Below are positions 1 through 40,275 of a stretch of 40,275 nucleotides of DNA, one piece after another. The DNA comes from an uncultured Fidelibacterota bacterium (lineage in GTDB: Bacteria > Fidelibacterota > Marinisomatia > Marinisomatales > UBA1611). A model generated the notes under the pieces. That model was given only the letters and a program-made list of their open reading frames with translations, did no database searches and had not been told where the DNA came from. Position numbers and translations under genes: made by a program. Numbering within the stretch: position 1 is the first letter of the stretch; every line of letters starts with the position of its first letter. The DNA lies in contig CAJWHW010000018.1 of NCBI GenBank assembly GCA_913040915.1, forward strand, positions 1-40,275. The letters are read 5' to 3'.

Positions 1-2
1 AT

Positions 3-434
3 CTTAGTAATTCCCAAAATATATCCAAGGGTGTCGATGAATTAATGAATAATGACCTTGTCATAGGAAGTCGTTACATTGAGGGTATTAGTGTTGTGAA
101 TTGGCCGATTCAAAGATTGATTTTAAGTTATGGTGCAAATATTTATTCTAGAGTAGTGACTGGCATGCCAATTCATGATGGTACTGGTGGATATAAAGCA
201 TGGAGAGGAACTTTATTAAATAAGATTGATCTGGGCAGTGTTCGGTCTCAGGGTTATTCTTTTCAAATTGAAATGAATTTTAGAGCATGGAGGAAAGAAG
301 CACGTATTTTGGAAAAACCAATAATTTTTGTTGATAGAACGATTGGGGAATCAAAAATGTCCAAGACAATTATGTATGAGGCAATTTGGATGGTTTGGCG
401 ATTACGAATTTGGAAAATATTTGGCTGGATATAG
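3..434 (+). CDS. GT2 polyprenol monophosphomannose synthase-like glycosyltransferase, 5'-truncated by window edge
   Basis: Frame is open from position 3. Motifs DLVIGSRY, DGTGGYKAWR, GYSFQIE and PIIFVDRTIGESKMS are typical of DPM1/Ppm1-like enzymes. Confidence 0.85.
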   Translation, partial: LSNSQNISKGVDELMNNDLVIGSRYIEGISVVNWPIQRLILSYGANIYSRVVTGMPIHDGTGGYKAWRGTLLNKIDLGSVRSQGYSFQIEMNFRAWRKEARILEKPIIFVDRTIGESKMSKTIMYEAIWMVWRLRIWKIFGWI

Positions 435-466
435 TTTTCATTATTTTGTTTTAAATTATTATTCTT

Positions 467-1516
467 ATGGAAAATTTTGCCCAACTAGAATATGTTATGA
501 TCCTGCTTATAGTAAGTATTATTTTGACTATAGGTTTAGCTTTGATTGGAATCAAAATTGCACCCGAAATTGGATTAATGGATTTTCCAGGAAGTGAGGA
601 TCATAAACAGCATCAAAATGCAGTACCTATGGTTGGTGGAGTTGTTATTTTGGATACATTTATTTTAATCATTCTTTTTACCGATATGTGGAGAGATATA
701 TCTATTCTGGCTATATTAATATCCGCTTTAATAATAGGAATTTTTGGATTATTGGATGATTTCATTAATCTGGATGTAAGAAAAAAATTATTGGGACAAA
801 TTTTAGGTGGTATCGTACTTATCTACTTGGGAGTTCAAATAAATTTTTTCGAATCATCGGAATTTTTATTTCGACTTGGCGATCCTTGGGAGTACTGGAT
901 GAATATTATGTTTACTTTACTCTGGGTAGTGACAATAACAAATGCATATAATTTTATTGATAGCATGGATGGATTAGCTGTAGGAATATCTGGAGTTCCA
1001 GCTGGATTTTTTCTTATAATTTCCTTAGTAGCTGGTCAATCTGAGTTAATATTTATAAGTACAATAATTCTAGGTATTTGTATTGCACTATATTTTTTTA
1101 ACTCTCAACCCGCTACTTTATTCCTCGGTGATTCAGGTGCACAAACACTGGGTTTCATCCTTGCATCAGCAGCAATTATATATGAACCAAGAATAGGATC
1201 ACAGGGCTCATCTTGGTTTGTTCCAATTTTAATTTTTTTTGTTCCATTATTTGATATGTTAATGGTTATTATTTCGAGATTGAAAAGAGGGAAAAAGATA
1301 CACAAGGCTTCAAGAGATCACACTTATCATAGGTTATTTCAACGAGGTATTTCAATACATCATTCTATTCTTATAATGCATGGTACTTCACTCATAATAA
1401 GTATAGTTGGTTTTTTATGTCTAAATTTGCCGGTCAATTATGCAAATATAGTTTTTGGTTTAATTATTATACTTGGTATTGTGGCCTATTATGAATTAGA
1501 TCGAAGTTATTCTTGA
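467..1516 (+). CDS. WecA/TagO-like undecaprenyl-phosphate GlcNAc-1-phosphate transferase (GT4/MraY family)
   Basis: Polytopic membrane protein with PMVGG, GLLDD, NAYNFIDSMDGL, FLGDSG and RDHTYHRL motifs. Confidence 0.88.
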   Translation: MENFAQLEYVMILLIVSIILTIGLALIGIKIAPEIGLMDFPGSEDHKQHQNAVPMVGGVVILDTFILIILFTDMWRDISILAILISALIIGIFGLLDDFINLDVRKKLLGQILGGIVLIYLGVQINFFESSEFLFRLGDPWEYWMNIMFTLLWVVTITNAYNFIDSMDGLAVGISGVPAGFFLIISLVAGQSELIFISTIILGICIALYFFNSQPATLFLGDSGAQTLGFILASAAIIYEPRIGSQGSSWFVPILIFFVPLFDMLMVIISRLKRGKKIHKASRDHTYHRLFQRGISIHHSILIMHGTSLIISIVGFLCLNLPVNYANIVFGLIIILGIVAYYELDRSYS

Positions 1517-1534
1517 ATTTATTATAGAACTTTC

Positions 1535-2494
1535 ATGTCCCGATATTATCTCGATTTCGAAAAACCAATTAGAGAACTGGATGAACAAATTCTTGAATTA
1601 GAGAATTTGAGTGAGCCATCAAAGGAAACAAAAGAAAGCCTAAAAAGTTTAATAAAATTACGTACTGCTCAAATTGAAAAAATATATTCAAGTTTGAGTC
1701 GTTGGCAGAGAGTACAATTAGCACGTCATCCGGATCGACCCTATTCTTTAGATTATATTCAACATTTTTCACCTAATTTCTTTGAATTACACGGTGACCG
1801 TTATCATATGGATGACCCGGCCGTTGTTGCGGGTATCGGTCATTTTGGTCATAAAAAAGTAGTTTGGATTGGTCAACAAAAAGGCCGAAATACAAAAGAG
1901 AATCTATATCGTAACTTTGGTATGATGCGTCCTGATGGTTATCGAAAAGCACGCAGAGTTATGAAATTGGCAGAAAAATTTAAATTACCTGTGATTACTT
2001 TTATGGATACAATTGGGGCATATCCTGGCATAGGAGCTGAAGAACGTGGACAAGGTGAAGCTATAGCAAGAAATCTTTTGGCAATGTCTGGTTTGGAAGT
2101 ACCTATTATTGGGGTTGTAATAGGAGAAGGTGCAAGTGGGGGGGCACTTGGAATTGGAATTTGTGATAAGATGCTTATGTTAGAAAACACGTGGTATTCA
2201 GTTATCAGTCCTGAAGGATGCGCTTCAATTTTATTTCGAGATGCAAAAAGAGCAGAGGATGCAGCAGAAGCACTCAAACCAACTCCAGCAGATTTAGTGG
2301 AAATGGGGATATGTGATCGGATTATTTCAGAACCAAAAGGTGGCGCCCACCGTTCATTTCAAACTACAGCCGATGAATTAGAAAAAGCTATTCATGAAGA
2401 ATTAAATAATCTAGAAAAAATTGATCCTGAAAAATTTTTGGAATTCCGAATTCAGAAATATGATAAACTAGGATATTTTCAAGAAATAATATGA
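1535..2494 (+). CDS. accA: Acetyl-CoA carboxylase carboxyltransferase subunit alpha
   Basis: YLDFEKPI, WQRVQLARHPDRP, FELHGDR, GAYPGIGAEERGQ, GEGASGGALG and YSVISPEGCASIL motifs; 319 aa. Confidence 0.97.
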   Translation: MSRYYLDFEKPIRELDEQILELENLSEPSKETKESLKSLIKLRTAQIEKIYSSLSRWQRVQLARHPDRPYSLDYIQHFSPNFFELHGDRYHMDDPAVVAGIGHFGHKKVVWIGQQKGRNTKENLYRNFGMMRPDGYRKARRVMKLAEKFKLPVITFMDTIGAYPGIGAEERGQGEAIARNLLAMSGLEVPIIGVVIGEGASGGALGIGICDKMLMLENTWYSVISPEGCASILFRDAKRAEDAAEALKPTPADLVEMGICDRIISEPKGGAHRSFQTTADELEKAIHEELNNLEKIDPEKFLEFRIQKYDKLGYFQEII

Positions 2495-2898
2495 TTCAAT
2501 ATGATCATCAGGTCAAAGTTTATTATAAAGATATTGATCAAATGGGGATTGTTTATTATTCCCGTTATTTTGAATATTTTGAGGAGGCCCGTACAGAACT
2601 ACTTAATTCCATTGGCTTGGATGTAACATCGATAGAAAACAGTGGAATTTATCTGCCTGTAATAACAAGTCACTGCGAATACAAAAAAGGTGCTGAATTT
2701 GAGGAAAATATCATTGTCCAAACATACATTTCTGATTTACCCAAATCTAAAATGAGGATTGAATACATTGTAAAAAGCTTAAAGACAGATTTTGTATTAG
2801 TAACTGGATATACAATTCATGCTTTTATAAAAGAAAATGGAAAACCTACTAAGGCACCAGATTCAGTTTTATCAAGATTAAAAAATAATATGAAATAA
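2491..2898 (+). CDS. YbgC/FadM-family acyl-CoA thioesterase (hotdog fold)
   Basis: VYYKDIDQMGIVYYSRYFEYFEEAR motif; ATGA overlap with the accA stop. Confidence 0.9.
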   Translation: MIQYDHQVKVYYKDIDQMGIVYYSRYFEYFEEARTELLNSIGLDVTSIENSGIYLPVITSHCEYKKGAEFEENIIVQTYISDLPKSKMRIEYIVKSLKTDFVLVTGYTIHAFIKENGKPTKAPDSVLSRLKNNMK

Positions 2899-2924
2899 TA
2901 ATTCAATATTTTTTATCGCTTCAA

Positions 2925-3797
2925 TTATTCATTGATTAAATAAACTGCTAATATTCCCAAACTTCCACCGATAAAGGTATTAAGAAGGAGTGGTTCATGT
3001 AAAAAAACCATAGCAAAAACCATAGCAGACAATGGTACTGTAAAAATAAATGCACTGGCTTTTTTAGCACCCAATTCCACAGAAGCCTGAAAATAAATCG
3101 AAGTACCAAAAGCCATGGCTCCAACAGCCAGAATAAACATATTAATCCAAAATATCCAATCAAAAGTAAATATATTTAAAAGTGGCTGGTTTAATGCAAA
3201 TGGTATGCTAAACAGCCCTGAAAGTGTAAAACACCAAAAACTATATGGGATGAATTCTATAACTTCTTTAGACCTCGATGTAATAATTGTTACAAGAGCC
3301 CAGGAAAAAGAAGCCATAAGGAAATGAAAATTTCCAGTTTGAAAAAGAATGCCCGAATCTATTTCCCATATACGGATAATGAGTGCGCTTCCCAAAAGGC
3401 CAAGAATGAGACCAACTATATCCTTTTTTTGTAAGATTCCACCTAAGAATATTCCTGTTACCAGAGCCGTAAGAATAGGATTAAGTGTAGTAACTAATAC
3501 ACCACCCGCACCTGCAAGACCTAACTGAGTTCCTTTAAAATAAAAGAAATTATAACTAGTCATAAAAATGGAATTTAATATTATAAATTTCAATGCATCT
3601 ATTGAGATTTTGAATGAGTAACCTTGCAAACTAAGAATGGGCACAAATGATATAGCGGCAAAAATAAATCTCCAAATCATCATCATTGGCGCATCACCAT
3701 ATTCACCCAATATTTTCGCATTAGTCCATGAAATTCCCCATGTAAGCATGGCAAGAATCATGAGAATTTTAAGACGATCTTCTTTTTTAAACTTCAT
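2925..3797 (-). CDS. DMT/EamA family transporter
   Basis: 290 aa, about 10 hydrophobic segments, two-repeat EamA pattern (TWGISW; LNPILTAL; VFLHEPL). Confidence 0.88.
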   Translation of the reverse strand: MKFKKEDRLKILMILAMLTWGISWTNAKILGEYGDAPMMMIWRFIFAAISFVPILSLQGYSFKISIDALKFIILNSIFMTSYNFFYFKGTQLGLAGAGGVLVTTLNPILTALVTGIFLGGILQKKDIVGLILGLLGSALIIRIWEIDSGILFQTGNFHFLMASFSWALVTIITSRSKEVIEFIPYSFWCFTLSGLFSIPFALNQPLLNIFTFDWIFWINMFILAVGAMAFGTSIYFQASVELGAKKASAFIFTVPLSAMVFAMVFLHEPLLLNTFIGGSLGILAVYLINE

Positions 3798-3900
3798 TTT
3801 GTTTAATACTGCTATTAATATTTTATAAAGGTAATTATCAGAAGATTAATAGAAAAAGGTAGTTCGGATATTTTCATTGAAAATTTCCACTTGGTAAAAT

Positions 3901-5499
3901 TTACATTCTAAAAACAGGAAAATTCGGATCTGGATATGGATTGTTTTTTATTGCTTTTAGAGATTGAATCAAAATACGCCGAGTTTCTGTAGGTAATATG
4001 ACACCATCATCCCATAGCCTGGCACTTGCATAATAAGGATGGCCTTCTTTTTCATATTTTTCATGGATCGGTTTTTTCAATTTTTCCAACTCATCATGTG
4101 TCATTTCCTTACCTTTAGCCTTAAGTTGATCACTCTTTACTGTAGCTAGTACATTGGCAGCCTGATCCCCGCCCATGACAGAAATTCTTGAATTGGGCCA
4201 CATGAAGAGAAATCTGGGCTGATAAGCTCTCCCACTCATGGCATAATTTCCTGCGCCAAAACTTCCGCCAATTAATATTGTTATTTTAGGTACGTTCGCA
4301 GTTGCTACGGCCTGAACCATTTTTGCCCCATCTTTAGCTATACCACCTGTTTCCGCTTTTTTCCCAACCATAAAACCAGTGATATTTTGAAGAAAAATAA
4401 GTGGAATTTTTCTTTGGCAGCAAATTTCTACGAAGTGAGCTCCTTTCAAGGCTGTTTCACTGAAAAGGACACCATTATTTGCGATTATACCAATAGGATC
4501 TCCACCAATTTTTGCAAATCCTGTGACAAGTGTTTTTCCATAGTCAGATTTAAATTCTTCAAAATTAGAGTCATCCACAATTCTGGCTATTACTTCATGA
4601 ACGTCAAATGGTGTTCGATGAGATTGGGTTAAAATACCAAATAATTCATCAATATCGTAGATGGGCTCATTAAATGATTCAGAAGAATAATTCTGTTTAG
4701 GTAAATGGTTTATAATTCTTCTTATCTTATCAATGGCTTCTGCATCATTTTCAGCAAAATGGTCAGCTACACCGCTAAACCGAGTATGTAGTTTTGCTCC
4801 GCCTAATTCTTCAGGGGTAGAGGTTTCGCCAATAGCAGCTTTTACCAATGGAGGGCCACCTAAAAAAATGGTTCCAGTTTTATTGACAATAATTGCTTCA
4901 TCACTGATAGCGGGAACATATGCTCCACCGGCAGTGCAGGAACCCATAACTGCAGCAATTTGTGGTATACCTGCGGCACTCATTTGTGCCTGATTGTAGA
5001 AAATACGACCAAAATGGTCTCTATCAGGGAAAACGTCATCCTGTTTTGGCAAGAATGCACCTCCACTATCCACTAAGTAGATACAGGGTAGACGGTTTTC
5101 CATCGCTATTTCCTGAGCTCTAAGATGTTTTTTTACGGTTAATGGGTAGTAGGTACCGCCTTTAACAGTAGCATCATTGGCAATGACGATACAGGATATT
5201 CCATGGATATCTATAATTCCTGTAATAATCCCTGCTGCTGGGACATCTTCATCATAGACTTCATAGGCTGCTAATTCTGAAAATTCAAGAAATTCTGAAC
5301 CCTTATCTTTAAGTATTTCAATTCGTTTCCGTGCTGTTAATTTTCCCCGTTTATGATGTTTTTCGATTCGATGGAGAGGCCCCATTTCCTTAATCTTCTC
5401 TAATAAAGATTGCAGTTGCACAGATAGAGATTTATGGTACTTGTAGTTTGATTTATATTTTTCCGATTGGTTATCAATTCTCGTTTTAATCTTTGGCAT
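3901..5499 (-). CDS. liuB: 3-methylcrotonyl-CoA carboxylase beta (carboxyltransferase) subunit
   Basis: [54 protein letters not shown] and C-terminal VFRM; adjacent to HMG-CoA lyase. Confidence 0.93.
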
Positions 5500-6373
5500 G
5501 GACTAACGATTCCTTTTTAACAATGGATTTTATAAAATTTGAAGTTTTTTCTAGTTTATCTTCATTGATGTCAGTTTGAATTCCTATTGAATTGCAAAGA
5601 GAAACCACATTTTCTGTTGCAATATTTCCCGATGCATCTTTTGCATAAGGACAGCCACCTATTCCACCCGTAGAACTGTCAAAGTTATTTATTTCAAATT
5701 CCATGGCAGCTTTAATGTTTTCCTTGGCAAATCCAAAAGTATCATGCATATGTAAAGCAAAATGTTTTGGATGCCATCGGTTTAATATTTTTTCCAGCAT
5801 AAACCGTACTTCATCCGCATTGGCTTTACCAATAGTATCTCCCAGTGAAATGTTTTCGATTCCCAAATCTAGTATTTTAGCAATAACATCTATGACACTT
5901 TCTGATTTTATTGGACCTTCATAAGGGCAGTGCCATACAGTGGAAATATATCCACGAACACGAAGTGAATGTTGTTCCCAAACAGTTGACATTTGGTGAA
6001 ACCGATCCATGGATTCATCAATAGAACAATTAGTATTACTTTGTGAAAATGATTCACTGGCAGTCGTAAAAATAGCTACGGAAGAATAATTAGCAGACAA
6101 AGCATCATCTAGCCCTTTCAAATTGGGAACAAGGGCCGTGTAGGTAATTCCATTTAAACGATTTATTTTAGCAGAAACTTCTTTTGCATCGGCTAATTGA
6201 GGAATCCATTTATGTGAAACAAAACTAGTTACTTCAATTTCTGAAAAACCACATTGTGACAAGAGATTCACGTAAGTTATTTTATCTTCTGTCGTAATGA
6301 ATTCTTCAATGCTCTGTAGACCATCTCTAGGACCAACTTCAACTATATTTACTTTAGTAGGATAGGTTATCAA
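5486..6373 (-). CDS. liuE: Hydroxymethylglutaryl-CoA lyase
   Basis: [26 protein letters not shown] and GGIGGCPYA motifs. Confidence 0.95.
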
Positions 6374-6374
6374 G

Positions 6375-7142
6375 TTAGTTTTTGTTCCAGTTAGGTTTTC
6401 GTTTTTCTAAAAATGCAGATAAACCTTCGTTTCCTTCTTTGCTGGCACGAATTTCTGCAATCAGATCAGATGAATCTGTAGCTGCCATATTTTTGATATA
6501 ATCCTTGAATTTTGACTGTGCTAACGGTCCGCCTTTCAGTAATTGTTTTACTACATGATTTATCATCATTTCCATCTTGGATTCTTCTATTACAAAATGA
6601 GCTAAACCAATCTTTCTAGCTAAAGATGCATCAATCTGTTCTCCAGATATTCCTAATGCCCGAAACCAAGATTTTCCAATTTTATTTTCTGCATAAGGGC
6701 CAATAACAGCAGGAATTAATCCAATCAATACCTCAGATAATGAAAAGAGTGTTTTTTCTTCTGCGATAACAATATCGCATAACGTACAAAGACCAAATCC
6801 ACCACCAAATGCATGACCATGAATTACTCCTACTACAGGTTTTGAGCAAGAATTAATAGCTTCAACCATATTTCTCAATTGTTTCGTTCCCGCTTTATTT
6901 TGTACTAGTGTTTGGTGGGATGAATCTTTCATCATTTGAAGATCTGCTCCAGCAGAGAAGGAGTGACCATTTCCCCTTAATAGTACAACTCGTATAGTGT
7001 TATTAGATGAAAGATCTTGAAAACAGGATGTGAGCTCATTTATCATGATTTCATTCATGGCATTCCTCACATCGGGGCGATTTAAAGAAACAGTTGCAAT
7101 ATAGCTTTCATCAATATTTAGTTTAATTGTCTTATAATCCAT
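6375..7142 (-). CDS. liuC: Enoyl-CoA hydratase family, probable methylglutaconyl-CoA hydratase
   Basis: LNRPDVRNA, FSAGADL, GHAFGGG, SEVLIGLIP and AFLEKRKPNW motifs; 1 nt from liuE. Confidence 0.85.
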   Translation of the reverse strand: MDYKTIKLNIDESYIATVSLNRPDVRNAMNEIMINELTSCFQDLSSNNTIRVVLLRGNGHSFSAGADLQMMKDSSHQTLVQNKAGTKQLRNMVEAINSCSKPVVGVIHGHAFGGGFGLCTLCDIVIAEEKTLFSLSEVLIGLIPAVIGPYAENKIGKSWFRALGISGEQIDASLARKIGLAHFVIEESKMEMMINHVVKQLLKGGPLAQSKFKDYIKNMAATDSSDLIAEIRASKEGNEGLSAFLEKRKPNWNKN

Positions 7143-7177
7143 TTGAATTCATATAACTTAGTAATGATTGTGTAAAC

Positions 7178-7206
7178 AAAAAACCCCGCAAAAGCGGGGT
7201 ATTTTT
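7178..7206 (-). terminator. Intrinsic terminator of ppiD, possibly bidirectional
   Basis: ACCCCGC-AAAA-GCGGGGT hairpin with an A run on the left (U tract on the - strand) and ATTTTT on the right, just past the ppiD stop. Confidence 0.85.
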
Positions 7207-7219
7207 AGATTAATTCAAA

Positions 7220-9049
7220 TCAATAGTAAAAATTTCTATTGTCAATGATTTCTGATTTTTCTTTTAAATCATCTATCCATGCATTAAAAAATTGATTTTG
7301 TTTTCTGTTGAAAATAGTGTTCCTCAAAGATTCCCTCTGAGTTTCGTATTCAGTTGAATCAAATTTTCCAATTGAAATTAATTCAATAATGGCATGTCCG
7401 CGGGTGGTTTCTAATGGTCCCATGATTTCACCAGGTTCTGCAGCTAACAGAGCACCTGTTACATAATTACTTCTGCCTATTGATGTGAAACCTTGAATCA
7501 GTTGTTTCGTTTCATTTTTTACGGCATCAAGTTCAGAGTCTTCATCAATCATATCATTTACGTGTATATCAGAACTGGAGAGTTTAACCAATATATTATT
7601 TGCTTGATCCAGTGTAGCAGACTTCATTTTTACTTCTTTAACTTTTCTCTTTAATTGACTTTCAACATCTTCAAAAGGTTTAGTACCTGGCTCAATGATT
7701 TCGTCCAATGTGAATACGGCAAAATTTTTATCATTTTCCAAAATATCGGAGACATCACCAATTTTACTATCAAATGCAAAACGTACTCCGGCTCTAAGTC
7801 CGCCTAAGCCATTGATGGAAAATCCTTCATCATTCATTTTCTCATGTTTACCAATGGTGAGTCCATATTCTTCGATAGCATTATTAAATCCATTATCCTG
7901 AGCGTCGTAACTGAATAAAGTTGCTTCACGTGACATATTGGACAAAGTAGTAGGAGAAATTTCAATTTTTAGGAGGATATGAGAAGCAAGTATTTTCTGC
8001 TCACCATTTTCAACTTTTTTATCTCTGACATTGATAATATGATATCCAAAGTTAGATTTAACAGGTTTTGTAATAGCACCTTTTTTTGCGCTAAACGCTG
8101 CTTCTTCAAATGGTTTAACCATGCGTCCTTTACCAAACCATCCTAAGTCACCACCTTTCGTTCCTTGATTTCCAGGATCTGCTGAATATTCATTTGCCAA
8201 TGATACAAAATCTTCCCCTTCTTTTAATCGCTCGTAAATTGCATTAGCTAGCTTTTCTATAGAAACGGAATCTTCCTTTGATGGAACTTTTTTCCATGAT
8301 ACGTAGGATACAGACCGTAGCTCACCATGCTCAAAGTCTGTTAATGAACTTTCATACTCTTTTCGCATTTCTTCTTCATTAGGTTCTGATTCTTCTGCAG
8401 GAACTTTTGAAGATGTTATATGAATCCCAGAAATTGTATAGTCTACATTTCTTTTTATGAATTCATTTTCAATATCACGCTCAGAAATTATAATACTTTC
8501 ATCCAGGATTTTTTGAAGTTTATAATTTGGTATGTAAGTGTTTTTCATAAATGATTCAATTGGAGCCCACTCATCACCCTGTGGATTTGCTAGGGCATTA
8601 CGATATTTTTCCAAGTCAAATGTACCTTCTGTTTGAAAATTTGGATTTTGTTGCAAAAAGGGAGGAGGATTATTTTCAAGATGATAGAGGACTTCTTCGT
8701 CAGTTGCAAAAATATTAAGTCTTTCTACTTCTTGGGATATTAAAGCATCTTGCAGCATATTGTCCCAAGCCTTATTTCTAGCTCGTCTAATCTGAAAATC
8801 ATTAATTTTCTGACCATTAGCTCTGGCTTGCTCAATCTGCTGATTAACAAGTTGATTATAATAGTCTGGCGATATATCATCACCGTTTATTCTTGCAATA
8901 GTCGTTCTAGGATCAACTTTACCGACCAATTGATCAAGAATATTTGCACCACCAACGAGACCGCCAATGGTCATACTTAACAGGAACATTGCTAACAATG
9001 CCCATAACACAACGTGCATTTTTTCGCGCATGGATGTCATTAGTGCCAT
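7220..9049 (-). CDS. ppiD: PpiD/SurA-like membrane-anchored periplasmic chaperone with parvulin PPIase domain
   Basis: N-terminal TM anchor, SurA_N-like region, and parvulin motifs [40 protein letters not shown]. Confidence 0.88.
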
Positions 9050-9174
9050 ATATTACCCTTCAATAATAAAGAATGATAAAAGTGGATATAATGCCGTTGA
9101 AAAACGGCGGGCGAATTTATACAATGGATGTTGATGAAACAATGGTTCAACTTATTTAACTTACGGGGAAAATA

Positions 9175-10203
9175 ATGACTAATTGTCAATCTATATTTGT
9201 TACTAAACATGGGGCACCGGATGTACTCCAGTTCAAGTCTGATCAAATCGATGATCCTAAAATTGGAGATGTTTGTGTTAAAATAAGCTATACGGGTATT
9301 AATTTTGCTGATCTTATGGGTAGGATGGGATTGTATCCAACAGCACCAAAACCGCCTTATGTACCTGGTTTTGAAATTGCCGGTACCATAGAAAAAACAG
9401 GTGATGATTCGATGGCTGAATTTATTGGTAGTAATGTTGTGGGCTTATCTCGCTTTCATGGATACTCAACTCATGTGAATGTACCAGTAGAACAACTCTT
9501 CTTTATTGATAATAAATGGCTAGATGTGGCAGCAGCGGTTCCTGTAACTTATTTGACAGCCTATTTTATGATGGTTCATCAAGCTGCAATTAAGGAAGGA
9601 GAGTGGTTCTTAATTCATGGAATTGGAGGAGGAGTTGGAATAGCCGCACTGCAGATTGCTCAGCATCTAGGAGCAAAAATCATTGGTACCTGCTCGGGTT
9701 GGAAGCATGCTCAAATCAGTGAAATGGGTGTTGATAATTTAATTGATTATCGCACAGAAAATTTTAGGGAGCGAGTATTGGAAATCACTGATGGTAGAGG
9801 TGCCGATGTAATCATTGACTCATTAGGCGGAAAAAATCTAAATGAAAGTTATAATTGCTTATCCGAATTTGGTCGTTTGATTTCTTATGGTTTTTCAAAG
9901 GCAGCATTAGGAAAAAGAAAAAATTTTATAAAAATTTTACCCGAGTATTTAGGGATCCCAAAATTTAATCCTATGCATTTAATGGCGAAAAATAAAGGAG
10001 TCTTCGGATTCCATCTGGGTTTGATACGCCAAAGACAAGATTTGGTAAAACTCTATGGACAAAAACTACTTAAATGGCTAGATAAAGGAATTATTACTCC
10101 TAAGGTTGCTGCTGTTTTTCCATTGTCAAAAGCTGCTGATGCCCATCAATATATAACTGATCGAAAAAACTTTGGAAAAGTTTTGCTAATGGCAGATAAA
10201 TGA
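9175..10203 (+). CDS. Medium-chain dehydrogenase/reductase (quinone oxidoreductase/VAT-1-like)
   Basis: GINFAD, PYVPGFEIAG, HGIGGGVG NAD(P)-binding loop and NFGKVLL. Confidence 0.88.
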   Translation: MTNCQSIFVTKHGAPDVLQFKSDQIDDPKIGDVCVKISYTGINFADLMGRMGLYPTAPKPPYVPGFEIAGTIEKTGDDSMAEFIGSNVVGLSRFHGYSTHVNVPVEQLFFIDNKWLDVAAAVPVTYLTAYFMMVHQAAIKEGEWFLIHGIGGGVGIAALQIAQHLGAKIIGTCSGWKHAQISEMGVDNLIDYRTENFRERVLEITDGRGADVIIDSLGGKNLNESYNCLSEFGRLISYGFSKAALGKRKNFIKILPEYLGIPKFNPMHLMAKNKGVFGFHLGLIRQRQDLVKLYGQKLLKWLDKGIITPKVAAVFPLSKAADAHQYITDRKNFGKVLLMADK

Positions 10204-10868
10204 GTTTTGAAAAACTAGAAAATGAAGTTACTTCTTGTAGAAAATGTGATCGGCTTGTTGAATTTCGTCAAAAAATTGCACAACAAAAGCGGAAATCTTA
10301 TATGAACTGGGAATATTGGGGTAAAGGTGTTCCCGGGTATGGTGATATAAATGCAAAACTAATGATACTAGGACTGGCACCTGCAGCACACGGAGGTAAC
10401 AGGACAGGAAGAGTATTTACTGGCGATAAGTCTGCTGACTTTTTATTCAAATGTTTACACCATGTTGGATTAGCTAATCAACCCAACTCTGATCATCGGA
10501 ATGATGGTCTTTCCTTAGATGGCTATATCACTCCAGCTGTTAAATGTGTACCACCCGGTGATAAACCTACTTCTGAAGAGAAAGAAAATTGTGAACCTTT
10601 TTTATCACGTGAATTTGAATTATTAAAAAAATTGAAAGTTGTTTTAGGTTTAGGAAAAATTGGATTTGATTCTTGTCTCAAATTTCATAGAAAATTTCAT
10701 CCAATAAAATTGAAAGATTATCAATTTGGACATGGTGTCCGCTATGAACTTCCAAATGGATTGGTCTTATTTGGAGCATTCCATCCCAGTCCTAGGAATG
10801 TGAATACTGGAAGATTGACCTTTAATATGATGGTAGACTTTTTAAACATAGTAAAAAAGGAGCTTTAA
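10200..10868 (+). CDS. udgB: Uracil-DNA glycosylase family 5 (Fe-S)
   Basis: CRKC, GLAPAAHGGNRTGRVFTGD, VKCVPP...C and HPSPRN motifs. Confidence 0.92.
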   Translation: MSFEKLENEVTSCRKCDRLVEFRQKIAQQKRKSYMNWEYWGKGVPGYGDINAKLMILGLAPAAHGGNRTGRVFTGDKSADFLFKCLHHVGLANQPNSDHRNDGLSLDGYITPAVKCVPPGDKPTSEEKENCEPFLSREFELLKKLKVVLGLGKIGFDSCLKFHRKFHPIKLKDYQFGHGVRYELPNGLVLFGAFHPSPRNVNTGRLTFNMMVDFLNIVKKEL

Positions 10869-10941
10869 TAGAAAAATTAACTTAATAAAATTTTATCATT
10901 ATGATAAGCATGTTAATTATAATTTTTTATGTTTTTTTACT

Positions 10942-12639
10942 CTAATGCAATAAATCATTATTTTCCTTCTTTATAACTAAATATTCCCAATCTTTGATTT
11001 CTACAGTGGCATATTGTGGTATTGCAATGGATTTTCTAAATGCAGTTGGATAAATCCTGACTTCTTTTTTATTGACTAATAAATTTATAGGCATGTCAAA
11101 ACCATTTATCGTACTTGTCCATCTAAAATAAAATTTTCCCTCATTTTGAGAAAATTCTAATGTAGGAACCATTCGATCAAAAAGATATTGTCCAAAGAAT
11201 TTGTTTAGATCTAATCCGGTCTGTTCAGCAAAATAATCTCGGACATCTTCCGTGCAGACTACACTCTTTGCATTATCAATAGCAAATCCCTTTAATGTTG
11301 TGAAGAATAATTCATCATTATCAATTACATTCCGCAAAGTATGAATAACCCAGGATCCTTTATTGTATGCATCACTAAAGCCCCAGTAATTTTGTTCTCT
11401 TGGACCAACGATAGCTTTTTTATTCCCTATGCCTCGCCTTTTCTGGATCAAAAAATCTAAAGATATTTCATAACCTAAAAGGTATTCGACATAAAGAGCT
11501 TCAGTGTAGGTTCCAAATCCTTCATGGATCCATACATCTGCAGGATCACAGGCAGTAATACTATTACCCCACCACTCGTGAGCCGTTTCATGTAAGGTGA
11601 TATAATCAATAAATCCATAGATATTTCTTGATTTGGATTTATCATAAACACGGAAATCGTTTCCATAAGTCACAGCGGATTGATGCTCCATTCCTAAATA
11701 CGGGGCCTGCACAAGTTTATATCCATCATCCCACCATTGGTATGGCCCGAAGTAATACTCCAGGGCTCGTATAATTGTGCGCGCTTCCTTGAAATGTTCT
11801 CGCGCTACTTCTTCATTATAATCTAGGACATAATAGCTAGCATCTTGAATTTTCCCCAATGAATGAATAGTATCCTGTATAATGGCATAATGTCCGATAT
11901 TGACAGAAATATTGTAATTATTAATTGGGTTATTTACAAACCAGCGATATTCATTTTTGCCATTATCAAGTTTTTTTATTTCTTTTAATTGGCCACTGGA
12001 AACACACATCAACTCATTGGAAACGGAAATATTGATTGCCATACTGTCTGGTTCATCAGCAATATGGTCTTTGCATGGCCACCAGTGACTGGCCCCAAGA
12101 CCTTCGCTAGTTACAGCCACAAAATGACGCCCTGCTTTATCTTTTTCCCATACAAATCCATCGTCCCAAGGCGGTCTTGGTGCTTCTCTAGGAGTGCCAC
12201 TGTAATGGACTGTGAAATAAAACTCACTGCCTGCAGATATAGCAGGGAATTGGATAAAAACTGCGTCTTCGTTACGAGAGAATTCCAAATTTGAATTAGA
12301 ATAAACAATTTTTTCAATATTCATCTGATTACGAAGATCGACTTGAAGAGTTTGAAAATCATTTACGGCAATAGAAGTGATTGTATTATATCCACTTATA
12401 AACCTGCGATCTACGTCAATATCCAAATTCAAATCATAAAATTTTACGTCATAGCAAGTGCGTTCAGGAGATAATTGTCCCATTAATTGATTACGTATAG
12501 TTAATTCGGGATATTGATCAGAATCGTTTGGATTACTCAATGAAGTACTTGTATACCGGTTAACATCTTTCATCGCATTGAAAGTTATACAATTGAATGT
12601 TAACAGTGAGATAGGTAGTATGAACAATAATTTTAACAT
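10942..12639 (-). CDS. M1 family metalloaminopeptidase, exported (possible lipoprotein)
   Basis: GMEH exopeptidase motif, HETAHEWWG-x-EGF zinc motif, YNKG; signal ending LLTFNC. Confidence 0.92.
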   Translation of the reverse strand: MLKLLFILPISLLTFNCITFNAMKDVNRYTSTSLSNPNDSDQYPELTIRNQLMGQLSPERTCYDVKFYDLNLDIDVDRRFISGYNTITSIAVNDFQTLQVDLRNQMNIEKIVYSNSNLEFSRNEDAVFIQFPAISAGSEFYFTVHYSGTPREAPRPPWDDGFVWEKDKAGRHFVAVTSEGLGASHWWPCKDHIADEPDSMAINISVSNELMCVSSGQLKEIKKLDNGKNEYRWFVNNPINNYNISVNIGHYAIIQDTIHSLGKIQDASYYVLDYNEEVAREHFKEARTIIRALEYYFGPYQWWDDGYKLVQAPYLGMEHQSAVTYGNDFRVYDKSKSRNIYGFIDYITLHETAHEWWGNSITACDPADVWIHEGFGTYTEALYVEYLLGYEISLDFLIQKRRGIGNKKAIVGPREQNYWGFSDAYNKGSWVIHTLRNVIDNDELFFTTLKGFAIDNAKSVVCTEDVRDYFAEQTGLDLNKFFGQYLFDRMVPTLEFSQNEGKFYFRWTSTINGFDMPINLLVNKKEVRIYPTAFRKSIAIPQYATVEIKDWEYLVIKKENNDLLH

Positions 12640-12663
12640 GAAAAATTAAAACTGAGGATGAAG

Positions 12664-12736
<73 letters not shown>

Positions 12737-12799
12737 ATAATGATTTAGAAATTACAATACAGAGATCAGGAATAGTGAACAAAATTATTTGGATAGGTA

Positions 12800-14137
12800 C
12801 TAATAGCCATGGATAACTGGGTTTTTCAATGGCCCATCTAACTTTAATATAATTGTCGCTCCCTTCCTATTTAGTGTTTTTCCTTGTCCTTTTTCCCAAT
12901 TGCGTATCCATTTTCTCACACCCAAAGAAATTGGATGGATTTTTACTACCATTTTATGGAGAAGAATTTCTGGGTGTATTTTATCCTGCCTAAGAGAGTA
13001 ATCTCCATCAATATTTATTTTTAGGAATGGTGTTGCTAGTACAAATTTTATATCACCTGTATATTCATTCATTAGATTGATTGATAATTCTATCAATCTA
13101 ACTTTAAGCTCATTATTCCAAATTCCCAATGTTTCCAGCATAGATTGGATTTCTGGCTCATCCTTTAAACCATCGGGTATCTTGATTTCAAAATTCCTGA
13201 TTGTAAATTTTCCTTCACCGTGTTTGACTTTTGGTAGTGAAGATAAGTTTCCTAAAAATGCAACTTTCCTTACTTCCAGAACCAGATTAGCTAAATTTAT
13301 TCTGGTGTGATTATTCAAGTCATTTTCAGGATTTGCAGTAACAGAAATATTTTCAATTTTAAATTGACCTTGGTCCAAAATAAAATCAAAATTAGTCTTA
13401 TCAGGGTATTTGATTATTTCAATTTTAGATGAATATATTTGAGAAATTTCTCGAATATTTAAAGCATAATCCCAGAATGTTTCCGGAATATTATAGAGTG
13501 AATCATGTGCAGATTCCAATTGGAAGGTTCTGCTATGCCAATCAAATACGATTGGTTGAGTCTTAGGAATAGGATTGATATGAGTAGGATGGGCAATAAT
13601 CTGTCTAGGAAGTAATAGAGAATAAGTCCAGGTCTGATTTTTAAATGGCTCTCTATCTAAGTCTAAATAATTTTTAATATATAGATCATTTAATGAATTT
13701 GGATATTTTGTCATGTCCAACTTATAAATATCTACAGCATCAGCAATTAGATTGATAGTTTTTTTGGGAATAGATAATCTTTTTTCCAATCGTTTAATTT
13801 TTTCAGTAGTGACCCAGTCTTTTATAAAGACTCTTCCACCAAGTTTGAATCCATTTAAATTCAAATTAGGTCCTGATATTTTTGTAGAAATTAGTTGAGC
13901 TTTGCTATTCTGTCTTTGGTCTATGAATATATCGGAGAATCCAAAATTAAACTCATCTATCTCTATATAATATTTCGTTCCATTTTTTTCATCTACTGGA
14001 CTAAAGTCAAATTGAAGATTTTTTAGGAAAATACCTGTATTCGCAAGAGAGCCAGTTATTTGCCCATCTAAAAAGTTTATAAAAAGAATTAAAAGACTCA
14101 GATAGTAAATCAATAGATTTATTATAGTTTTTTTCAT
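12800..14137 (-). CDS. Exported hypothetical protein, beta-rich, with pilin-head-like internal segment and AsmA/GspN-like C-terminus
   Basis: 445-aa ORF with N-terminal hydrophobic signal, internal IADAVDIYKLDMTKYPNSLNDL and terminal LKLDGPLKNPVI. The CDS is clear; the family assignment is by eye only. Confidence 0.6.
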   Translation of the reverse strand: MKKTIINLLIYYLSLLILFINFLDGQITGSLANTGIFLKNLQFDFSPVDEKNGTKYYIEIDEFNFGFSDIFIDQRQNSKAQLISTKISGPNLNLNGFKLGGRVFIKDWVTTEKIKRLEKRLSIPKKTINLIADAVDIYKLDMTKYPNSLNDLYIKNYLDLDREPFKNQTWTYSLLLPRQIIAHPTHINPIPKTQPIVFDWHSRTFQLESAHDSLYNIPETFWDYALNIREISQIYSSKIEIIKYPDKTNFDFILDQGQFKIENISVTANPENDLNNHTRINLANLVLEVRKVAFLGNLSSLPKVKHGEGKFTIRNFEIKIPDGLKDEPEIQSMLETLGIWNNELKVRLIELSINLMNEYTGDIKFVLATPFLKINIDGDYSLRQDKIHPEILLHKMVVKIHPISLGVRKWIRNWEKGQGKTLNRKGATIILKLDGPLKNPVIHGY

Positions 14138-14246
14138 AGAAGACTTGATATTGATGAATTGATTCTATTTATTCTGTTTAAAAAATTAGTAGTTTTTGTG
14201 GTAGAAATTGGGAACAAAATTTCCCATAAATTGTTTTGAAACAACA

Positions 14247-14573
14247 ATGACAAAAAACTCAAAAATTGTTTACTCCACAGATACTTCTCAATCAATTGAT
14301 GAAAAGAAACCAAAATATAATTCTATTGATATTGCAGTTCAGAAAGTTAGAATACATTTAGATCGAAAGGGCGGTGGAAGAATCATTTCTGTTGTAAAGG
14401 GTTTAAATGAGTTGGACACTACATTGCTTACCATAGCCAAAGAATTAAAAAAAAGTTGTGGAGTAGGAGGCTCTGTCAAGAATGGTGATATTCTGATACA
14501 GGGGAATCACAGGGGAAAAATACAAAAAATATTAGTACAAAAAGGCTACAACGTCAAATTAAGTGGCGGATAA
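14247..14573 (+). CDS. yciH: Translation initiation factor SUI1/YciH family
   Basis: IVYSTD, ELKKSCGVGGSVK, IQGNHR and terminal KLSGG. The in-frame ATG at 14247 is preferred over TTG 14208. Confidence 0.92.
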   Translation: MTKNSKIVYSTDTSQSIDEKKPKYNSIDIAVQKVRIHLDRKGGGRIISVVKGLNELDTTLLTIAKELKKSCGVGGSVKNGDILIQGNHRGKIQKILVQKGYNVKLSGG

Positions 14574-14576
14574 AAA

Positions 14577-15770
14577 ATGAAATTAACAATAAAGTATTTT
14601 CTAACTGCTTTGATAGCTTCAATGCTATTCTGGTCTTGCTCTGAAGCATCAGGTCATGGATCAGTTACTATGGTACTTTCCGGTAGTGTTCATGGGCAGT
14701 TAGACCCCTGTGGCTGAAAGAAAAATCCACTGGGCGGTCTGTCCAGACGATATGTAAAAATCAATGAAATGAGGGATGAAGGAATTGACCCGCTGATTCT
14801 TGATGCTGGAGATCTATTTTTCAGTACATCTAAATTGAATCCAACAAATATAAAATCTGAGGAGTATCGTGCCGGAGCTATATTAGAAGGATATAGCCGA
14901 ATTGGTTGTGATGCTATCAATGTTGGTCATTACGAAGTTCTGAATGGGTTATCTTTTTTAAAGCAGATGGAAACAGAAAATGATATTCCGTTTTTATCCG
15001 CAAACTTAAGAGACCCGGTGACAAAATCACTATTATTTCAACCTTATCGGATTGTTGAAAAAGGGGCATTAAAAGTTGGCATCATTGGAGTGTCAGATAA
15101 GTTACCAGATACTACTGAATCCATTATTGCTGACGATTATATTGAAGCAGGCAATAGTTATATTGATGAAGTCTCTAAAGAAGCAGATTTAGTTGTGATT
15201 CTTGTTAATAGTGATCGTAAAACTTATAGTCAGTTGCCTGAAAAATTTGCAAATGCAGATTTTATTGTTACTAGTGGAAGTACAAATATGACAAGGCCAA
15301 ATACACCGCAGAAAAAAGGTGGACCTTATATTTATTCCTGCGGTAAACAAGGGAAATATCTATCTGTATTAACTATCAATCTATCTGATCAAATGGAACC
15401 AATTATAGATGTTTCTTCTCATGAAAAAAATATCAAATCGATTCAGAGAAGATTTAAAAAGTTGCAAAAGAAAGACCCGAAAAAACCATTAGAAGAGTTA
15501 TATGCCAATCAGAAGAATGTATTAAAACTTATTGAACAGTACAGACAGGACCTAAAGGAATCAGAAGATGTAATACAATCTGCTATTAATACCGTGGAGT
15601 TTCAAACCGTTGCATTGAATAAAAAAATTCAAGATAATCCAGAAATCTTAGCTTTTGTAGATGAATCACTTGCTACCTGTTCATCCTTAAAACCAAAAGA
15701 AGCAAAGACTAATGAAAAATCAAAAAGTAAACCAAAATATAAAGGGAATCATGTTGGGCATGATCACTAG
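14577..15770 (+). CDS. UshA-like (5'-nucleotidase N-domain fold) lipoprotein, probable selenoprotein (Sec47, CxU), 397 aa
   Basis: ATG 14577 is in frame with the track ORF 14769 and reads MKLTIKYFLTALIASMLFWSC...SGSVHGQLDPCG-UGA-KKNPLGGLSRR...LDAGD. There is a single in-frame TGA at 14715-14717 with a hairpin directly downstream. Confidence 0.9.
14715..14746 (+). promoter_or_regulatory. UGA codon plus bacterial SECIS-like element
   Basis: CTGGGC (14730-35) pairs with GTCCAG (14741-46) around loop GGTCT. GGUCUG is at +19..+24 after UGA, the same register as I recall for the E. coli fdhF SECIS. Confidence 0.85.
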
Positions 15771-15794
15771 GCCCTTTTCACTCTTATCCCAAAA

Positions 15795-16280
15795 TTGAAT
15801 TATAAAAAGCAACTCTCTTTCTATATTATTGGTGCAATTATTGCAGGATTCATATCAAATTTAGGTAGAGATGAATCCATCCCCTGGATTGCGGAACCAC
15901 TTAAAGTTGTAACAGAAGTAGATGATGCATTATTAATTCTTTCTGACCATCAGGTAAGAGAAATTGATTTTAATGCTGCACAATCCTTGCATAAAAAGGG
16001 AATGCTTTTTGTTGATGCAAGATCAGAAGAATATTTATCAGAAGGTATGATCCCTGGTGCTATAGCAAATGATGATATTGAATTATTGATTGAACAAATT
16101 GAGTATCTTCTTGGAGGGGTTGATAAAGGATTTGTGATATATTGCAGTGATGATGAATGCGGTTCTAGTGAAGATTTGGCATATGAATTACAGGATTTTG
16201 GTTTTATGAATATTTTTGTTTTTAAGGGTGGCTGGAAATCATGGACTGATGCTGGCTTGGATATTGAATTTCATGACTAA
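15795..16280 (+). CDS. Membrane-anchored single-domain rhodanese-like protein
   Basis: N-terminal TM, FVDARS, GMIPGAI, active-site loop IYCSDDECGSS and FKGGWKSW; TTG start. Confidence 0.9.
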   Translation: MNYKKQLSFYIIGAIIAGFISNLGRDESIPWIAEPLKVVTEVDDALLILSDHQVREIDFNAAQSLHKKGMLFVDARSEEYLSEGMIPGAIANDDIELLIEQIEYLLGGVDKGFVIYCSDDECGSSEDLAYELQDFGFMNIFVFKGGWKSWTDAGLDIEFHD

Positions 16281-16722
16281 AGTACATCCCTACATTGTTG
16301 TATTGATTAGATGTATTCTGGGTATAGTTTTTGTATATGCAAGCTATCAGAAAATACTAGATCCAGCAAAATTTGCCCGGGACATTTCTAACTACCATAT
16401 TGTACCCTTTGGTCTAGAAAATATTGTTGCATTGATTATTCCTTGGTTAGAACTATTGATAGGTATAGGTTTGATTGCAGGAATTATGGTTGATGGTGCA
16501 AGCTTAATCAGTGGTGGGTTGTTTGTATTGTTTATAATTTTAATCAGCCAAGCTATCATAAGAGGTTATAACATTGAATGTGGGTGCGGACTAAAGGAAG
16601 GAGAAATGGTTGGATGGATAAAAGTAATAGAAAATTTATTTTATTTGGCAGCATCTTACTTGGTCTGGAAAAGAGACAAAACAGAATTAGAATTTTTCCC
16701 AAAAACGACATTGTCAGAATAA
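16273..16722 (+). CDS. DoxX/MauE family membrane protein
   Basis: RCILGIVFVYAS...KILDPAKF, PWLELLIG and RGYNIECGCG motifs. ATG 16273 overlaps the rhodanese end and is preferred over 16216. Confidence 0.9.
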   Translation: MTKVHPYIVVLIRCILGIVFVYASYQKILDPAKFARDISNYHIVPFGLENIVALIIPWLELLIGIGLIAGIMVDGASLISGGLFVLFIILISQAIIRGYNIECGCGLKEGEMVGWIKVIENLFYLAASYLVWKRDKTELEFFPKTTLSE

Positions 16723-16771
16723 TAGACGGAAAGTAATTTTCGCTACTTTATATTCAAACAATCTATTAATT

Positions 16772-16844
16772 GCGAGAGTAGCTCAGCTGGTAGAGCATCA
16801 CGTTGCCAACGTGAGGGTCGCGAGTTCGAATCTCGTCTCTCGCT
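16772..16844 (+). tRNA. tRNA-Gly(GCC)
   Basis: GCGAGAGTAGCTCAG...TCACG-TTGCCAA-CGTGA...GTTCGAATC...CTCTCGCT cloverleaf; CCA not encoded. Confidence 0.97.
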
Positions 16845-16850
16845 CTTTTA

Positions 16851-16876
16851 AAAAGCCCGTTTAATCGCGGGTTTTT
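16851..16876 (+). terminator. Intrinsic terminator after tRNA-Gly
   Basis: AAAAGCCCG...CGGGTTTTT hairpin with T tract. Confidence 0.8.
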
Positions 16877-16937
16877 GTTATTTTAACTAATTTAAACCAT
16901 TGCTTTGTTTATTTAATTATTTCTTATAATCTTAATC

Positions 16938-17684
16938 ATGAAACAAAAATTTATTTTAGTTTTTATATTTATGGTCTTAGGATGTGATGTAGATGAAGAA
17001 CCCCCCAAATTTCCATCAAACTTGCGTGGAGTTTTCACATTATCCGAAGGTACTCCAAAAGTAAAAATTAGCTGGGAAAAGTCTACATCTGTTGATGTCA
17101 GTGAATACCATATTTTTAAAGCAAGCGGATTAGAAGGAGCCTTCGATTCATTGACAAATTTGGCTTCAATAAATACAATTTATATTGATACAAATATCAC
17201 TTGGCAGGAACATTTTGGGTATAAGATCAGAGCAAAAGATCAATCAAAAAACATTGGTGGATTTTCTGATTCTGTATTTATAGAATGTTACAAACCCGTG
17301 GGCGAGTGGAATTTTTCTGAATTTGATTCTTTATCGATTTGTATAGATCCTATAACATTTAATACACCTCCATCTTTTCAAATAAAATTTGGAGATACAT
17401 TAACTGCTTTAGGTGACACGATTGGGAGAATGAACTTTTCAGAAAGCATTTTAGATTCAACTGAGTGGATTGGTAACGGCTGGATGGTCTATAATTATTC
17501 GACCCTTGAATTAAATGAGAATCAAGAATATGAAATCGTCACAGAAAATAAATTACCGGAATATTACCAAATTGAGTTATTAAATCCCGATTCTGGGAGA
17601 ATTTTCTTTTTATCAGGTTCCTATGAGTCAATTTACCTGAATCAATCCGTTAAGGATTGTGAAGGGAACTTATACTTTCCTTAA
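16938..17684 (+). CDS. Lipoprotein with N-terminal FN3-like domain
   Basis: Lipobox VLGC; PPKFPSNL...ISWEKS...YHIFK...YKIRAKDQSKN FN3 pattern. Stop overlaps the convergent gene's stop (TTAA). Confidence 0.8.
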   Translation: MKQKFILVFIFMVLGCDVDEEPPKFPSNLRGVFTLSEGTPKVKISWEKSTSVDVSEYHIFKASGLEGAFDSLTNLASINTIYIDTNITWQEHFGYKIRAKDQSKNIGGFSDSVFIECYKPVGEWNFSEFDSLSICIDPITFNTPPSFQIKFGDTLTALGDTIGRMNFSESILDSTEWIGNGWMVYNYSTLELNENQEYEIVTENKLPEYYQIELLNPDSGRIFFLSGSYESIYLNQSVKDCEGNLYFP

Positions 17685-20600
17685 GATCCTGAACCGCATT
17701 CTTCATTAGATGTTTCACTCTCTGTTCCGTAGGAATTAACGGCAGAAACACTAAAACAAGTTGTCTCACCTGTTCCAATATCAACTTCATAACTTAGAGC
17801 AGATACTTCTACAAAAAAGCTATCCCCTTGATAAACCTTATAAGATTCAGCAGAAATAACTGAACCCCAATTAAGTATCGCCGTTGAATCACTTATTGTT
17901 AATGAAAGGACAGGTGGGGTAAAGTTCCCAGTTCCACATTCTACATTAGAAAAATCACTTTCAGATCCATAGTCATTAATAGCAGTTACAGTAAAGCATG
18001 CTTCGGTATCATGAAATAATTCAGTTTCATAATTAGTATTTATCACTTCTTGTATGAAAGAACTATTATTGTAAATACGATAAGCTGAAGCAGATGGCAC
18101 AGAAGACCAACTCAAACTTGCATCTGTACCTGAAACACTAATTGAAATGACGGGCACAGTTAACTCTACTGGCATTGTTACACTCAATGGATCAGATTCT
18201 TCGCCTGCAGTCCCTTCAAAATCAACTGCACTAACAGTATAATTAAAAGTTGTATTATATGCCAATCCATAATCTGTTAAGGTTAATAATGTACCAGACC
18301 ATATTTCAATATCATCCTTATTTATAATATATCCCGAAGCGTTATCTACTGCAGACCAAGCTAAAGTAACATTGGTATCATTAATAGTTGCATTAAATGA
18401 AACAGGTGCAGCTAGTATAGGGACACCGCATTCCTGATTGGATGGCTCACTTTCAGAGCCATACTCATTAATTGCTGTGACAAAAAAGCAGGTAGCGGTG
18501 CCACCATCCAATTCAACGTCATAATTGATATCACTAACTTCAGCGATATGTGAATTATTTTTATAAATACGGTAGGCGGAAGCAGAAGAAACAGAAGTCC
18601 ATGCTAAGGTTCCAATGGATAGGCTTATTGTGATGGATAAATCCGGTGGTAATAATTCTTCATGAGTAGTGACAATTAGAGGGTCTGACTCTGTGCCAAT
18701 TGTACCAAAAGAATCAAAAGCAGTGATGGTATATAAATAGGTTGTACTGTGTGAAAGATCTGTATCAGTAAATGTTAATTCTGTTCCATTCCAGATCTCA
18801 ATATCATTTCGTTTAATTATATAACCATCTGAATATTCTAAACCATCCCAGATTAAATTAACTGTGTCTTCAAATACGGTGGCACTAAAGGAACTAGGTG
18901 CTGGTAATAATGGAATACCGCATAACTCATCTGATATTGGTCCTTCAATTCCAACACTATTGACAGCTGCAACTTTGTAACAATATTCAATGCCGCCTGT
19001 AATAGAATCATTTACGAATTGGTTAGAAGTTTCTACCAAAAATAAATCATCACGGTAAACTTTAAATGAAACGGCATCGTATGGTGCATCCCAGCTGAGA
19101 GAGACTGTTTCTTCTAAGACTGCCAAGTTTACGTTTTCAATTTCTCCTTCATATTCATTTTGAACCGTCACAGCTACAGGTTGGACTGTTGTTGCATTTC
19201 CTGAAAGATCACTGGCTATCAATTGAATCACGTATTCGCTACCATTTGCCAGACCATATGTACCCCATAGGTGTGTGTAGGGAGAGTCAGTTATGGTAGC
19301 CACCAATTCTTCACCGATTAAAATTTGAACATGTTGGATTCCAATATTATCTGTCGCAAAAGCAGAAATAAATACTGAGTCGCTAACAGTTTGACCTGAA
19401 ACTGGTGTCAGAATTGCTGCTACAGGTGGTGTCGTGTCATCATCAGGTGTTACCACATTATTAACCAATACCGATATAGGCGGAATATCAGTTTCATTAC
19501 CACCTAAATCTTTGATGATCGCTCCCAATACATGTTCACCGTCTTCTTCACCTGTTTCTGTGTCCCAGGAAAAACTAAACGGCTCAGCTGTGTCAAATCC
19601 AATGGAACTACCTTCAACAAAGAACTCTACTTGTTCAATGCCAATATTATCAGAAGCAGATACTTGAATTTCAATGACTCCACTAACTGTTTGACCGGCG
19701 TAAGGAAAGAGAAAAAAACCTGTTGGATAAATATTATCATCATTATCAACAAAGACAGCAATGGGTTGGGTTTGGGAATGATTCTCACTGGTATCAAATG
19801 CTTTAACATACCATGTATGCTCTGAATCATCATCCACAGATGTGGAATTCCATTCGTAAGTATAGGGAAATGTGCTTATGGTAGTTTCAAGTTCATAATT
19901 ACGATAAAATTCAACACGATTAACACCAACATTGTCAAATACAATAGCTGTTATATTTACAGTACCGGAAACAGTTTGATTTGCTGCAGGCTCATATAAT
20001 ATTACATTGGGTGCTATGATATCTTGTTCTTCTATATTGTTAACAAAAACAGTGACCGGGAAAAGTGCAGTAGAATTCCCTGCAGCATCGATTATATTTA
20101 CATTTATTGTATGATCTACATCTTCTGTAACTTCCGTTGTATTCCAACTATAGGAGTAAGGCTCTGAATCATCCTGGGCGACAGCAGACCCGTCTATAAT
20201 AAAATCTACAAAACCCATTTCAACATCATCATAGGCTGTAACTTCAATATCAATCGTTCCAGAAACAGTAGAACCAGAAGCAGGATTAGTAATATTACCA
20301 GTTGGAGCAATGTTGTCATCTGCTTCATAATTATCAATTAGAATTGAAATGGGTCCCAGTGTTGTTTGATTTCCTGCGGCATCTATTACATGAGCATGTA
20401 TGACATAGGTAATATCGTCAATTTCTTCTTCTGTATTCCACTTATATGTATAAGGAGATTCAGTTAATATGGCTACTGTGTCACCTTCAATGTAAATATT
20501 AACAAATGAAACTTCTTCATTATCTTGTGCTTCCACAATAATAGTAATTTCACCGGAAAGAGTTTGTCCTGTGAAAGGGTAGATTAATGAACCGGTTGGC

Positions 20601-20986
20601 ACCACATTATCAACATTATCAACTAAAACCTGAATTGGGATAGTACGATTAATATTCCCAGCGGCGTCTTCAGCTTGTGCGTATAAAGTATGATAGGCAT
20701 CTTCTTCTGCATCGTTGGTAATCCATAAATACTCATAGGGACCATCCTTTTGGGTAATAATGGCAGAATCGTTAATATAAACGGTGACCATATCTAATTC
20801 CATATTATCAAAGGCATAGGCCGTAACAAGAATGGTGTCCGATAGGGTAGCCTGATCAGGGGGGAAAGTCAGAGTCAATGTTGGAGGAATGGAATCCTGT
20901 CCTTCCGGCACTTCAAAAAATGGGCCCTCTTCACAGCTGAGAAGTATCATTAGAAGTGGTACTAGAAAAAGAAAAAATCTATTCAT
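17681..20986 (-). CDS. Large acidic lipoprotein: 6 bacterial Ig-like (Big) repeats + 6 FN3-like repeats
   Basis: Lipobox LLSC; six DxxxP...A.DN..V.F...PY.Y.W.T...D.AGN units; six LxW...Y.IY...V.A.N..G.ES units. Confidence 0.9.
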   Translation of the reverse strand: MNRFFLFLVPLLMILLSCEEGPFFEVPEGQDSIPPTLTLTFPPDQATLSDTILVTAYAFDNMELDMVTVYINDSAIITQKDGPYEYLWITNDAEEDAYHTLYAQAEDAAGNINRTIPIQVLVDNVDNVVPTGSLIYPFTGQTLSGEITIIVEAQDNEEVSFVNIYIEGDTVAILTESPYTYKWNTEEEIDDITYVIHAHVIDAAGNQTTLGPISILIDNYEADDNIAPTGNITNPASGSTVSGTIDIEVTAYDDVEMGFVDFIIDGSAVAQDDSEPYSYSWNTTEVTEDVDHTINVNIIDAAGNSTALFPVTVFVNNIEEQDIIAPNVILYEPAANQTVSGTVNITAIVFDNVGVNRVEFYRNYELETTISTFPYTYEWNSTSVDDDSEHTWYVKAFDTSENHSQTQPIAVFVDNDDNIYPTGFFLFPYAGQTVSGVIEIQVSASDNIGIEQVEFFVEGSSIGFDTAEPFSFSWDTETGEEDGEHVLGAIIKDLGGNETDIPPISVLVNNVVTPDDDTTPPVAAILTPVSGQTVSDSVFISAFATDNIGIQHVQILIGEELVATITDSPYTHLWGTYGLANGSEYVIQLIASDLSGNATTVQPVAVTVQNEYEGEIENVNLAVLEETVSLSWDAPYDAVSFKVYRDDLFLVETSNQFVNDSITGGIEYCYKVAAVNSVGIEGPISDELCGIPLLPAPSSFSATVFEDTVNLIWDGLEYSDGYIIKRNDIEIWNGTELTFTDTDLSHSTTYLYTITAFDSFGTIGTESDPLIVTTHEELLPPDLSITISLSIGTLAWTSVSSASAYRIYKNNSHIAEVSDINYDVELDGGTATCFFVTAINEYGSESEPSNQECGVPILAAPVSFNATINDTNVTLAWSAVDNASGYIINKDDIEIWSGTLLTLTDYGLAYNTTFNYTVSAVDFEGTAGEESDPLSVTMPVELTVPVISISVSGTDASLSWSSVPSASAYRIYNNSSFIQEVINTNYETELFHDTEACFTVTAINDYGSESDFSNVECGTGNFTPPVLSLTISDSTAILNWGSVISAESYKVYQGDSFFVEVSALSYEVDIGTGETTCFSVSAVNSYGTESETSNEECGSGS

Positions 20987-22835
20987 TTGACACAGTTACA
21001 AGAATTGGTTGGGCAATGGTTGTGTGACCGGCATTATCTGTAACCGAAGCGGATAATGTGTGCTGGCTACCATTCTCCAATGATAAAGTATTCCAGTCTA
21101 CTTGATAATCTTCTTCAGTAACTGAATCAATTGATTCACCATCTACGAAAAATTCAACTACACTTATTCCAAAATCATCATTTGCCATGACTGTGAAATT
21201 CACAACTCCGCTAACCGATTGACCTGAAAGTGGATTCGTAATAGCAATAACGGGCGGCGTAGTATCATCCGTGATATTGTTGATATAAACACTCACAGGT
21301 TGAACATAAGCTATGTTGTCAGAAGAATCTGCAACTACCACACTGATGACATGATCACTATCATCTGTTTCGCTCGTTGTGTCCCATTCATAGGTGTAAG
21401 GGAATTCAGTAAGAGTAGTTCTGTAATTTCCATCAATAGCTATATCAATTGTTTTAATTCCCACATTATCAGTGGCGGATATTTCAATCGTGGTCATTCC
21501 ATCAACTGTTTGACCAGCTACCGGACTTAGAATTTGACCTGAAGGTGCAACATTATCAAAATTATCAATATAGACTGCAATCGGCGAACCTAGCATCCCA
21601 TTCCCATCCAGATCAAAACCCATGACAGCGACTATATGTTCCATATCATCTGTAACTGTTTCAGTATCCCATTCAAAGCTATATGGTTCAGTATGATCTG
21701 TATGAACAGAGTCACCATTGACAAAGAATTCAATTCTATCTATACCGGTATCATCTTCAGCATGTACTTTAATAGATACAATGCCACTCAAGTTTTGTCC
21801 TGCGGCAGGCTCCATAATCAATACAGTAGGCGGTGTTGTGTCTTCCGGCGGTTCATTATCTACAAAAACTGAAATAGGGTTTAAAGCAGTCTCATTTCCT
21901 GCTAGGTCAATTAAAACTACACTGATCGTGTGCTCTTCGTCTTCTTCTTCAAGAGTCGTATCCCAGATATAATAATAGGGTATCTCTTGTATTGTCGTAA
22001 TATAATTTCCATCAATAGATAAGGCTACTTCTCCCATTGCACGGTTATCTGTTGCACTGATAATAATTGACACTTCACCGCTAACGGTCAACCCTGCGGG
22101 TGGACTGGTAATGGAGCCAGTAGGTGGCATTAAATCATTTTGAATATCATTATTTACAAGAACACTGATAGGGGGAACGGTTGTGACATTATTACTCATA
22201 TCCCTTGCAACAGTATAAATAGAATAGTATTCATCATCCACTACTGTAGCCGTATTCCAGAGATAGGTATACGGCCGTTCCAATACATATCCTTGTAGAA
22301 TATTATTGATGTAATAGCTGACATATTGAATACTGTCATTGTCCGTTGCTTCCACAGTTATTTCAACAAGTCCCTGGACAACCTGACCCGCAAAGGGATT
22401 TAACAGGAAAGCTACCGGTGGCTCATTATCAGTATTATCCGCTTTGATCCGGATTGGAAATGATGCGTATTCATTTTCCGCAGCATCATATCCTACAATT
22501 GATATAAAGTGGAAATCATCTTCTTTATATTCACGTGTATTCCAGATGTATTCAAATAAGTCTTCTGCGCCAGTCGTGTCTGTCCCTACCCATTTTTGAT
22601 TAATATAAAACTGAACAGAATCTACCACATCATTATCTGTTGCACGGGCGACTATTGTTACATCACCCGCCGCAGAGACACCATCTACAGGATAAATAAT
22701 TACAGCTTGAGGAGGGGTTGTGTCCGCTACTGGTAATTCTTTCGGTAAATCATCCTGCAGATCTTCGCAAGTCCATGACAAAAGACTTAAACTTAAAGCC
22801 CATAGTAGGATGTGAGGATTTATTTTCTGTTCCAC
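20979..22835 (-). CDS. Acidic lipoprotein with 6 bacterial Ig-like (Big) repeats
   Basis: GTG start, signal ending LLSWTC, six DTTPP/DNxxP-initiated Ig units; overlaps the start of the next gene. Confidence 0.9.
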   Translation of the reverse strand: MEQKINPHILLWALSLSLLSWTCEDLQDDLPKELPVADTTPPQAVIIYPVDGVSAAGDVTIVARATDNDVVDSVQFYINQKWVGTDTTGAEDLFEYIWNTREYKEDDFHFISIVGYDAAENEYASFPIRIKADNTDNEPPVAFLLNPFAGQVVQGLVEITVEATDNDSIQYVSYYINNILQGYVLERPYTYLWNTATVVDDEYYSIYTVARDMSNNVTTVPPISVLVNNDIQNDLMPPTGSITSPPAGLTVSGEVSIIISATDNRAMGEVALSIDGNYITTIQEIPYYYIWDTTLEEEDEEHTISVVLIDLAGNETALNPISVFVDNEPPEDTTPPTVLIMEPAAGQNLSGIVSIKVHAEDDTGIDRIEFFVNGDSVHTDHTEPYSFEWDTETVTDDMEHIVAVMGFDLDGNGMLGSPIAVYIDNFDNVAPSGQILSPVAGQTVDGMTTIEISATDNVGIKTIDIAIDGNYRTTLTEFPYTYEWDTTSETDDSDHVISVVVADSSDNIAYVQPVSVYINNITDDTTPPVIAITNPLSGQSVSGVVNFTVMANDDFGISVVEFFVDGESIDSVTEEDYQVDWNTLSLENGSQHTLSASVTDNAGHTTIAQPILVTVSNE

Positions 22836-22850
22836 AAGCTTAATTTACGA

Positions 22851-23708
22851 TTATTTTCTTCGAATCCATCTAATGAGCTTTTTGCCAAATTTTGTTTTTT
22901 CAATTTTAAATAATATCCTTTCCGTGAATCGATACGCAATATGCTTCAATGAAAAAACATACATACTCCTTCCAAACTTATTTTCTTCCCAGATAGGAGT
23001 GAAATAAAAGGTGTTTTTATTTTGCCATATATCATAAAACATGGAAGAAAAAACAGAAATAGGGATTAAAAAAGAAACAGATTCATAAGTGACTCCGGTT
23101 TCGTTCATACCAACCATACTCATTTTTGGTAATAAATCATTATATTGATCCCACACTTGTGGTGCTGATCGCCTGGAGTCATCCCATTTAAACATTATTT
23201 CCATTGTAGAAGCAATCAAGAAAGAAAAAAATGAATAATAAAATCCTTTCTTAATTGAATATTCCATAATTGAATAATCTGTGACAATCTTTTCTACTTC
23301 TAAGAGCGGGATTAATTCTGTGCGGTTGATTCCTGTATTGATATACACTTCAGGGTTTATCATATCCTGATTGAATTTTATATCAAAAAACTCCAATGTA
23401 TCACCCCTAAGAGTATATAGAAAGCCGGTTCGGTTTTCCATTTTTTCAATATTCTGCTCAAAGCTCCAGCTATAGTGGAATGTTCGTCCAAAATCATTGT
23501 AAATGTAATAAATCTCCTGTATAACCATGGAGTCAAATTCAATAGAATCTCTCGGAGTATAACGAACATATTGGAATCCAATTGTATCGATGTATCCGAT
23601 AACTGTTTCCCCGTCATATTTTACCATCATATGCATTACGTCTGTATCTGGTTCTTCTGACCATAACATTGAAATGAGAAAAAGGAATATGCTCGCCATT
23701 TGTTTCAT
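22851..23708 (-). CDS. Hypothetical exported/membrane protein
   Basis: 285-aa ORF with signal-like N-terminus, two hydrophobic segments and a basic C-terminus; no family recognised. Confidence 0.7.
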   Translation of the reverse strand: MKQMASIFLFLISMLWSEEPDTDVMHMMVKYDGETVIGYIDTIGFQYVRYTPRDSIEFDSMVIQEIYYIYNDFGRTFHYSWSFEQNIEKMENRTGFLYTLRGDTLEFFDIKFNQDMINPEVYINTGINRTELIPLLEVEKIVTDYSIMEYSIKKGFYYSFFSFLIASTMEIMFKWDDSRRSAPQVWDQYNDLLPKMSMVGMNETGVTYESVSFLIPISVFSSMFYDIWQNKNTFYFTPIWEENKFGRSMYVFSLKHIAYRFTERILFKIEKTKFGKKLIRWIRRK

Positions 23709-23731
23709 GGGGCGTAAATTAAGAACCTTGC

Positions 23732-24448
23732 ATGAAGAGTCAAATTCAAGTATTCATATTCTATTTGGCTGTTGCTGCTGGTTCAATCACTTCAGCACAG
23801 CCTAAACTTAGTGTTGATTTAGGGCTGGGTTTTTATCAACCGACTCTAACTGGTTTTGATGAGAATGAAAGTGTCCCCTTCCCTGCGGCAGGAATCCTGA
23901 ATCGTAATTTGCTTCTAAATTGGGGCGTTTATTATGAATTTTTCAGTAACGCCAGGGTTGGCTATAATTCATTTACATCTTTAGAATTAGGAAAGTTGGG
24001 ATTAATCAATTCAGCCGAATCTATTTTTAGGCGCACACTTCGTTATAGAATGTTTCCAATCGAAACATTCTTCCGATGGAGACCAAAGATTGAATTAAAT
24101 TTTACTCTGGCACCTATCTGGGGGAGAGGACGTATTACTGTAGATACATCTCCAGGAGATAAGGCAGATGACTGGAATTACTTACTGAACAGCTTTGGAG
24201 ATGATAGTCCAATTTCAGAAATGGGGACAACTGACGCCATGTTAGTTGATTGGATTGGATATTCTGGAATGATCGGCATGCGTTATTATTTATCTTCACG
24301 TTTAGGATTAGATGTGAAAATGGGATTCATGAATAATTACTACAATAATGAAAATTGGCGAGTCCAAACTGAAAAAGTTATAGGCCCAAAAATGACCATT
24401 ACTAAGCTGCCAATCTTTTCAATTAAAATTATATATGGTTTCAAGTGA
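23732..24448 (+). CDS. Putative outer-membrane beta-barrel protein
   Basis: Signal peptide, alternating amphipathic strands (IGMRYYLSSRLGLDVKMGF) and terminal IKIIYGFK. Confidence 0.7.
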   Translation: MKSQIQVFIFYLAVAAGSITSAQPKLSVDLGLGFYQPTLTGFDENESVPFPAAGILNRNLLLNWGVYYEFFSNARVGYNSFTSLELGKLGLINSAESIFRRTLRYRMFPIETFFRWRPKIELNFTLAPIWGRGRITVDTSPGDKADDWNYLLNSFGDDSPISEMGTTDAMLVDWIGYSGMIGMRYYLSSRLGLDVKMGFMNNYYNNENWRVQTEKVIGPKMTITKLPIFSIKIIYGFK

Positions 24449-24783
24449 GATATTGTGCTTTCAGTATTATAGTTGCATCATTTATTTTCGGACAAAATAC
24501 TCAAATTGAAGATACTCACCCTTGTGATGATCCTCTACTGAAAATTGCGATGTCAGAAGGTATTAAATCCATTCCGCTAAAAGATATTCTTAGATTGCAA
24601 AAATTATTAAAAGACTGTGAAGAGCAGGGTGGGGAGCAACAGGTGCAAAAAATAATTCGACAAGATTGGGAAAGAGACTTCCGAACTGCCAGGCATATGG
24701 ATGGTTGGACCTCCACTTTCTCAATTTGTGTAGCGTTAACAGCATTTTATTATTTTGTAGGTTTGTTTCTAGCTACAACATAA
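24445..24783 (+). CDS. Small hypothetical protein with signal peptide and C-terminal TM
   Basis: GTGA overlap with the upstream stop; hydrophobic ends. Confidence 0.65.
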   Translation: MRYCAFSIIVASFIFGQNTQIEDTHPCDDPLLKIAMSEGIKSIPLKDILRLQKLLKDCEEQGGEQQVQKIIRQDWERDFRTARHMDGWTSTFSICVALTAFYYFVGLFLATT

Positions 24784-24934
24784 GGTTCGGATAAAATAAT
24801 ATTTAAATCTAGTGAGAAATAACAAGAACCAACAAAAGTACATAGAATTATAATATTTTTTTCATTTTTTCATGCCCTAATTTCCGTGCCCTTTATTTTG
24901 ACATAAAATAATCATTAGAAAGATCTTTATTTCC

Positions 24935-26845
24935 ATGCAAAAATTCACATTTTTATTAATCGCTGTATTTTTCATTGGCTGTGGCAGTGAAGAAACAGGA
25001 ATCTCAAACCGGACTATATCTTTCGTCTTTCACGATGTGGATACGCTTACATCACCTAAACAAGGCGGATATGGCTTTGAAGACATTGCAGAAGGCCTTG
25101 GATTTCAAACCTATGTCTGGTCAGAAGAAAATGATGGTACTTATTTTGGGGATCCACGAGCAAAAAAAGGTGGCCAGCTAGACTATATACATTCTCTATT
25201 TCCAAGAACAATGCGTTATTATGGGCAAAACGGTAGCCAATCACTCAACGCAAGAACAATTCACGAATTGTGCTATGAAGCACTTTTGGAAACACACCCC
25301 GTTACACTGGAATTTGTTCCAAGATTAGCAACCCATTGGTATATAAGTAATGATAAAAAGACGTTTAGATTTAGGATAAACCCTGATGCGAGATGGTGGG
25401 ATGGATATCCTGTCACATCTGATGATGTTATTGCCACGTGGGAGCTGCTAATGGATGAGACTATTCTGGCACCTTCCTACCAGATTACATACTCGAAATT
25501 TGAGCGACCAGTTGCAGAATCAAAATACATTGTTTCGGTAAAAGCAAAATCAATCAATTGGAGAAATTTTCTTTATTTTGCTACATCAATGAGACTTTTG
25601 CCGAACCATATTCTAAAAGATTTGGATGGCACAGCATTTCTAGAAGAATATGCATTCAGCGTGACGCCTGGGACAGGTCCTTATATTATTCGTGATGAGC
25701 ATATTCGTAATCAGGAATCATACATCGTTGAAAGAAGAGATGATTACTGGGCAAAAGATGACCCATTTGTAAGGTATAGATATAATTTTGACAGAATAAA
25801 GGTTTCTGCAATAAAGGATAATGATGCGCTACGATATGAAAAATTCAAAAAAGGAGACCAGGATATATTTCGATGTTATGCATCCAGACTTTGGGTTGAA
25901 GAAACTGACTTTGAAGCAACTCAAAAAGGTTGGATAAAAAAACAAAGAGTTTTTTCTGAAAAACCTGCAGGAACCCAAGGGTATTTTTTTAACATGAGAG
26001 AGTGGCCCTTTAATGATAAAAATATACGGTATGCATTTTGTTATCTTTACAATAGAGAAAAAATGAATCGTGAGATGTATTACAGTGAATATAGCATGAT
26101 GAATTCTCTTTATTCTGGAAGTGCCTATGAAAATCCGGGTAATAATCCATTCAAGTTTAACCCTGAGAAAGCCTTAGAACTTCTGAGCGCATCAGGTTAC
26201 AGTAAAAGAAATGATGATGGTTGGTTAGTACATGATAAAACCGGTCAAGTTTTATCTTTTGAGATTCCGATTCAAAAAGGCCGTGAGTACATGGTTACAC
26301 CGGTACAGCAGATGCTTAAAGAATATGGAATTGATATGCAAATTAAGTTTATTGACTATAATACGATGATAAAAAATGTGAATGCCCGTAATTTTAAAAT
26401 TGCATCATTAGCTTATTCCGGCTTGGTATATCCCAATCCTGAAGGTACATTGAGATCATCTCTGGCTGATCAAACAGATAATAATAATGTATGGGGATTT
26501 AAGAGTGCTCGCGTTGATGAGCTATTGGACGAATATGACATTTGCTTTGACCAAAAACGCCGCATCGATATCATTAGAGAGATAGATGGTATTTTTCATG
26601 AAACCCATCCAATCGCATATTCGATTGCAAGAAACTATGCGCGTGTTATGTGGTGGGATAAATTTAGTTTTCCAGACTGGATGCTTACGAGATACGGAGG
26701 GGAGCATTGGGATATTTTTAAATATTGGTGGTTTGATGAGACAAAAAACAACACCCTGAATGATGCTATGGAAAAGAATAAGAATCTAAATCTGAAACCA
26801 ATTGATATGAAATACTGGCCAGAATTTTTATCAAAGAATCAATAA
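24935..26845 (+). CDS. Peptide ABC transporter substrate-binding lipoprotein (family 5, YejA-like)
   Basis: Lipobox FIGC; AKKGG, ARWWDGYPVTSDDV, PGTGPY, RYNFDRIK and WWDKF motifs. Confidence 0.9.
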   Translation: MQKFTFLLIAVFFIGCGSEETGISNRTISFVFHDVDTLTSPKQGGYGFEDIAEGLGFQTYVWSEENDGTYFGDPRAKKGGQLDYIHSLFPRTMRYYGQNGSQSLNARTIHELCYEALLETHPVTLEFVPRLATHWYISNDKKTFRFRINPDARWWDGYPVTSDDVIATWELLMDETILAPSYQITYSKFERPVAESKYIVSVKAKSINWRNFLYFATSMRLLPNHILKDLDGTAFLEEYAFSVTPGTGPYIIRDEHIRNQESYIVERRDDYWAKDDPFVRYRYNFDRIKVSAIKDNDALRYEKFKKGDQDIFRCYASRLWVEETDFEATQKGWIKKQRVFSEKPAGTQGYFFNMREWPFNDKNIRYAFCYLYNREKMNREMYYSEYSMMNSLYSGSAYENPGNNPFKFNPEKALELLSASGYSKRNDDGWLVHDKTGQVLSFEIPIQKGREYMVTPVQQMLKEYGIDMQIKFIDYNTMIKNVNARNFKIASLAYSGLVYPNPEGTLRSSLADQTDNNNVWGFKSARVDELLDEYDICFDQKRRIDIIREIDGIFHETHPIAYSIARNYARVMWWDKFSFPDWMLTRYGGEHWDIFKYWWFDETKNNTLNDAMEKNKNLNLKPIDMKYWPEFLSKNQ

Positions 26846-26852
26846 GACCTAA

Positions 26853-28142
26853 ATGTTAACCTACTTCTTAAGACGTATATTATTGATGATACCAACATTT
26901 TTTGGATCCACTGTACTTGTTTTTACAATATTACAAATGGCTCCAGGTGGACCGATTGAGCAAATAATGTTAGAATTACAGATGGGGGGTGGTATGGATT
27001 CGGAAGGTGGTGCTGCTGCATCCATCGATATTGGAGGATCTGGAACAACATTACCTCCGGAAGCTTTAAAAGAATTGGAACGATTTTATGGGTTCGATAA
27101 GCCCATTTATCAAAGGTATTTAATCTGGCTGGGTGTGTGGCCTAGAGAGATAAAGCACAGAGACTTCACTATTGGAAAAGGTGAAGAAGTCTATGAAAAA
27201 CGCGTAGGTAAGAGAGATGGGAAATATTGGAAAGTTGATGTGCATGTAAAAGATTTAGATAAACTGATTGTCTATGAAAAAGACGGAGTACTGAGTGATG
27301 CCTGGCATGCTAATATAGACCAAATCAATGAAAATGGTTCCATGGATGCAGTCATATTTCAAAAGGAATTTTCAGGTATTCTGACAGGGAACTTAGGAAA
27401 GTCCTATACATTTCTTCAGCCTGTGACACATGTCATGAAGCCAAGGTTTAAAGTATCATTATTTTTTGGATTGACAGGCATTTTTCTCTCTTACTTGATC
27501 TGTATCCCTTTGGGGATAAGAAAAGCACTAAATCATGGATCTATATTTGATTTTGGATCCAGCGTTGCAATATTTATTGCCTATTCAATACCCGGGTGGG
27601 CTCTGGGTGGGGTTTTACTGGTTATATTTGGGGGAGGCAGTTTTTTTGATATCTTCCCACTCGGTGGATTCAGAAGTCCAACGGAAGTCTGGGAGACATT
27701 GACTCCGATTCAAAAAATATTGGATCAGCTTCATCATATGATTCTGCCAATTATTGCCTGGACCATAGGAAGTTTTGCGACTATGACTGTGTTAATGAAA
27801 AACAGTTTATTGGAAAATTTAAGTCAGGACTATGTGAGAACTGCCTTTGCCAAAGGATTAAAAGAAAAACGAGTCATTTGGCTGCATGCCATGAGAAACA
27901 GTCTTATTCCGATCGCTTCCGGTATTGGTCATATTTTGGGTGTCGTCATTGCCGGGTCTTATTTTATTGAGCGTATGTTTAATATTGACGGATTTGGAAG
28001 AATGGCCTTTGAAGCCATTCTCGCCAGAGACTATCCCGTCACATTAGGATTTTTAGTTATCGTAGTATTAATTCGTCTTGTAGGAAATATTATTTCAGAT
28101 CTTGCATTAGCATCGGTAGATCCAAGGATTAGATTCAAGTAA
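26853..28142 (+). CDS. Peptide ABC permease (OppB/YejB-like) with soluble insertion
   Basis: YFLRRILLMIPT, YGFDKP, DYVRTAFAKGL EAA loop and VDPRIRF. Confidence 0.92.
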   Translation: MLTYFLRRILLMIPTFFGSTVLVFTILQMAPGGPIEQIMLELQMGGGMDSEGGAAASIDIGGSGTTLPPEALKELERFYGFDKPIYQRYLIWLGVWPREIKHRDFTIGKGEEVYEKRVGKRDGKYWKVDVHVKDLDKLIVYEKDGVLSDAWHANIDQINENGSMDAVIFQKEFSGILTGNLGKSYTFLQPVTHVMKPRFKVSLFFGLTGIFLSYLICIPLGIRKALNHGSIFDFGSSVAIFIAYSIPGWALGGVLLVIFGGGSFFDIFPLGGFRSPTEVWETLTPIQKILDQLHHMILPIIAWTIGSFATMTVLMKNSLLENLSQDYVRTAFAKGLKEKRVIWLHAMRNSLIPIASGIGHILGVVIAGSYFIERMFNIDGFGRMAFEAILARDYPVTLGFLVIVVLIRLVGNIISDLALASVDPRIRFK

Positions 28143-29206
28143 TGGTTGAAGTGAAAGACAACCAGGAACTACACGAAACTGTCCTCAGAAAACGTTGGAA
28201 AAAGTTTAAGGGCTTGAAAAGAGGGTACTACTCTCTGGTCATTTTGATGTCCTTATATATTCTTTCATTTTTTTTACCATTTTTGATCAATAATCGTGCA
28301 CTCATCGTTAAGTATGATAATGAATATTATTTTCCAATCATCTCTGGCTATATCCCTGGAAAAACTTTTAATCAGGATGTACCAGGAGAAGCACGCTACA
28401 GGAAACTGAAAGTTCAATTTCAAAATGATCACCAGAACAGCAATTGGGTTATCCTACCTCTGTATCCATATTCTCCTTTCGAAGATATAACCTACGAAGG
28501 CAATAAAATGTTTGAATCGCCAAATAGTATCCACTGGCTGGGTACAGATAATACTGGAAGAGATGTATTTGCGAGATTGTGTTATGCATTTAATATATCC
28601 ATATCATTTGCGTTACTGCTGACGATTATTAATTACATTGTTGGTATCTTAATTGGAGGTGCAATGGGCTATTTCGGAGGAAAATTTGATTTATTCTTCC
28701 AGCGTCTAATCGAAGTCTGGTCCAGTCTGCCTATGCTATTTGTAATCATTATTATCTCATCGATTCTGAAACCTTCTTTTTTACTCCTGATTGGTATTTA
28801 TACACTTGTAAACTGGATTAGTATGACCTACCTAATTCGTGCAGAATTTTACCGAGAAAAAGCAAAACCCTATGTGGCAGCAGCCTTAAGCATGGGACAA
28901 TCAGATTTTAAGATTATGTTTAAGCATATACTGCCGAATTCATTGGTACCAGTCATCACCTATTTCCCTTTTTCAGTTGTTGCAGGAATTTCAGCTTTAG
29001 TTGGGCTAGACTATCTCGGCTTTGGGCTAGCACCGCCCACACCATCCTGGGGACAAATGCTTGACATTGGGCTTTCAAATATCTCAAAATGGTGGATGGT
29101 TTTCTCCCCTGTGTCTGCACAATTTTTTACACTACTATCAATTGTATTTATTGGTGAAGGGGTTCGAGAAGCTTTCGATCCTAAGGTATACTCGAGATTG
29201 AGATGA
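28142..29206 (+). CDS. Peptide ABC permease (OppC/YejE-like)
   Basis: RWKKFK..KRGYYSL, HWLGTDNTGRDVFAR, HILPN, PTPSWG and GEGVREAFDP. Confidence 0.92.
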   Translation: MVEVKDNQELHETVLRKRWKKFKGLKRGYYSLVILMSLYILSFFLPFLINNRALIVKYDNEYYFPIISGYIPGKTFNQDVPGEARYRKLKVQFQNDHQNSNWVILPLYPYSPFEDITYEGNKMFESPNSIHWLGTDNTGRDVFARLCYAFNISISFALLLTIINYIVGILIGGAMGYFGGKFDLFFQRLIEVWSSLPMLFVIIIISSILKPSFLLLIGIYTLVNWISMTYLIRAEFYREKAKPYVAAALSMGQSDFKIMFKHILPNSLVPVITYFPFSVVAGISALVGLDYLGFGLAPPTPSWGQMLDIGLSNISKWWMVFSPVSAQFFTLLSIVFIGEGVREAFDPKVYSRLR

Positions 29207-30189
29207 GCAACAATAAATTAATCGAAGTAAAAAATTTGAAAACGTTTTTTCATACAGAAGCTGGAGTTGCTAAGGCGGTTAATGATGTCAGCTTTGATAT
29301 TTATAAAGGAGAAGTATTGGGCATTGTAGGAGAGTCGGGTTCCGGAAAATCTGTAACATCCTTATCAATTAATCGTCTAATACCTAATCCGCCCGGCGAA
29401 ATCGTAAGCGGTGAAGTGATATACAAAGGCGTGAATTTGTTGGATTTAAGCTACGAAGAAATGAGCCAATACCGTGGTAAGCATATTTCAATGATCTTCC
29501 AGGAGCCAATGACGTCTTTAAACCCCGTTTTGAGAGTCAAAACTCAGATGAATGAAATTCTTATTCATCATGATAAATTAACGGAAGAAGAAGCAACTAA
29601 GAAAAGCATTGAAATACTCAATTCTGTAGGGATCCCGGATCCAGAAATAAGGATCAATGACTATCCACATCAATTCTCTGGTGGTATGAGACAGCGAATC
29701 ATGATCGCAATGGCCTTACAATGTAATCCTGCACTATTAATTGCGGATGAACCAACCACTGCGCTTGATGTAACAATACAGGCGCAAATTTTAGATTTGA
29801 TGATGGACCTTAAAAATAAAAGGGAAGATGCAGCAATATTGCTAATTACTCACGATCTGGCAGTGGTAGCTGAGACATGTGATCGTGTAATTGTAATGTA
29901 TGGCGGTGTGATCCAAGAAATTGCCGATATACATGAATTATTCAATAATCCTGTTCATCCCTATACCAAGGCATTGATGGAATCAATACCTAAAATGAAT
30001 GAAAGTACGAAAAGGCTGAAAGCCTTGAAGGGCATGGTACCATCAATTATTGAAATGGGTGATGGCTGTAAGCTTTGTTCACGATTCGATGCTGATGAAT
30101 GTGCCTGTAGCGGCACCGGCATAGAGCCAGATCTGATTGAGATAAAAGAAAATCATTTTGCACGTGTAAAGCCGGAAATTCTTCAATAA
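29203..30189 (+). CDS. oppD: Oligopeptide ABC ATP-binding protein
   Basis: GESGSGKS, FQEPMTSLNP, YPHQFSGGMRQR, ADEPTTALD and HPYT. Confidence 0.92.
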   Translation: MSNNKLIEVKNLKTFFHTEAGVAKAVNDVSFDIYKGEVLGIVGESGSGKSVTSLSINRLIPNPPGEIVSGEVIYKGVNLLDLSYEEMSQYRGKHISMIFQEPMTSLNPVLRVKTQMNEILIHHDKLTEEEATKKSIEILNSVGIPDPEIRINDYPHQFSGGMRQRIMIAMALQCNPALLIADEPTTALDVTIQAQILDLMMDLKNKREDAAILLITHDLAVVAETCDRVIVMYGGVIQEIADIHELFNNPVHPYTKALMESIPKMNESTKRLKALKGMVPSIIEMGDGCKLCSRFDADECACSGTGIEPDLIEIKENHFARVKPEILQ

Positions 30190-31061
30190 TGAACGAAAGC
30201 AGTCCAATACTAAAAGTAAATGATCTTGTAGTTGATTTTCCAATTTTTGGTGGACTATTGCAGAGAAGAATAGGTGCAGTGCATGCTGTAAAGGGAGTTA
30301 GTTTTGAGCTAATAAAGGGTGAAACTCTAGGCATTGTAGGTGAATCCGGTTCTGGAAAATCTACACTTGGAAATGCAATCTTAAATGTACTTCGCTTAAC
30401 GGCACCAGATGTTAAAATTAAAGGTGAAATATCTATATCAATGGATGGAAGTGAGATAGAACTACTTGGACTCTCAAGGTCGAGCATGAAACCCTATCGA
30501 AAACATATCCAGATGATTTTCCAGGACCCCTATTCGTCTCTAAATCCGCGGATGCTTGTTAAGGATATCATTAGGGAGCCACTCAATATCAATACAAATC
30601 TCTCCGATACAGAAAAGGATGAAAAAGTTGATTGGCTGTTAAATAAAGTTGGTTTATCGGTTGAACAGTCAAACAGGTATCCTCATGAATTTTCTGGCGG
30701 CCAGCGTCAGAGGATTGGCATTGCAAGGTCTTTGGCCACAGATCCGGAAATAATCATAGCTGATGAACCGGTGTCTGCGCTGGATGTGTCCATCCAGGCT
30801 CAGATCATTAACCTGATGATGGATCTACAGGATGAGTTAAATCTTTCCATTATTTTTATTGCGCATGATTTATCCGTTGTAAAACACATTTCTAACCGAG
30901 TCGGGGTTATGTATAATGGTGAACTGGTTGAAATAAACAATACGGATGAAATTTTTAATAATCCACAGCATGATTATACAAAAGAATTATTAATGGCGAT
31001 ACCGCAGCCTGACCCAAAAGGAAGAGAAGAAAGAAAGATTTCTCGTTTAAATTCAAATTAA
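30189..31061 (+). CDS. oppF: Oligopeptide ABC ATP-binding protein (short C-terminus)
   Basis: GESGSGKST, FQDPYSSLNPR, YPHEFSGGQRQRIGIAR and DEPVSALDVSIQAQ. Confidence 0.92.
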   Translation: MNESSPILKVNDLVVDFPIFGGLLQRRIGAVHAVKGVSFELIKGETLGIVGESGSGKSTLGNAILNVLRLTAPDVKIKGEISISMDGSEIELLGLSRSSMKPYRKHIQMIFQDPYSSLNPRMLVKDIIREPLNINTNLSDTEKDEKVDWLLNKVGLSVEQSNRYPHEFSGGQRQRIGIARSLATDPEIIIADEPVSALDVSIQAQIINLMMDLQDELNLSIIFIAHDLSVVKHISNRVGVMYNGELVEINNTDEIFNNPQHDYTKELLMAIPQPDPKGREERKISRLNSN

Positions 31062-31063
31062 AA

Positions 31064-32773
31064 ATGAAAGAAAGGTCTAACATGAAATACAGTGAATATC
31101 CTTATGAAAGAATTAATCTAGATGAAGCAAGGCAGAATATGTCCAGCTGGCTGACAAGGTTTAATAGTGCTGAATCATCGGGTGAGCAAATTGCAGTTTT
31201 GAAGGAAGTGGATGAGTCAAGCCGAGAATATTCTTCCTACCAGGCCATTGCAAGTCTGAACTTTAATAAAAATATTAATGATGATGAAGCGAAGGCCGAA
31301 AAAGAATATTACGATAACATCGGACCTGAATATATGAAAATTCATAATGAATTGGATAAAGCTGTTAATACGTCACAGTTTAAGGAAGAATTGGCCGCAG
31401 AATGGGGCGAAACATTTCTAAAACAAATTGAAATGGATCTGAAAACATTTGACCCTGATATCGTAGAGATGCTCAAAGAAGAAACTGAACTAAGGAATCA
31501 ATACACTCAGAAGATTGGCGGTGCTCAAATAGAGTTTAAAGGTAAAACATATAATTTGGCAGGCTTAGGGCCTTTTCATAAAGATGAAAACAGAGAAGTG
31601 AGAAAAGAATCTTATCAGGCCAGATTTAAATGGTTTGAAGAAAATGGAGAATTTTTTGACGAATTGTATGATAAACTGGTAAAACTTCGCCATAAAATTG
31701 CAACGACTTTAGGCTTTGAAAATTTTGTTGAGCTGGGGTATATGAGAATGAGTCGGTCAGATTATGGTTCCAAAGAAGTTGCCAATTTTAGAAAGCAAAT
31801 TGTTGACCATGTAGTTCCAGTTGTAAAAAAGCTGAACCAACAGCGAAAAGAAATCCTGGGTCTAGATCACCTATATTTCTATGATGGCATCAACTTTAAA
31901 GAAGGGGATCCGACACCAAAAGGAACTCCGGATGAATTGGTAGAACGAGCTCAAAAGATGTACCATGAATTATCTAATGAAACTGGTGAATTCTTTGATA
32001 TCATGGTGAACGAAGATCTCATGGATTTAGTGAACCGGGATGGTAAGATGGCAGGTGGCTTTTGCACCGCATTCCCCAAGTATGAACGTCCGTACATATT
32101 TTCTAATTTTAATGGAACAGATCATGATATAACTGTATTGACGCATGAAGCGGGACACGCATTTCAGTGTTATTCTAGTCGAAAGCAACCTCTGTCCAGT
32201 TATCTATGGCCGACCATGGAATCTGCAGAGATTCACTCTATGAGTATGGAGTTCTTTACCTGGCCCTGGATGAAAGAATTTTTTAAGGAAGAAACAGACC
32301 GTTTCAAATACAAACATATTTCCGGTAGTTTATCTTTTTTACCTTATGGCGCATGCGTAGACCATTTTCAGCACTGGGTGTTTGAAAACCCTGATGCTAC
32401 TCCAAAAGAAAGAAAAGAAAAATGGCTGGAGTTGGAATCCATATACTTGCCTGACAGAGATTATGATGATATAGCCTATGCAAAATCCGGTGGCCTATGG
32501 CAGGGGCAGCTTCACATTTATCAGATGCCATTTTATTACATCGACTATACCTTAGCACAGACCTGCGCGTTTCAGTTTTGGATGAAGAATGAAGAAGACA
32601 GTGAGCAGGCCTGGGAAGATTACTATCGGTTGTGTAAGGCAGGTGGAAGCCTCCCGTTTACGGGATTGGTTGAATTAGCGGGCTTAGAGTTACCTTTCAA
32701 TGATGGCTGTTTAGAAAAAGTGGTGGAAAAAGTGACCAACTGGCTGGATAGTATCGATGTCTCAGCCTTATAA
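31064..32773 (+). CDS. M3 family oligoendopeptidase (PepF-like)
   Basis: GKMAGGFC, PYIFSNFNG, HEAGHAFQ, AEIHSMSME and PFYYIDY; alternative start 31082. Confidence 0.95.
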   Translation: MKERSNMKYSEYPYERINLDEARQNMSSWLTRFNSAESSGEQIAVLKEVDESSREYSSYQAIASLNFNKNINDDEAKAEKEYYDNIGPEYMKIHNELDKAVNTSQFKEELAAEWGETFLKQIEMDLKTFDPDIVEMLKEETELRNQYTQKIGGAQIEFKGKTYNLAGLGPFHKDENREVRKESYQARFKWFEENGEFFDELYDKLVKLRHKIATTLGFENFVELGYMRMSRSDYGSKEVANFRKQIVDHVVPVVKKLNQQRKEILGLDHLYFYDGINFKEGDPTPKGTPDELVERAQKMYHELSNETGEFFDIMVNEDLMDLVNRDGKMAGGFCTAFPKYERPYIFSNFNGTDHDITVLTHEAGHAFQCYSSRKQPLSSYLWPTMESAEIHSMSMEFFTWPWMKEFFKEETDRFKYKHISGSLSFLPYGACVDHFQHWVFENPDATPKERKEKWLELESIYLPDRDYDDIAYAKSGGLWQGQLHIYQMPFYYIDYTLAQTCAFQFWMKNEEDSEQAWEDYYRLCKAGGSLPFTGLVELAGLELPFNDGCLEKVVEKVTNWLDSIDVSAL

Positions 32774-32780
32774 TTGATCT

Positions 32781-33137
32781 ATGAAGAAGATAGGGATAAT
32801 CGCGCTTATGTCTGTTCTTATGGCGGCAGATAATGAACATCTAAATGAATTTGTTACTCATTATTTACTACTAACTCAGAGTAAAATGATGGACAGTCCA
32901 ACAGTCTGGCAGGATGTGCGACAGGGTTATCTCCGCAATGAAGCTATATATTTTTCAGATGTGTTAATGGACAGCATGGAAACAGGGCTATCTTCCTATG
33001 ATGTTGTAGTTAAACATATTTCTAAAGTTGATCAATTAAGGCAGGAAGTCTCAGAAGGTGAAGATTTTGATTATAAGATAATTGTTCCACCGCCACCAAT
33101 GGCGAATGTGAATTATTTCTCTTCTTCTTCCAAGTAA
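32781..33137 (+). CDS. Hypothetical exported protein
   Basis: Signal MKKIGIIALMSVLMA; 7 nt after the M3 gene. Confidence 0.7.
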   Translation: MKKIGIIALMSVLMAADNEHLNEFVTHYLLLTQSKMMDSPTVWQDVRQGYLRNEAIYFSDVLMDSMETGLSSYDVVVKHISKVDQLRQEVSEGEDFDYKIIVPPPPMANVNYFSSSSK

Positions 33138-33346
33138 TCGTTGGGATCGATATCTAATTCTTTAAAAATCATTTTAGCAATTTCTTCAGCTGCTTCATCT
33201 TCTCTAAATCCATCACGCAATAATGCATTGTAAGCATTTTCTAGGACAGTGATGTCCTTTTCATCGGAAAAAATATTATCCAATATGGTTGCAGGGACTT
33301 TGAAATCTCTTAGACGTTCGTATATATTTAAGCGTTCAATATCCAT
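33113..33346 (-). CDS. Small acidic hypothetical protein
   Basis: 77-aa helical-looking ORF filling the gap before the tRNA promoter; 25-nt convergent overlap. Confidence 0.65.
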   Translation of the reverse strand: MDIERLNIYERLRDFKVPATILDNIFSDEKDITVLENAYNALLRDGFREDEAAEEIAKMIFKELDIDPNDYLEEEEK

Positions 33347-33454
33347 GGCTGAAGCTACAGGATAATTTGGAGTGATAAATCAAAAAAGGTAAATTGAAGG
33401 TTGGAATTCATACTGTAAATTCCGTCGCAAATTTTTAAGAAAAATACGATCTAT

Positions 33455-33528
33455 GGCGTCGTACCCAAGTGGCTTAAGGGGGCGGTTTGCAAAACCGTTA
33501 TTCGCCGGTTCGAATCCGGCCGACGCCT
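33455..33528 (+). tRNA. tRNA-Cys(GCA)
   Basis: GGCGTCG...GCGGT-TTGCAAA-ACCGT...GGTTCGAATCC...CGACGCCT cloverleaf. Confidence 0.96.
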
Positions 33529-33537
33529 CATTTAAGT

Positions 33538-33621
33538 GCCCGGGTGGTGGAATTGGTAGACACTATGGACTTAAAATCCATTGTCCGTAAGGACGTGCCG
33601 GTTCGAGTCCGGCCCCGGGTA
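33538..33621 (+). tRNA. tRNA-Leu(TAA)
   Basis: GCCCGGG...ATGGA-CTTAAAA-TCCAT, long variable arm GTCC-GTAA-GGAC, GGTTCGAGTCC...CCCGGGTA. Confidence 0.96.
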
Positions 33622-33628
33622 CTCGTTG

Positions 33629-33658
33629 AGAAACCCCGCATATCGCGGGGTTTCTTTT
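33629..33658 (+). terminator. Intrinsic terminator after tRNA-Leu
   Basis: AGAAACCCCGC-ATATC-GCGGGGTTTCT followed by TTT. Confidence 0.9.
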
Positions 33659-33753
33659 AGGTGTGACCATAGCTACATTTTAATAATATTTAAATTGAAG
33701 AATATTTAATTTTATAAAAATAAATTCTTATTATCAAAAATTTAGTAGTATTT

Positions 33754-36700
33754 GTGATGCTCTTTACATTGTTAAAATCATTAAGTCTTTTCTTTTTTGT
33801 GTTTATCCTGAATGCATCTGATTACTATGTAGCTACCTATGGATCAGATGAAAATCCAGGTACATTTGCACATCCATTTCGAAATATTCAGCGAGCTTCT
33901 GAGATAATGACATCTGGAGATATTTGCTATATAAGGCAAGGTGTTTATCATGAAGTAGTTACTCTTAATGATCAGGATGGAGCAAATGGATCAGAGATTG
34001 TATTTACCAATTTTAATGATGAACGTGTTGCAATGGATGGAACAGTTTCAATCGATTCCGTTTGGCAGGTATATTCGGGAAATATATGGAAAACCACCCT
34101 GGATTTTGACATTTGGCAGTTATTTGTAGATCGAAATGAAATGGTTATGGCCCGATGGCCTAATGCAAATTTTTCAGATGGCTCTATTTGGGATAAGGAA
34201 AATTACTGGGGGCACGGTACCATTGATCAAGATCCTGAAGCTTATGGAAACGGAACGCTTATCGATGAACCGCATGGGAATGTTAATCTTGCAGGAAGTG
34301 GACTAGATATAACGGATGCAATCGCAATTCTGAATGTAGGATCCTTTAAGACCTGGTCTAGAAGAGTATTAACCCACAGCGGCAATACATTTACATATGA
34401 TCCTGTACCTGCTTGGAAGACGAAACATCATGATTACTTTCTTGAAGGGAAACTGGAATTTTTGGATGCGGATAGCGAATGGTTTTTTGATCCTGAAACA
34501 AAAGAACTGTATTTCTGGGCACCCGGTGGAGAAGATCCTAATCACCTTCAGATCCGTGGTAAGGTACAGTCTTATGCATTTGAAGTAACAAATTCAGATT
34601 ATGTGACCATCAAGAATCTAGAATTTTTTGGAACTACATTTAAATTTACCAATAGTGATTATGGTCTCGTTGATGGCTGCAATTTATACTATCCTAGTTC
34701 TTATAAAAGGATGCTTGGAGTTGTGGATACAATACCTGATATGAGTATATTTCTTTCAAGTAGCTATTGTAAAGTGATTCGTTCAGCTTTTAGATATACG
34801 GATGGCGCGGCCCTAGAAATGTATTCAGGTAATAATACGATAGAAGATTGTTATTTTTATCATATTGATTATACAGCAACTGATTTAAATGGTTTAATGA
34901 CTACCATACAGATGGGAGGGGCTGGAAATATTTTTCGTAGAAATACTTTACACAAACTTGGTGCTTCAGCAACATTGAATCCAGGCGATGCAGCACTGAT
35001 AGAATTTAATGATATGTATGATAGTGGATATATGCAAAGTGATGGCTCACTAATACAATGTATGGTTGGACAACAGCCAGGTGTAGAGATAAGATATAAC
35101 TGGCTTCATGATACTATTAAGTATGGTGCTAGGTTTGACGGAAATGGTTCCGGTAATAATGGTTTAATGCATCATAATGTAATTTGGAATGTCCAGGGTG
35201 GAATAATGATCAAGGGCTATGAACATAATCTATATAATAATACGGCTTTTGATAATGGAGATAAGAATGATATAATTGTTATGATTGACCAGGGAGGTAA
35301 TGAAGGGACTATCACTCGTAACAATGCTGCAAATAAAATAGCAGGTCATAGGAGTGGTACCTATGGTGACTATCCTGTTCCAGGAACATATGACCATAAT
35401 TGGAATGGGTATGAGACAGGCGGTGATATTAAAAATCATTTGATAGACCCTGAAAATTATGATTTCCGTCCACACCCTGATTCTTCTTTAGTTGATGCTG
35501 GTATGATAGTAGAAGGTATTACAGATGGATATCTTGGCGAAGCACCTGATATAGGTGCATATGAAAATGGTGGTGAAATGTGGGTTCCTGGTATAACATG
35601 GGATGTGAGTACAATGTTTGGAGATGATTATGTCGCACCAGATCCAATGCACAATGGGCCCGTTTGGCATGTTTCAAATTCAGGGTCAAATAATTATGAT
35701 GGTAGTATAGAAAACCCTTTCGCAACAATTCAGTTTGCCTATGATAGAGCTAATGAAAATGATACTATTTTGGTACACCCTGGTACATTCTATGGTACAA
35801 ATTGGTTCAATGGTAAAAGTGTTGTTCTGGCTTCGCTTTTCATCACAACAAATGATACAGGCTATATAAACAATACAATTATTGATGGGGATAGCTCCAA
35901 TTGTCCGCTAGCGATCGTAGGTAATATTGATTCAACATGCAGGGTCACTGGATTTACAATCCAGAATGGTATAGGATGTGTATACGGTCAAGGAGCAGGA
36001 ATTTATATAGAAGGATCAAGCCCCAGGCTTGACCACCTTGTCGTAAGAGATAATCATGGTGGAACAAATGGTGGTGGTATCTGTTTGAATGGAGGTTCAT
36101 ACTCCGTTATGAATGAGATTACTATTGAAAATAATTCATCAGAGTATGGGGGTGGGATTTACAGTTACTATTCCGAACCAACCATTACAAATTGTACGAT
36201 TAAGAATAACCAGGCTTCCTTGGGTGCAGGGATTTATTTTGCCACATCTAATCCTAATCTAGAATTTGTAAGCATACTAGACAATCATGCAAACAATAAT
36301 GGTGGCGGTATTTATTGTACAGACTATTCAATTCCTACCTTTAATCATATAACAATTGCAAATAATGTTACTAGTAGTGGTGGAGGTATCTATTGTTCAG
36401 TTAATTCTAATCCTACACTGTTAAACTCAATTCTATGGGGTAACTCGCCTGAAGAAATTATTATGTCAACGGGATCCTTAACCGCTACCTATTCAATTAT
36501 AGGAGACGGTTGGGATGGAGAAGGAAATATTGATGCGGACCCACTATTCTGTAACCCGGACAGCGGTGATTATACCTTAGCTGCGAATTCACCTGCACTT
36601 GGTGCCGGAGATGATGGTACAAATATGGGAGCATTTGGTGTTGGTTGTCCCATTCAGGTAGACTGGGATTTTTCACTTAGCGAGCCTGTGATTACAGTAA

Positions 36701-37344
36701 TGGGATCTGATGATCTATGGAATCCGGGAGATACTATCTCTGTTGAAATGGATTTTTGCAACAATACGGATGTGGCACATAATTGGTACCCGGGTGTTAC
36801 GATTGAGTCTGATTCAAGCTTGACTTCCTTACACACTGGTCACGTTTGGTTTTACGCTATGTCTGCGGGTACGTGCCACGAAATAAGCTTTAGTGTTTTT
36901 GCAGATTCATCGATTATTGCTGATACAATTGTCACATTCACAGCTTACCCGGAAGCTTTAAACTGCCAAAATCAGCCTGGGTATTGCATAGATGGTGACA
37001 CTCTCACTTTTGATGTGCCTATTGTTGTCCATGCTGTGTCAAGTAATACCAAACATTTTATACCTCAAGTATTTGCGCTTTATCAAAACTACCCTAATCC
37101 ATTCAACCCAACTACGACCATTGACTATGACTTACCAGAAGATGCATTGGTCAATATTACCCTTTACGATATGATGGGTAAGATTGTAAAGAATCTGGTC
37201 AGTGCTCAGCAAAATGCAGGCTTTCAATCAGTCCGATGGAATTCTACCAATAACAATGGACAGTCAGTTTCAGCGGGGGTTTATTTCTGCAGGATTGAAG
37301 CAGGAGATTTCATGCAAACAAACAAGATGCTACTCATCAAGTAA
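33754..37344 (+). CDS. Secreted multidomain protein: two parallel beta-helix modules, Cys-containing beta module, T9SS-A/FlgD-Ig-like C-terminal domain
   Basis: Signal peptide; YVATYGSDENPGT..PF and WHVSNSGSN..GS.ENPF.TIQ starts; repeated N.....GGGIY turns; C-terminal LYQNYPNPFNPTTTI...GVYFCRI...KMLLIK. Confidence 0.85.
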   Translation: MMLFTLLKSLSLFFFVFILNASDYYVATYGSDENPGTFAHPFRNIQRASEIMTSGDICYIRQGVYHEVVTLNDQDGANGSEIVFTNFNDERVAMDGTVSIDSVWQVYSGNIWKTTLDFDIWQLFVDRNEMVMARWPNANFSDGSIWDKENYWGHGTIDQDPEAYGNGTLIDEPHGNVNLAGSGLDITDAIAILNVGSFKTWSRRVLTHSGNTFTYDPVPAWKTKHHDYFLEGKLEFLDADSEWFFDPETKELYFWAPGGEDPNHLQIRGKVQSYAFEVTNSDYVTIKNLEFFGTTFKFTNSDYGLVDGCNLYYPSSYKRMLGVVDTIPDMSIFLSSSYCKVIRSAFRYTDGAALEMYSGNNTIEDCYFYHIDYTATDLNGLMTTIQMGGAGNIFRRNTLHKLGASATLNPGDAALIEFNDMYDSGYMQSDGSLIQCMVGQQPGVEIRYNWLHDTIKYGARFDGNGSGNNGLMHHNVIWNVQGGIMIKGYEHNLYNNTAFDNGDKNDIIVMIDQGGNEGTITRNNAANKIAGHRSGTYGDYPVPGTYDHNWNGYETGGDIKNHLIDPENYDFRPHPDSSLVDAGMIVEGITDGYLGEAPDIGAYENGGEMWVPGITWDVSTMFGDDYVAPDPMHNGPVWHVSNSGSNNYDGSIENPFATIQFAYDRANENDTILVHPGTFYGTNWFNGKSVVLASLFITTNDTGYINNTIIDGDSSNCPLAIVGNIDSTCRVTGFTIQNGIGCVYGQGAGIYIEGSSPRLDHLVVRDNHGGTNGGGICLNGGSYSVMNEITIENNSSEYGGGIYSYYSEPTITNCTIKNNQASLGAGIYFATSNPNLEFVSILDNHANNNGGGIYCTDYSIPTFNHITIANNVTSSGGGIYCSVNSNPTLLNSILWGNSPEEIIMSTGSLTATYSIIGDGWDGEGNIDADPLFCNPDSGDYTLAANSPALGAGDDGTNMGAFGVGCPIQVDWDFSLSEPVITVMGSDDLWNPGDTISVEMDFCNNTDVAHNWYPGVTIESDSSLTSLHTGHVWFYAMSAGTCHEISFSVFADSSIIADTIVTFTAYPEALNCQNQPGYCIDGDTLTFDVPIVVHAVSSNTKHFIPQVFALYQNYPNPFNPTTTIDYDLPEDALVNITLYDMMGKIVKNLVSAQQNAGFQSVRWNSTNNNGQSVSAGVYFCRIEAGDFMQTNKMLLIK

Positions 37345-37431
37345 GTTAGTTGTAATGATGCTAACTCGCTTGTATATGGGGCAATAGCTTCTTCATGTAG
37401 TCTGGGTGGTAGGGGCCTATAATTTATGTAA

Positions 37432-38031
37432 ATGCAAGAGGAGCTAAACCTAATGGAGCCTAAAGACATCTTAAACCAAGAATTGTCATATATTCAGGAT
37501 GGAGTTAATAATTCAAGCCATGACTTTCATTCTTTTATACTTTCTACAATTCGGGATAATAAACCTGAATCAAGAACTGTTGTTCTAAGGGGATTAAATA
37601 AAAGTGTACCTTATCTCGCATTCCATACTGATTTGAGAAGTCCAAAATTAGGTGATTTAAAAAATAATAATGCTGTAAGTGCCTTATTCTATGATCGGGC
37701 CAGAAAAGTACAGATAAGGGTCAATGGAAATTGTCATATAGAAGATGATGAACGTACAAAAGCTATCTGGGATTCGATGCATATTCATAGTAAGATATGC
37801 TATATGAGTCCCAAAGCTCCATCTTCTATAATAGAGGACCAAACACTGAATAAAATAGAGAAACCAGATTCAGAAATTGATCAGGCAGACTTGGACCTTG
37901 GTTTTGAACGATTCTGCAGAGTTAAGGTTTTTATTGAAAAACTGGACTGGCTATCTCTTAAGCATGATGGGCACCGACGTCTGCAGTTTAATTTTGGTGA
38001 TAATACAAAAATTGATTGGGTGGCAGCGTAA
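37432..38031 (+). CDS. Pyridoxamine 5'-phosphate oxidase-like FMN-binding protein (Alr4036-type)
   Basis: PESRTVVLRG, FHTDLRSPK, LFYD...KVQIR and LDWLSL...HRR. Alternative start 37453 lies behind GAGGAG. Confidence 0.88.
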   Translation: MQEELNLMEPKDILNQELSYIQDGVNNSSHDFHSFILSTIRDNKPESRTVVLRGLNKSVPYLAFHTDLRSPKLGDLKNNNAVSALFYDRARKVQIRVNGNCHIEDDERTKAIWDSMHIHSKICYMSPKAPSSIIEDQTLNKIEKPDSEIDQADLDLGFERFCRVKVFIEKLDWLSLKHDGHRRLQFNFGDNTKIDWVAA

Positions 38032-38406
38032 TTTTCATTAAAAAATCCTAGACGCCTTCGGACTGTTTTATGGACAGCAAGACTAATTTTGTTGGTGGTG
38101 ACTACCTTGAATCATCTTTAGATATATTCCGCTTATTTTCAGTACTATTTATAATTAATGATTATTTAAAGCGATATACCCCATTTACCTAAAACTATAA
38201 ACTCTATTGTAAATTAATATTAATAATGTTATATTTGTTTTCGGTGAGATAAATTTGGGCTAAATACACTTCCTAAAATGTTACATAGTTTAAAGCCAGT
38301 ACACTCCCGATTATTGCTCATTAATCTTTAGTAAAACTTATTATGAAAAGAAGTTTTACTTGACTGCATTTACCTTAATGTGATAACTGTATCAATAGGA
38401 GTTCGC

Positions 38407-40275
38407 ATGCTGAAAAGACAAAGCAATATCCATACCATCTATCATTCAACTACAATATTTACACTCTTTTTATTCATCTCATTTTCATTTGCCCAGCCCA
38501 CATTTACGGAGCATGCTATTTCCACAGATGTGAATGGTGCCTTTGATGTTCATGTTGCAGATGTAGATGGTGATGGTGACATGGATGTGCTATCTGCGTC
38601 TTGGAGCGATGGAATTGCCTGGCATGAAAATGATGGCAGTGAAAATTTTACCAGACATGATCTTGCGCAAAATTCATCCCGCAGTGTATATGCTATTGAT
38701 GTGGACAGTGATGGAGATATAGACATACTTGCTGGATTTTGGTGGACCGATATGATTGCCTGGTATGAGAATGACGGCAGCGAGAGCTTTACAGAGCATG
38801 TCATCTCCGATTCAGCTGATGGTCCTAGTTCTGTTCGTGCAGCGGATGTGGACTCTGACGGAGATATGGACGTGCTCTCTGCATCACGAACTGATGACAA
38901 GATCGCCTGGTACGAGAATGACGGTAACGAGAGCTTTACAGAGCATGTCATCTCCGATTCAGCTGATAGTCCCCTTTCTGTTCATGTAACGGATGTAGAT
39001 GGAGACGGAGATATGGATGTTCTCTCTGCATTATTCGATGATGACGAGATCACTTGGTATGAGAATGACGGCAGTGGGAGCTTCACGGAACATTCCGTCG
39101 ACACATTTGCGAATGGTCCCCAGTCTGTTTATGCAGCGGATGTGGACGGAGACGGGGACATGGACGTGCTTTCTGCAATTTTTTATCCTGATAAGATCGC
39201 CTGGTATGAGAATGACGGTAACGAGAGCTTTACAGAGCATGCCATCTCCACATCGGCGGAAGGTGCCTATTCTGTTTATGCAGCGGATGTGGATGGTGAC
39301 GGAAATATGGATGTTCTTTCCGCATCGAGAGAAAATAATCTGATTGCCTGGTATGAGAATGATGGTAGCGAGAGCTTTACGGAGCATACCATCTCCGATT
39401 CAGCTGATTATGCCTATTCTGTTTATGCAGCGGATTTGGATGGTGACGGAGACATGGATGTGCTCTCTGCAGCTTACAATGATGACAAGATCGCCTGGTA
39501 TGAGCAGGAAGGGAGCCTAAACAATGCTTTCCAACCCCAAACTACAGCAGAACTGCAGACAGCGGTAGACCTGTGGATCTCTGATAACGCGACAGCTCTA
39601 ACAACTTATGGTGAGATTAATACCTGGGATGTTTCTCTTGTTACGAATATGGCTACATTGTTTGAAAACAAATCGACATTCAATGATGATATATCTTCTT
39701 GGAATGTGTCTAGTGTAACAGATATGCAATACATGTTTTATAATGCTGACAGTTTTAATCAGGATATATCGGGGTGGGATGTTTCTAGTGTATCTGATAT
39801 GGAAAGAATGTTTGTAAGTACGGACTCGTTTAACCAGAACATATCAAACTGGGACGTATCCAGTGTGACCAATATGGGCGCTATGTTTAGTGGCACCTCT
39901 AATTTTAACCAAGATATTTCAAGTTGGGACGTATCCAGTGTGACCAATGTTGTCGCAATGTTTAGTAACGCCTCTAATTTTAACCAAGATATTTCAAGTT
40001 GGGATGTATCAAATGTGACGAGCACGGTACAGATGTTTTACAATGCCGATGCATTTGATCAAGATCTATCCGGCTGGGATGTATCAAATGTTACAAATAT
40101 GGCTCTAATGTTCAGTGGCGCTAGTTCATTATCAGAAGAAAACAAATGTGCGATCCATATGTCATTTTCTTCAAATCCAAATTGGCCCTATGATTGGGTT
40201 GAGTTTTGTGCCATCGATGGCTACACCTACGTGCCTGATGATAATTTTGAACAGGCCCTTATAGATCTAGGGTAT
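38407..40275 (+). CDS. Secreted FG-GAP/VCBS beta-propeller + BspA/DUF285 leucine-rich repeat surface protein, 3'-truncated by window edge (absent from ORF track)
   Basis: AGGAG 5 nt before ATG 38407; stop-free for 623 codons to the window end. Signal ...[10 protein letters not shown], 7x DVDGDGDMD...IAWYEN, 7x WDVSxVTxM, then [16 protein letters not shown]. Confidence 0.93.
38500..39503 (+). repeat. Seven intragenic FG-GAP repeats, 147-nt period
   Basis: First Asp codon of each DxDxDG loop lies at 38560, 38698, 38845, 38992, 39139, 39286 and 39433. A 40-nt block is identical at 38781-38820 and 38928-38967. Confidence 0.92.
39610..40130 (+). repeat. Seven intragenic BspA/DUF285 repeats, 75-nt period
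   Basis: Trp codons of the W(D/N)VS motif lie at 39625, 39700, 39775, 39850, 39925, 40000 and 40075. Confidence 0.92.

Follow-up and report, generated by a model that had tools for sequence, protein, structure and literature searches.

Does the in-frame TGA near the start of a long reading frame in this contig of a marine bacterium end translation, or does it specify selenocysteine (Sec), and what might a protein with such a residue do? The window, i.e. the whole stretch of 40,275 nucleotides that was analysed, had been the subject of a sequence-only reading, which proposed a hidden selenoprotein with a C-x-U motif and a SECIS-like hairpin; every coordinate in that reading agrees with the sequence. 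The best overall explanation, to which we assign a probability of about 0.9, is that positions 14577 to 15770 constitute one selenoprotein gene of about 397 residues, in which UGA47 is recoded to Sec. Judged from sequence, this UGA almost certainly does encode selenocysteine, in an UshA-like protein that is probably anchored in the membrane. This view is based on a UGA that is conserved and faces Cys in homologues, on a conserved and covarying hairpin, on the presence of Sec genes, and on the continued use of UGA as a stop elsewhere.

When TGA is read as U, the stretch 14577-15770 is a single frame of 397 residues, whose sole in-frame TGA is codon 47 (14715-14717), within the sequence D-P-C45-G-U47-K-K-N-P-L-G-G-L-S-R-R. 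Under translation table 11, it instead yields two ORFs, 14577-14717 (46 aa) and 14769-15770 (333 aa). The table splits the frame at the TGA, and the called 333-aa ORF is therefore short by 64 codons, as had been suspected of the ORF in the track. The ATG at 14577 lies 3 nt past the stop of an upstream ORF, which had been taken for yciH and is indeed a SUI1/YciH homologue by Pfam. The features needed at this point are:

14208..14573, + strand: SUI1/YciH translation-factor homologue, upstream (Pfam PF01253, E 6.9e-18); 3 nt separate its stop from the start of the selenoprotein gene
14577..15770, + strand: complete selenoprotein gene of 397 codons and a TAG stop, with UGA47 as putative Sec; UshA-like metallophosphatase-fold N-domain and helical C-terminal part
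14709..14717, + strand: C45-G46-U47 motif, with the candidate Sec codon TGA at 14715-14717
14730..14746, + strand: predicted bacterial SECIS hairpin with a 6-bp stem and the loop GGUCU, overlapping codons L52-G53-G54-L55-S56-R57
14769..15770, + strand: truncated 333-aa ORF, an annotation artefact of table 11 calling (database entry P0002, 333 aa)

Reads with TGT or TGC at codon 47 had been named as evidence that would speak against Sec. The letters at 14715-14717 are unchanged in independent assemblies, namely a contig from another study (X2) and a contig from an RNA library (X18). The latter spans 14565-14735 with zero differences, but continues past the TGA for less than 31 letters and is for this reason not counted as bridging it. 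A further RNA-library contig (X19) spans 15147-15300; as RNA libraries can contain DNA, these two contigs are no proof of transcription.

Among relatives, the sequence-only reading had expected Cys or TGA at this position, and this is what the comparison returned. Across 40 genome loci, codon 47 is TGA in 26, TGT or TGC in 13 and GTG in one, which means that 13 of the 14 non-TGA loci carry Cys. The TGA-form loci, which may be orthologous or paralogous and come from 25 genomes of one order, all have their TGA at the same aligned codon (26/26). Matches with one in-frame TGA occur in 36 of 41 related genomes, and in the metagenome set, codon 47 is TGA at all 80 loci and TGY at none. The amino acids on either side of the TGA are kept and synonymous sites vary: P44 is encoded by four codons, C45 by two and G46 by four. 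Family-wide, conservation is found at C45, C/U47, G53 and G54; in 69 other family representatives, position 47 is recorded as Cys in 46, as 'W' in 13, as another residue in four and as a gap in six. Representatives without the two residues lack C45 and C/U47 jointly (4/4).

The hairpin lies exactly where it had been located, starting 12 nt after the TGA, with the stem strands CTGGGC (14730-14735) and GTCCAG (14741-14746) enclosing the loop GGTCT (14736-14740). It thus has what characterizes a bacterial SECIS, a stem-loop soon after the UGA whose apical loop contains conserved G/U. The codons GGC GGT CTG are invariant in 26/26 loci, whereas G46 is encoded by four different codons. Hairpin cells are paired in 94.9% of cases, compared to 24-55% in slid controls, and none of 500 shuffles reached the hairpin score, although this control overstates significance because the sequences are related. 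In the genome-locus alignment, covariation is limited to one pair, 27:39 (GC 15, AU 7, GU 3, UA 1); in two of the 80 metagenome loci, the closing C-G pair has changed to U-A on both sides. The RNAalifold consensus is the same hairpin. It is missing from Cys and Val forms: L-G-G-L is spelled with other codons in L036 (Cys) and L042 (Val), which have no such structure. Folding of the single sequence (71 nt, 14700-14770) is not significant alone (z = -1.64; 13 of 200 shuffles fold equally well), and at minimum free energy it adopts another, longer pairing, with the UGA enclosed. Likewise, an Rfam search of 14500-14900 at E up to 10 returned three chance-level matches and no SECIS. The conservation of both TGA and hairpin across relatives nonetheless points to more than chance.

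The host had been supposed to possess selABCD, and this holds for three of the four genes: in its genome, a Marinimicrobia MAG that is 85% complete, selA (492.1 bits), selB (323.6 bits) and selD (385.6 bits) all score above their cut-offs, and selD itself contains one in-frame TGA and is thus Sec-containing. By contrast, a search of this 85%-complete assembly turned up no selC (tRNA-Sec); ARAGORN lists 30 tRNAs, none of them for Sec, and the best RF01852 match (46.3 bits) was rejected, as it is a tRNA-Ser. Of 24 relatives, 19 have a tRNA-Sec that scores above the cut-off, and the same genus is represented among them. In one genome of that genus (G001), it lies about 820 bp past the point where a contig of the host assembly (C9) ends, and this synteny would place the host tRNA-Sec just beyond the contig end. 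The host genome also holds further selenoprotein genes, two for AhpC/TSA proteins with T-P-G-U and one for a W-U-G-P-C protein; the genome-wide list of in-frame TGAs comprises 187 candidates, mostly noise, of which five were picked by eye for follow-up. Of the three refuting conditions that the sequence-only reading had named, none, when checked, speaks against Sec. Taken together, these features of the DNA suggest that Sec is inserted at UGA47. SelB carrying Sec-tRNA(Sec) would bind the hairpin 12 nt downstream, whose apical GGUCU loop is placed as in fdhF, and the Sec-tRNA(Sec) that it delivers would compete with RF2 at UGA47 on the ribosome.

Two further features concern the termini of the protein:

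14577..14639, + strand: putative lipoprotein signal peptide up to Cys21 (14637-14639), as read from the sequence
15750..15767, + strand: His-rich C-terminal tail H-V-G-H-D-H, with H392 and H395 invariant in a 12-sequence alignment

A K-rich, hydrophobic N-terminus precedes Cys21, and export of the product with a lipid anchor at this Cys is probable. The residues before it, F-W-S, depart from the textbook lipobox; of the nine aligned homologues that cover this column, eight have a Cys that follows a hydrophobic stretch, and in P0079, the ninth, the N-terminus is foreign.

The read-through protein aligns with E. coli UshA in hhalign at a probability of 99.6%, its AF2 model has a pLDDT of 92.7, and the top Foldseek match of this predicted structure is CD73 (E 7e-21, TM 0.61 on the query). 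Pfam returned nothing significant for it, with four families at E 0.11-0.32, all under their cut-offs. Given this relatedness in fold and sequence to UshA and CD73, Sec might be inserted into what is otherwise an ordinary periplasmic UshA-like 5'-nucleotidase or phosphoesterase, in which the C-x-U motif is accessory and serves, for instance, a structural or regulatory purpose. Two of the six alignable metal ligands are indeed kept, as H39 and D79 align with UshA H43 and D84. The others argue against such an enzyme. The UshA ligands are D41, H43, D84, N116, H217 and H252, with H117 as the catalytic residue; in the alignment, D41, N116, H217 and H252 face S37, H118, N211 and G234, and H117 faces Y119. 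Moreover, the alignment stops at UshA residue 311 of 550, and the protein of 397 aa is without the C-terminal substrate-binding domain. Of the hallmarks of a catalytically competent UshA-type 5'-nucleotidase, it therefore has neither the full set of dimetal ligands with the catalytic His nor the C-terminal domain. The family as a whole conserves C45, C/U47 and the two glycines G53 and G54, while the positions facing UshA D41, H43 and N116 vary across its representatives. We consider an ordinary nucleotidase unlikely.

Relative to UshA, hhalign shows a four-residue insertion (D-P-C-G) before U47; this insertion in the UshA-like N-domain places the C-G-U motif right after motif I. We infer that C45 and U47 may act as a redox or chalcogen/metal-binding pair, not in phosphoester hydrolysis. 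The C-terminal His-rich tail, whose residues 388-397 have a pLDDT below 50, may bind metal as well. Two genes follow downstream:

15795..16280, + strand: rhodanese-domain protein with a hydrophobic N-terminus (Pfam PF00581, E 2.5e-11)
16216..16722, + strand: MauE/DoxX-family membrane protein (Pfam PF07291, E 2.2e-28; PF07681, E 1.3e-7)

Both are frequently kept together with the gene, the rhodanese neighbour at 17 of 19 loci from genomes and 66 of 80 from metagenomes, and the MauE/DoxX neighbour at 16 of 19 and 60 of 80; for the upstream SUI1 gene, the numbers are 17 of 19 and 73 of 80. A link between the selenoprotein and these conserved rhodanese and MauE/DoxX genes is possible. Beyond the host's order, a functional link of this kind is unsupported, with the neighbours found in 12 and 11 of the 68 cross-phylum members listed (within 3 kb, E 1e-3 or better). 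Tentatively, and with more doubt than confidence, we propose that the short Marinimicrobia form is a non-nucleotidase envelope lipoprotein, in which the C45-x-U47 pair, inserted beside a degenerate metal site, would serve in thiol/selenol redox chemistry or in sulfur/selenium (or soft-metal) transfer, in concert with the co-located membrane rhodanese and MauE/DoxX proteins.

Far less probable than an ordinary nucleotidase with Sec is an account in which a variant genetic code (4 or 25) assigns Trp or Gly to the UGA, or in which unspecific read-through passes it. Its appeal lies in the databases, where W is recorded in the 13 of 69 representatives mentioned above and in 10 of 11 aligned full-length homologues. 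These entries, however, go back to table-4 gene calling on short contigs: the sequence of one (P0020) is identical to that obtained by translating, with table 4, a locus (L105) whose DNA codon is TGA. TGG is found at none of the 80 metagenome loci, and the homologues without TGA carry Cys, not Trp or Gly. The conserved SECIS hairpin also speaks against this account. The sequence-only reading had excluded reassignment on the ground that TGA is a real stop elsewhere in the window; the ATGA/GTGA strings are present at the four places it had quoted, and the one at 2492 ends a 325-codon frame. The host genome bears this out. Its prfB gene for RF2 (515.8 bits) has the classic frameshift site AGGAGG...CTT TGA C with its UGA, and 311 of 1187 frames of at least 200 codons end in TGA, with a median of five codons to the next stop.

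Equally improbable is that the TGA is a true stop, which leaves a pseudogene or two genes (one for a peptide of 46 aa, the other for a protein of 333 aa from ATG 14769): table 11 gives exactly these two ORFs, the 333-aa form stands in public databases (P0002) and tRNA-Sec was not found in the assembly, but a nonsense mutation would not persist at one codon in 26/26 genome and 80/80 metagenome loci, conservation at the protein level extends over the 46 codons before the TGA, Met65, the start codon of the 333-aa ORF, is Met in just 7 of 26 orthologues, and the Cys47 homologues run continuous.

A recoded UGA47 leaves our knowledge of Sec decoding unchanged. Its significance lies elsewhere: the gene and hundreds of its relatives stand in databases either cut down to about 330-350 aa or with Trp wrongly entered at the Sec position, and the selenoproteomes of abundant ocean bacteria are consequently under-counted. 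The lost nucleotidase ligands, the neighbourhood conserved in the host's order and the cultured myxobacterial carriers provide handles for experiments. Should the redox or transfer reading hold, it would give a testable role to a long-catalogued UshA-like selenoprotein family. The carriers in question are Myxococcus, Corallococcus and Archangium, in which the same gene with its SECIS is among the matches listed from a DNA pattern scan; since the feature itself supplied the pattern, the matches give presence in other phyla, not frequency.

How, then, does this locus compare to known systems? As for the hairpin, the closest reference is the SECIS of E. coli fdhF, which the sequence-only reading had given as carrying GGUCUG at the same offset. 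This was accurate: in E. coli K-12 fdhF as well as here, the distance from the A of the Sec TGA to the start of GGTCTG is 19 nt, in both cases within a hairpin shortly after the UGA. The stem sequences differ, the loop has 5 nt closed by C-G here and, on our reading, 6 nt in fdhF, and no bulged U is evident here.

As for the protein, it has the N-terminal metallophosphatase fold in common with E. coli UshA and human CD73, but is without their C-terminal nucleotide-binding domain and has four of the six aligned metal ligands replaced. SoxB thiosulfohydrolase, a periplasmic enzyme of the same superfamily, acts on sulfur compounds. Homology to its model (TIGR04486) is weak (E 1.3e-12), and the score of 46.8 bits, far under the cut-off of 550, argues against membership; no Sox genes were seen adjoining.

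The nearest relatives are the UshA-like (COG0737) CxU selenoproteins, a family already catalogued from ocean metagenomes, whose members gene callers cut short. It was described in the GOS analysis of Zhang and Gladyshev (2008, PMC2398784), where it is tallied with 76 Sec sequences and 92 Cys homologues and listed as marine, and UshA-like selenoproteins are covered in reviews of 2022 and 2026 (PMC9312934, PMC13188914). That such proteins are a reported selenoprotein family, as the sequence-only reading had stated, is borne out by the passages on it in PMC2398784 and PMC13188914, which give it without a function. The gene studied here has the UshA homology and the CxU with putative Sec by which the literature defines the family. 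It also matches NF041198, 'UshA-like (seleno)protein' (UshA_like_PCGU), with which it shares the P-C-G-U/C motif, homology and the side-by-side occurrence of Sec and Cys forms. Its score (E 5.2e-71, 239.8 bits) lies under the curated equivalog cut-off of 275, which none of the 41 related genomes reaches, and the match covers positions 2-396 of the 519 in the model, leaving about 400-519 unmatched. Unlike the family at large, it stands in a SUI1 - gene - rhodanese - MauE/DoxX order that is conserved in the host's order. It is a shorter form of an already published family, in which the C-terminal domain is gone and most UshA metal ligands are lost.

The evidence assembled here supports reading 14577-15770 as a real selenoprotein gene that has been mis-annotated. 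The frame opens at ATG 14577, three bases past the stop of a SUI1/YciH homologue, and extends to TAG 15768-15770 with a single internal stop, TGA 14715-14717, which is why gene calling under genetic code table 11 splits it into two ORFs. The local features are as follows.

12800-14137, reverse strand: flanking ORF of 445 aa, no Pfam family at E <= 0.01, kept as a neighbor in 13 of 19 relatives
14208-14573: upstream ORF, SUI1/YciH homologue (PF01253, E 6.9e-18)
14577-14717: first table-11 ORF, 46 aa
14730-14735 with 14741-14746: hairpin stem, 12 nt after the TGA, enclosing the loop GGTCT (14736-14740)
14769-15770: second table-11 ORF, 333 aa
16938-17684, forward strand: flanking ORF of 248 aa, no Pfam family at E <= 0.01

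Read through, the frame yields 397 residues, with a basic and hydrophobic N-terminus up to Cys21, followed by a strand, the segment S-V-H-G-Q-L-D-P-C45-G-U47-K-K-N-P-L-G-G-L-S-R-R and then L-D-A-G-D. The sequence-only reading had proposed a hidden selenoprotein with selenocysteine at position 47, and its coordinates for the frame, the TGA and the hairpin all proved correct when the sequence was rechecked. Two independent contigs, namely X2 from the DNA of another study (781 nt, 14534-15314) and X18 from an RNA library, which may contain DNA (171 nt, 14565-14735, ending less than 31 nt past the TGA), show no alternative letters at 14715-14717; X18 does not amount to proof of transcription. Two marine runs contain short contigs that match 14685-14747 solely over 45-60 nt around the TGA and hairpin and then diverge, which fits other organisms or paralogues that share just this highly conserved stretch.

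The expectation that homologs would carry either Cys or TGA at position 47 was borne out. In a six-frame search with the NCBIfam model NF041198 across 41 genomes (the window's own and 40 relatives from its genus, family and order), 37 gave matches, and 36 of these contained at least one match with one in-frame TGA; the remaining genome, G035, has the stop-free form only. At the 40 loci with a codon aligned to position 47, this codon is TGA in 26, TGT or TGC in 13 and GTG in one. The motif is always P/L-C-G-TGA in the TGA forms and C-G-C, C-L-C or C-Y-C in the Cys forms, while the GTG locus has also lost the first Cys. Several related genomes contain two or three such UshA-like genes, and the window's own genome has a second, partial paralogue (L041, G000:C65:1-1500), cut by the start of its contig, with P-C-G-TGA, the TGA at locus base 21 and a GGCGGTCTG loop. 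A scan of metagenome contigs found TGA in 80 of 80 loci, with neither TGG nor TGY in any. More broadly, a library of representatives at 50% identity contains 5588 relatives of the query with E <= 0.001. Of these, 69 were aligned with it, and 63 extend across the site. Among the 69, Cys occupies position 45 in 59, and the entries at position 47 are 46 Cys, 13 'W', four other residues and six gaps. All four representatives with another residue also lack Cys45, and this joint loss suggests that positions 45 and 47 work as a pair.

An apparent Trp, a residue that the sequence-only reading would have counted against selenocysteine, is present in 10 of 11 aligned database homologs (P0004, P0009, P0013, P0016, P0018, P0020, P0052, P0057, P0083 and P0108, all full-length), the eleventh, P0079, having a foreign N-terminus. 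It is an artefact, as the underlying codon is TGA: P0020 is identical throughout to locus L105 translated under table 4, and the 65-residue segments around the Trp in P0004 and P0057 are table-4 translations of L079/L081 and L124/L127, respectively, all with TGA. The full-length Trp versions come from short contigs on which genes were called under table 4. The remaining database entries are mostly truncated at the N-terminus (about 320-352 aa, 84-87% of the query), and the close homologs are named Candidatus Marinimicrobia.

Reassignment of UGA has not occurred in the host, where it still acts as a stop: prfB is present (515.8 bits) with its +1 frameshift site, the '1 TAA' of its single-frame search sits upstream of the shift and outside the gene, and 311 of 1187 open frames of at least 200 codons end in TGA, with a further stop following after a median of 5 codons. 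The machinery for selenocysteine insertion, which had been supposed to comprise selABCD, was found in three of its four parts in the window's genome (G000; 1.86 Mb, 71 contigs, 85% complete), in which selA (492.1 bits) and selB (323.6 bits) lie adjacent on contig C16. The selD gene itself contains an in-frame TGA, and three further genes have one at classic redox positions, two of them AhpC/TSA genes (E 5e-37 and 4e-38). These features lie outside the window.

L144 71-1108 (contig C6), reverse strand: selD, 385.6 bits, one in-frame TGA near the N-terminus, G-S-G-U
L141 (G000:C35:9850-10350), reverse strand: AhpC/TSA peroxiredoxin, T-P-G-U
L142 (G000:C28:307-762), reverse strand: AhpC/TSA peroxiredoxin, T-P-G-U
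L143 (G000:C32:4992-6485), reverse strand: AhpC/thioredoxin-like protein, 497 aa, W-U-G-P-C, carrying Por_Secre_tail, a sorting tail for type-IX secretion
L145, about 181-258 (contig C13): prfB frameshift site in its classic programmed form, AGGAGG ... CTT TGA C

The fourth part, selC, was not found in the 85%-complete G000 with either RF01852 or ARAGORN; the best RF01852 match (46.3 bits) is actually a tRNA-Ser, and ARAGORN reported only 30 tRNAs, none of them for Sec. A tRNA-Sec above the cut-off is present in 19 of 24 relatives, including G001 of the same genus. In the G001 locus L150 (G001:C202:25500-31500), the 2.2 kb upstream of it are collinear with bases 1-2160 of contig C9, and the 2.9 kb past it have no match in G000. 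C9 stops about 820 bp short of the corresponding place, so that selC is probably missing through a break in the assembly.

The hairpin is conserved in related loci. Its loop is encoded by the invariant G-G-L residues of the family, and codons 53-55 are GGC GGT CTG in all 26 TGA forms, in which Gly46 is encoded by GGA (10), GGT (6), GGC (5) or GGG (5) and Pro44 by four different codons. Two control loci, L036 (a Cys form) and L042 (the Val form), specify this L-G-G-L with GGA GGA TTG and GGA GGT TTG, respectively, and show no such hairpin. In the 6-bp stem, 94.9% of 156 cells are paired, compared with 24-55% after the 3' arm is shifted by 1-3 columns; covariation is seen at one pair (GC 15, AU 7, GU 3, UA 1), and another alternates between G-U and G-C. 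The covariation score was reached by 0 of 500 shuffles, a control that overstates significance because the sequences are related. RNAalifold returns the same hairpin as the sole consensus structure. When the 51 nt from the TGA onward are folded one sequence at a time, 21 of the 26 loci form this loop, one forms it shifted by a base and four adopt other structures. The 80 metagenome loci have GGCGGTCTG in 77 cases, GGTGGTCTA, in which the closing C-G pair has become U-A through changes on both sides, in two, and GGCGGGCTG in one. Folded alone, the 71-nt stretch 14700-14770 is unremarkable (z = -1.64; 13 of 200 shuffles as good), and in its minimum free energy structure the UGA is enclosed by another pairing; an Rfam search gave no SECIS match. 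In E. coli K-12 fdhF, the A of the Sec TGA is followed 19 nt later by the start of GGTCTG, as the sequence-only reading had stated, and the window has the identical offset.

In the window, the gene order is SUI1, selenoprotein gene, rhodanese (PF00581) and MauE/DoxX (PF07291). The SUI1 neighbor is kept in 17 of 19 genome and 73 of 80 metagenome loci, rhodanese in 17 and 66, and MauE/DoxX in 16 and 60; several of these loci are cut by contig ends. The ORFs listed for rhodanese and MauE/DoxX share 65 nt (16216-16280), each in its own frame, and MauE may actually start at a later position. A scan of species genomes for P-C-G-TGA and a GGN-GGT-CTG loop at the same spacing found at least 120 stretches, which indicate presence and not frequency, as the pattern was taken from the feature itself. 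Of 80 loci fetched among the matches listed, 68 encode a relative by tblastn, and the carriers include Neomarinimicrobiota, Fidelibacterota, Desulfobulbales and other Thermodesulfobacteriota, Myxococcota and others, with cultured Myxococcus, Corallococcus and Archangium (L156, L157, L192, L198 and L220 are among the pattern loci). Since only 12 of these 68 listed relatives have the rhodanese neighbor and only 11 the MauE neighbor, the neighborhood is largely specific to Marinimicrobia-like lineages, and might at most hint at a functional link with these proteins.

On the structural level, the family profile aligns with residues 25-311 of E. coli UshA (hhalign, probability 99.6%), and the AF2 model has high confidence (pLDDT 92.7, pTM 0.88), with CD73 and UshA as its best solved matches (E 7e-21, TM 0.61 on the query). 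UshA D41, H43, D84, N116, H117, H217 and H252, which we take to be metal ligands and the catalytic His, face S37, H39, D79, H118, Y119, N211 and G234 in the hhalign alignment, where D-P-C-G forms an insertion immediately ahead of U47. The C-terminal nucleotide-binding domain of UshA is missing; its place is taken by helices and a single strand (residues 280-371), and a His-rich tail closes the sequence. From the replaced ligands and the absent domain, we infer that it would not be a working nucleotidase. The functional center is probably the C-x-U pair, which adjoins the degenerate metal site and could be redox-active or bind chalcogen or a soft metal.

As the sequence-only reading had stated, UshA-like CxU proteins are a reported selenoprotein family. 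PMC2398784 lists 'COG0737, UshA-like' under the motif CxU, for which the Global Ocean Sampling yielded 76 selenoprotein sequences and 92 Cys homologs, counted as previously characterized and among the few families without a thiol-oxidoreductase-type motif; the family is listed again in PMC9312934 and PMC13188914, the latter giving NF041198 for it. The available text of these three papers holds no functional assignment, and among the papers listed on Marinimicrobia and selenocysteine, no title or abstract concerns the window protein. NF041198, named 'UshA-like (seleno)protein, PCGU', matches the read-through protein over model positions 2-396 of 519 (E 5.2e-71, 239.8 bits; cut-off 275), and its cut-off is reached in none of the 41 related genomes. 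The selenoprotein thus belongs to a known, already published family, of which it is a shorter form, scoring too low for the NCBIfam equivalog threshold.
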